This document shows, one piece after another, positions 1 through 64,000 of a stretch of DNA of 64,000 nt. This stretch comes from Octopus sinensis. Lineage: Eukaryota. The translations under genes were made by a program, and so were the position numbers. The notes below the pieces were generated by a model that saw only the letters and a list, made by a program, of their open reading frames with translations, did no database searches and had not been told where the DNA came from. The stretch spans positions 115,630,001-115,694,000 of the forward strand of contig NC_043000.1 in assembly GCF_006345805.1 (NCBI RefSeq). The letters are read 5' to 3'. The number at the start of each line of letters is the position of its first letter. The stretch's first letter is position 1.

Positions 1-87
1 CACATTTAGTACATCGCGGATTTTCCTGGCTAATATATATAAATTTGGGGCTAATGCAGTTTCGCACAGCGAGAGTATAAAGAAAAA

Positions 88-372
88 TCGGGGTCGATTA
101 AATAAGTACCAGTTACGCACTGGGATCGATATAATCGACTTAAACCGTTTGTCTGTCCTTGTTTGTCCTCTCTGTGTTTAGCCCCTTGTGGGTAGTACAG
201 AAATAGGGATTTCATCTGTCTTTATGTTCTGAATTCAAATTCCGCCGAAGTCGACTTTGCCTTTCATCATTTCGGAGTCGATAAATTAAGTACCAGTTGC
301 GTACTGGAGTCGATCTAATCGACTGGCCCCATCCACCCAAATTTCGGGCCTTGTGCCTAGAGTAGAAAAGAA
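88..372 (+). mobile_element. SINE family A (tRNA-derived), partial head-to-tail dimer
   Basis: Body gactttgcctttcatc...gataaattaagtaccagttgcg and tail ...gccccttgtgggtagtacagaaatag; the same sequence recurs many times across the window. Confidence 0.75.
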
Positions 373-987
373 TAAGCACACACGCTGATTCTACTTCACT
401 CCTTTTTTTGTTGACTACATATTCCAGCCATTTGACTGCGGCCTTGCTGGGGTACCACCTTACTCAGTTTTAGTACAACAATTGACCACAGTAATTATTT
501 TTTGAAGTCTCTTATTCTATCGGACCTCTTTGCCAAACCGACATGTTACAGGGACATAAACAAAGCAACAATGGCTACAATAGAAGACACTCGAAATCAC
601 ATGGTTGCAAAGCGGGTGTTTTAGTTAGTTAATTAATTCTTTGGCTCAAAAAGCAAAAAGCAAGGCCATGTAGGGGGACATGGAGTTATGTACAGGGTGG
701 TGTTCAGGTAAAGTGTTCAGGCCACTTGTGGTCAAGGGAGACTTTGAACCGAGCGGTCGTCGGCATCTTCACCATCTCGTCCGGCAGCTTATTCCACGGA
801 TCCGCAACCCGGACGGAGAAAGCCCCTCTTCTTCGATTGAGATGAAATCGTCGCAGATAGAGCTTTTCGGAATGACCCCACAGCCGACGCTCTGGAGCAG
901 GAGTGAAGAACAGCTCTTTCGAGAGGTTACACTTTTCGCTTATAATGTTGTGAGCAAGAATGAGATCACCACGGCGTCGTCGTTTTT

Positions 988-1929
988 CTAGAGAATAAAG
1001 GTCAGCCTTTCTTCATAAGACAAATTCTTGAGACCAAGGACCATGCAGGTAGCCAGCTTCTGAACTCTTTCGAGATGCTGTATGTCTTTGAGGAGATAAG
1101 GAGAAGAGGCTTGAATCCCGTACTCCAATATGGGTCTCACCAGCGTGACATAGGGCGGTAGGAATATGGCTGCTGTGAGCATTCCGAATGACCGTCGAAT
1201 CAAGAACAGAACTCCGCGTGCTTTGTTGGCAGCATGGACGCACTGGGCCGAAGGCGAAAAGGAGGAATCCACCAGGATACCCAGGTCCTTTACCTGATCG
1301 GTCCTCTCCAGCAGCAGACGACCCGGCTCGAAATCAAGTTGAGTTGCAGGAGGAGAGCCAACAGGCAGATGACAGCACTTTGACACGGTCAGACACAGGT
1401 CCCATTCGTTAGACCATCTCCAAATTTGGTGGAGGCATCGACGAAGATCCTCTATATCACCGCGAGGAGCGACCAGTTTGACATCGTCGACAAATAGAAG
1501 GGTGTGTTGCGTGAGGTCGTCGGGCAAGTCATTTATGAAGACTAAGAACAATAAGGGCCCAAGCACTGAACCTTGGGGCACGCCACTGCTTGCACTGGAG
1601 ACGTCGGACCGCGAACCATTAACTTGGACTTGGAAGGAGCGATCTGAGAGGAAGGCACCAACCCATCGTAAAATATCCGGATGGAAACTATATGCTTGAA
1701 GCTTGACAAGTAATAGGCGGTGGTTTACCGAGTCAAAAGCTTTGGCAAAGTCCAATAAAACGATGTCAACAGCATCACTATCATCGAGGATGCGCGTCAC
1801 CAATTCTTCCATTACCAGTAAGTTGGTCAAGCATGATCTCTTCGGCACGAAGCCGTGTTGGGAATCAGAGATAGAGGCTGTGTTTTGGAGGTGGAGCATC
1901 ATACTTTTCTTAAGGATGGTTTCGAACAT
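988..1929 (-). pseudogene. Reverse transcriptase domain fragment of the CR1 ORF2
   Basis: 313-aa open stretch with all core RT motifs. YADD-equivalent reads FVDD. The frame is broken upstream by a 16-bp tandem duplication at 1958-1989 and downstream at about 990. Confidence 0.9.
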
Positions 1930-2830
1930 CTTGCTGATTATTGATGTAAGGGAAACCGGTCGGTAGTTAAGCGGGTCGGTAGTTAAGCGGGTCTTCGCGG
2001 CTCCCTTTCTTGAAAATTGGGCAGATTATCGCTGTTCTCCAGTCTGCAGGTATAACACCCGTCGCCAATGACATATTGAATAGACGTGTTAAGGGCTCGC
2101 AGATGACCGGAGCCAACGCTTTGATAACCCGTGGGTGTATGCCGTCAGGGCAGTGACCCTTGTTGACATCGAGGCCTTGAATAACGCGTTCGACTTCGTC
2201 CCGCGTGATGACCAATCGAAGCATTGGAGGTACCGATCTATCAAAGGAGGGGGTTCATGACCATCATCTTGTTTGAAAATAGTTGAAAAAGCCTCGGCAA
2301 ATAATTGACTCTGTTGATAAGGGTCCTCAATCGATACGCCTGTTGAGTCTACGAACGTTGCAATTTGGTTGTTCAAGCGGGAATTCCGTTGGACATGGGC
2401 AAAGAAGGTTTTTGGATTGCTACTGGCGTTTGCCGCGATTTTGTATTCATATCTGAAGCGTTCTTCCTTTTCAGTTTTCACGGCTCGGTCTCGTTGAGTT
2501 TTGTACACCTCAAAAGCTGCAGTCGAATCCAGATTTTTGAATTCAGCCCAAGCAATATCTCTGAGTCGAAGTTCTCGTTTAACCTTCTTCGTCACCCAGG
2601 GCTTGTGTTTCTTCTTCTTGGGAAGCCCAAACGGGAAACTTGGTCAGTCAACCAGATTACATATGCTTTGAGGGATGACCATAGTTCGTCAACTGAGGAC
2701 AACGTCATCAGGGATCGCCAGTCCAGAAGCGCGGAAGCCTCGGTTAGAATTTCAAGATTAATTGCAGAGAAGACTCTACGTGGCAGCGAAGTAGTTGTGG
2801 GCGTAGAAAAAGTTGTGTGCATGACGAACT

Positions 2831-3554
2831 TCAGGACCGCATGATCACTCTTGGCAAGAGGGACACACACAGATACGTCTGACACTGATCTTGGATAGCG
2901 GGAGAATACCAGATCCAGCATAGATGGCTGCTGCCCAGACCGATGCCTTGTCGGATATTCAACATGTTGCGATTGAAACAATCTTCAGCCACGTCAAGAA
3001 GGGCCTGGCCGAACCGGGAAGATGATGTACAAATTGATACGGGCCAATCGATCGTGGGAGCGTTGAAGTCTCCTAATATCAAACAGTCATGAGAAGCTGA
3101 CACGAATCTTATCGCTTCGAGTAAATGAGCATCGTCCTGGGGGTCGGCAAGAGGCAGCCTGTAGACAGCTAACACGGGCAGGCAAAACCCGGATAGGCTC
3201 AGCTTGAAATAGACGGCATCGACTTTTGTTGCAGGTTGAGCATTAGTGGGTAGAATACACAGCAACACCTCCACCTCGCTTTTTTTCTCTGTCACATCTG
3301 AAGAGGGCGTAGCCCTTTAGGTGGATTTCTGAGTCCTTTACTTCTGGAGTCAGCCAAGTCTCGGTGATAGATATCACATCAGGGGAATCACGCATTGCCA
3401 GTGTAAATAGTTCGCTGAACTTTGGAAATAAGGAGCACGAGTTGGTATAGACGATGCTGAGCTGTGAAGTTTGAGGGGCGGGAATTGGGGAACAAGCAGA
3501 ATAATGGGTATCAGGGATAGCATCGTTGACGGGGGTATCTACTGTTCTAAACAC
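2831..3554 (-). pseudogene. APE (AP-endonuclease) domain fragments of the CR1 ORF2
   Basis: ORFs 3243-3554 and 2831-3295: YTNSCSL, PDVISITETWL, RCDR..RGGGVAVY, VYR.P, ILGDFNAP.IDW. Confidence 0.88.
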
Positions 3555-3640
3555 TTAGCCACGCCTCCCCCACTAATTAAGAAAGTAATTAAATCATAAT
3601 TCCATTTCCATGATTGGTTTTCTTTTAATGTATTGAAGAA

Positions 3641-3980
3641 GGCGGTGAGCTGGCAGACACATTAGCACGCCGGGCGAAATGCTTACCAGTATTTCGTCCG
3701 TCTTTACGTTCTGAGTTCAAATTCCGTCGAGGTCGACTTTGCCTTTCATCCTTACGGGGTCGGTTAAATAAGTACCAGTTACGCACTGGCGTCGATATAA
3801 TCAACTTAATCCGTTTGTCTGTCCTTGTTTGTCACCTCTGTGTTTAGCTCCTTGTGGGTAGTAAAAAAAAAATATTGCTAACACGCTGGGCAAAATGCTT
3901 AACGGCATTTCGTCCGTCTTTACGTTCTAAGCTCAAATTCCTCCGAGGTTGACTTTGCCTTTCATTATTTCGGGGTTGCC
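3641..3980 (+). mobile_element. SINE family A, near full copy plus partial second copy
   Basis: Head ggcggtgagctggcaga...ttagcacgccgggcgaaatg, B-box-like gagttcaaattcc, standard family A tail. Confidence 0.8.
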
Positions 3981-4375
3981 AATTTGCGTAATTTGCTAGA
4001 ATATATAAAAGAATGTAGTTTCCTAATTTTTTGACTGATTTTGTACATTCCTAATTTAAAATGTTGGTGTTGATCTGGGAACATCGTAATCAATATGGCG
4101 CTATGTCGTATTGCGCCCTCCTTGCATATACCAATGGGTACATGTAATATTACTAATCTCAGTCTGAGCATTGGTACCTATAGTTAGCTCCATATAAAGA
4201 TGGTGCTCAGTTGATCTATGAGGATGGTGATGGGAGGAATGTGGTGCTTATGTGAGACCTATGCTGTATTCACAGAGTAGCATACACCATTCCATGCCTG
4301 ACTGGCTGTACTGTAGTAATACACAGTATGTCGATTTTCATGGTGAGCTCTGATTGGCTGTATGCAAATGAGTTC

Positions 4376-4708
4376 ATAACTTATGTCTACCACCCAGGAT
4401 AGCACCCGTATTAAAGTAGATGATACACGAAGTCTAATATGTCCCCCGGATCGACTAAGACTTTGTGAGTGAATTTGATGGAAACTGTGTGGAAGCTCAT
4501 CGTGTATGTGAGTGTGTGTCTTTGTGTCTGTGTTTGCCCCATCACACACACCGTTTGACAACTGATGTGGGTGACGATCCGTAGCCTAGCTGTTCGACAA
4601 AAGTCACTGATAGAATAACCACCTAACTTTAAAAACAAGTATTGAGTCCGATTTAGTCAGCTAAAACCCTTCAAGGCGGTGCTCCAGCGTGGCCGCAGAC
4701 CAATGGCT
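4376..4708. repeat. Left arm of a local inverted duplication (templated insertion)
   Basis: Reverse complement of 5220-5616, sharing private non-SINE sequence (ttatgtctaccacccaggatagcacccgtattaaagtagatgatacacg). Flanked by a ~34-bp direct repeat at 4348-4381 and 4707-4740. Confidence 0.85.
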
Positions 4709-5219
4709 CTGATTGGCTATATGCAACTGAGTTCATAACTGGTGTCCAGAACTCTCAAAGGAAAAAAAAAAAAGAAGAAAAAAAAAACAAAATCGCGGCC
4801 CACAAGGTAGGGTGCCTGTCGCAGCGAGTGTCACTGGCCCCATTGTCTGCGGCATCGCCTTTGCATTCATGTCCACAAAGCGTGGTTGAACAAACCATTT
4901 GTTCTGCAGTGTACAACTCGTGACCCCTCACCAACATCTTCCGCCTTGATGTTTTATACTTTTAATGAGTATTTTCCTTTTCTTCCTGTAAAAATGTTAT
5001 TAATAAAAATGTGATTCATATATGGAAGAGAAAAGACTTAAAGAGTTACTTCCCATGTACTTATGCTGTTTATTTGTCAGTATAAGTTGTCTCCCCTGCA
5101 TCAGTATTTCGTTAATCCCATTCATCGCTATTATTAAACCGTTTGCCAAGTGTTGAGTTCATACTTCCCGCATTATTGCTTTTTACGATGCATTATTACT
5201 TTTATATTTTACTTGCTTC

Positions 5220-5401
5220 AGCCATTAGACTGCGGCCACGCTGGAGCACTGCCTTGAAGGGTTTTAGCTGACTAAATCGGACTCAATACTCATTTTTAAA
5301 GTTTGGTAGTTATTCTATCAGTGTCTTTTGTCGAACAGCTAGTCTACGGATCGTAAGCAAACCCACATCGGTTGTCAAACAGTCTGTATGTAGGTGTGTG
5401 T

Positions 5402-5432
<31 letters not shown>

Positions 5433-5616
5433 GTGTGTGTGTGTGATGGGGCAAACACAGACACAAAGACACACACTCACATACATACACGATGAGCTTC
5501 CACACAGTTTCCATCAAATTCACTCACAAAGTCTTAGTCGATCCGGGGACATATTAAATTTCGTGTATCATCTACTTTAATACGGGTGCTATCCATGGGT
5601 GGTAGACATAAGTTAT
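5220..5616. repeat. Right arm (probable donor) of the inverted duplication; mostly an old SINE B copy plus unique flank
   Basis: Reverse-complement match to 4376-4708; longer only by an expanded (GT)n. Confidence 0.85.
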
Positions 5617-5660
5617 CACCTGATTTAATAAGGGTGGTATTCTTGGGTATTAGACTTGTT

Positions 5661-6006
5661 TTTACCTCTTCTCTATTGTTTTCAGTCGCGTTTGTTTGTT
5701 TGTTTGTCCCTGGACAAGATATCTCAAGAACCGCTGGATGGATTTGGATGAAACTTTCAGGGATGCTTGGCCTCATGACTGGCACGAACTGTCCAGTACC
5801 GGACAAGGATTCTGGATTATTTTTCCTGCTTTTTTAAGCTTAATTTTTGAGAGCGGTCGGGTTCACTTTTTAGTACTCTCGGTTGTGAGAGCAGTCGAGT
5901 TTATTTCAGATATTCTCATTAAAAAAAAAAAATCATCTCCGGCTAATCATTGAGAGGGCGTTGGTGTTACCTTGGCGAAGGTTTGCGCTCTCTGATTGCT
6001 CTTGTT
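5661..6006. mobile_element. Helentron-associated non-autonomous element (HINE/DINE-1-like)
   Basis: T-rich start tttacct, short (GTTT)n, gatatctcaagaaccgctggatggatttggatgaaac core, and 3' ccttggcgaaggtttgcgctctctgattgctcttgtt end; matches the known HINE architecture. Confidence 0.65.
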
Positions 6007-6169
6007 TGGTTTAATATGGGTGGTATTCCTGGATGCGAGGCTTAATTGGTGAGTTTTCTCACTATGTGCTTATGAAATGGAGGCAAACCGAAACAAAGAA
6101 CATCATTTGAGTGTGAAAGTTAAAAGAATCATTAATAACCAGCACAAATCGTCAACAATTGAGAATAAA

Positions 6170-6470
6170 TGTGATCACGCGATCGACTAGACTATCGGAT
6201 GTTGTAGTACAACGCTGGTCACAATGCGCTTTGCATAGTTATAGCTTTCGAACGATGCCACCCCCTGGTTAGGTAAGGAGGTCAACATCCCGCCTGATAG
6301 GAAGGCTATTTTATCGCAGGGTGGCCCATTTACAGCTGAGTGGAGTGGAGCAGTGTAAAATGAATATTTTTTTTATCAAAAACACAACGTGCCGCTCGGT
6401 CCGGGAATCGAACACACGATCTAACGATCTCGAATGTAACATCCTAACCTCTAGGCTACGCACCTTCACG
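6170..6470 (-). mobile_element. SINE family D (tRNA head, CORE-like central domain)
   Basis: Minus-strand head gtgaaggtgcgtagcctagaggttagg...gttcgattcccggaccg and central cactccactcagctgtaaatgg. Related copies at about 13770-14048 and 21705-22036. Confidence 0.7.
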
Positions 6471-6475
6471 CACCT

Positions 6476-7461
6476 TCAGTCTGGGGAGTTAGGTGGTCAC
6501 ATATTAGGGGTAATGTGATTGCAGAAATTGTCTGACAGCCATGACTGGGTTCTCATGCTTGTGTGGCATGGTGCAGAATCCTGTTGCCAGACATAGGGTC
6601 TTCCATCAACCACCCTCTTGACCCAGGGCAGCACTACCTCCTCCAGGCACTTGATGTAGGCTTCCATGTTGAGTCTGAGGCTGTGTGGGAAGATGAATGG
6701 AGGCATAGCGTCACCATCACTAGTGATCACTCCAAACACCATGATATTAACTGGATGTTTGATTTTTATCACACTCGGTACATGTTTTGGGGACAGGGCA
6801 AGCCAACGGTTGTTCTGTGTGTTCTCCATCTGATCCTGACAGAAATTTTTCTTGTCTGAGAAAAACCAAAATATGTTCGGTTGGAGGGGATGCTTGAGTT
6901 TGTTCAGAAGCTTCGTAGTGCGGTCTTTTCTCTTGTCCTTGACGGCTTTGGATAAAAATTGGCCCTTTCTCATCTTGTATGAGGAATATCAAATGTCTTC
7001 ATGCACTACCTGCCTGATAAGAAACTCAGACACTCCCATGTCCCTGGCGATGGACCTGATTGACTTGGAGGGATCGTTGTCATTCATGGCCTGGATCTCA
7101 CCAAAAAATTCTGGAGTTTTTTTCCTATCAGAACGATCAAAGTGAGTTTTCCGAGCTACCGTACCTTTGTAATAACCATCAGACTCATCCAACTCTTTCC
7201 GAATCCTCTGCACTGTTCTCAAATTGCAACTCAAACACTCTGAAATGTTCGTATTGGAGCTTCCGGTTCGAATGCCAAGCAGTACAGCATGTCGTTTCCA
7301 AATTTCTGGCAGAGCGAATTGCGTCATGGTGCTGTTTTTCTCACAGACGGTGCCCAACTGACCCTACTATACTTTGTTGTCGACAAAATCAAACACAAAC
7401 AATGCGTATGCGCGATATTAAAAATATAAAATATCGACGGTTTACCCGTTTTCGCACCTGG
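6476..7461 (-). mobile_element. Tc1/mariner-superfamily transposon (likely maT/DD37D-type), frameshifted and 3'-truncated
   Basis: HTH ORF 6989-7357 and DDD ORF 6497-6973 (FFSD, IMVFGVITSDG, WQQDSAPCH, then NM*PPNSPD from WPPNSPD). One TIR-like end adjacent to TA at 7462-7463. The third catalytic D is missing, so family spacing cannot be counted. Confidence 0.88.
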
Positions 7462-8273
7462 TATATCACCTGGTTTCTCTTCGTTGAACATCGTAGGTTA
7501 CACTGATTGATCGTATTTCTGCTATGTCGTTTCAACGAAGGTTTGTGTTGCTTTTGTCACTGTATACAAAAGATTAATCACAATGTGTATAGCAGTATCA
7601 ATATTAGGACTTAATGAAGTCATTTATTATTTTATGCTTTGTGTACTTACGATAATATCTAATATGTATAATTAATACTAATGTATATATATGAATGCGA
7701 GAAAAATGCCCCCCGTCCAATGGACGGTGCTGAGTTGTCAAACATTTAAACCAAATTTTCTCAAAACAACTTGTCCGACCGTCCCATAGCCCCCCCCCGA
7801 GAAACACTGATTTAACCTAAATTTGAGACACCAGCAAAAGAAGAAATAAAGATAGACTTTTTTTTCTATTCCAAAGAAAAATGATTTTATTCACTTTATC
7901 GATCGCATTCTCACCTGGAAATGAGAGCTGCAAATTCAAGGACTGTACCACACTGTTTGACGCGCTTCCGCACAGTTTCCTCCTACCCAATTTCATCTTT
8001 CGAAAAGAAATGATAAAACACGCTTGTTGAAGATACCGCGCAGTTAGATCGAACCTGAGGCCCGTGGTTTTCGAAGTGCTTTCCTTAACTATTTGGCCGT
8101 GTTGTTAATATTGGGTTGGATGTGTGTATATTAAGATTAATAGTGTGTGTGTGTATGCGTATGTATGTGTGTGTATATGTGTATATGTAAGTGCCTGTGT
8201 ATGTGTATATATGTGTAAGTGCAAGTGTGTGTGTGCGTGTATGTGTGCGTAACTATATATGTATATGTATATG

Positions 8274-8315
<42 letters not shown>

Positions 8316-8904
8316 CCGCTTGTATGAGTGTATTTGTGTGTGTGTGTAATCGTATGTATATATGCGTATGTTTATGTGTATGTGTGTGTAACTATATATA
8401 TGTACACATACACACACATATTATATCCGCTTGTATTAGTGTATATGTTTTTGTGTGTAACTGTATGTATATATGTGTATGTATGTGTGTATGTATGTAT
8501 GTGTGTGTGTGTAACTGTATGTATATATGTGTACGTATGTGTAACTATATATAGGCTTATATATATCCACGTGTATGTGTGAGTGTGCACGTGTGAGTGT
8601 GTGTGTGTGTGTATGGATATGTATGTGTGAGCTTTGTGTGTGTGTGTGTATGTAGACTAGTGCGTTATTATATCCATTGCATGCATAAGATGGCGGCCGC
8701 ACCTCTCCACTAATTAGAAAAAGTCAAAGCCGTTTGGTCTGGGCCGTGGACTGCAGGAAACCTAAGCATCCAATGTTGGGAATCTTCGAACAGCCGATCG
8801 TCACGTTTCTCATTTCATTCCTTAAACAAGTAAAACAATTTAATAAAGTCACAATCTTAATGATATCTTCGCCAGTTGACAATAACTTCCTGTCCCTTCG
8901 CGTG

Positions 8905-8909
<5 letters not shown>

Positions 8910-8938
<29 letters not shown>

Positions 8939-9077
8939 TACATATATATATATACATACATATATACATACACATATATATATATATACATGCATACATA
9001 TATACATACATTCATACATACATACATACATACCTACATACATACATACATACATACATACATACATACCTACATAC

Positions 9078-9175
<98 letters not shown>
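8910..9175. repeat. Compound (CA)n/(TACA)n/(TA)n microsatellite
   Basis: Direct reading. Confidence 0.95.
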
Positions 9176-9377
9176 CGGGAAGCTTTATGAAAATAACAAA
9201 AGACGAAGGCAGGTGGAAGACAAACGACAATTGTATTAGTATGGCGCTCAGAAATATAAATAAAACAAGTCTTTACGTTTCGAGCCTACGCTCTTCAACA
9301 GAAGATACACAGAGAGAGAAAAACACAGAAAGAAGGAGAGAAAAAAAATGCTGTGCAGTAGCTAGATCAACATGGCG
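9176..9377 (-). mobile_element. Penelope-like element terminal fragment with a hammerhead-like motif
   Basis: Embedded between (TA)n runs; minus strand 9270-9305 reads tctt CTGTTGAA GAGC gtag GCTC GAAAC GTA aaga. Confidence 0.55.
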
Positions 9378-9641
9378 ATATATATATGTTGTATGTATGT
9401 GTGTGCGTGTGTGAGTGTGTGTGTAAGTCTCATTTACTTAAGTAGGCACGTACAATGAAACTGTCCAATTGCATAGATTAGGAATACGGATAGAAACAGA
9501 TTTGGTAAAAGAAAACTGTAGGACTGAATTATATACGTCTATCAATGAAGTAGGCGTGAACATACGTCATATGGTGAACCAAGAGATCTTTTTTAAAAAG
9601 TGAATTACACCCTTTGTGAGATTAACCAATCGGTATCCAAG

Positions 9642-9675
<34 letters not shown>

Positions 9676-10199
9676 ATGTATGTGTGTGCGTGTGTGAGTG
9701 TGTGTGTAAGTCTCATTTACTTAAGTAGGCACGTACAATGAAACTGTCCAATTGCATAGATTAGGAATACGGATAGAACAGATTTGGTAAAAGAAAACTG
9801 TAGGACTGAATTATATACGTCTATCAATGAAGTAGGCGTGACATACGTCATATGGTGAACCAAGAGATCTTTTTTAAAAAGTGAATACACACCTTTGTGA
9901 GATTAACCAATCGGTATCCAATATATATATAATATATATATATGTGTGTGTGTATGTATGTGTGTGCGTGTGTGAGTGTGTGGTAAGTCTCATTTACTTA
10001 AGTAGGCACGTAACATGAAACTGTCCAATTGCATAGATTAGGAATACGGATAGAAACAGATTTGGTAAAAGAAAACTGTAGGACTGAATTATATACGTCT
10101 ATCAATGAAGTAGGCGTGAACATACGTCATATGGTGAACCAAGAGATCTTTTTTAAAAAGTGAATTACACCCTTTGTGAGATTAACCAATCGGTATCCA
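9378..10199. repeat. Tandem triplication of a ~280-bp unit
   Basis: Unit (TA/GT microsatellite + gtaagtctcatttacttaagtaggcacg...ccaatcggtatccaa) occurs three times and is nearly identical apart from single-base indels. Confidence 0.92.
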
Positions 10200-10423
10200 A
10201 GAGAGAGAGGAAGGAAAATACTGACATTAAATTAATTAGAACTAATTTAACATAAAATACAGTGGGGGAATAAATCCGATCTTTTTTTAGTCGGACGGTG
10301 TAACTCCGGGCATGTTTCGGCCTTGTCACACCTTATCAGCTTAAAAGTCTACGTGTTATAGGTTTTTACACAACTGGAGATCTATACAGAAACGTAGCCA
10401 ACGAATATTGAGCAGCACACACA

Positions 10424-10464
<41 letters not shown>

Positions 10465-10467
<3 letters not shown>

Positions 10468-10714
10468 CCGGCTATTTCCTCCAACCATTATTCCTGGGAG
10501 GTTCGTGAGAGTAGAATCCTCAAGCATCTCCTCCATAGGGTTCTATCAGAAGCAATCATCATTACTCTTTCTGGCCGGATTTCCAAGCGTGACCAACACA
10601 GTCTATGGATATTATTCAGCCATTTCGTTCTTGGTCTCCTCCTAGGCCGCCTACCAGTTGATTCCGCTTTAATAATCCATCTTGCGAGTCTTTTCGGCGA
10701 CAATCTAACCACAT
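10465..10714 (-). mobile_element. RTE-type LINE 3' fragment
   Basis: Encodes HVVRLSPKRLARWII...GRRPRRRPRTKWLNNI...DRTLWRR*, the RTE ORF C-terminus, followed by a (TG)n tail. Confidence 0.75.
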
Positions 10715-10715
10715 G

Positions 10716-10789
10716 GGCCGGTTAGCTCAGTTGGTTAGAGCGTCGTACTAATTACGCGAATGTCGTGGGTTCGAGCCCCATACTAGCCA
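10716..10789 (+). tRNA. trnI: tRNA-Ile(AAT), probably degenerate or a pseudogene
   Basis: GGCCGGTTAGCTCAGTTGGTTAGAGCGTCGTACTAATTACGCGAATGTCGTGGGTTCGAGCCCCATACTAGCCA. A/B boxes are intact and a T-run terminator follows at 10801-10806, but there are C4:A69 and A31:C39 mismatches and T at position 37. Confidence 0.8.
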
Positions 10790-10806
10790 TATTCTCATAC
10801 TTTTTT

Positions 10807-11197
10807 AGGAGCAGGAGTGGTTGTGTGGTAAGTAGCTTGCTTACCAATTACATGGTTCCGAGTTCATTCCCACTGCGTGGCACCTTGGGCAAGTGTCTTC
10901 TAGTATAGCCTCGGGCCGACCAAAGCCTTGAGAGTGGATTTGGTAGACGGAAACTGAAAGAAGCCCGTCGTATATGTGTATATATATGTATGTGTGTGTA
11001 TATGTTTGTGTGTCTGTGTTTGTCCCCGAACATCGCTTGACAACCGATGGTGCTGTGTTTACGTCCCCGTAACTTAGCGGTTCGGCAAAAGAGAACGATA
11101 GAATAAGTCCTGGGGTCGATTTACTCGACTAAAGGCGGTGCTCCAGCATGGCCACAGTCAAATGACTGAAACAAGTAGAAGAGATAAAAGAGATAAA
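10807..11197 (+). mobile_element. SINE family B (tRNA head, CORE-like ccttgggcaagtgtctt, internal microsatellite, (AAAAGAG)n tail)
   Basis: Near full-length copy of the most abundant family in the window. Confidence 0.85.
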
Positions 11198-12379
11198 ACA
11201 TGGCTGTAGGACCGGAGCCGTGACCTCTCAATACGGAAAAGACAGTCTCCTTCATCTCCGAGCTAGGGAATTATTTTACACTGATCTATAATCCTGCGGG
11301 GATTAGCTTTTCTTTCCATCCTTCCGGGGGTTCCTAAAACAAACCCTTGTGTCCTGGGATTGCTTTAACCCATTAATTCCTTCTTCTAAACATTTCCGGC
11401 GTTGAATCTATGTTAGAAAGTCTTATGATTTACAGACACATTGCTTTCAAATTTTGACACAAGACCAGCAATTTCGAGGTTGGAGTAATTCGGTTACATG
11501 AACCCAGTAATAAACTGGTACTTATTTGATCGATACCGAAAAGATGAAAGGCAAGATCGACCTCGGCAGAATTTGAACTCACAACGTAAAAACGGACGAA
11601 ATGTCGCTAAGTATTTTGCCCGGTGCGCTAACGATTCCGCCAGCTTACCGCCTGATGTATTACACTGATATCACCGTGATTACCGTGACTGACCAGGCTA
11701 TCGAATATTGCTACACATCGCTGGTCACAATGCGCTTCGCATTGTTTTAGCCTTCAAATGACGCCACCCCTCTGACTAAGCGAGCAGGCCAATAGAAGAA
11801 AGATTGAGAGAAAGATGTGGCGAAGGGGTACAGTAGGGATCGCCACTATCCCCTCCCGGAGCCTCGTGGAGCTTTGGGTGTTTTCGCTCAATAAACACTC
11901 ACAACGCCCGGTCTGGGAATCGAAACCGCGATCCTACAACCGCGAGTCCGCTGCCCTAATCACTGGGCCATTGCGCCTCCACATTACACTAATATATCAT
12001 AACTCATGTTTATATCTTGTTTGTTACAGTCACAACATTTCGGTCGTTGTATTCTTCTACCGTCTTCAGGTATCTGTCATATTCGATCAGGATCCAGGAA
12101 TTTCTTACCGAATTCTTAACTAAATCCACGGATATAGATTGCTATTGTTTCGTTGTCCACATCAGGAATATTTGGTTATAATTTATCCAACATACAAACC
12201 CCAAACTCTCATCAGTGTCTCGTGCAATTAGGGTGTTGGGCTCGCGATCATAAGACCATGATTCTGAGATCTGGACTTTATGCCGCCCACAAGCGGGTCA
12301 CTTTATGTCACGTTGCCACAATCCACTCAATTGGCAAAAACGAGTAGTATCTGTTTTTCAAAGGGCCAGTTTTGTCACA

Positions 12380-13017
12380 TTCTTATTTCTTTACTGCCCA
12401 CAAGGGGCTACACACAGAGGGGGCAAACAAGGACAGACAAAGGGATTAAGTCGATTATATCGACCCCAGTGCGTAACTGGTACTTATTTGATCGACCCCG
12501 AAAGGATGAAAGGCAAAGTCGACCTCGGCGGAATTTGAACTCAGAACGTAACGGCAGACGAAATACGGCTAAACATTTCGCCCGGAGTGTTAACGTTTCT
12601 TATTTCTTTATTGCCCACAAGGGGCTAAACATAGAGGGGACAAACAAGGACAGACAAACGGATTAAGTAGATTACATCGACCCCAGTGCGCAACTGGTAC
12701 TTAATCTATCGATCTCGAAAGGATGAAAGGCAAAGTCAACCTCGGCGGAATTTGAACTCAGAACGTAAAGACAGACGAAATACCTATTTCTTTACTACCC
12801 ACAAGGGGCTAAACACAGAGAGAACAAACAAGGACAGACAAACGAATTAAGTCAATTACATCGACCTCAGTGCGTAACTGGTACTTATTTAATCGACCCC
12901 GAAAGGATGAAAGGCAAAGTCGACCTCGGCGGAATTTGAAAACAGAACGTAGCGGCAGACGAAATACCGCTAAGCACTTCGCCCGGCCTGCAAACGTTTC
13001 TGCCAGCTCGCCGCCTT
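12380..13017 (-). mobile_element. SINE family A head-to-tail trimer
   Basis: Three consecutive bodies; junctions taacgtttct|tatttc (about 12600) and gaaatacc|tatttc (about 12786). Confidence 0.85.
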
Positions 13018-13553
13018 TTGTCACATTCTGTCACGTCTGATTTCCCTGAATGCTTCGTTTAAGGTGCGCATATGTGTGGAGTGCTCAGCCACTTACATAT
13101 TAATTTCACGAACAGTCAGTTTCGATGATCGAATCAACTCGAATACGCATCGTCGTAAGCGATGGAGAGCCTGTCTTCTCTCCCATCGACTGTCACATTC
13201 TCGATGTCCCTTTGAGTTGATGATAGGAGCACCCAGAGATTTTCCAAATTCACGACTATAACGGCACCCAAAATAATTATCGAAACGCATGACACCAACT
13301 GAAACTTGTTTGCGAGGGGCGGCTCTGGTCTAAGGTTTGAATTTTCGATGTCTGTTGCTCGCTCCTCTTGAACAAGAGTACGTATGTGTTTGAGCAGGTG
13401 TGGCTGTGTGGTTAAGAAGCTTGCTTTGTTAATATGTAATTTCGGGTTCAGTCCCACTGTGCGGTATTTTCGGTATGCGTTTTTTTTTTCTTACCATAGC
13501 TTCGAGTCGACCAATGCTGTGTGAGTGAATTTGGTAGACAGAAAGGAAGTCCG

Positions 13554-13620
<67 letters not shown>

Positions 13621-14138
13621 CGCGTGTGTATTGCGTGGTAAGAAGCTTGCTTCCCAACCACACGGTTCCGGGTTCAGTCTCGAACTGACCAAAGTCTTGT
13701 GAGTGGATTTGGAAAACGGAAACTGAAACGTAGCCAGCCCATCATACCCCCCCCCACACACACACACCCATCACGTGATCACACGTCATGTGACCGACCA
13801 TGCTATCAAATGTTGTTACACATCGCTTGTCACAATGCGTTTTCGATTTGTTGTAGCCATCAAACGACGCCACCCCGCTGGCTAGGCGAGCAGGCCAACA
13901 TTCCCCCGCTGATCGAAAGTGGATCCGGAACAACGTGAAATGAAGTGTTTTGCTCAAGAACACAACTCGTCGCCCAATCAGGGAATCGAACCCACGATCT
14001 AGCAATCGTGAGTGCGAGTGCCTAACCACTAGGGCAGCGTATTTCACACTTCTTTGTCGCGATTAAGTTTATTTATCTCGCGACCCATTGAAGGGTCGGG
14101 ACCCATAGATCGAAAAACGCTACACTAGGCTACGCGCC

Positions 14139-14142
<4 letters not shown>

Positions 14143-14181
<39 letters not shown>

Positions 14182-14205
14182 ACACACACACACACACACA
14201 CAGAA

Positions 14206-14236
<31 letters not shown>

Positions 14237-14919
14237 AACACACACACACACACTTGATATATACATCAACGCATAAATGTCCTTCAACGCATTCATGTCT
14301 CTCTTTAAATATATACTCTACACACACACACATGTATACACACACATGTATACACACACATACACACACAGACATATATATTATATATATATATATGCAC
14401 ATGCACACACACTCATGCTTTCAACACACAAGCACAAATACACACACACACACAAACACATATATGCAAAAAACGCGCACGCACAAACGCACACATACAA
14501 ACACACGCGCACACACATACACGCACACATACATAGACGCACACACATGCACCCACCGGCACACAAACACTCACATACGCACAAACACATGCTCACGCAT
14601 AGACACACACACAAAACATACGCTCAAACCACACAAACAACCACGAACACAAACACACACACACACGAATAAGAATAATTTAAAAACTAAGTTCCTTTAT
14701 CCCCCTCCCTTTTCCACTTCCCTTTTCCTACTTCTTCCCTCTTCCCTTACGCTCTATATTCTCTCTTTCTTCTCTCTTCTATCTCTCTCTTCTCTCTCTC
14801 TTTTCTTTCTCTCTCTTCTCTCTCTGTTCTCTCTCCCTCTCTTCTCTCTCTCTTCTCTTTCTCTCTCTTCTCTCTCTCTCTTCTCTCTCTCTTCTCTCTT
14901 TCTCTCTCTTTCTCTCTCT

Positions 14920-14954
<35 letters not shown>

Positions 14955-14994
14955 ATTCAGTCTCTCTCTTCTCTCTTTCTCTCTCTTTCTCTCT

Positions 14995-15027
<33 letters not shown>

Positions 15028-15250
15028 ATTCAGTCTCTCTCTTCTCTCTTTCTCTCTCTTCTCTTTCTCTCTCTTCTCTCTCTCTCTTCTCTCTCTCTCT
15101 TCTCTCCCTCTCTTCTCTCTCTCTTCTCTCTTCTCTCTTTCTCTCTCTCTCTTCTCCTCTCTCTCTCTCTCTCTTTCTCTCTCTCTATTCAGTCTCTCTC
15201 TTCTCTCTTTCTCTCTCTTTTCTTTCTTTCTCTCTCTCTCTCTCACTCCT
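14143..15250. repeat. Extended (CA)n-rich then (CT)n/(CTT)-rich simple repeats
   Basis: Direct reading; source of the spurious 342-aa ORF. Confidence 0.95.
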
Positions 15251-15829
15251 TCTACGCAGCTAATGAAGATGACAAAAAGTGATTCTCTCCCGGCCATATT
15301 ACTCTAATATACACATTTCTCATAATCCCTGTCAAAACGTTTTCTTTTTTCTCCTCCAATAATGTATATAATATAATTTGATTAATTAACCTAGAGTTAC
15401 TTTCCTACAGAAAAGCTTCAAACAACTTGCAGTTGTATGAATATTAAATACTTTATGGCTGAAACGAAAGGGAAGGAAAAAAACCCAGGAATCAAGAAAT
15501 GTAAATTGAATTAACGAAATGCATAAAGGTTATGTGATATACTGATTAGAATCGGAAGAATTATTTTAGATATAAGAGCGGAGACATACATACATACATA
15601 CATACATACATACATACATACATACATACATACATACATACATACATACATACATGCATGCATGTATATATACATACATACATACATACATACATACATA
15701 CATAAATACATGCATGCATGCATAGATACATGCATGCATACATGCTTATATATGTATATATGTATTTGTATATATGTGTATGTATATGTATATGTATATC
15801 TATCTATATATGTATATATATATATGTGT

Positions 15830-15862
<33 letters not shown>

Positions 15863-15941
15863 GATATATACATATAGATATATGTATGCATGCAATACCT
15901 ACATATGCATATATATGTGTACGTATACCTATATGTGTATG

Positions 15942-15981
<40 letters not shown>

Positions 15982-16063
15982 GTGTGTATATATAAAACGG
16001 CGGTGCATCAGCATGGCTGCAGATGTGAGCTGAAACTACAGCAAAAAAATATATATATTTGTA

Positions 16064-16147
<84 letters not shown>

Positions 16148-16594
16148 AATCTACCTCTCTATCTTTCCATCTGGAACGTTCCTAAGTTACACACGATTGC
16201 TGACTACTGATAGAAAGTATTTTTATTAATACTACCTTGTCAATATATATTAACCCTATACAAATAATCTATATCAATTGACTATATAAACACAATATAA
16301 ACAGACCAATCTGTTTGACATTATCAGAAGCAAATCTAATAACAATGAACGTTACTAATTGCCTCTCATTAATTAACTGTCATTGGAATCAAGCACTTTA
16401 ATTGTTATACAAAATAATATAGTTACCTGCATCATGCTGCTTTTGTATTGCAAGCATGCCTAAACGGTGAAAAATTCTCTTTGCCATCATTTTGTTCTAG
16501 TTTCGATCCCATTACAAGTATTTTTTAACTGTTGTAAAGTGGGTTCCTCCCACTGATGTGATGTGTGACTGCCGTTGTATTGTAGTTGCTGTTT

Positions 16595-17001
16595 GTTTGT
16601 TTGTTGAGCGAAGCGGTCTTCGTCCCAGAGCTCGCAAGATCGCGCCTCAGGATTGTCTGTAGTGGGAGAAGTCCGAAACATGGTCTTTTGCTATTCGTAA
16701 GACCCACAGAAGAGAAAGCAGGTCAACCCCCGACACCGAGAGCATCGGTGGATGGATGAATGCATATCCAGGCTCAGCGGTTGTGTAGGAAGTCGGGGAC
16801 AAGAAACAGGAAGAAAAAGTGAGAGAAAGTTGGAGCGAAAGAGTACTACAGGGATCGCCACCCCCCACCCCCTGCCGGAGTATCGTGGAGCTTTAGGTAT
16901 TTTCGCTCAATAAACACACACAATGCCCGGTCTGGGAATCGAAACCGTAATCCTCCGACCGCGAGTCCGCTGCCCTAACCATTGGACCATTGCGCCTGCA
17001 C
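16595..17001 (-). mobile_element. SINE family C, full length, (AAAC)n tail, 14-bp TSD
   Basis: tRNA-like head ...ggcgcaatggtccaatggttagggcagcggactcgcgg; TSD tgtagttgctgttt at 16581-16594 and 17002-17015. Confidence 0.88.
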
Positions 17002-17941
17002 TGTAGTTGCTGTTTTACGCTAGTAGTCACAATAGTTACTAGTCATCGTATACCGTTCTATCTCTTCGTACCGGAATAGCAATGCACTAACTTCTTCTGT
17101 CTTACCATCGCTGATAGCTACACAAGACACTGACTAGAACTGTCGACTCTCAACGACCTTCGCTTGTCGAATGGCTACTGGCCTATTCGTAATGGCTGAC
17201 TCCTACCACTTTTTACCGGTAGGGGTAAACAGTTTCACTATACAACACTAATATAGCCTACTATATTGCCGATGGTGTTTGGTAGACAGAAACGGTGTAA
17301 AAATACTCAACAACACATGTGTGTGTGTGTTGTATGCATATATATATGTATGTATATATTACATGCATATTATATATATATATCTATATATATATATATA
17401 TAATATATATTATATCTATCTATCTATTATCTATCTATATATATATCTATAATATATATATATATTATATATATATATATATTTATATATATATAATATA
17501 ATATATATAATATATATTATCCTTTCTTACAATAGGCACAAAGCCTTAAATTATGGGGGAGGAGTAAGGTACTTGATTTATTGACCCCGACAGGATGAGC
17601 GCTCTGCGAATTTGAACTTAGAAAATGGAATGAACGATATTCTCGATATAAACTTCCTACAATTGTTTCGATACGTTTATATATTTGTAGTTCTTAGGCG
17701 AGTTGTTGTGCAATCATTATCTTACATCCAAGGTGTAAAACACACAAACTACCACATTACAACAAGGACTGGACCTTGCGATGGAATAGAAGGCATAGCG
17801 TCTGCTAAAGTTTGTGTTATCCAATTAATTTGCATTAATTAACCAATCAGCGTGCAACGATTGGGAAGTTGCTTAATATAGTAGTTTTTTGACTTCAAGA
17901 AGTGGATTTTATTTCTATTCATATGATGGTAGGCTCGAAAC

Positions 17942-18170
17942 CAGTGGCTCTCAATTGCAGCTCCCAGGGCTGCATGCGACCCTCAAAATCCTTCCGGCGG
18001 CCCTTGACGTTCTTCCTCTTATTCTTTGATTCGTTTGAGTCATTTGACTGCGGCTATGCTGGAGCACTCTTTAATTGACCTCTGTTTTACTTTTTCTTGA
18101 TGTGGCCGCCTAAAATAAAAAGTCCAGGTTTTGGATCTTACCTGGATATTAAAAAGTTTGAGAACCACAG
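17942..18170. mobile_element. hAT (Charlie-like) MITE with a nested SINE fragment
   Basis: Imperfect TIRs cagtggctctcaa / ttgagaaccacag; degenerate 8-bp TSD ctcgaaac / ctctaaat. Related internal sequence at about 32270-32450. Confidence 0.7.
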
Positions 18171-18314
18171 CTCTAAATACTGATAATAATCATAATTACT
18201 CTTGTTCCAGTAAAACTATTTGAAACATGTTCAAATTCTATAATCAGTTTAACGAAAAGTAGAAGGGGTGACCGGAAATGATGCAGTTAAAAAAAAAACA
18301 CTTCAAAAACACGT

Positions 18315-18565
18315 TTACTCTCTCTTTGCTCTTTTACTTGTTTCAGTCATTTGACTGTGGCCATGCTGGAGCACCGCCTTTAGTCGAGCAAATCGACCCC
18401 TATTCTTTGTAAGCCTAGTACTTATTCTATCGGTTATCTTCTGCCGAACTGCTAAGTTACGGGGACGTAAACACACCACCATCGGTTGTCAAGCGATGTT
18501 GGGGTGGAGGGTGGGAGACAAACACAGACACACAAACACACACACATACGTACATACATACATAC

Positions 18566-18596
<31 letters not shown>

Positions 18597-18752
18597 CATA
18601 TATACGACGGGCTTCTTTCAGTTTCCGTCTACCAAATCCACTCACAAGGCTTTGACTCACAAGGCTATAGAAGAAGACACTTGCCCAAGGTGCCACGCAG
18701 TGGGACTGAACCTGGAACCATGTGGTTGGTAAGCAAGCTACTTACCACACAG
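18315..18752 (-). mobile_element. SINE family B
   Basis: Full body in reverse orientation. Confidence 0.85.
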
Positions 18753-21704
18753 GGACTCATACGCCTACGTTCCTTTATGATTTTTGCCCTTTTGAACATC
18801 ACATTGTATGAATTCTTTTCGTTTTATGTAATTTTCAAGAGATTCTTCTTGTTCGACAAATAAACTATGTTAAGAACACGATGACGGCTGCAGGAATTTT
18901 GTAAATTTCAAGATCTGTAATTGGTTGCAACAAATGAGTTACAAAAATAGATTCCAAATTCCATAATTAGCGCGATAAAACATTGCTTACAGAGAATTTA
19001 GTTGGTTTAAATTTAGGACCTTACAGCCCTCACACGCCGGTCTTTACAGCTCCGTATCCCTATTTTGTAATTTACTTCTTTAGCGTAACTGTTGAAGTCT
19101 CCGTAGTCGTGTTTAATATTCATTAATTTCTCGCCTGTTCGGTTTTGTAGGATAAAAACAGGATTTCCTTCATTCGGAATTCAAGCGAGTATTTGTTAAT
19201 AAAAAGTATTAATGCCTCGACGAAACAAAATTTTCCAGGTAATTTAATCAACGTCTTTGTTGAAACGAATATCAGTTTATTCCGAAGGAAATATTTTAAT
19301 TCCGAATAAAGTTCATCCCTTGGTAATTTAAAACTTTTATCGTTTAAAGATATTCAGAATCAAATTGTTGTTATTTGCATTTTATTTAGTATTTATGCTG
19401 TTCACAACTCCAAGTCATTTGTTTGAATTTCTTTGAGAATTTAAATGTAACCTCTTTAAGATAACGATGCTTGATTTGAGAGGGATGTGGCTGTTATTGC
19501 TAGGAAGCCGAACGACTACCCAGATGATCCATTGCTGGGGATCTTGATGTGTTAACCCCAAACCAGTCCTAACAGTTTCGGCCTTTGTACCTTCTAGGCT
19601 TCTTCGGTGTATTGAAATTTCTTAAACCCGATCGAGTCCTAATTGATTCGCAAACGTGTTTAAACCCACACAGGGCAAATATTGTCTATTTTCTCTATGA
19701 GATATTCTTAGTTAGTTATTCTACAGAGTTCTGTGAAGCCACTAGTTCGCTACTCTTTAATCAGAAGTGTCGAAACTTTTGTGAGCGGCCTGGTGTTTAA
19801 GATTGGCCAAATGCACGGAATACTTCTGAGATCTAATATAGTTTTAATTAAACAAATTTCCCCAATCAAATTGATTTGCAACGCTTAATGGTCAAACTTA
19901 TTTCATTTTTGTCGAATGATAATTAATAAAGTCGCCATTTTATTTCTCCATTTCAATCAATTAAATTCATCATCATTCATTAACTAAGCTTAATTAGGGT
20001 TTTTTTTTCTTCTGACAAATATCATCAGTTGCAAGAACAAGATTATTACTAATACATTATTGACACCGTTATGGTAATCATCGCCACTAAATCATAAGAT
20101 GTATAAACTAGTAAGGTGCAGGCATGGCTGTGTGGTTATGTAGCTAAGACACACTCTTTGTAACCACGTGGCTTCGGGTTCAGTCTTATGGGCCGGCACC
20201 TTGAGAAAGTGACTTTTATTATAATCCTTAACTTTTTCTCTCTGAAGACGGCATAGTTAACTTTTATCGTAGTTCACATTTAAATCCTGTCCATCTTTTA
20301 CTTGTCGCATTCTAACGACTGAAAAGATAAAGACAGAATTTAAATATGAGCTACTTTGGGTTTCATGCTCTGGTAGTACAACAGTCGGACAAACTTGTAT
20401 AGCGTGCAATAAGATCAAAATAAAAGACGGCTGTTTTCTGAGTGGTATTTTCTAAATTCAAATACAAATAGTAATAGAAATGGTGTCGTATTCAGCGGAA
20501 TGGTATTGCTCTACATTTCAACTGACGGCGGTGTGTGGAATTCTTAACAACGTCTTTCTATTCCTTCCCGACATCTGTTTCGCGAAACTTGGCATATATT
20601 TAGTTCGTGATATTCATTCCATTCATGATTAACATCGAAGTAGATTTTTCATTTACTCTTTTACTCTTTTATTTGTTTCAGTCATTTGACTGCGGCATGC
20701 TTGAGTACCACCTTTAGTCGAATAAATCGACTCCAGGACTTATTCTTTGCAAGCCTAGTACATAGTCTATCGACCTCTTTTTGCCGAACCGCTAAGTGAC
20801 GGGGATGTAAACACACCAACATCGGTTGTCAAGCGATGGTAGGGTGACAAACACTGACACAAACAACAAACGCTTACACACACACACAACACACACACAC
20901 ACACACACAGAGATATATATATATACACAACGGGCTTCTTTCAGTTTCCGTCTACCAAATTCACTCACAAGGCTATAGTAGAAGACACTTGCCCATGGTG
21001 CCACGCAGAGGGACTGAACCCGGAACTACGTGGCTGGGAAGCAAGCTTCTTACTACACAGCCATCTCCTGCGCACTTGTACTTGCGGTCGCATTCACCCG
21101 GGATGGGTTCAGCCGGCTCCGACCAAAGAGTTCACCACGTCCCTCACAAATTCTGACAACATCCGACTGCGGGTAGCGCGGATGCCGTAGCCCCAAGTCG
21201 TCATTCGCTGTTAAGGTACAGAGTACTTGTTTGGAGCTACAGTGGGAATACACACATACATACTTTAAGATAGTGTGATCCGTAGCAACTCATGCTGCCG
21301 TCGATTTTCGACGGTCACAGAAGATTCTCTGAGTAAGTCGCCGACGATCATCAGAGCAGACGTAACCAGGTTTGTCCCATATACCGAGCTCTAGATATAA
21401 ACGTCTATATATCATCGAATGCTTCTGGTCTTATCTTTTACTCTTTACTTGTTTCAGCCATTGGACTGTGGCCACGCTGGGGCAATGCTTATAAGAGTTT
21501 AGTCGAAAAAAATTGATCCTAGTACTCATTTTATAAAAAAGAAGTCCGGTACTTATTCTCTTAGCCTCTCTTGCCGAATTGCTCGGTTACAAGGACATAA
21601 ACGAACGAACACTGGTTGGCAAACGCTTGTATGGGATAAACACAAACACAAAGGCTCACATATAGTTATATATACACACACGCATACACATACATACTGC
21701 TGAG

Positions 21705-22036
21705 ATCCCCTTCGGTCATGACTGACCAATGGATTGCACCTAGAAAGTTATCATCACAGGGACAAGTCTGGGCAAGGCTGTTTATGGAAGACCAGCAGTC
21801 GCCCATGCATACCGGTCTCCCCTCTCCACGCCACCAGTGTTATCCAAGGGAAAGGCAAAGGGGCCGATACAGCTTGGCACCTGTGACGTCGCAACTCATT
21901 TCTACAGCTGAGTGAACTGGAGCAACGTGAAATAAAGAGTCTTGCTCAAGAACATAACAAGCAGCCCGGTCCGGGATTCGAACTCACAACCTCACGATCG
22001 TAAGCCAGACGCTCTAACCGAGCCATGCGCCTTCAC
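21705..22036 (-). mobile_element. SINE family D with a long LINE-like 3' tail
   Basis: Minus-strand head gtgaaggcgcatggctcggttagagcg...gagttcgaatcccggaccgg and CORE-like ccagttcactcagctgtagaaatgag. Confidence 0.75.
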
Positions 22037-23128
22037 ACATACATACATACATACATACATACATACATACATACATACATACATACATACATACATACAT
22101 ACATACATACACAGGCACACTCACATACGATGGAATTCTTTCAGTTTCCGCCTACCAAATCCACTCGCAAGGCTTTGGTTGGCCCGTGGCTATCGTAGAC
22201 GACACTTGCCCAAGGTGCCTCACAGTGATATTGAACCCAAGACCACATGGTTGGGAAGCAAGCTTCTTAACCACACAACTAGAAAATGCTTATTGGCATT
22301 TCACCCATCTTTACGTTCTGGGTTCAAATTCCACCGAGGTCGATTTCACACTTTCATTTTTTCGGGGTCGATAAAATAAGTACCAATTGAGCACTGGAGA
22401 TCGATACAGTCGACTTACCCGCTCCCAGAAAATTGCTGGACATGTGCCAAAATTTGAAACCAATATTAAGTTACGTCCCTCTGCGTTCTTTGTTGAAATC
22501 CCACCATTGAAGAGACGATTAAGCTTTTCTCCTTTCCATATTCGATGAGATAAATGTCAGTCAGGTACCCGGCTCAATTAAATTGATTGTACCCGCTTGC
22601 CAAAAGGGTGGCCTTGTGAACTATAATACGAAATCATTAATGCTATTGTTATATCTTGCTTGGTAAATTTAAAATAGATTCTTTATTTTATTTATTTACA
22701 CACACACACACACACGCATTCTCGTGCGCACATAATTTGCATATTCAGCCAATTAAGCTAATTAGGTTGTTACATTTTGTTTCCCTGACGGTTCAATTCC
22801 AACCGTATTCCCTACAGAATATGCAAAAATATTATCACATGCAAAAAAAAAAAAATTGTAACGAATGCGCGCACACATGAGCGCAAACGAACACACGCAA
22901 TTAAGAACTTTGATGAATATCGTATGCGTATGTATGTATGTATGTATGTATGTATGTATGTATGTATGTATGTATGTATGTATGTATGCATGTATGTATG
23001 TATGTAGATATGAAAATAATAAGAAAGGGTTGAAATGCTGAAAAATTCACACACACATATTTGAATATATGAATAAAACGAGTTTACCTTCTAGCATAAG
23101 ATGTAAATATTTCTATCATATATGAATA

Positions 23129-23183
<55 letters not shown>

Positions 23184-23280
23184 TATATATATATACATAC
23201 ATACATACATATATATAATATATATATATATTATATATATATATATATATATTTTATATATATATATATTATATATATAT

Positions 23281-23346
<66 letters not shown>

Positions 23347-23353
23347 ATATATA

Positions 23354-23392
<39 letters not shown>

Positions 23393-23566
23393 CGTCTGTC
23401 TGTCAGTCTATCTCTCTCTATAGTGTAACTATCCCGTAATTGGTGGGACATACAAAAAAGAAGTACTACATCCGTTGAGAGATAAATATCAATAAAGACA
23501 TGGCTTAAATGTGAGCCACTATAAGTTTCATGCTTGGATAGCACAATAGTCAAACATGATTGTATA

Positions 23567-23980
23567 GGCGCAGGCGTAACCGTGTGGTAAGTAGCTTGTT
23601 TACCAACCACATGGTTCCGGGTTCAGTCCCACTGCGTGGCACCTTGGGCAAATGTCTTCCACTATAGCCCCGGGCCGACCAAAGCCTTGTGAGTGGATTT
23701 GGTAGACGGAAACTGAAAGAAGCCCGTCGTATATATGTATATATATATGTATGCGTGTCTATGTTTGTGTGTCTGTGTTTGTCCCCCTAGCTTGGCTGGA
23801 CAGCCGATGCTGGTGTGTTTATGTCCCCGTTACTTAGCGGTTCGGCAAAAGAGACCGATAGAATAAGTACTGGGCTTACAAAAGAATAAGTACCGGGGTC
23901 GAGTTGCTCGATTAAAGGCGGTGCTCCAGCATGGCCGCAGTCAAATGACTGAAACAAGTAAAATAATAATAGAATAAAAG
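23567..23980 (+). mobile_element. SINE family B, full length
   Basis: From ggcgcagg head to gactgaaacaagtaaa tail. Confidence 0.87.
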
Positions 23981-24413
23981 AAAAGAGCGTGCCGTGTAGT
24001 GACCTGCAATCTCCTGGGTTCAAAATTGATATGGTTGCTCTCTGAGAACTCGCGAGACTGAACGAGAAAGAAAGAACGAGAGAATAAAGCAAATGAAAAA
24101 AGAAAACGAGTAAGGAGGGAAGGAAGATAAGATTTATGTCCTTTTTCTACGTTAGAATGGGAAGTAACAATGGATGGTGAATTAAGATTAAAGTTTTATC
24201 AGACTCGTTCGGAGAGAGTGGTGTTCTCTAGTTAGAGAAAAGAAACTCGATGAGATGCTTGTATTTAGTGAACATCTCATAACTAGAATTTAGTTTGATA
24301 TGAGTTTGTAGTGGTCTACATAGCTAAATAGTTGAATGATCCCCCTTGCAAGAAAGATTATAGAGCAGCCTCCCTTTACTAAGTTTCTCGAAGCATCTGT
24401 GTCATGAGACGTT

Positions 24414-24725
24414 TATTGTTTATGCGCCCGTTTCAAGCCTAGCCAGGCTCATGGGCCCGGTTTCCCGGTTTCTGTGGCGTATGTGTTCCCCCAAGCTGGA
24501 CGGGACGCCAGTCCATCGCAGCGTTACTCAAGAAACACGAAGAAAGAGTGAGAGAAAGATGGGGCGAAAGAGTACAACAGGGGTCGCCACCACCCCCTGC
24601 TGGAGCCTCGTGGATCTTTAAGTGTTTTCGCTCAATAAACACACACAACGCCCGGTCTGGGTATCGAAACCGCGATCCTCCGACTGCGAGTCCGCTGCCC
24701 TAACCGCTGGGCCATTGCGCCTCCA
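24414..24725 (-). mobile_element. SINE family C, (TAAA)-type tail, 12-bp TSD
   Basis: TSD tcatgagacgtt at 24402-24413 and 24726-24737. Confidence 0.87.
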
Positions 24726-25099
24726 TCATGAGACGTTATTCTTAATTATTCAAGAAACTTTTCTCTTGGAAGTTTCTAGAATGTCTAGCGTTCCATTAAT
24801 AAAAAAACAGCTTGCTAACCCTGCTCTTCGCTTCTTAGTCGATTAGACTTAGAGCCATTCACATCATTGCTATGTCCATCTATTTCTTTACGCCACATGG
24901 CTGATAACCACCACTTAGCTGTTATTTCTACATTTTCTATTTCTGAACTTTCTTGCATAGATTATTTCGTTCAACGATATTCTACATTTTGATTCCACGT
25001 ATCATCATCGACCAGTAAATAAAATATACTTTTATGTAGTAAATATATAGGTCTTGAATTTATTCTTCATCTCTTTACGAACTATTGTAATAACATACA

Positions 25100-25490
25100 C
25101 GCAGCCACATCAACACCTTGTTCTGACTATATATTCCCACTACAAGTTCTTTCGGCTACACAACGCCTGTATCTCCTTGTTTCCTCATCGTATGGCGTGG
25201 ATCGCTCAACAATGCTCCACTTGACGATTTGTAGGGTGGGTGCTACTGTAGCTTATAGCCTCAAGAGGACATCTCTTCCAGCTGGCTATTGACATATTTT
25301 CTGTGCCTTATCAGTATTTGCAAAGGGAAGCCATCTTTCTCATCGTCGACCTGACGTGATCCGCTCGGACCCGGGTTTCTGGGTATTTACTCGTCGTTCT
25401 TAGGTCCCAGATGTAGCTAGCTACCTTGGTTGTTTTCTTCTACATGCCGTCTAGGTGTCAGAAAGAAGACTGGTGAATGGCATAATTTTT
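25100..25490 (-). mobile_element. Penelope-like GIY-YIG endonuclease C-terminal remnant, interrupted
   Basis: Minus-strand conceptual translation HQSSF*HL...KKTTKVASYIWDL then VKWSIVERSTPYDEETRRYRRCVAE, resembling the PLE SFRH..T.LS.YIW.LK...IKW.I...PY....C.LC..E signature. Confidence 0.6.
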
Positions 25491-26373
25491 TTAAAAGTAA
25501 TTATTTAAAAGACAAATACAAAGTGTCTTTGTGTCTGTGTTCGTCTCCTTCCTCACTTGACAACCACCTAGCTTAGCGGTTCGGCAAAATGACTGACAGA
25601 CTATAAACCGGCTGTTAAAAAAAAAGTACTGGGGTCGATCTGTCCGATTTAAGCACCACCCCCTCAAGGCGGTACCCCAGCATCGCTGAAGTTTAATAAT
25701 TGAAGCAAATAAAAGTGATAAAGATAAAAGAAAAGAGGTGAAGAGATTGAGAACAGAGAGGAAGAAAGACAGAAATTAGTATTGTAAAGTAGAGAAAAAA
25801 GAAGTCGAATAGACAAAGAAAGCGAAAATATCTGAGAAGGAGACGGAAATAGAAGAAGAAAAATGTAAGAAAAATTAGTCTGAGAGAGAGAGAGGAGACG
25901 ATGAAGAGAGCATTAGCGGTAAATAACAAACAATACACAACACAATACAGGTCGTTGACTTTAAAAAAATGAATTAATGATAGCAATGAAGAATTCGAGA
26001 AAATTTTGACAGCAAAATTAATAGATTGCTCGGAGATGTAGCATTTATGATTAGTGTAAACATCTAAGCTTGTGTAAATGAAAATGACTTGTTCAAATGG
26101 AGACGTTGAATATAGTGTTGCGTTTTTGCTGTAGGTTAGGAAGGGCAACTGTAAAATAGTGCATCAGAGTTCAGTCTTATAACGTTAATCAATAAATAGA
26201 TGCATTTAAGTTTTAATGAATAATGTAATTAAATCAATCTAGCAGAGAAGGTAGATGAAAGAAATATTGGCGATTTATGGAATTTTCAAAAATTAATGGA
26301 TTGTATACAGAAGAATAAAGAAAATAGACGAAATATATAAAATATAAATATACATACATACACAGATACACTG

Positions 26374-26408
<35 letters not shown>

Positions 26409-26446
26409 GTAAAGCTGAAGTTGTGTGTGTGTGTATGTGTGTGTGT

Positions 26447-26852
26447 GGCAGGTTTGGTAGCCTTCAACTAATACTATCTCCTCCGAGACCCTGCGGCGCA
26501 AGTTGACCAAAGTTGAGAGTATGATAGAAGAAGGCTTGCTCTTCCTTCCGTAGACGAAAAAAATTAAATCGGACCATGTTAAGACCCAAAATTATTTAAA
26601 TCAAAAAGGTGCTTTTTTTCTATGAAAATCCCTATCTTTTACGATTTTTTGACTGCTGTGTCGCCATTTCTCAGTTGTATTTCAACCAGAAAAATGTTCA
26701 CTTAAAGAGAATTAATAAGCTACATAATGCAAAATTATTACTTTTCAAAAAAGATTGAAACTATATCAAGACTTTGTTAACGCAACATCAAAGTCTACCG
26801 TTTTAAGCGCAACTAAAAAACAAACCCGAGCTGAGCCGGACTATACTGCTAG
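26447..26852 (+). mobile_element. Non-autonomous Helitron-type element (5' end uncertain)
   Basis: 3' end aacccgagctgagccggactatactgCTAG|T: degenerate GC hairpin about 10 nt before CTAG, followed by T. Confidence 0.5.
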
Positions 26853-28944
26853 TATATATATAGTAGTTGGGCAAAAGAGACCGATAGAATAAGTACCAGA
26901 CTTGAAAAATAAGCGCCAGGGTTGATTACTCGACTGAAACGCTTTAAGACGGTGCCCCAGTATGACCGTAACCCAGTGACTGAAACAAGATAAAGATTTA
27001 TCATGGAAGTTTCCATGAGAGGGTTTTAGAAATGTGTATGTAAGGAATTTGGGAGTTTGGATAATTTAGTTTAGAATTTTGAGATATATGGAAGAAGAAA
27101 ATTAATGGCAGGGGTACGACATTTCCGTTTTACTTTAAACCAGAAGCAATTACACAGGAGAACCAACCTCAACACAATGCATAAACTGCATTGCCTGGAA
27201 CTGCCAACATCATACCGAACTGCCAACATCATACCGAACTGCCAATATTCTATGAAATTGCCAAATGTCTTCAGGAACTGCCAATATTCTTGGCAAGAAT
27301 TATTTCGCTTTTGCCAAAGTTAAAGCCTATATTCTATATCTTAAACATAGCCGTCACTTACGAGTGAGTATAACTTATTTGCTAACAGGTTCTACGCTTT
27401 TCGCTGACCATTTTCGGTGCCTACTTTTCAGTGGGTCTCTCTTGGTTCTCTCGTCTTTGACCTGGCAAAATATCCAGGATGTGACAGCAGCTAGAAGGAG
27501 AGAGGGTCACATTATCAGTAGGGTAGTTCTCATTACCGCTGAATAGACGGGTGCAAAGTGAAGTCAAATGTATTGCTCAAGAATACAACGCGTCATAAAA
27601 TCCAAGAATCGAACTCACAGTATCAGGATCGTATGGCCAACACCCTATCCACGAAGCCAAACACTTTACAACGAATAATTAAGCGAATTAAGTCGGTGAG
27701 CCGGCAGAATCATTAGCACATTGGACAAAATACTTAAAGGAATTTCTGCCGACTTTACATTCTGAGTTCAAATCCCGCCGGGGTCGACTTTGTATTTTAT
27801 CCTTTCTGTGTCGATAAAACAAGTACCAGTTGAGTACAGGCAACAATGTAATCGACTTAACCCTGTCCACGAAATCGACTGAATAAACCCCAGTACACAC
27901 CTGGTACTTAGTTTATCAAATCTACAACCCTGTGGCATGTACAAATTAGCGCTAATAATGGTTTCAATTTTGCCAAAAGGGCAGCAATTTTAAGGGAGGT
28001 TATAAGTCAATTGCATCGACCCTAATGTTTCATTGGTCCTTAATTTATCGATCCCGAAAGGATGAAAGGCAAAGTCAACCTCGGCGGAATTTGAACTCAG
28101 AACGTAACTGCAGACGAAATACCGCTAAGCATTTCCTCCGGCGTGCTAACATTTCTGCCAGCTCGCCGCCTTAACTTGGCTACCGATAATAATGTTCTTT
28201 TGGTATTCGTCACACAGTCGAAGATATAATCGACTTAATCCGTTTGTCTGTCCTTGTTTGTCCTCTCTGTGTTTAGCCCCTTGTGGGTAGTAAAGAAATA
28301 GGTATTTCGTCTGCCGCTACGTTCTGAGTTGAAATTCCGCCAAGGTCGACTTTGCCTTTTATCCTTTCGTGCTCGATAAACTAAGTACCAGTTGCGTACT
28401 GGGATCGATGTGATCGACTCATCCACTCCCCCCGAATAGTTGCCCTTGTGGCAAAAATGTGAAATAATTATCATTAGCAAAGTGAATTCAGTACTATTTC
28501 GAAATCAAAGTCTGGAAGAGAATTAAAGACATCTTTTGTTTTATTGTTTTCGATATTAAATTCGTAAGTAATCGCCAGTTTGTGTTGAGCTCAAGAAACT
28601 TTAATTATACTTTCCTACATTAAGGAGTGTAATCTTATTCTTTTATCTTGCTTCTTTGTTTCCGGTGAGTTTTTTTATCTCTTAATGCTGTTGTGTTGTT
28701 GTTATTGTTCTTTTGTGTTTATGTGTGAAGTCGACTTTCGCCGGCATTGCTGTGCGGTTAAGAAGTTCGCTTTGTAACTGCGTGGTTTTGGGTTCAGTTC
28801 CATTGCGTTGCGTCTTCGGAGGGTATCTTCTGCTATAGCCCAACACCGACCAGTGCCTTGTATACACACACACACATAGGTACATACATATATTCATTTA
28901 TACATACATACATATATATATATATTTATAATATATATATATAA

Positions 28945-29017
<73 letters not shown>

Positions 29018-29024
29018 TCTCTCT

Positions 29025-29426
29025 CTTTTACTCTTTTACTTGTTTCAGTCATTTGACTGCGGCCATGCTGGAGCACCGCCTTTAGTCGAGCAAATCGACC
29101 CCAGGACTTATTCTTTGTAAGCCCAGTACTTATTCTATCGGTCTCTTGTGCCGAACCGCTAAGTGACGGAGACGTAAACACACCAGCATCGGTTGTCAAG
29201 AAATGCTAGGGGGACAAACACAGACAAACAAACACACACATACATATATATATATATATACATATATACGACAGGCTTCTTTCAGTTTCCGTCTACCAAA
29301 TCCACTCACAAGGCATTGGTCGGCCCGGGGCTATAGCAGAAGACACTTGCCCAAGATGTCACGCAGTGGGACTGAACACGGAACCATGTGGTTGGTTAGC
29401 AAGCTACTTACCACACAGCCACTCCT
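29025..29426 (-). mobile_element. SINE family B, full length
   Basis: Complete body in reverse orientation. Confidence 0.87.
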
Positions 29427-29427
29427 A

Positions 29428-29590
29428 TATATATAAAGTTAATCCAAACAAGAAAGCACAAAAAAACACAACAACGCGAGGACGTGGAACAAATATAGTA
29501 TTATTGGACGCTCAGGAAAGAAGGAAAGAAGGAGGGTTTAACGTTTCGAGCGGAGCTCTTCGTCGGAAGCATTGGAGAAGGAAAGATCCA
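29428..29590 (-). mobile_element. Penelope-like terminal fragment with a minimal hammerhead-like motif
   Basis: Abuts (TA)n; minus strand 29536-29570 reads gctt CCGACGAA GAGC tcc GCTC GAAAC GTT aaac. Confidence 0.6.
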
Positions 29591-29678
29591 TATATATATA
29601 TATATATGTATGTATGCATGTATGTATGTATGTATGTATGTATGTATGTATGTATGTATGTATGTATGTATGTATGTG

Positions 29679-29745
<67 letters not shown>

Positions 29746-30446
29746 ATGTTCACACACACGTATTGATATATATATGTATATACATATTCATGCATTCATA
29801 TTTATATATATGTATGTATATATGATACACACACACATGGATGAATGGATGTGTGTTTGTGTGTATAATGTGAGAAAGACTGAGAGTAAAGAAGGAGAGA
29901 GGGCGAGAGAAATGTCTAGACAGTGTACTTAGATCGGAACATTAAAATATTTCAGACCTCACAACAAGAACCATAAAAAAAGAACAAAAAACAATTTAAA
30001 GAAAAAACAGAAGTCATTAATATAAATTATTATTAATGTCATTAACGATAAATATTAATTAATGTTTTCGAATTACCCGAAGAAATTCTATTATGCCGTA
30101 TCTTTCGTGATGGACATTACTACTTCCGGTTCTCCTCTCCTCCTGCGCACTCTCTGCAGACATTCATCTGTAGTTGTTCAGGCTACCACCAAAGGCGTTA
30201 GTCAATCGTTAATTATTTCTATTATTACGTTATGTAATTACAGAAGGTGGGAGAGTCATTACCGCGTCGGACAAAATACTTGGCGGCCTTTCTTCCGGTT
30301 TTACGCTCTGAGTTCAAATTCCGCCGAGGTCGACTTTGCCTTTCATCGTTCCTGGGCTGATAAAATATGAACCAGTTGATGTAATCGATTTGTCCCCTTC
30401 CCCAAAATTTCAGGCCTTCTGCAAAAGGGGTGAGGGTGGGGGTGGG

Positions 30447-30601
30447 GAGTGGCTGTGTGGTAAGTGGCTTGCTCACCAACCACATAGTTCCGGGTTCAGT
30501 CCCACTGTGTGGCACCTTGGACAAGTGCCTTCTACTATAAGCCTCGGGCGTACCAAAGCCCTGTGAGTGGATTTGGTAGGCGGAAACTGAAAGAAGACTG
30601 T

Positions 30602-30660
<59 letters not shown>

Positions 30661-30677
30661 TATATATATATGTGTGT

Positions 30678-30715
<38 letters not shown>

Positions 30716-30915
30716 TTTGTTTGCCTGTGTTTGTCCCCCACCATCACTTGATAACTGATGTTGGTGTGTTTACGTACCCGTACCTTAGCGGTTCGGCAAA
30801 AGAGACCGATAGAATAAGTACTAGGCTTACAAAGAATAAGTCCTGGGGTAGATTTCTTCAACTAAAGGCGGTGCTCCAGCATGGCTGCAGTCAAATGACT
30901 GAAACAAATAAAAGA
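30447..30915 (+). mobile_element. SINE family B, full length
   Basis: Complete body immediately upstream of the mariner MITE. Confidence 0.87.
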
Positions 30916-30944
30916 ATACATACAAGCGTACACACACACACACA

Positions 30945-31343
30945 CGAGGGGGCGCTGAAAAGTTCCTGGCTTTAAGGATGTCTATTGCGAAAAACCTAGT
31001 TGGAGGCCCAAACTTACGGGTTTTTTTCGGGGCTTAGAAAAACTGAAAGACTGCTGCAATAAGTATGAGCCGCTACACACGATTTTGTTGTCGATGATGA
31101 CAAATTTGTGGTGCATGAGGTATTGGGTTTTATCAGTTCTGACAATTATACCTTGACTACGAAGTTTCCATATCCACGAGTTATTCACATCTTCATACTC
31201 TCCATCAGTAATGAGCCTGATTGCGACTCCCATCGCGTTGAGTTTGATGAGGATTTGAGAGGAGGATATGTGTAATAAAATGATAATTAACTGATCCTCC
31301 TATATTTTCTTTTACCCAAAGCCAGGAACTTTTCAGCACCCGG
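30945..31343 (+). mobile_element. Mariner-derived MITE (internal deletion derivative) carrying a foreign insert
   Basis: TIRs cgagggggcgctgaaaagttcctggcttt (30945-30973) and aaagccaggaacttttcagcaccc (31318-31341). The transposase C-terminal remnant FFRGLEKLKDCCNK (31022-31063) resumes as DLRGGYV* (from 31252) after the insert. Confidence 0.88.
31063..31254 (-). pseudogene. PLD6: Captured fragment of a PLD6/Zucchini (mitochondrial cardiolipin hydrolase, MitoPLD)-type coding sequence
   Basis: Stop-free ILIKLNAMGVAIRLITDGEYEDVNNSWIWKLRSQGIIVRTDKTQYLMHHKFVIIDNKIVCSGSY aligns with PLD6 GVRVRVVTD...GIQVR.D...MHHKFAIVD..L.TGS. It has HxK(x)4D(x)6GS but is cut before the final N, and has no matching splice sites. 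Confidence 0.9.
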
Positions 31344-31377
31344 TAGCGCGGGCGTGTATATATATATATATATTATA

Positions 31378-31459
<82 letters not shown>

Positions 31460-31652
31460 TATATATATATAAACTACAAAATCTTGAGAAGATTAATCAG
31501 CCTAAATTGCGAGGATGATCCGGTTCTTGACTGAGGATAGAAAGCTTCGAATGACTCATCCTTGTTTTTTTGTATCGTCCATCTGGATGTTTTGTTGTTC
31601 CCTTTTTGTATCACTTAGTTGTTCGGATGTTTTGCGTTCTTATCACATTTTG

Positions 31653-31698
<46 letters not shown>

Positions 31699-31734
31699 CT
31701 GTGTACGTGCACTTTCTTCTCTTATATATATATA

Positions 31735-31838
<104 letters not shown>

Positions 31839-31874
31839 GTATATACATATAGCTGCGTACGTACACTTTCTTCT

Positions 31875-31915
<41 letters not shown>

Positions 31916-33989
31916 GGTTGGACAAAATAATGGAAACATAAATTTCAAACAAATTTATATATATTTATCTTTCTGGCTTGTGTAGAATATGTAACAGAGA
32001 TCTCAGGTCATTCTTCATCGCTTACACATCATCATGATCATGATCATCATCATCGTCGTCGTCATCAACAACCCTTGGACGTTGCTATTTCGAGTCCCAC
32101 GATTCATAGGTCGCGTCACCTAGTTCCCATGAGGGTATTAACGACCGAGATCATGACACTTCCCGTGGATGGGACGCCAGTCCTTCGCAGGTTTACTCAT
32201 TTAAAGCTGAAAGGATTATATCTTTTCATGATATCGAATGCAGATCGATATAAGTAAAGTCAACCTTCTAGAACAGTCGCATGCGGCCCTCAAACATCCT
32301 TCCGGCGGTCTTCGACAGTCTTCCCTCCATAGATATAATAAATTTTTCTTTAATTGACTTGTATTTTACTTATTTTCGTGCGCACCCCCCTCCCCCTAAA
32401 AAAACCCAGGTTTTGGATCTGGCGCAGAAATTCAAAAAAGTTGGGAAACTATGCTTCGGGATCTGAACTCAGAACTTGACGGAACTAGGGGCTAAACATA
32501 GAGGGGACAAACAAGAACAGACATAGGTATTAAGTCGATTACATCGACCCCAGTACGTAACTGGTATTTAATTTATCGACCCCGAAAGGATGAAAGGCAA
32601 AGTCAATCTCGGCGGAATTTGAACTCACAACGTAACGGCAGACGAAATACCTCTAAGCATTTCGCCCGGGGTGCTAACGTTTCTGCCAGCTCACCGCCTT
32701 TAAATTTCTTTACTACCCACAAGGGGCTAAATAAAGAGAGGACCAACAAGGACAGACAAACGGATTAAGTCGATTATATCGACCCCAGTGCGTAACTAGT
32801 ACTTATTTAATCGACCCCGAATGGATGAAAGGCAAATTTGAACTCAGAACGTAACGGCAGATGAACTACCTCTAAGCATTTCGCCCGGCGTGCTAACGTT
32901 TCTGCCAGCTCGCCGCCTTAACGGAACTAAATATCTACTTATAAAATAGTTATAAAACAAATAAATAATTAATTAAAATTTATAATTTATGTTGCTAATG
33001 ATTGATGACAGCGATGCACACTCACGTTTAACTATATTTTTGTTAATGTCTTTATATTCTTATTTCTCGTCTGATCGAACAGACAGTGTTAATTCACATA
33101 TATAGTGTCATCACGGTATTTCTATTTAATTAAATAAAATATTCAATAAGTTATCCATAATATCAAGTCACTTAGTGTATATTTATTTTATTTTATTTAA
33201 ACATACACACGCATCTATCCACACATCCACGTACCCAAACTCTCTCTCTCTCTCTCTCTCACACACACATACACACTTATGTATAAAGTTATTAAAAAAT
33301 TACGCATTCTCTTTGTAAGTTACTAAGTTAAGGTAAACCGCTATAAACTAGTCCAATGTACAGCACAGCATGAAAATCACGACTATGCGGATAACAATAA
33401 TACAAATGAGTAAGCATAAGAGACATGAGTTAATTCACGAAAAACAAAAGAGCAAAAAACAAAAACATAACAGAACAGAAAACAAACAAATAACAGATGT
33501 AAAGCAATAAACAAAAAAAAAAAGCATCTAAACGTTTAAATTATGATAACTATAAATGAAAAAAAGGAAATGAAGCTAATATTAATTACTTTAAGAGATT
33601 TTGATATTGGAGAGCAAGAAAAACTCCGCACGAAGCGTTTCTATCTCTGTTAAGGAAATACCTTCGAGAATGGTTTACCAGCTACTCTTTCACTCTTTTA
33701 CTCTTTTTACTTGTTTCAGTCATTTGACAGTGGTCATGCTGGAGCACCGCCTTCAGTCGCGCAAATCGACCCCCAGGACTTATTCTTTGTAAGCCTAGTA
33801 CTTATTCTATCGGTGACTTTTGCCGAACCGCTAAGTTACGGGTACGTAAACACACCAGCATCAGTTGTCAAGCGATGTTGGGGGGACAAACACAGACGCC
33901 CAAACATATACACACATATATACATACATACATGCATACATACATACATACATACATACATACATACATACATACATACATACATACAC

Positions 33990-34041
<52 letters not shown>

Positions 34042-34131
34042 GTATAAATATGTATATATATATATTATATATATATATATGTATATAAATATGTATATAT
34101 ATATATGTATATAAATATGTATATATATATG

Positions 34132-34178
<47 letters not shown>

Positions 34179-34649
34179 CACGTATATACGACGGACTTCT
34201 TTCAGTTTCTGTCTACCAAATCCACTCACAAGGCTTTGGTCGGTCTGAGGTTATAGTAGAAGACACTTGCCCAAGGTGTCACGCAGTGGTACTGAACCCG
34301 GAACCATATGGTATAACGTGTGTTCTGTATATATATATATTTGTATTTATGTGCCCATCCGATATATTCAACAGATGAAAGCAGAGCTTATTTGAAGCAA
34401 AGCTAGAAATCTAGGATCTTGAATTATCCAGTAATATCTTTTTGCTAGTATATTTTGTCCCCCTGTCTTATCTCATGGTGCGATATGAACATTTAAGGTG
34501 GTTTATAGAATCAGGGATTTGACTACTATTTCGGCATGGTGGTGTCTCTCAGATACCCTTATTTATAGTTGTAAAAAAATTATTACCTTTGTATGGTATT
34601 TATTCCCATGCTGGCCACTTGATAATATCGATATTATTCTTATTTATGA

Positions 34650-34689
<40 letters not shown>

Positions 34690-34722
34690 TATATAATATA
34701 TATATACATATGTATATATATA

Positions 34723-34900
34723 TCGCTAGCCACTTCACATTCTTTATTTTCTCTCCTTGTTTCTTTCTCTGTTCCTTTCTGTGGAAGAGCGTAAGCTCGA
34801 AACGTTAAAGACTTTTTCACTTCCCGAGCGTTATACTAATACTTCTGTTGTCTACACCACATGTCTTCGTCTTTTGTTTTTTTTTTTGTGAATTCTCCCT
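34723..34900 (+). mobile_element. Penelope-like terminal fragment with a hammerhead-like motif
   Basis: Follows (TA)n; 34775-34810 reads cttt CTGTGGAA GAGC gtaa GCTC GAAAC GTT aaag. Confidence 0.55.
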
Positions 34901-34903
34901 CCC

Positions 34904-35685
34904 CGAAATTTTTACCGGCATCCTCTCTGTCGCCGGGTATAATCTGCGTCTGCGCAGTGGTTTGAAAAGTTAGGATTTACAAACCGTTAGTACTACATGT
35001 GGATCTGGCGGTTTGTATGTCTGAAATCTAAAGGCTGTCCCACTGAAGAAAACTGGCCTTCAGCAAATACTTTTTTGCTGGAAATAGTTAGAAACCGTCG
35101 GTCAGGGAAATAGTTGAGATGGTAAACGTTTTTAATTTTCATTCCTTTCGTGAATTTATCCTCTTTTGTGGTCTTGAGACTTCTACTGCTCTTTCTAGCA
35201 CAAATATTTCCTATTTGGAAGCCTCTTATTATATTTCTATATGAATAATATATAGTCTAATGACTAATTCGTTTTTTGTGCTAGGCCACTGGTAATAATA
35301 ATTTATTATTACCCTATTTTATTGTTTAAATATTGTTTGACAAATTTGTTCGAAATTTTTACCGGCATCCTCTCTGTCGCCGGGTATAATCTGCGTCTGC
35401 GCAGTGGTTTGAAAAGTTAGGATTTACAAGCTGTTAGTTCTACATGTGGATCTGGCGGTCTGTATGTCTGAAATCTAAAGGCTATCCCACTGAAGAAAAC
35501 TGGCCTTCAGCAAATACTTTTTTGCTGGAAATAGTTAGAAACCGTCGGTCTGGGAAATAGTTGAGATGGTAAACGTTTTTAATTTTCATTCCTTTCGTGA
35601 ATTTATCCTTTTTGTGGTCTTGATATTTCTACTGCTCTTTCTTGCACAAATCTTTCCTATTTGGAAGCCTCTTATTGTATATCTC
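34904..35685. repeat. Direct duplication of a ~335-bp unit (period about 447 bp)
   Basis: 34904-35238 versus 35351-35685, high identity, both starting cgaaatttttaccggcatcctctctgtcgccggg. Confidence 0.9.
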
Positions 35686-35800
35686 TCTCTATATATAATT
35701 ATTATAAACACCAGTTTGCAATGGGTTACCAAAAAGGAGAATTATAATTGTCACTAAATGTGATTAGAGTGTTAGGAAGCACGTGAGAGGGAGAGAGAGA

Positions 35801-35861
<61 letters not shown>

Positions 35862-36419
35862 AAGTTTTGAATAAGATCTTACATTTCAGATTCATATAGT
35901 ATACGAGAAAGAATTTCCAATATATATATATTCGATTAATTTCCTTGTCTACACAATCGATGAAGAACGATAGCAAAATCCGGTTTGGCCAAAGTTAACA
36001 AATACTATAACAATAGATGATGTGACTTTTAGTCTTTGTTGTCCTTCAGAACAATTCTTAGATGACAAATTAAAGAAATGACTTGGGAAATATTTGCTGG
36101 AGACGAAAATCGTAATTTTTCATTGGAAAGTTTTGCAAGTTATCTCAATAAAAACGAGAATTACACGCTCTGACACATTGTAGAAACAAATACCTTTTAT
36201 ACACACATATACAGACATATGCAAACATTTACATTACATAGTATTTAAACATCGAAGTCTCCTTTCCAACATGGACTAGTTTTAACACGGAGATGGATGG
36301 AACTCTGCTACAGCGGCGAGAGCTGGGTTTGTCAGTTCCTGATACATCTAAGGATAGACGGAAGCTGAGAATATGGGACAATCTCCGCTCAGGTGTTACT
36401 TTCAACTCTCTTTTTGGTC

Positions 36420-36660
36420 AATCTGATTAATTTTCAAGGTGTCTCCCACATTCTGCAAGTGCGAAATTCTCAGGGGACTGGATTGATGCCCTGCCTGTGG
36501 CCAACATCGGTGGTGTACTCAATCTGGATGAGCTCCGCATCTTCATTGCTCTCGGAGTTGGAGCCGACGTCTGCAGGTAACTGAGATGTCGCTGTGGTAG
36601 GCCCCTCCGACTCCACAGGCCTTCAAGGTTTGTCCTCCGTTCAACCTTGTGATGTGCGAT
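36420..36660 (+). mobile_element. CRE-like (RLE-type) non-LTR retrotransposon fragment, pre-endonuclease region
   Basis: Translates SASAKFSGDWIDALPVANIGGVLNLDELRIFIALGVGADVCR*LRCRCGR, matching the CRE-type SG.WL.ALP....G..L....LRI.VALRLGA.VC..H.C.CG block. Confidence 0.72.
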
Positions 36661-36809
36661 CAATTGAGGCATTTGGTGTTGAATTGTTGTTTTTTCTTTC
36701 TTTTTCTTTATTCCTCTTTTCCTCTTCTTTTTTCTTTTCCTTTTTCTTTCTTCGCTCACGTTTGTGTTTTGTTCGGTTCTGGATTTGTATTATATATGTA
36801 TCTAATCAT

Positions 36810-37039
36810 GGCGGCGAGCTGGCAGAATCGTTAGCACGCAGGGCGAAATGCTTAGCAGTATTCCATCTGTCGTTACGTTCTGAGTTCAAATTCTGCCGAG
36901 TTAGACTTTGCCTTTCATCCTTTCGGGGTCGATTAAATAAGTACCAATTACGCACTGGGGTCGATGTAATCGACTTAATCCGTTTGTCTGTCCTTGTTTG
37001 TCCTCTCTGTGTTTAGCCCCTTGTGGGTAATAAAGAAAC
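36810..37039 (+). mobile_element. SINE family A, full length monomer
   Basis: From ggcggcgagctggcagaa to gggtaataaagaaa. Confidence 0.87.
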
Positions 37040-37459
37040 AGACCCCTACTTATTTTCTCGAAATTCATTCACTGTTAAAACGATCGTATTGTTGTCTCCT
37101 GTGTACATCATGGCATCTTAAAATTAAAGTTTTGTCATGTTACTTTTAATTAAATCCTTTTAAGTTATTTAAATGTTTTTCACTCCTCGTTAAACAAGCG
37201 TTTTTGAAATGAAAGTATTTTTCTTCTTGTAATAAACAATTCTTTGTTTTCGTTCCGGCATTTCACGTAAACTATGGTGCTTTATATTTTTCCAGTTTCT
37301 TCGAAATCACGTCGTATTTCTCACAGTCTAAGATAATTCGGGATTGTTTTTAATCGGATTACGACCAGGATGAAAGTATTTTGTTGGAAAGAGAGTCCTG
37401 TCGCATTTCAAGATAAGAAAGAATGATTTCTTTGGGCTTAATTGATATGTTTAATTGTG

Positions 37460-37700
37460 ATGATACTTCTGTTCATTATTATTTACATAATTCTAGCTAT
37501 TTGGCAAATTGTCGGTTTTTGGGTGTAAAATTCTTCAGGTTTCGAAGTAAAGTAATACTCGATATCATATTTTAACTCTTCACACTTTATAAGCTGCTTT
37601 TCTCTAAATGATGTTGCAATGGTCTGAAAAGATGGCTAGTCCGATGGAGTAAGGTCAGCAAAGTAAGGAGGCTGAGACAAAACTTCAATATTTAATGTTA
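37460..37700 (-). mobile_element. Old mariner transposase C-terminal remnant (paralog of 43020-43250)
   Basis: Shares tgttgcaatggtctgaaaagatgg (HLFRPLQH) and downstream flank with the 43 kb copy. Confidence 0.55.
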
Positions 37701-38206
37701 TAATCTGTGCAATTTGGGCAATATGTGGTTTTGCGTTTTTGTATAAGAACAAACCTTTACGATTGAGCAGAGATGGACGACTTTTCTGTAAAAGTTTGTG
37801 CAGTGCTTCCACTTGACGACAAACGCAAGAGGACTTTGTTTACATGAGAATTTCGGTTGTGTTGTTGGCAAGATATCTAAGCAATCCTATAAGATAGGCA
37901 ATTCTGGAAGGCCATCGATTATAATTAGGTGGATGAGGGCCGACTTAGAACTAAACAACAATAATTTGGGGTAATTTTTCATTTGGAAGTTTTGCAACAA
38001 TACTTACAGTAAAACCTAGCTTTACGCCCTCTGACATACATTATATAGAAACAAACATCTCTTAAACACTCACACATACAGATATATATATAAACATTTA
38101 CACGAAGTACAATTTAACCGGTAGGGTTTTAGGATCTTTGTGCTTTTCGACACTGTATACAATTTTCGTTAAAAGAATTTTTTAATGTATCATATAGATG
38201 TAATTT

Positions 38207-38483
38207 GGAGGTGCAATGACAGCGGACTCGCGGTCGGAGGATCGCGGTTTCGATTCCCAGACCGGGTGTTGTGTATGTTTATTGAGCGAAAACACTTAAA
38301 GCTCCACGATGATCCGGCAGGGGGTGGTGGCGACTCCTGTTGTATTCTTCTTCCTGTTTCTTGAGTAACGCTGCGATGGTTTGGCGTCCCATCCAGCTGG
38401 GGGGAACACATACGCTATAGAAGCCGCGAAACCGGCCCCATGAGCCTGGCTAGGCTTGAAAAGGGCGCATAAATAAATAAATA
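38207..38483 (+). mobile_element. SINE family C, (TAAA)n tail, 13-bp TSD with one mismatch
   Basis: TSD atagatgtaattt (38194-38206) / atagatggaattt (38484-38496). Confidence 0.87.
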
Positions 38484-38661
38484 ATAGATGGAATTTGATG
38501 CTGAATCCGAATTTATTATTCATTCATTCCAGAAAAAATTTGCAAAAATGTTACAGGTGTTCAAAGTTTGATAATTTTCAAAATTTTCAGCCAATCAGAA
38601 AGCAGCGCGTTCGCTGCATATCAAAATATTAAACTAGCAACAGTAAACAGTGAAAAACATG

Positions 38662-39276
38662 AAAACATTCGCGAGCAAATTAAATATTTGAAAACTACGA
38701 ACAAACCAACAGGAGTTGCTAGAAATAACAGTCAAAACATTAAAATATACACGAGCAAAGTTAACATTAAAACATTCGCGAGCAAATGAAATATTTGAAA
38801 GCTACGAACAAACCAACAGGAGTTGCTAAAAATAACAGTCAAAACATTAAAATATACACGAGCAAAGTTAACATTAAAACATTCGCGAGCAAATGAAATA
38901 TTTGAAAGCTACGAACAAACCAACAGGAGTTGCTAGAAATAACAGTCAAAACATTAAAATATACACGAGCAAAGTTAACATTAAAACATTCGCGAGCAAA
39001 TTAAATATTTGAAAGCTACGAACAAACCAACAGGAGTTGCTAGAAATAACAGTCAAAACATTAAAATATACACGAGCAAAGTTAACATTAAAACATTCGC
39101 GAGCAAATTAAATATTTGAAAGCTACGAACAAACCAACAGGAGTTGCTAGAAATAACAGTCAAAACATTAAAATATACACGAGCAAAGTTAACATTAAAA
39201 CATTCGCGAGCAAATTAAATATTTTAAAGATACGAACAAGCTAACAGGAGTTGCTAAAAATAACAGTCAAAACATT
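38662..39276. repeat. 107-bp minisatellite, about 5.7 near-identical copies
   Basis: aaaacattcgcgagc recurs at 38662, 38769, 38876, 38983, 39090 and 39197. Confidence 0.95.
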
Positions 39277-39409
39277 GTTTAAAACAGACATTTATTACTT
39301 TAAAAAATTCAAGAACGAAAGTTTGCAATACACTCTAGGATTTTAGGGTGTGAGTCCCATCTGTTATAAATACAAACAATTATAGAACAAGTAGTGATTA
39401 CACTCCTTG

Positions 39410-39785
39410 TGCGCAAGTGCAGCATCTTTAGTTACTATAGAAACAAACTTCTTAGCCACGGTGATGTCTAAAATACTCGTTCCGTGGTGGTAGGCTCCTC
39501 ATCTGGGACGCCATATGCTCTTACACGTTCTCCAGCGGGAATTTGCTGTTCTCAGCTACCAACGCAGGCTCCGTTGCTCGTCAGGCTGGGAAAAGCAAAC
39601 TTTCAAAGTATCGGTCTCTCTCTGGCAGGTTTCCGGTCGAGCTTGTGGCAGTTGAGACCTGTCTTTGCTCACAGCCATCGGGGCAGAGATTGCTGCCCGC
39701 AAGTGCGAGCCTCATCGCAGCACATTTTCCTTGCTATCCTAAGGGAGCAACACCATTTCCATTTTGTCTGCTGGTGCCATGAAAA
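39410..39785 (+). mobile_element. CRE-like retrotransposon restriction-like endonuclease (RLE) fragment
   Basis: GRLLIWDAICSYTFSSGNLLFSATNAGSVARQAGKSKLSKYRSLSGRFPVELVAVET matches the CRE-type GR.L.WD.T...T......AG..A..AE..K..KY..L......P.AVET block; frameshifted ends. Confidence 0.75.
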
Positions 39786-40451
39786 ATGTTTCTATATTGT
39801 GAAAAACAAAATTCTCCGTTAATCCATCAAACACAATATAAGATTATCCACTACCGTTACTATATTCCCAGAAGCTATTGATATTCTGCCAACTCCTGTG
39901 TGGTCGTCGATACTTGGTGGCGGTTGGGAAGCTTGTATTGTGGTTCTTTTGGGCAGGATGTATGGATATCCCCTTCCCTCTCGTCTCATGTCTTGGAATT
40001 TGGTTTTTCTGATTGGAGAAATAAATCCAAATTATTTATCCCGTTCATAACTGAATATAGCTTTTGCATCGGAATTCCTTGAGGATTTGCAAAGTAGGAG
40101 AAAATAAATCAATTTTCTCCAACGCAGTTTTGTGAAGACTTACCTCCCTTATATATCGAGAAAGGGGCGTTGAGATTACCGATAGATATACAAGTTTTCC
40201 CATACTAATGGTTATAAAAATCAACGTTACACAGAAACACGCTCTCATATACTTATACACTCAGAACCAACATTCATATCTGTCATAGAAACATAAATCT
40301 CGTAAACACACAAACATATAGAGACATATACAAATGTCACACCATTTTATAGTCTGGTTTTATCATCAACATAACTAAAGAAGAAAGTCGAGCGAGTAAT
40401 AGCAAAAACAGAAGATTTAAAATAAGTAACTTTGAGCCTGTTTGGCGTGTT

Positions 40452-40544
40452 CTCGCGATAGCTCAGTTGGTAGAGCGGAGGACTGTAGTGTATTAATCAA
40501 AGGCTGTTATCCTTAGGTCGGTGGTTCGAATCCGTCTCGCGAGA
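40452..40544 (+). tRNA. trnY: tRNA-Tyr(GTA), 20-nt intron 40489-40508 (copy 1)
   Basis: CTCGCGATAGCTCAGTTGGTAGAGCGGAGGACTGTAG|intron|ATCCTTAGGTCGGTGGTTCGAATCCGTCTCGCGAGA; perfect acceptor stem, C1:G72 and A73, immediate T-run terminator. Confidence 0.95.
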
Positions 40545-40708
40545 TTTTTTGTTGTTCCTTATATATATGTGTTATATCTACCTTGTTTCTGTTACGTCTC
40601 GTATTTTTTCTGTTACTGATCAAATGTTGTCGAGGTTTTAATGCTTTAAAGTTTTTCCAAGTCGATGATATCGTTCGCAAGATTTCTGTTACTTATCAAT
40701 AACGTGTT

Positions 40709-40800
40709 CTCGAAATAGCTCAGTTGGTAGAGCGGAGGACTGTAATGGTTTATCAAGAATTGTTATTCTTAGGTCGGTGGTTCGAATCCGTCGCGCGAGG
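40709..40800 (+). pseudogene. trnY: tRNA-Tyr(GTA) pseudogene, 19-nt intron (copy 2)
   Basis: Three acceptor-stem mismatches (CTCGAAA/GCGCGAG), G73, A37. Confidence 0.85.
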
Positions 40801-41319
40801 TCATTTTTTTTGTTTTTATTCGTAATATATACTTATTTTATTTTAATAATGCAGCGAACCTTCAGAATCGTTAGCACGCCGGACAGAATGCTTAACGGCA
40901 TTTTGTTCGTCATTATGTGTTCATCCTTTCGGGTCGATGAAATAAATGCCAATTTTGCACTAGGGTCGATGTAATCGATTAGCTCATTTACTCCAGATTC
41001 CTGGCCTTGTGTCTATAAGAAGAATTATTAGCAGAAGGAAGGTGGCAAGCTGTAGAATTATTGGCGCGCCGGGGAAAATACTTAGCAAACATTTCGTCCG
41101 TGTTTATGGTTGCCTTTCATCCTTTCGGGATCGATAAATAAGTACCAGCTACGCATTGGGGTCTATGCAATCGACTGAATCCTCTGCCAAAGAAAATTTC
41201 AGGCCTGTGCCAGAATTTAAAACCATTCCTCATAAAAGACAGTAACAAATCACGTGATTAATGAGAACAAAAACAGAACTGGTAGTAATATATACTATTT
41301 TGATCCTACAGGCTACGTT

Positions 41320-41411
41320 CTCGCGATAGCTCAGTTGGTAGAGCGGAGGACTGTAGTGAGTTGTTAAGAGCTGTAATCCTTAGGTCGGTGGTTCGAATCC
41401 GTCTCGCGAGA
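41320..41411 (+). tRNA. trnY: tRNA-Tyr(GTA), 19-nt intron 41357-41375 (copy 3)
   Basis: Exons identical to copy 1; T-run terminator about 12 nt downstream. Confidence 0.95.
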
Positions 41412-43019
41412 TCTGTTATTTAATTTTTTTTCTTCACTCTCATGGTCGTTATATCTACTTGTTTCTGTTACTGATCAAATGTTGACAAGGTTTCCATGGT
41501 ATCATTCGGATGATTTCTGTAATTAATCAATATTCGTTTACCGATAAGACGGCGAGCTTGCAGAAGCATTAGCATCCCGAGCAAAATGTTTAGCGGCATT
41601 TTGCTCGTCTTTACGTTCTGAGTTCAAACTCTGCCGAGGTCGAATTTCCCTTTTGTTCTTACTGGATCAATAAAATAAGTACCAGTTGATCATTGGGGTC
41701 GACTACATCGACTTACTTCTCTCCTTAAATTTTCTGACCGTGTGCCAAAATTTGAAGCCAGTATTCGTCGAATTGCTAAGTTCTCTTTCGAGCGACCTAC
41801 CGTGTGGCAGAGACTGCCAAGTCTACAAAATGTATGTAAACGTAGAAAATTGCGGTAAAATTTCGGAGAAATCGGGAACATAAAAACATCATAGTTTTCT
41901 TGAAATACCGAAACGAAAACGAAGTGGTACTACAGTGAACTCAAACAAGAAATCTGTATTTCTACTGGTTTTTATACGTAGTTATGTTTTACAATTAATA
42001 TATTGTATATGTGTGGGTATACAACCTTCAACAAAGTAACAGTCATGTATACAGCTTGAACAGACACATATCAGTACATAAACATACGTTCACATGTACA
42101 TACACATGTACACACACACAGACACGTCTACACACTTACCCAAATACTCACGTACATAAGTACATATGTACATACATACATACATACGTACGTACGTACA
42201 TACATGCGTATAGGCATGCACACATGCATACGCATGTATACATATGTATACGCACATGTACACAGACATACATACGCACATACATACATACATACATACA
42301 TACATACATACATACGCACACATACATACATACATACATACATACATACATACATACATACATACATACATACATACATACATACATACGTACTTATATA
42401 TATCATGAACTAATTGTTACTTTCTCAGATGCGGCTCGGAATTTTGTCAGTGAACAGGTCGCGGTCTCAAAGCGACGAAAATATTTTGACAAATTAAATT
42501 TAAATGTTGAAGTGAATCTGATGGATTTTGTGTGTTTCTTAAAATGGCTTTATAAACACCTTCCACGCTGCATATTTTAAACTTTTTTAATGAAATACTT
42601 TGAAATTATCTCCATGTCTTTTTCTCGTAATACACACTTTAAAATGGAAGCATTATTTCACTTTTAAGCATCTTAAAATCAATGCTTTTCAATGTTGCTT
42701 CAAATTGTATACTTATAAGTTATTTAAATGCTTTTCAGTTCTCCTCATATCCGTGCTTTTAAAATAAAAGATTATTCTATCTCATTAATAAACAATACTC
42801 TGTTTTCGTTTCGGCATTTCACGTAAACTATAGGGTTTTATACAATCCCATTTCATCAATATTACGCCGTGTTTCTCCACATTTACCCTAAGGTAATTCA
42901 CGTGTGTTTTATTTTTCCCCGTCAGATTCTGAAAAGGAATTGAAAATATTAAATTGGAAAGAAAGTCCTGTCTCATTAGGTAAGAATGAACTGTTTCTTT
43001 TGTGTTAATTGATGTATTT

Positions 43020-43250
43020 AATCAAGATAATAATTTCTCTTCTTTATTGATAACATGATCCCTTCCACTTGGCAAGCTGTTGATCCCTCGAGCGTAATTT
43101 TCTTTAGGTCTCAAAGGAACACTTAATATCATTTTTAACCTGTCACAGTTAATAAACTGTTTTCCTTTCATATAATGTTGCAATGGTCTGAAAAGATGGA
43201 TAGTCAGATGTAGCAAGGCCAGGAAAGTAAGGAGCATGAGGTTATACTTT
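43020..43250 (-). mobile_element. Mariner transposase C-terminal remnant
   Basis: ORF 43022-43237: HLFRPLQHYMKGKQF...ENYARGINSLPSGRDHVI, resembling mariner HLFRSLQ..L.GK.F...FY..GI..LP.RW..VI. Confidence 0.72.
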
Positions 43251-43269
43251 ATAACCTCGTGCTACGTTA

Positions 43270-43675
43270 TGGCGACGAGCTGGCAGAAACGTTAGCACGT
43301 CGGGCGAAATGCTTACCGGTATTTCGTCTGCCGTTACGTTCTGAGTTCAAATTCCGCCGAGGTCGACTTTGCCTTTTATCCTTTAAAGCCGATTAAATAA
43401 GTACTAGTTACGCACTGGGGTCAATGTAATCGACTTAATCCGTTTGTTTGTCCTATCTATGTTTAACCCCTTGTGGGTAGTAAAAAAATAGGTATTTCGT
43501 CTGCTGTTACGTTCTGAGTTCAAATTCCGCCGCGGTCGACTTTGCCTTTCATCCTTTCGGGGTCGATTAAATAAGTACCAGTTACGCACTGGGGTCGATA
43601 TAATCGACTTAATCCTTTTGTCTGTCCTTGTTTGTCCCCTCTATCTTTAGTTCCTTGTGGGTAGTAAAGAAATAT
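43270..43675 (+). mobile_element. SINE family A head-to-tail dimer
   Basis: Junction gtaaaaaaatag|gtatttcgtc at about 43490. Confidence 0.85.
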
Positions 43676-44964
43676 GAGGTTATACTTCCATATTTAGTGC
43701 CGTAACCTTTTCGTATGTGACCCAAGCAGTGTGCGTGTCTTATATTATCGCGTAAGATTAACACATGAAGGTGTGTGGCATGGTGGTTAAGGAATTCGCT
43801 CACAATCGTTACGTCGTGAGTTGGAATACTGGAAATGCGTTCTGTCCTTGAGCAAGACACTTTACTTCATCGCTTATCTTTTTTTTGTTATCCTTATCGA
43901 AGAATTTTTAGTAGAATGAATCGATCCCCTGAACTTATATTTTTTAAAATCCTGGTACTTATTTTGGTCTTTTGCCGAACCGCTAAGTTACAGGGACGTA
44001 AACACACCGACACCAGTTGTCAAGCTGTGGCCGACACACACACACACACACACACACGCGCGCCCGCTCGACCGCACGCGACAGACTTCTTTCATTTTCC
44101 GTCTGTCAAATCCACTCACAAGTCTTTGGTTAGCCTGAGGCTATTGTCTAAGACACTTACCAAAGGTGCTACACCGTGGGACAGAACTCGGAACCATGTG
44201 GTTCAGAAGCAGACTCCTTACCAGGCAACCACTCCTAAGTTTTAGAATCACTTCTCACCACGTACAAGACTAATTATTCAAAACTAGTCAGACGTATAAC
44301 CGGCTCCATTAAAAACTTTGTATTACAGGTATATTTTTCTTTATCGCTCTTCTAATATTTTCTGTATTATTTATCGATTTTTGATGAATGATTAGTAGAC
44401 TTAGTTACGGCGTGCTTTGAATTCATTAACTAGAAATATGCTATTAATTACTGTCATTCCTTTAATTAGGTTTTCCTGTGTTTCTCACAGTTTGCCATAC
44501 CTATTTTCGTTCAAAACAACACAAATAAAAACATTAAAAATACTAGTAATAAATTACTGCCATTTTCCCCCCAAAATTTGCGCAATTCTAACTGTAGGAG
44601 TTTTTATCTATTAATTGTACGGTTATTTTTTTTAAACTGTGTATATTCTTTTCTACTCTTGGTACAAGGCCCGAAAATTTTGGGGAGGGGGCCAGTCGAT
44701 TAGATCGACTCCAGTACGCAACTGGTACTTAATTTAAAGACACCGAAAGGATGAAAGGTAAAGTCGCCCGCAGCGGAATTTGAACTGAGAGTGTAGCAAC
44801 AGACGAAAAAAACGATAACCATTTCGCCCGGCGCGCGAACGATTCTGCCAGCTCGTCGCCTTAACTATTCCTTTCCAATCTAGGCACAAGGCCCGTAACT
44901 TTTGCAGAGGAGATCAGTCGATTTGATCGACCCAAGTACGCAACTGGTACTTAATTCATATGAA

Positions 44965-45915
<951 letters not shown>

Positions 45916-48060
45916 TATACAACATAAGAAAAATAATGAGAAAAGTTTGAAATATATAGTTTTTGCGTGATTGAAACAAGTTTAACTTCTAAACATAAGG
46001 GAGAACAGTTTAATCTGTGTGTTTGTATGAATGAAAAATATAAAAAAAAATGTAAAGACACGTTTTCACAGAATAAATGTTTCTGTATTATAGTTCAACT
46101 GAAAGTATATAAGTATACGCATCTTTATGGTGAGTTTGACTAATAAATAACATATGAAATATATATCCCATAAGAGAGAAGGATGGAAGGGAGCAAGGAA
46201 TTAAAAAACAATAAATAAATTAACGCTACTTCGTGTCTTTTGTGTAATAAAAGGTTATAGTGTATACATTTTTGAGTTTTGCAGCTAAATGGGTTTTTTT
46301 TTTGTAGTAGAAGGAAGAAGTCACATTTAACTGACCTGGATTTGTGTGGTAAATAGCTTGCTTACCAACCATATGGTTCCAGGTTCGGTCAGATTGCGTC
46401 ACACTCTGTGCCACGCTGAATCTCCCCGAGAACTACATTAAGGCTACACGTGTCTGTGGAGTGCTCAGCCACTTGCACGTTAATTTCACGAGCAAGCTGT
46501 TCCGTTGTCGTAACCGACGGAGTACTTCGACTTGTAGCAGCCATTAGAATACGGTCATACTGGGGCACCACCTTGAAGAATTTTTTAATCGAATGTATCA
46601 ACTCCTGTACTTATCTTTTTTTAAAGCCTCGTATTTATTCTATCGGCCTCTTTGCCGAACCGCTAAGTTACGGGGACGTAAACACACCAAAAATCAGTTG
46701 TGAAGCGGTGGAGGTGGGTACAAACACAGACGCAAAGACACCAAGACACACACATACTCACACACACGCACACTCACACACTCACGCACTCACGCACACA
46801 TACGCACACACACACACTCCCATACACACACACTCACATACGCACACACTCATACACTCACTCTCACAGAAACACACACGGACGAGCGCGCGCGCACACA
46901 CACACACAAACATTCACACACACACATACACACTCACAACATACACACACACGGACGCACGCACACACACACGCTCACACACCACACACACACACACTCT
47001 CTCACACACACAGAGTGTAGCCTCGTGCCGACCAAGGCCTTGTCGGTGGATTTGGTCGACGGATATTGAAAGCCTGTGTGCGTGCCTCTGTACACACACA
47101 CACATACACACACACATACAAACACATATATATGAACATACACACGCGCACGCACACACACGTACCATTGCAGTTTGGCAAAAGAGACCGACAGAATAAG
47201 TACCATGTTTTACAAAGAAATAAGTCCTGGGGTATATTCGTTCGACGAAAATTCTCGAAGGCGGTGCCCCAGCATGGCCGCAGTCAAATGATTGAAGCAC
47301 GTAAAAGCTAAAAGTTCATATCAAAGTCACCTGACACCAACATCCCGAATCTAACGCATTATTCGTTTTCCGATTCGATGCGATTATGGCTTTTGTTATC
47401 TTCACGAAAGAAGACTTTCCTTTTCGATTATTTCCTCTTGGAAAGCTCTTTACATATCGAGAATATATTGGCAATAATTTACTTTCGAATCAATTTCGGT
47501 AAATCCAATTTTCCCCCGTTAATCATTTATGGTTTTGTTCTTTATGATATACATCAAATATCTCTTAAAAAAAAAAAATCCCAACAAAACAGTCGTTGTT
47601 ACTCTATTTTCAATGTATCTTCTTCATCGCTTTTAATAATTTATCAGATTCCAAATACTTGAAACTTTTCGTATTCCTGGTCGCCATATCTCTTCTTCTC
47701 ATTCAAAATTCATTCTTAAGATGTTTTCTTTTGTATGTCTTTGCAACAGGAGTTTAAATTACCGATTGTTGAGTGGAATTTGGGCAATGCTTCAAGTAGT
47801 GCTATACATTTTCTTTCACTATCAGCATTGTTCTCGTTACTGCTCTCAGCCATTTTCCTATTCTATAAAGAACCTGAACTTATTTTCTGCTTCCAAGTCT
47901 CGTTCTAAGGCCGAATATTTTGCTGATCTTTAAAGCATCTAAGTAGGTGGTTCGGTTAGAATTTTCCCGTACCCTGAGAGGACTGCATTAAGGAGGCCAA
48001 CAAGAATAAGAGGAGAAGATATGCTGGGCTGGAGTTTTGCCAAAGTACTGGGTAGCAAAC

Positions 48061-48381
48061 GTGGAGGCACATGGCATAGTGGTTAGAGCAGCGGACTTGC
48101 GGTCGAAGGATCGTGGGTTCGAATCTCAAACCGGGCGATATGTGTGTGTGTTTATGAGCGAAACACTTAATCTCAACGCGGCTCCGGCAGGAGGTAATGG
48201 CGAACTTCTGCTGAATCTTTCGCCATAACTTTCTCTCACTCCTTCCTCCTGCATCTAGCAGCTCACCTGCGACGGACCGGCGTCCCGTCCAGGTGGGGAA
48301 CCTATACGCCAAGGAAACCGGGAAACCGGCCCCTATGAGCCAGGCATGGCTCGAGAAGGACCAAAAAAAACAACAACAACA
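48061..48381 (+). mobile_element. SINE family C, (CAA)n tail variant
   Basis: Head gtggaggcacatggcatagtggttagagcagcggacttgcgg; tail ...ggctcgagaaggacc-(A)n-(CAA)n. Confidence 0.8.
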
Positions 48382-48715
48382 ATGGGTGGCAAACAAGGTG
48401 TGGATCCCATCGAGGTGGGATGCAGAGGGATTGCACACCAGTCCTTCGGCAGAGCTAACATGCTTGACATCACTGGGGCAAATAGTCAGACGACCATGAA
48501 GTTGGCTGTGGAAGCAACGGAGGCTGTTTCAAAGTGGTTTTGGATCAGGAAGTGCAGGTCTTGGAAGAAACAAGGCTAGTGCTAACTGAATACAAGATAG
48601 AGTTGGATTAATCCCGGTTGGATTATCTGAATGAGAGTGTTTGATGATGAAAGCGCCACAACACCCAGGAAACACCAGCTGATGATGTGTCCAGGAGCAT
48701 CACAGGATGATGCAT
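48382..48715 (+). mobile_element. HERO-like (RLE-type) non-LTR retrotransposon 3' fragment with 3' UTR
   Basis: DPIEVGCRGIAHQSFGRANMLDITG....MKLAVEATEAVSKWFWIRK matches the HERO C-terminus P.EVGCRGF..QS....LG.TG......EAAE.AS.WLW.KR. The 3' UTR ending ...ctgatgatgtgtcc follows. Confidence 0.72.
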
Positions 48716-48799
48716 GGAAAAATCTTTACTTCGGTCAAGAAATCCCTCTTCCAACATTTTCGCTGTTTTTCATATATGTCCGACAGGTGGAGTAGTCTT

Positions 48800-49220
48800 C
48801 TTATTTCTTTACTACCCACAAGGGGCTAAACACAGAGAGGACAAACAAGGACAGACAAACGGATTAAGTCGATTATATCGACCCCAGTGCGTAACTGATA
48901 CTTATTTAATCGACCCCGAAAGGATGAAAGGCAAAGTCGACCTCGGCGGACTTTGAACTCAGAACGTAGCGGAAGACGAAATACCTATTTCTTTACTACC
49001 CACAAGGGGCTAAACACAGAGAGGACAAACAAGGACAGGCAAACGGATTAAGTCGATTATATCGACTACAGTGCGTAACTGGTATTTATTTAATCGACCC
49101 CGAAAGGATGAAAGGCAAAGTCGACCTCGGCGGAATTTGAACTCAGAACGTAGAGCCAGACGAAATACCGCTAAGCATTTCGCCCGGCGTGCTAACGATT
49201 CTGCCAGCTCGCCGCCTTTA
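48800..49220 (-). mobile_element. SINE family A head-to-tail dimer
   Basis: Junction gaaatacc|tatttc at about 48986. Confidence 0.85.
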
Positions 49221-49995
49221 TTTTATTTCTGATGTAATAAACACCATTCTAAAACAGCTTTCAAATGGCTACGAGCGAGGGGAAAAAGGGGGAAGAAGTC
49301 CGAAAACTCTATGTTGCAGAACGTTCATAACCGACAAAAGAGAGCCTGCTGTCATATGTCCGGATACAGAGGGAATCACAAGCAGCAGAAACCAATAGTC
49401 AACTTGCTGTGCAATCTTCTGAAGAGCACGGGCGAAAGTGAAACTAAACTAACATCTCTGAGAACCCATCATAGATACGCCATCATTAGCAAGGTCGGTG
49501 TCATATAATTGATGTCATATAATTGCCATGTTTTGCGACATCTCAGAAGTTTATAAATCAGATTCGTTAACGCTGCTGTATAGACAGGAATATGTTATAC
49601 AGACAAATAACCAAATCTACCAAATAAAACAAACAAGAAGTTCGAGAAACGGACATGAATATAGAGAAGCAAAGCTGCAAGTTGATAATACAATTCTTTT
49701 AATCTTAGGTTCTGCTAACAAAGCTATTGAGTGAAATAGCGTCAGCAATCAAGAGTAAACAATGAAACCAAATGAATGTGTGTGATATACCAGGCTTTTG
49801 TACGTTAAAGAATGTGAATAACCTTTATAACAGAGACATAAGAATGTCAACTGGTCACTGGTGTCTGTTAATATATATATATATATATATAATAAAAGAG
49901 TCAAAAGGAAGTGTAAGTACAGTTTGACAGCTTTTTAATCACTACAAATGTTTCGATACGTTTTTAACAGAACACACATCGACTATATATATATA

Positions 49996-50041
<46 letters not shown>

Positions 50042-50044
50042 CTA

Positions 50045-50207
50045 TATAATCCAAATAAGCAACAAGGATATCCAGAGGTAATGCAGTACGATCGTTTCAT
50101 GCGATTCCATTTAATTGAACAATGCAATTCAATTAAATTAAGTGGAGTCGCATGAAACGATCGTACTGCATTACCTGTGGCTATCCTTGTTGCTTATTTG
50201 GATTATA
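50045..50207. repeat. 163-bp near-perfect palindrome/hairpin
   Basis: Outer arms of about 65 bp with 3 mismatches plus inner tttaattgaa/ttcaattaaa 10-bp stem. Confidence 0.92.
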
Positions 50208-50302
50208 ATCTCCCCATTTTGAATTATATGGATAATACCATACCAAATTCTGGTGCCTTTAACTTAAGTGCCATATTCAACTGAATCTAAATTTTACTGA
50301 AG

Positions 50303-50389
<87 letters not shown>

Positions 50390-50651
50390 GGACGATGTAA
50401 AAAGAAAACTGGACATTACAAGGTACCACTTGAAGTATTGCTCAACTTCTACTGAATAATTTCATTCTAATGGCAGGAACTTACAAAGGAAAACACCTTA
50501 AAAATTTCTCGCCGTTTTGTAAATATATTTTGGTAGTTGGGGTAGCCGTAAGCCGCAAAACATAGCCATGTAATACCAACACGATGTTCAATGGGTTTAA
50601 ATTGATGTTTGAATTAACCACACATGCATCTTAAAAACTAAGAGCTCGTTT

Positions 50652-51061
50652 GGATCTTTTCGGTTTGACCGGCAGTTTTTTAAAATAATTTCCACGTAAC
50701 TAAACACTTTTAAACTTCGTATACTGGTAGATTGTGTTTATAAAACATCTTTTTCTCTTGGCTTTATTGAGAAAATTTTATAGTTTGTAAGATATTTGTT
50801 GTTTTTTTTCTTCAATTTCTGCAATTTCAACCAATCAATGACGTCTCTTGAGATGAAAACATTCTGTGCCGCATGAATATGTCCCTCGTTTAAGAAACAG
50901 ATTGGGTTTATTTACATTTCTGGAGAAAGAAAGATACCCTTACCCCACCCCTAACCCTAAAACAGATTGATATGCAATAGATTGATACTAGGGTCATAAT
51001 TATAGGTGACAATTTCATATGAAACCGCTAGAAAAAACTGCCGGTCAAACCGAAAAGATCC
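50652..51061. mobile_element. MITE with 29-bp TIRs and a perfect 8-bp TSD (GG termini; Merlin-like, tentative)
   Basis: TIR ggatcttttcggtttgaccggcagttttt / aaaaactgccggtcaaaccgaaaagatcc; TSD gctcgttt at 50644-50651 and 51062-51069. Confidence 0.88.
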
Positions 51062-51811
51062 GCTCGTTTAAGCCAATTTCGATGTCAGTGAGATAATAAA
51101 AGCTTCTGTTTTCTGCATCATATGACAAGAAAATTCCCCTTGAAGATAAGCGTTTGTTGGTTGGAGGCGAGTAACAGCCTTTACACTATTTACTTATTAT
51201 AAGGGACTGTACTCATTTACTCTTTACTCTCTTTTACTTGTTTCAGTCATTTGACTGCGCCTTTAGTCGAGCAAATCGATCACAGGACTTATTCTTTGTA
51301 AGCCTAGTACTTGTTCTATCGGTCTCTTTTGCCAAACCGCTAAGTTACGCGGACGTAAACACATCAGCATCGGTTGTCAAGCGATGTTGGTGTGACAAAC
51401 ACAGACACATAAACGTACACTCACGCACACACACACACACATATATACGACGGGCTTCTTTCAGTTTCTGTCTACCAAATCCACTCACAAGGCTTTGGTC
51501 GGTCAGAGGCTATAGTAGAAGACGCCCAAGGTGCCACGCTGTGGGACTGAACCCGGAACTATGTGGTTCGTAAACAAGCTACTTACCACACAACCACAAC
51601 TACGCAGTAAAAATTTCCTAGTACATTCCCTTTGTTCTAATGTTGTAATATCTTGAATTATAAAGTCGAATTGTAAAGTATTTACCGTGTCTGGTCTATC
51701 AATGCTTTCTATATCCAATGAACACAGCAACGTAATTTTAAACAAATTAATCAAATGATACCAAAAGCATGACTGCTTATATAAAACAATTTTAAGGTAC
51801 ATCAGCCAGTT

Positions 51812-51903
51812 CTCGCGATAGCTCAGTTGGTAGAGCGGAGGACTGTAGAATATCATTGTCAGCTGTAATCCTTAGGTCGGTGGTTCGAATCCGTCTCGCG
51901 AGA
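51812..51903 (+). tRNA. trnY: tRNA-Tyr(GTA), 19-nt intron 51849-51867 (copy 4)
   Basis: Exons identical to copy 1; T-run at about 51909. Confidence 0.95.
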
Positions 51904-52631
51904 TCCTATTTTTTAAAATTTTCTGATGTAGTGTCACACGCTATGCTAACGATTGTGGCAGCTCACCGCCTTGTAATATTGGTTTCAAATTTTGGCACGA
52001 GGCCAGCACGTCCAGGGGTGGGGAAAATCGATTACATCGACCCCAGTACTCAGCTGGCACTTACTTTATCGACACCAGCAGAATTTGAACTCAGAAAGTA
52101 GCGACTGACGAAATGTTGCCAGTTACTTTGTTCGGTGTGCTAACGTTTCTTATTTCTTTATTGCCTACAGGGGGCTAAACACAGAGAGGACAAACAAGGA
52201 CAGACAAAGGGATTAAGTCGATTATATCAACCCCAGTGCGCAACTGGTACTTAATTTATCGGCCCCAAAAGGATGAAAAGCAAAGTCGATCTCGGCTGAA
52301 TTTGAACTCAGAACGTAGCGACGGGCGAAATATCGCGAAGCATTTCGCCCAGCGAGCTAACGATTTTGCCAGCTCGCCGCCATTGTTATTTTAATAACAT
52401 TCAATTGCTCTGTGGTATGTAATGTATGTGTAAATGTGTGTGGGCGCGTATGATGTTTGTCTCTACAATGTGTGTCAGTGTATTTGTATGTTTTCACACA
52501 ATCAAATTCACACACACAACATACCACAGAGCAACGTGGTTTCAAAGATGACATGACAGAACAACTTAATCAAGTGAGAGTAAAAAGACACAACTGTTAA
52601 TATACGTAATTTTGAAGATTTGATTCCAGTT

Positions 52632-52723
52632 CTCGCGATAGCTCAGTTGGTAGAGCGGAGGACTGTAGTAAGTTATTTAGAACTGTAATCCTTAGGTCGA
52701 TGGTTCGAATCCGTCTCGCGAGA
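52632..52723 (+). tRNA. trnY: tRNA-Tyr(GTA), 19-nt intron 52669-52687 (copy 5, A50 variant)
   Basis: T-stem GATGG/CCGTC; long T-run terminator. Confidence 0.95.
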
Positions 52724-53150
52724 TTTTTTTTTTTTTACTATGTATTCATGAGATCTTCCCTATTCTCTCTTTCTCTCTCTCTTTTACTTGTTTCAGTCAT
52801 TTGACTGTGGCCATGCTGGGGCACCGCCTTTATTATTGTTGTTATTGTCAATTAGTTGCGGCTATTCCGGAATACCGCTTCAACATTTTAAATTCGATCG
52901 CTCTCATGTTCTGAGTCCAAATTCTGCCGAGGTCGACTTTGCCTTTCATCCTTTCGGGATCGATAAATAAGTACCAGCTAAACACTGGGGTCGATGTAAT
53001 CGACTGAATCATCCACTAAAGAAAACTGCAGGCTTTGTAACAAAATTTGAAACCGTTGCTGACATAATTAAGGAACAAGTCACTTGATTAATGAGAGGAA
53101 AAACAGAACTGGTAATGATATATACAATTTTGATACTCTGAGTTGTTCTC

Positions 53151-53236
53151 TCGCGATAGTTCAGTTGGTAGAGCGGAGGACTATTGCACGTTATATGCGA
53201 TCCTTAGGTCGGTGGTTCGAATCCATCTCACGTGAT
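53151..53236 (+). pseudogene. trnY: tRNA-Tyr-derived pseudogene, 13-nt intron remnant (copy 6)
   Basis: Anticodon position reads ATT, two acceptor-stem mismatches, C11T. Confidence 0.85.
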
Positions 53237-54164
53237 TCCGTGTTCTTTTTTTTTACCTATGTATTCATGAGACCTTCCCTATTCTGTTGCTATTGTCAAT
53301 CGTTAGTTATGTCTATTCCGGAATACCGCTTTCAACATTTTTAATTCGATCGTTTTCATGTTCCGAGTTCAAATGCTGCCGAGTTCAACTCTGCTTTCAT
53401 TCTTTCGGGTTCCATAAAATATATACCAGTTAGGCACCGGAGTTGGTGTAAACGTCTCATTCTCTCTCTTCCGAAATTGCTGGCCTTGTGCCAAAGTTGG
53501 AAATCATTAGTAATACACCTACAAGGCGGTGAGCTGGCAGAATCGTTAGCACGCTGAATAAAATATTTCGTAGCTTTACTCCCGACTACTTCTGAGTTCA
53601 AATTTCACCGAAGTCGACATTGCCTTTCATCCGTTCGGGGTCGATGAAATAAGCACCAGCTGAGCACTGGGTATCGATGTAATCGATTTGACCCGTTAAC
53701 CAAAGTTTCAGGCCTTGTGCATACAGTAGAAAGGATTATTAGCTCAAATAAGACGGTCAACCGGCAGAATCGTTAGTGCGTCGGACAAAATGCTTAGTGG
53801 CATTTCTTCCGGTTCTTTACGTTCTTAATCCTTGAGAGAAGAAGCCCGAATCACCGAGATCTCACTGGACATTATTCAAGATGCCTACAGGTCTCTTAAA
53901 TCCCCGTGTGCAGACCCGCCGATTCCACACACGTCACCATTTATGAAAAAGAATGAAGTCTTTCAGGTACTCCCAGCAATGCCTTGCAATGCCTTAGTGT
54001 CCCTTCCCATTACTAGCCCTTTCATTCTCCAGTGTTGCTTTGTGTGAAACATCTTAATTAGTTTTCTCTCTGATGTAACTTAATGAAACTTCGTCACTGC
54101 TGAACAGTAAATTTGACAAGAACAAATCTGATAATATAATTATTTTTGCCAGTTGGTAACGGTA

Positions 54165-54255
54165 CTCGCGATAGATCAGTTGGTAGAGCGGAGGACTGTA
54201 GTAAGATAAGATATCAGCGATCCTTAGGTCGGTGGTTCGAATCCGTCTCGCGAGA
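54165..54255 (+). tRNA. trnY: tRNA-Tyr(GTA), 18-nt intron 54202-54219 (copy 7), one D-stem mismatch
   Basis: TAGATC instead of TAGCTC (A11:G24 mismatch); otherwise intact; T-run follows. Confidence 0.8.
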
Positions 54256-54551
54256 TTTCTTTTTTTGGTTTTTAATTCAATTTATTCTACGTTCTTCAAA
54301 ACTTGCTGTTCTAGCATTTAGAAATTGGCTACGTACATAAATCTTTACGAATCTTTGTTGGAGAATTCACACCATGCCGATGACAGACATAACTCTCTCT
54401 CTCTGTCTCTCTCTCTCTGTCTCTCTCTCTTTCTTTCTCTCTCTCTCAGTGTGTACGTGCGTGAGTGTGTGTGTGTGTGTTCCAGTAAGTACATGAAGTG
54501 AGCTACAAGAAATTACTTAGTGTCGTCATTAGTTTTGGAGAAGAAGAAGAA

Positions 54552-54600
<49 letters not shown>

Positions 54601-55056
54601 AAAGGTCTCTAAATGCATTCAAGATAGATTGAAATTGTCTTGATTGTCTACTACAAGCAATTTCGAATATACAGGAAAGATAATCTCAAGCAATCAATAA
54701 TTCTTCGAAGTTAAAATGCCATTTACTGCCATACAGGCACTTCAATGAGGACATATCATATTTATTTTGACACCGAAACAAATGTAAAGACAGTAGGTCC
54801 GTTACTATTTCGGAGTACCACAAAGAGCTAAAAACAGTAATGTTTGGGGATGAGGTGGGGATCTAGGCGACACTTCTATGGGGGCGGCATTTTTGGGTTT
54901 GCTCTGTTGAAATAAAATTGCTTGTCATGTCGGGACACTAGGCAGTTTTAGGTTTAGAGTAACTTACGATAGGGCGTATATCAGGGACGTGCCATGAATA
55001 GGTAGATAGTCGGAAGGGCAGCAGACAAAATTGGGAAAATTTGACGTATACACGTC

Positions 55057-55224
55057 GGAGTGGCTGCGTGGTTAGTAGCTTGCTTACGAACCACATGGTT
55101 CCGGGTTCAGTCCCACTGCGTGGCACCTTGGCAAGTGTCTTTTACTATAGCCTTGAACCGACCAAAGCCTTGTGAGTGGATTTGGTAGACGGAAACTGAA
55201 AGAATCCCGTCGCATATATGTATG

Positions 55225-55269
<45 letters not shown>

Positions 55270-55511
55270 TTGTGTGTGTGTATATGTTTGTGTGTCTGTG
55301 TTTGTTCCCCCAACATCGCTTGACAACCGATGGTGGTGTGTTTACGTTCCCGTAACTTAGCGGTTCGGAAAAGTGAAAGCTAGAATAAGTACTAAAGTAC
55401 TAGGCTTACAAAGAATAAGTCCTGGTGTCGATTTGCTCGACTAAAGGCGGTGCTCCAGCATGGCCACAGTCAAATGACTGAAACAAGTAAAAAGAGTAAA
55501 GAGTAAAAAGA
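55057..55511 (+). mobile_element. SINE family B, tail-to-tail with tRNA-Tyr copy 8
   Basis: Full body; a duplicated 3' part precedes copy 9 at about 57545-57765. Confidence 0.85.
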
Positions 55512-55546
55512 GCCAAAAAAAAAATATATATTTAAAAAAAAGCGGA

Positions 55547-55641
55547 TCTCGCGAGACGGATTCGAACCATCGACCTAAGGATTACAGTTTATAATTTTGA
55601 CAATCTACAGTCCTCCGCTCTACCAACTGAGCTATCGCGAG
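55547..55641 (-). tRNA. trnY: tRNA-Tyr(GTA), 22-nt intron 55583-55604 (copy 8)
   Basis: Reverse complement with intact exons (A50 variant); A-run (terminator) at 55534-55541. Confidence 0.95.
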
Positions 55642-55804
55642 AACTAGTTGATTCCGAGTCAAAGTTACTTATATTAACAGTTGTGATTTTGTTACACTTG
55701 ATCAACTTGTTTAGTTATGCTAATAATAAAAGCACATTGCTCTGTGGTATGTTGTTATGTGTGAATTTGATTGTATGAAAACATAGACATAGATACACAT
55801 ATTA

Positions 55805-56027
55805 GGTCCTATTTAAGAAGAGTGGTCGCGCATCCGCGCTAGCTAGTCGTGACTAGTCGATCCTTTGTGTTTTTGTGTTTTATTTACTTTGTGTAAAAAA
55901 AATTTTTATTTTGTGTTTTATTTACTTTGCTAGGTAGTCGTTGTAGGATCGACTTGTCACGATTAGCTGTCGCGGATGCGCGAGTACGCGACTGCGCGCA
56001 CCGGGACTACTCTTCTTAAATAGTACC
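55805..56027. mobile_element. 223-bp MULE/Mutator-like MITE with long TIRs and a perfect 9-bp TSD
   Basis: TIR ggtcctatttaagaagagt / actcttcttaaatagtacc plus an internal ~38-bp inverted block; TSD cacatatta at 55796-55804 and 56028-56036. Confidence 0.88.
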
Positions 56028-56770
56028 CACATATTATAGAAACAAACATTCCGCAAGCAGACACATACACACACACACACGCACACACGTTTGATCCACT
56101 TAATAGCGTATATCTGTTTGTTTATTACCCTCAAGGGGCTAAACACAGAGGGGACAAACAAGGACAAACAAACGGATTAAGTCGATTACATCGACCCCAG
56201 TGCGTAATTGGTACTTAATTTATCGACTCCGAAAGGATGAAAGGCAAAGTCGACCTCGGCGGAATTTGAACTCAGAACGTAACGGCAGACGAAATACGGC
56301 TACGCATTTCGCCCGGCGTGCTAACGGTTCTGCCAGCTCGCCGCCTTACAATGGCGTACATCAGTGTCGTGCCGTGGATATTTGTGCAAGGAAGGATGTC
56401 GCGAGGGCAAACAAACTCAGGAACTGTTCCGGTGGCACGCTCTGCAGCCACGCTACTGGTTAAAAATAACGATCTTATTCTTGTGTTTGAATCCACTCAC
56501 CGATGTTCCTTTTGATTTTTTTCAGTTTCCGTTCGTTGTCGATTCGTTAAATCTGGTTATTATTGTCCAAAATTGTCTAGAAACCCTTTACGTGCATGCA
56601 GGCATATATACATGACTGTACGCGCGCGCGCGTGTGTGTGTGCGAGCGTGCTGCGTGTGTGTGTGTATGTATGTGTGCGTATGTGTCTGTACGTATAGAC
56701 AAGTGAATTCACACACACACACACACTCACGCACACTCCCGCACACACATACATAAACTCACATACACAC

Positions 56771-56816
<46 letters not shown>

Positions 56817-56892
56817 ATCTATCTATCTATCTATCTATCTATCTACCTACCTATCCATGTGTCTGTCTGTCTGTCTTCCTATCTATCTATCC

Positions 56893-56950
<58 letters not shown>

Positions 56951-56969
56951 TTATCTATCTATCTACCTG

Positions 56970-57525
56970 GAAGCATCCCCAATCAAACCATTGATTACAT
57001 AATTGCGAGGTCTTTCATGAGGGAAGATGTAACACGTTCTTTCTCCATTGATACGATCAAAGGTGAATTTTACTATCCGCACTCCTATTCATAGCAATCG
57101 CACTCAACCAATTCGGAAAATGGATGTGACAAACCTAAGGAACAATGACAATTTAACCTTGTTTCAAACAACCTGTGACAACAAACTTGCTGGCATCTCA
57201 GACAACACAGATATTGAATCAGCGTGGTCTGTTTGAGAAAAATGCTGTATTTGAGTCAGCTTGGGAAACACTTGGGTATGTTAAGAGGTAGTACCAAAAT
57301 TGGTTTGACTCAAATGATCGTGAAGGCTCTCCTCTTTTGGACAATATGCACAAGTGCCGCTGTCAATGGATGTTGAATAAAAATGATGTCACAGAACGCA
57401 ACGATTTTAAAAAGGCCAGAAATACATGCCAACCTCAACTGAGGAAAATGAAACAGATATGATGGCAAAAAGAGATAAATGCACATGAGGTGCAGGATGC
57501 TGCGGACAGATGTGACTCCAGGTCA
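56970..57525 (+). mobile_element. RTE (BovB-like) LINE internal fragment, endonuclease end plus linker
   Basis: [10 protein letters not shown]; RKMDV..L; KNAVFESAWETLGYVKR*YQNWFDSNDRE; KARNTCQ.QLRKMK..*WQ...EVQDAADRCD. Confidence 0.8.
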
Positions 57526-57794
57526 CATATGTGCAGCGCGCGCGTTTGTGTGTCTGTGTTTGTCCCACCACTCCATCGCTTGACAACCGATACTGGTGTG
57601 TTTACGCCTCCGTAACATAGCGGTTCAGCAAAAGAGAGCGATAGAATAAGTGCTAGGTTTACAAGGAATAAGTCCTGGGGGCGATTTGCTCGACTAAAGG
57701 CGGTGCTCCAGCATGGCCATAGTCAAATGACTGAAACAAGTAAAAGAGTAAAAAGAGTAAAGAGTAACACTGAGCCAAGAAAAAAAAAAACGGA

Positions 57795-57889
57795 TCTCGC
57801 GAGACGGATTCGAACCATCGACCTAAGGATTACAGTTCATGATATTAACAATCTACAGTCCTCCGCTCTACCAACTGAGCTATCGCGAG
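57795..57889 (-). tRNA. trnY: tRNA-Tyr(GTA), 22-nt intron 57831-57852 (copy 9)
   Basis: Exons identical to copy 8; A-run terminator at 57779-57790. Confidence 0.95.
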
Positions 57890-58713
57890 AACAAATTAAC
57901 AAGGAGTCAAAGTTACTTACATTAACAGTTGTATTATTGCTACACTTGATCAACTTGTTTAGTTATGCTAATTATAAAACCTAATTGCTTTGTGGTATGT
58001 TGGTATGTGTGAATTTGATTGTGTGAAAACATAGACATAAATACACCGAGACCTATAGAATAAATACTAGGCTTACAAAGAATGAGGTCGATTTGTTCGG
58101 CTAAGGGTGGTGCTCCAGTCAAAATGACTGAAACAAGTAAAAGAATAAAAGACACACAGATATAGACAAAATCAGATTAAAAGCAAATAATCCCGGAAAA
58201 ACAACAAAAGTCAATTAGACGTACAAAGTGAATATATCGACGCTCGGTGGTAGTCTTAGAAGGCAAGGTAGGAGTACGAATGACATTTCGAGCATGGCTC
58301 TTCGTCGGGAAGTTGTATTTATGTGAGTGCTTGTGTGGGGTCGATATAATCGGGTCGATGTAATCGACTTAATCCGTTTGTCTGTCCTTGTTTCTCCTCT
58401 CTGTGTTTAGCCCCTTGTGGGTAGTAAAGAAATAGGTATTTCGGCCATCGCTACGTTCTGAATTGAAATTCCGCTGAGGTCGACTTTGCCTTTCATCCTT
58501 TCGATAAATTATGTACCAGTTGCACACTGGGTTTGATCTAATCGGCTGGTGTCTGGAGGCAAGATGATGCATGTGTGAATATGTATGTGTACGTATGTGT
58601 GAGTGTGTGTGTCTGTGTGCGTGCGAGTATGAGTACGGGTTTGAAAGAGACAGATAGATAGATAGATTGACAGATAGATAGATTGACAGCTAGATAGATA
58701 GATTGATAGATAG

Positions 58714-58803
<90 letters not shown>

Positions 58804-59262
58804 GGGTTCTACCTAGATAACTTGATATACACCAAGTGAGTATGAAGTTTTCTGTGATGCTCTAACGATTCACAGTTTCCCGATCATTTCCCAATCACTT
58901 CCAAACCAGATAAACACATTTATAATAAATTAATTCCACGATTAAAATCTCAGCATTTGGGATTTGATTCCAAATCGCAGAACTCATAATGATTGGAAAA
59001 CAAATATTTTAAACACAGTTCACCCAGCAAGCAATCGACAAACAAACAGCTCGAGGTTAATGAGACGTTTAACTTTTTAATTAATCACAGAAATAACACC
59101 GGAGCGCCATCTATGTAATTAGTATTTGATAATGTAAAGTAATTGTAGAAGTTTTTAGCCTAATTCTTTTATAACATTCCAGAGTTGTAAGTGTTTCGTT
59201 TCAATTGTTTCTCAATATGTGAAAACTGGCCTCGTTCGTAACACATGCACACATGCATGTCT

Positions 59263-59336
<74 letters not shown>

Positions 59337-59417
59337 CACACACACACACACGCACACGCACACCTATACATAATTACGCGCATACGCACGTATACATGCA
59401 CAAATATGCGAATATGT

Positions 59418-59969
59418 GGAGGCGCAATGGCTCAGTGGTTAGGGCAGCAGACACGCGGTCGTAGGATCGCGGTTTCGATTCCCAGACCGGGCATTTTCAG
59501 TGTTTATTGAGCGAAAGTACCTAAACCTCCACGAGGCTCCGGCAATGGATGGTGACGAACCCTGCTAAATTTTATGATTACAATTTTGGCACGGCTAGTT
59601 TTCTGATAGAATACTACACAAATTTCAGTAAATAAACAAGACGCGGTTTCGATTCCCAGACCGAGCGTTATTCAGCGAAATCACCTAAAGTTCCACAAGG
59701 CTCCGGCAGTGGATGGTGACGAACCCTGCTGTACTCTTTCATCACAACTTTCTCTCACTCTTTCTTCTTGTTTCTGTTGTGTCTGTAATTCAAAGGGCCA
59801 GCCTTTTCACACTCTGTGTCACGCTGAATCTCTCCGAGAACTACGTTAAGAGTACACGTGTCTGTGGAGTGCTCAGCCACTTGTACGTTATTTTCACGAA
59901 CAGGCTGTTCCGTTGATTGAATGAACTGTAACCCTCGTCGTCGCAACCGACGGAGTGTCTCGACGATAC
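59418..59969 (+). mobile_element. SINE family C, long-tail variant with an internal partial head duplication, 10-bp TSD
   Basis: TSD gcgaatatgt at 59408-59417 and 59970-59979; tail module ctgaatctctccgagaactacg...accgacggagtg also present at about 46400-46525 and 13020-13170. Confidence 0.75.
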
Positions 59970-60463
59970 GCGAATATGTTTGTATATGTATGTATGTGTG
60001 TGTATGTGTGTCTGGATGTTTTAACACATGAACTCTCGCACGTCGGAGGGACACAAATACGCATATGCACCTACATATGGACGGTGCTCGTGCATACAGC
60101 ACACACATCTATGTGCATATTCAGGAACGCCCATTTATACACACATACAAGTACATACATCTACATACGTCTACATATATATGTGTGTGTATATATATAG
60201 ATATACACACATACATATGTGTGTGTATATGTATACACGCACACACATACACCTCTCTATCTCTGTGTGTCTATATATATGTATACACACATACACATAC
60301 AAACACACACATATATATATACATATATATAGGCGCAGGAGTGGCTGTGTGGTAAGTAGCTTGCTTATCAACCACATGGTTCCGGGTTCAGTCTTCAGCT
60401 ATAGAATTGGGCCGATCAAAGCCTTGTGAGTGGGTTGGGTATCGGAAACTGAAGAAGCCCGTC

Positions 60464-60519
<56 letters not shown>

Positions 60520-60697
60520 TAGGCTTGCAAAGAATAAGTCCCGGGGTCGATTTGCTCGACTAAAGGCGTGCTCCTGCATGGCTGCAGTCAAATGACTGAA
60601 ACAAGTAAAAGAAAAATAATACATATGACGAGCTTCTTTCAGTTTCCGTCTACCAAGTTCGCTCACAAGGCTTTCTTCGGCCCATGGCTATAGTACA

Positions 60698-60747
<50 letters not shown>

Positions 60748-60774
60748 ATATATAATGTATGTAGTATATATGTA

Positions 60775-60819
<45 letters not shown>

Positions 60820-60867
60820 GTATAATATCTATATACACATGTATACATATATATACATACTACATAC

Positions 60868-60900
<33 letters not shown>

Positions 60901-60966
60901 TATACATATATTTACATACATACATATATATATATACATACATACATACACCACACACATATAATA

Positions 60967-61000
<34 letters not shown>

Positions 61001-61436
61001 TTACATACATACATATATATATACATACATATACACAAATATAAGAGAGTGTCCACTATGTGGTCGCTCTTGTGCTAAAAATGGATCCACAATGGTCTCA
61101 ACCACCAAGAATTGTTCCCAAGGAGAATTAGCACAACTATGAACGTAAATGAGCAGGACAAATGAAAAATAACAACAATGTAGATTAATTCTAGACAATT
61201 GTTTCGCTGTTAATGGATTATGCAATGTTACTTACATAATATATCTGCAGAATTTGTCGTGAATACAATTTACTGAACCGCACACCAGCTTTTAACATAA
61301 AGCTAAACACACGTGTGGTTCAGTCTATTATATTCGCAGTTATGATTCGAATGCCCTCGTTATAGCGCGCCAAAATTCCCGTAAACAAATACTGCATAGA
61401 TAATTTACTATATGTATATATATATACATATATATA

Positions 61437-61498
<62 letters not shown>

Positions 61499-61527
61499 AT
61501 CTATGTATATATATGTATACATGTGTG

Positions 61528-61561
<34 letters not shown>

Positions 61562-62154
61562 CATATATACATATATACATATATATATACATACACACAT
61601 ACAAACAGACAGATAGACATACATGCACAAATATATATACATATATATTATATATATATAATATATATATATATATATTATATATATATATATAATGTAT
61701 GTATATATATATACATGCATACATAAATATTTGTATGCATGCGGATCACAAACGTATGCATATACATGTAATGAAAAACAAGTCCGCAATGACACGCAGG
61801 CATACAAAATTACAAATATATACGCAATAAAGCGCCCAAGCACACACACATATACAACCATAGATACAGACAGACACACGCACACATACGCACACACACA
61901 CACACACTCACACACATACAATGACACACACGCGCGCGCACATAGACACACAGACACTGCCTTTTCCCCTCCACTGCTTGCCAGAGAGACTCTTAAAAAC
62001 CAATCCATCTTTATCATTTATTTAGTCTCGTGTGACGGCATATTTTCGGTAAACAACCAAACATTTCGCTTTTTAATTTTTTTCTCCTATTGGGCAACGT
62101 TATCGCCGCCGTCCCTACCACCACCATCACTACAATAACGCCTAACCCTACTCA

Positions 62155-62395
62155 GCGACTCGGAAATACATCATCCTCATCATCATCATCTGCATCATTA
62201 TCATTAACCACCAGCACCAGCACCAGCACCACCATCACCAACACCACCACCATAACCACCACCACCACCACCACCACCACCACCACCACCACCACCACCA
62301 CCATCACCACCACCACCACCACCACCACCACCACCACAATCACCACCACCACAACCACCACCACCACCACCACCACCACCACCACCATCATTGTG
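62155..62395. repeat. (CAT)/(ACC)n trinucleotide repeat
   Basis: Direct reading. Confidence 0.92.
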
Positions 62396-62483
62396 TAAAT
62401 GCTTACGTTCCTATATATACATACACATGTCTCTGCCTGCCTTCTATGTGTCTGTCTGTCTCTTCCTCCTCTATCTATATGTA

Positions 62484-62555
<72 letters not shown>

Positions 62556-63069
62556 GTATACAGGCGTGTCTAATAAACTAATAGATTACTAGGCATTAAC
62601 TAATCGGCCATGTTTTGTGGATCTGATTTTAGAATCCATTCCCATTAAATTCGCAATTCTCTGGCTCATCCCTCCCTAATACAAACCGAAACAATCAAGC
62701 CGGCATCATCAACATCACCATCGTCATTATCGCCATGACCATCATCATCATCATCGCCATCGTCGTTGTCCTCCTCCCCCCTCCTCTTTCTCCTCTTCCT
62801 CCTCATCATCACCACTTTCTCACTGAATCCACCGACTGCCACCTAGACTATCACAACCACAACCACCACAACCACCACATCCAACATAATCACTATCAAT
62901 GCCAAAAACTGCCAAAACAAAAAAAAACACAACCATCATGACTACGACCACGACGACCCACCACGACGATTCTTCACATCTTCTTCATCTCTCTCTCTCT
63001 CCCCTCTCTCTCTCCTCCTCACCTATTCTCTCTCTCCTCACCTATTCTTATTCACTTCCCTTATCTCCC

Positions 63070-63127
63070 CTGACTGTCTGTCCGTCTGTCTGTCTATCTG
63101 TCTGCCTGTCTGTCCGTCTGTCCGTCT

Positions 63128-63174
<47 letters not shown>

Positions 63175-63263
63175 GTCTGTCTGTCTGTCTGTCTGTCTCT
63201 GTCTGTCTGTCTGTCTGCCTGCCTGCCTGTCCGTCTGTCCGTCCATCAATCTGTCTGACTCCA

Positions 63264-63335
<72 letters not shown>

Positions 63336-63403
63336 GTGTATGTGTGTGTGTGTGTGTGTGTGTCTGTCTGTCTGTCTGTCTATCTGTCTGTCTGTCTGTC
63401 TGC

Positions 63404-63473
<70 letters not shown>

Positions 63474-63610
63474 GTGTGTGTGTGTCTGTCCGTCTGTCCG
63501 TCTGTTTGTCTGTTTGTCCTTATCTCTGTCTCTGTCTGTCTGTCTCTCTCTATCTATCTCTCTATCTAGCTAGCTATCAGTCTGTCCGTAAGTCTGTTTG
63601 TCCGTCTATC
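63070..63610. repeat. (TCTG)n/(TCTA)n compound tetranucleotide repeat
   Basis: Direct reading. Confidence 0.92.
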
Positions 63611-64000
63611 TGTCTCTGTCTGTCTGTCTGTCTCCGTTCCTCCTTTCAAATCCATTACAAATGTTCTCACTAAACCACTGAACTATGTGCAAACACCATG
63701 CGTTTATTTACCAATTCCACCAATTGCCTCTTAATTGTTTAATGGGAAAGAAGAGAGAATAGAAGAGCGTGTGTATATATGCACCTGAGTGAGTGCATAT
63801 GTATATGCGTGTATGTATGAGTGTGTGTATGTATAATCACATTTGCGTCTGTGTGTGTATGTATAAACGTATGTACGTATGTGTGTGGTGTGTGTGTGTG
63901 TATGCATTTACCTACGAATGTTCGTGCACATTTGTTTACCTGCACATATGCATACCACTTTCAAAGAATTATTTTTGGCTTTTTCCCCTCGTTTCTCATG

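What the first reader, a model, noticed from the sequence alone, without database searches (positions are those of the whole stretch)
30945..31343. Mariner MITE that has captured the catalytic core of the piRNA nuclease Zucchini/PLD6
Seen: two mariner TIRs enclose a transposase C-terminal remnant (FFRGLEKLKDCCNK ... DLRGGYV*) that is split by about 190 bp of foreign sequence. On the opposite strand that sequence is a stop-free PLD6-like peptide with HxK(x)4D(x)6GS, truncated one codon before the motif Asn. There is no polyA, no TSD and no fitting splice site; junction bases are shared (agt/gta on the left, gat on the right). Established: PLD6/Zucchini is the endonuclease of primary piRNA biogenesis and acts as a homodimer, and gap-repair capture produces Pack-type TIR elements. 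Inference: this is a Pack-mariner carrying a piece of the host TE-silencing gene antisense to its own orientation. If it is transcribed or sits in piRNA-producing chromatin, it could make small RNAs against zucchini mRNA (a TE counter-defence or feedback loop) or a catalytically dead fragment. It could equally be a one-off repair insertion.
Basis: partly seen in the sequence, partly recalled or inferred. Interest (0 to 1): 0.9.

Follow-up and report, generated by a model that had tools for sequence, protein, structure and literature searches.

The report
Spliced PLD6 cDNA patch inside MITE
A 190-base piece of spliced messenger RNA from an octopus PLD6/Zucchini-like gene was reverse-transcribed and pasted once, apparently during repair of a DNA break, into an old, decayed mariner-type miniature transposon; it is a neat natural example of a known repair accident, with no sign that it moves or does anything.

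Summary
At 30945-31343, two mariner-type inverted repeats enclose a 190-bp stretch (31065-31254). On the minus strand this encodes 63 residues of a PLD6/MitoPLD-like protein, including HxK(x)4D(x)6GS.

The Pack-mariner interpretation does not hold:
- **Spliced template.** The insert matches two exons of the single close PLD6 gene (G000 C2:198.36 Mb), which lie 3.87 kb apart. It carries their exact junction (CAAG|GTATAATT), with a canonical GT-AG intron removed, so the template was spliced RNA or cDNA, not genomic DNA.
- **Single copy.** Nothing else in the 2.72-Gb genome matches the insert or its junctions.
- **Junction signature.** There is no poly(A) and no target-site duplication. The junctions show 3-bp and 2-bp microhomology and about 3 bp of MITE lost. 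This is the signature of a class 2 templated insertion (RT-product-mediated break repair).
- **Old host element.** The MITE arms are about 10% from their family consensus, whereas the insert carries only 3 changes of its own (1.6%).

Four of the seven differences from the parent are ancestral states shared with O. vulgaris or O. bimaculoides. This dates the capture to after the O. bimaculoides split and before the split from O. vulgaris.

All seven differences are synonymous. Only three lie on the insert's own branch, so this is a weak hint of constraint at most.

Verdict: an ordinary, probably inert repair insertion and a new member of a known kind.

The parts
30945..31064 (+). Left arm of a mariner-type MITE. 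It comprises the 5' TIR (core 30954-30973), an untranslated part, and the start of the transposase C-terminal remnant (FFRGLEKLKDCCNK, 31023-31064).
   Evidence: It aligns to positions 1-~118 of the 212-bp family consensus. Empty copies have this arm directly joined to the right arm. There were at least 2742 first-look candidates in the genome.
31065..31254 (-). 190-bp fragment of spliced PLD6 mRNA, with the sense strand on the minus strand. It encodes codons 105-167 of the 230-codon parental gene (ILIKLNAMGV...HHKFVIIDNKIVCSGS). The microhomologies are ATG (31065-31067) and AT (31253-31254).
   Evidence: It is 95-96% identical to two places on G000 C2 that lie 3.9 kb apart. It hits PLDc_2 and MitoPLD. 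It differs from the parent at 7 nucleotides, all synonymous.
31065..31151 (-). Part of the insert derived from PLD6 exon 2. It begins with the first base of the exon (GTATAATTGTC...) and is cut inside the exon after GS.
   Evidence: It matches C2:198358793-198358880. The parental exon is preceded by ttttattccAG.
31152..31254 (-). Part of the insert derived from the 3' end of PLD6 exon 1 (...CTTCGTAGTCAAG). The exon-exon junction lies between 31152 and 31151.
   Evidence: It matches C2:198362765-198362867. The parental exon is followed by GTAAGCGAAT. The window reads CTTCGTAGTCAAG|GTATAATTGTC on the minus strand.
31255..31343 (+). Right arm of the MITE. It comprises the end of the transposase remnant (LRGGYV*, stop at 31273-31275), a 3' untranslated part and the 3' TIR (core 31318-31337). 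TA follows at 31344-31345.
   Evidence: It aligns at 91-93% to the 3' half of other copies. The terminal bases are degenerate compared with the consensus ...CACCCCCTCG|TA.
30982..31299 (-). 105-codon stop-free frame that runs through the PLD6 fragment into both MITE arms. The first ATG gives a possible 83-aa peptide.
   Evidence: The open stretch in the left arm is already open in the family consensus (read by hand from the consensus), so it is not evidence of selection. No such protein is on record.
30930..30945 (.). (AC)n microsatellite abutting the left end of the MITE.
31357..31471 (.). (TA)n microsatellite 12 bp beyond the right end of the MITE. Runs like this can form cruciforms and are a plausible source of breaks. 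That link is inference, not a result.

Best explanation
In the germ line of an ancestor of this octopus, a double-strand break arose inside an already old, immobile copy of a mariner-type MITE. The timing is after the split from O. bimaculoides and before the split from O. vulgaris. The assembly is probably O. sinensis.

The break was patched with a reverse-transcribed fragment of spliced PLD6 mRNA. The fragment is truncated at both ends. It was joined by microhomology-mediated end joining (ATG on one side, AT on the other), with loss of about 3 bp of MITE sequence.

This is a class 2 templated sequence insertion, also called RT-product-mediated DSB repair. It is not a transposon gene capture.

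The patch has since sat as a single-copy, most likely non-functional insertion. Its being PLD6 probably reflects availability of that mRNA in germ cells.

Shown: the spliced template, single copy, junction anatomy and relative ages. Inferred: the break, the source of reverse transcriptase (LINEs are abundant), germ-line expression of the parent, and lack of function.
For: (1) Two-exon origin. The insert matches two separate exons of the one close PLD6 gene: C2:198358793-198358887 and C2:198362762-198362867.

(2) Exact spliced junction. The parental exon 1 ends CAAG|GTAAGC and exon 2 starts ttattccAG|GTATAATT. The window's minus strand reads CAAGGTATAATT, which is the spliced junction exactly.

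(3) The intron is old. The same intron is present in O. vulgaris and O. bimaculoides, so the intron predates the capture.

(4) No intermediate copy. No intron-less PLD6 copy exists elsewhere in the genome: all 19 candidates were scored and only the gene, this fragment and a 44%-identical paralogue came up.

(5) Single copy. The insert with its junctions has only 3 matches, namely itself and the two exons.

(6) Junction anatomy. Empty copies read AATAAGT(A/G)TG TGAAT (C/T)TGAGAGG. The window reads AATAAGTATG-AGCC...GAGGAT-TTGAGAGG. There is no poly(A), no TSD, microhomology of 3 bp and 2 bp, and a microdeletion.

(7) These are the published features of class 2 TSIs and RMDR, including spliced-mRNA fragments without poly(A) and 1-5 bp microhomologies (PMC4516963; PMC5110952).

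(8) Relative ages. The MITE arms are 20/203 = 9.9% from the family consensus, as for other copies. The insert carries 3 own-branch changes in 189 bp.

(9) Dating. Four of the 7 differences from the parent are ancestral states retained in the insert. Codons 144 and 148 match O. vulgaris and O. bimaculoides; codons 119 and 128 match O. bimaculoides. This dates the event and also rules out an assembly artefact.

(10) A source of reverse transcriptase is at hand. A LINE RT ORF lies in the same window (PF00078, E 6e-31).
Against: - All 7 differences from the parent, including the 3 on the insert's own branch, are synonymous third-position changes, and 63/63 residues are identical. For 3 of 3 the chance is about 0.008 with equal site rates. 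It is about 0.08 if third positions mutate three times faster, as the comparison of dS (0.135) with non-coding divergence (0.044) suggests. This is a weak hint of constraint, or of a source allele that already carried those variants.
- The pre-insertion sequence of this particular MITE copy is inferred from other copies, so the exact microhomology and deletion lengths are estimates.
- The break itself, and who supplied the reverse transcriptase, are not observable.
- Expression and small RNAs could not be examined.
Confidence: 0.75

Rival explanations
1. Pack-mariner. The MITE acquired host DNA by gap-repair or neighbouring-insertion capture, and is or was a mobile vehicle carrying a PLD6 piece.
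For: TIRs and a TA on the right flank are present, and the element is non-autonomous and carries a gene fragment. Low-copy mariner Pack-TYPE elements have been reported in plants (PMC8903248).
Against: - The fragment lacks the 3.87-kb intron exactly at the splice sites, so genomic DNA was not the template.
- The composite is single-copy.
- The terminal bases of the right TIR are degenerate, and the left flank is CA rather than TA.
- The arms are about 10% from consensus, against 1.6% own change in the insert.
Confidence: 0.03
2. The patch was made while the MITE family was still active. Transposase-induced breakage or aborted gap repair of this copy created the break, and PLD6 cDNA served as filler. 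On this view the event is linked to transposition, though still RNA-templated.
For: Internal deletions and fillers in mariner-type elements are classically made during gap repair (general knowledge). The insertion lies in the interior of the element, near where the transposase gene was deleted.
Against: - The arms' divergence (9.9%) is about six times the insert's own-branch divergence (1.6%).
- The empty-site sequence is conserved across many copies. The deletion that made the MITE therefore predates family amplification and is unrelated to this insertion.
- The nearby (TA)n run offers an alternative source of breaks.
Confidence: 0.08
3. The fragment has been co-opted. It might be a source of antisense piRNAs or siRNAs against PLD6 mRNA (a feedback loop or TE counter-defence), or a coding exon or peptide kept by purifying selection.
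For: - 63/63 amino acids are conserved, with 3 own-branch changes all synonymous.
- A 105-codon open frame exists.
- The insert is 96% identical and antisense relative to the MITE's own orientation.
- There is a precedent: AT-chX repeats derived from vasa make piRNAs against vasa in Drosophila (PMC6486647).
Against: - Three changes are too few for a conclusion (p about 0.01-0.08).
- Selection for RNA complementarity would not favour third-codon positions.
- The peptide lacks the motif Asn, the C-terminal third and the N-terminal anchor, so it is unlikely to fold.
- The openness of the frame in the left arm is inherited from the MITE consensus.
- No such protein is annotated or on record.
- Only the TIRs, not the PLD6 part, form a duplex in a fold.
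- No host exon or uniform TE orientation is apparent in the window.
Confidence: 0.07
4. Assembly artefact: a cDNA or chimeric read was incorporated into the genome assembly.
For: An intron-less fragment in a repeat-rich region of a long-read assembly could in principle be a chimera.
Against: The fragment differs from the same individual's gene at 7 sites, and 4 of these are ancestral states seen in other species. The junctions fall inside one MITE, with microhomology and continuity on both sides.
Confidence: 0.01

Closest known systems
[quoted passage not shown] Sources: Onozawa & Aplan 2016, PMC5110952; Ono et al. 2015, PMC4516963.
   Same: In both, a short fragment templated from a distant transcribed locus is inserted. 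It can span spliced exons, is truncated at both ends, and has no poly(A) and no TSD. Junctions show microhomology and a microdeletion. The event is heritable, so it occurred in the germ line or early embryo.
   Different: This is a fixed, old natural example in a cephalopod, dated by ancestral states to before a species split. The recipient is a MITE and the donor is a PLD6/Zucchini-like gene. The break and the reverse transcriptase are inferred, not induced or observed as in the experiments.
Pack-TYPE transposons (Pack-MULE, Pack-CACTA, mariner Pack-TYPE of plants). Source: Gisby & Catoni 2022, PMC8903248.
   Same: Both are non-autonomous TIR elements with a host gene fragment between the TIRs.
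   Different: Here the fragment is intron-less (RNA-derived), the composite is single-copy, the TIR ends are decayed, and the capture is much younger than the element. There is no evidence that the element ever moved with its cargo.
LINE-mediated processed pseudogenes, retrocopies and class 1 TSIs.
   Same: Both are reverse-transcribed from a spliced mRNA.
   Different: This insert has no poly(A) tail, no target-site duplication and no 3' end of the mRNA. It is only 190 bp from the middle of the coding sequence.
Gene-fragment-derived piRNA loci such as AT-chX (vasa-derived) in Drosophila melanogaster (Kotov et al. 2019, PMC6486647), and pseudogene-derived piRNAs in mammals (the mammalian case is from my own knowledge).
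   Same: In both, a piece of a piRNA-pathway gene lies outside its gene in repeat-rich DNA and could in principle yield antisense small RNAs against the parent.
   Different: AT-chX is amplified and is shown to make piRNAs. Here there is a single copy and no expression or small-RNA evidence.

Membership tests
Class 2 templated sequence insertion / RT-product-mediated DSB repair | The insert is templated from a distant locus of the same genome. | tested here: met
   It is 95-96% identical to C2:198358793-198358887 and C2:198362762-198362867, while the window lies on C4.
Class 2 templated sequence insertion / RT-product-mediated DSB repair | There is evidence of reverse transcription, i.e. an intron is missing at exact splice sites. 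| tested here: met
   The CAAG|GTATAATT junction is present. The parental intron of 3.87 kb has GTAAGC...CCAG ends and is also present in O. vulgaris and O. bimaculoides.
Class 2 templated sequence insertion / RT-product-mediated DSB repair | There is no poly(A) tract, no target-site duplication, and truncation at both ends. | tested here: met
   The insert covers codons 105-167 of 230. The flanks read ...AATAAGT[ATG] and [AT]TTGAGAGG..., with no A/T run and no repeat of the target.
Class 2 templated sequence insertion / RT-product-mediated DSB repair | There is microhomology and/or a microdeletion at the junctions. | tested here: met
   ATG (3 bp) and AT (2 bp; 5 of 7 if mismatches are allowed) are shared between the MITE and the donor. 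About 3 bp (TGA) of the MITE are missing. The pre-insertion sequence is inferred from 12 other copies.
Pack-TYPE (Pack-mariner) transposon | A non-autonomous element with TIRs and TSD that carries host gene sequence. | tested here: met
   The TSD is intact (TA/TA) in most family members. In this copy it is CA on the left and TA on the right.
Pack-TYPE (Pack-mariner) transposon | The cargo was acquired from chromosomal DNA (gap repair or mobilisation of neighbouring insertions). | tested here: not met
   The cargo spans a spliced exon-exon junction, and no intron-less genomic donor exists.
Pack-TYPE (Pack-mariner) transposon | The element was mobilised with its cargo, i.e. there is more than one copy at independent sites. 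| tested here: not met
   Only one place in 2.72 Gb matches the junctions.
Tc1/mariner-derived MITE | Terminal inverted repeats and a TA target-site duplication. | tested here: met
   The TIRs are about 30 bp, (TA)CGAGGGGGTGCTGAAAAGTTCCTGGCTTT. Most aligned copies are flanked by TA on both sides. The resemblance to Hsmar1/MADE1-type TIRs is from memory only.
Tc1/mariner-derived MITE | The internal sequence derives from a mariner transposase gene, and an autonomous partner with the same ends exists. | tested here: inconclusive
   The consensus encodes GLEKLKDRCNKCVNLRGEYVE*. This resembles the C-terminus of a full mariner ORF in this genome (...YGIKKFVNRWKKVIDN...). However, 24 aa gave no PDB hit. 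None of the 30 fetched PF01359 loci carries this TIR.
LINE-mediated processed pseudogene (class 1) | A poly(A) tail, a TSD of at least 5 bp, and the 3' end of the mRNA. | tested here: not met
   None of the three is present.
PLD6 / MitoPLD / Zucchini family (parental gene) | A single HKD motif of the PLD superfamily, with best similarity to MitoPLD/Zuc. | tested here: met
   The full parental protein scores E 1.2e-32 against mouse MitoPLD 4ggj over residues 36-206 and E 5e-15 against fly Zuc 4gel. It hits Pfam PLDc_2. Orthologues are named mitochondrial cardiolipin hydrolase.
PLD6 / MitoPLD / Zucchini family (parental gene) | The gene acts as the piRNA-biogenesis endonuclease in this animal. 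| not testable with these tools
   A second PLD6-like gene lies 130 kb away (44-47% identity). It scores about equally to mouse and fly proteins. Which one, or both, serves piRNA biogenesis is unknown.

The most novel reading that the evidence does not exclude
The patch may not be inert. Having kept all 63 codons intact since before the O. sinensis/O. vulgaris split, it could be maintained in one of two ways. It could be an antisense source of piRNAs that tune PLD6 mRNA, an autoregulatory loop of the piRNA pathway analogous to vasa/AT-chX. Or it could be a translated, catalytically incomplete Zuc fragment.
Probability: 0.06. Interest if true: 0.7.

Novelty: new member of a known kind. Interest (0 to 1): 0.3.

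Why it matters
It is a clean, datable natural example of a spliced-mRNA fragment used as a patch in break repair. It comes from a cephalopod germ line, outside mammals and yeast, where the process has been documented. It shows that a host gene piece inside a TIR element need not be a Pack-type capture; the exon-junction test separates the two.

The donor being a piRNA-pathway gene is most simply explained by germ-line abundance of its mRNA (inference). It would matter more only if small-RNA or comparative data showed use or constraint.

The seven diagnostic variants make the fragment distinguishable from its parent in any RNA or small-RNA data set.

Tried and rejected
(1) Autonomous partner. 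I looked for a mariner with the same TIRs. PF01359 gives at least 24,790 candidates, but none of the 30 best loci contains GCTGAAAAGTTCC or AAAGTTCCTGG. The mariner label therefore rests on TIR and TA, plus a 21-codon C-terminal remnant.

(2) Remnant peptide. A PDB search with the 24-aa remnant found nothing.

(3) Other species. I searched 5.8 billion proteins and the gene-position index for the chimeric ORF. Only the truncated O. vulgaris PLD6 model came back, and the 83-aa ORF is not on record. I could not reach the orthologous site in O. vulgaris or O. bimaculoides with these tools.

(4) Host gene. I looked for host exons or a host gene in the 64-kb window. Only LINE, Tc1/mariner-like, SINE and microsatellite-derived frames turned up.

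(5) Selection.
- My first estimate treated all 7 differences as informative and gave p of about 1e-3 against neutrality.
- I withdrew it after polarising with O. vulgaris and O. bimaculoides.
- Four differences belong to the parental lineage, where synonymous change is expected, which leaves 3 of 3 on the insert branch.
- The insert's total of 3 changes also fits the local non-coding divergence: about 3-4.4% between G000 and O. vulgaris, so about 2% per lineage.

(6) Paralogue as donor. Rejected, because it is only 44-47% identical.

(7) Later intron gain. Rejected, because the intron is shared by three species and the paralogue.

(8) Species identity. A literature search did not retrieve the assembly paper. 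'O. sinensis' rests on my recollection of assembly statistics, plus 98-99% protein identity to O. vulgaris.

Full report
**1. The observation**

Window 30945-31343 begins with CGAGGGGGCGCTGAAAAGTTCCTGGCTTT and ends with AAAGCCAGGAACTTTTCAGCACCCGG. The cores (30954-30973 and 31318-31337) are perfectly complementary.

The + strand reads FFRGLEKLKDCCNK before, and DLRGGYV* after, a stretch that does not belong to the element. The minus strand carries a 105-codon stop-free frame (30982-31299). Its middle hits Pfam PLDc_2 (E 1e-10, 42 bits against a 27-bit cut-off) and mouse MitoPLD 4ggj (E 1e-10). It contains HHKFVIIDNKIVCSGS.

**2. The element**

A search of the window's own genome (G000: 2.72 Gb, 13,516 contigs; the window is C4:115630001-115694000) gave at least 2742 first-look candidates. 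Query positions 1-123 and 309-397 match many places where the two halves lie directly next to each other.

Aligning 12 such copies gives a 212-bp consensus flanked by TA in most copies, with TIRs of about 30 bp. It also has a continuous remnant frame ...GLEKLKDRCNKCVNLRGEYVE*. That frame resembles the C-terminus of a complete mariner ORF from the same genome (...YGIKKFVNRWKKVIDN...).

The genome is full of mariner transposase genes: at least 24,790 candidates for PF01359. I did not find the autonomous partner with these exact ends. 'Mariner-type MITE' is therefore well supported by TIR and TA, and only suggestively by the remnant.

**3. The foreign 190 bp comes from spliced RNA**

In the same search the insert matched two places on contig C2, on the same strand and 3.9 kb apart. 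C2:198358793-198358887 matches at 95% and C2:198362762-198362867 at 96%. A query limited to the insert plus both junctions has exactly three matches in the genome: itself and these two.

Reading the C2 locus shows a two-exon gene on the minus strand. Exon 1 ends ...CTTCGTAGTCAAG followed by GTAAGCGAAT. Exon 2 is preceded by ...TTTTATTCCAG and begins GTATAATTGTC. The window's minus strand reads CTTCGTAGTCAAGGTATAATTGTC, which is the exact spliced junction with a canonical GT-AG intron of 3.87 kb removed.

Other points follow:
- Both outer ends of the insert fall inside exons. The parent continues F-N-W after GS, and ...CHDLIDI precedes ILIKL.
- The gene encodes a 230-residue protein with an N-terminal hydrophobic segment. 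It aligns to mouse MitoPLD over residues 36-206 (E 1.2e-32) and to fly Zucchini (E 5e-15).
- Its orthologues in O. bimaculoides (90% identity), Argonauta and other molluscs are named mitochondrial cardiolipin hydrolase.
- The same intron is present in O. vulgaris and O. bimaculoides and, by exon structure, in a distant tandem paralogue. The intron is therefore older than the capture.
- No intron-less PLD6 copy exists elsewhere: all 19 candidates were scored.

The template was therefore spliced mRNA or its cDNA.

**4. The junctions**

Empty copies read ...GCAATAAGT(A/G)TG TGAAT (C/T)TGAGAGG.... The window reads ...GCAATAAGTATG-AGCCGC...GATGAGGAT-TTGAGAGG.... The donor reads ...TTGAATGAGCCGC... 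and ...GATGAGGATGTCG....

Three bases (ATG) on one side and two (AT; 5 of 7 if mismatches are allowed) on the other are shared between recipient and donor. About 3 bp of the MITE are lost. There is no poly(A), no target duplication and no untemplated filler.

These are the published features of class 2 templated sequence insertions and of RT-product-mediated DSB repair. In that work, fragments of spliced mRNAs lacking poly(A) were captured at breaks with 1-5 bp microhomologies (PMC5110952; PMC4516963). A LINE reverse-transcriptase ORF lies in this very window (PF00078, E 6e-31), so reverse transcriptase is plausibly available. Long (TA)n and (AC)n runs flank the MITE. Whether they caused the break is speculation.

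**5. Ages**

The MITE arms of this copy differ from the family consensus at 20 of 203 aligned positions (9.9%), as for other copies (7-20%).

The insert differs from the parental exons at 7 of 189 coding positions. Polarising with O. vulgaris (locus L043) and O. bimaculoides (L044) gives:
- At codons 144 and 148 the insert has the state of both other species, and G000's gene is derived.
- At codons 119 and 128 the insert has the O. bimaculoides state, while G000 and O. vulgaris share a derived state.
- At codons 116, 132 and 147 the insert alone is derived.
- The insert shares 13 of the 15 differences that separate G000 and O. vulgaris from O. bimaculoides, including four amino-acid states.
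- One CpG site (codon 165) is homoplastic.

The capture therefore happened after the O. bimaculoides split and before the G000/O. vulgaris split, barring lineage sorting.

Non-coding DNA around PLD6 differs by about 4.4% between G000 and O. vulgaris (288 of 6481 aligned positions, very uneven, typical windows 2.5-3.5%). That is about 2% per lineage, which predicts roughly 3-4 neutral changes in 189 bp. Three are seen.

The patch is thus several-fold younger than the MITE it sits in, which argues against capture during the element's active life. The retained ancestral states also exclude an assembly or cDNA-contamination artefact.

**6. Is it under selection?**

All seven differences are synonymous third-position changes, and 63/63 residues are identical. 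I first took this as strong evidence against neutral decay. After polarisation, four of the seven belong to the parental lineage, where only synonymous changes are expected.

The three on the insert's branch are all synonymous. With equal site rates the chance is 0.2 cubed, about 0.008. Synonymous sites of this gene diverge about three times faster than nearby non-coding DNA (dS 0.135 against 0.044). With that weighting the chance is about 0.08. Alternatively, the three variants may already have been in the source allele.

This is a hint, not evidence. Other considerations point the same way:
- The open frame in the left arm is already open in the family consensus.
- No protein like the chimeric ORF is on record.
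- The fragment lacks the motif Asn, the C-terminal third and the membrane anchor.
- In an RNA fold only the TIRs pair (20-23 bp), and the PLD6 part is not double-stranded.

**7. Context**

The 64-kb window holds LINE, Tc1/mariner-like, SINE and microsatellite sequence in both orientations. It has no recognisable host exon. Whether it is a piRNA source could not be tested.

The genome has two PLD6-like genes 130 kb apart. They score about equally to mouse and fly proteins, so 'the' Zucchini of octopus is not yet identified.

**8. Verdict**

The best explanation is a one-off, germ-line, RNA-templated repair patch (class 2 templated insertion) in an old MITE, single-copy and probably inert. It is a new member of a known kind and of modest interest.

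The most novel reading not excluded, a selected antisense or coding role, has a low probability. It is directly testable with the seven diagnostic variants and with the orthologous sites in O. vulgaris and O. bimaculoides.

Noticed in passing
G000 C2:198495447-198504577 (+) (loci L037, L038): A second PLD6-like gene lies about 130 kb from the parental gene. It is 44-47% identical, has the same two-exon structure and an intact HKD motif (HHKFTVIDRKIVIHGSFNW). It scores about as well against mouse MitoPLD and fly Zucchini as the parent does. Which paralogue serves piRNA biogenesis is open.
   Followed up: partly
L043 (O. vulgaris OX597815.1, GCA_951406725.2), 9669-10083 and 13365-13651: The annotated O. 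vulgaris protein is a 119-aa model starting at an internal Met (MGVAIRL...). The genomic sequence upstream nevertheless encodes the full N-terminal part in frame (ATGACAACGTTCGTG...). The public gene model looks truncated.
   Followed up: partly
PLD6 locus, G000 C2:198352000-198371999 versus L043: Divergence between G000 and O. vulgaris is very uneven. It is 0.4-0.7% in two intronic blocks, 8-13% in a SINE-containing block and next to exon 2, and about 4.4% overall. Synonymous sites of PLD6 differ by dS 0.135 with dN 0.006. I have no explanation; possibilities are CpG-rich SINE decay, conversion among SINEs, or old haplotypes.
   Followed up: partly
L031:7359-7648 (G000 C2:198359358-198359647), inside the PLD6 intron: A 290-bp intronic block is conserved: 2/290 differences to O. 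vulgaris and 17/289 to O. bimaculoides. Synonymous sites between the same species differ by dS 0.47, and the neighbouring intron is unalignable. It may be a conserved non-coding element.
   Followed up: partly
PLD6 flanks and intron: alignments A5 columns 850-1040, A6 columns 2640-3065, A7 columns 1060-1275: There are presence/absence differences of SINE-like and other repeat insertions between G000 and O. vulgaris within a few kb of PLD6, several of them embedded in (TA)n runs. This indicates recent repeat turnover in this species group.
   Followed up: no
window 991-3554 (-): A non-LTR retrotransposon has long open frames: RVT_1 at E 6e-31 over a 345-codon frame, and endonuclease-like frames upstream. 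I did not check whether it is intact or young.
   Followed up: partly
window 6500-7363 (-): Two adjacent open frames look like a Tc1/mariner-type transposase. One has an HTH_23 match and the other a DDE-like part with no Pfam hit. It is a different family from the MITE studied here.
   Followed up: partly
whole window, e.g. 12268-12663, 28238-28504, 32502-32765, 52179-52391, 56143-56460: Many copies, in both orientations, of one SINE-like repeat occur across the window. Its translation repeats the string ...RNWYLIYRPRKDERQSRPRRNLNSERNGRRNT... . One copy lies immediately left of the MITE (30720-30925). The window is essentially all repeats and microsatellites.
   Followed up: no
G000 genome-wide: There are at least 24,790 first-look candidates for the mariner transposase domain PF01359, many with long open frames (up to 359 codons, for example C15:31479087). 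Mariner elements are extremely abundant in this genome and possibly recently active.
   Followed up: no
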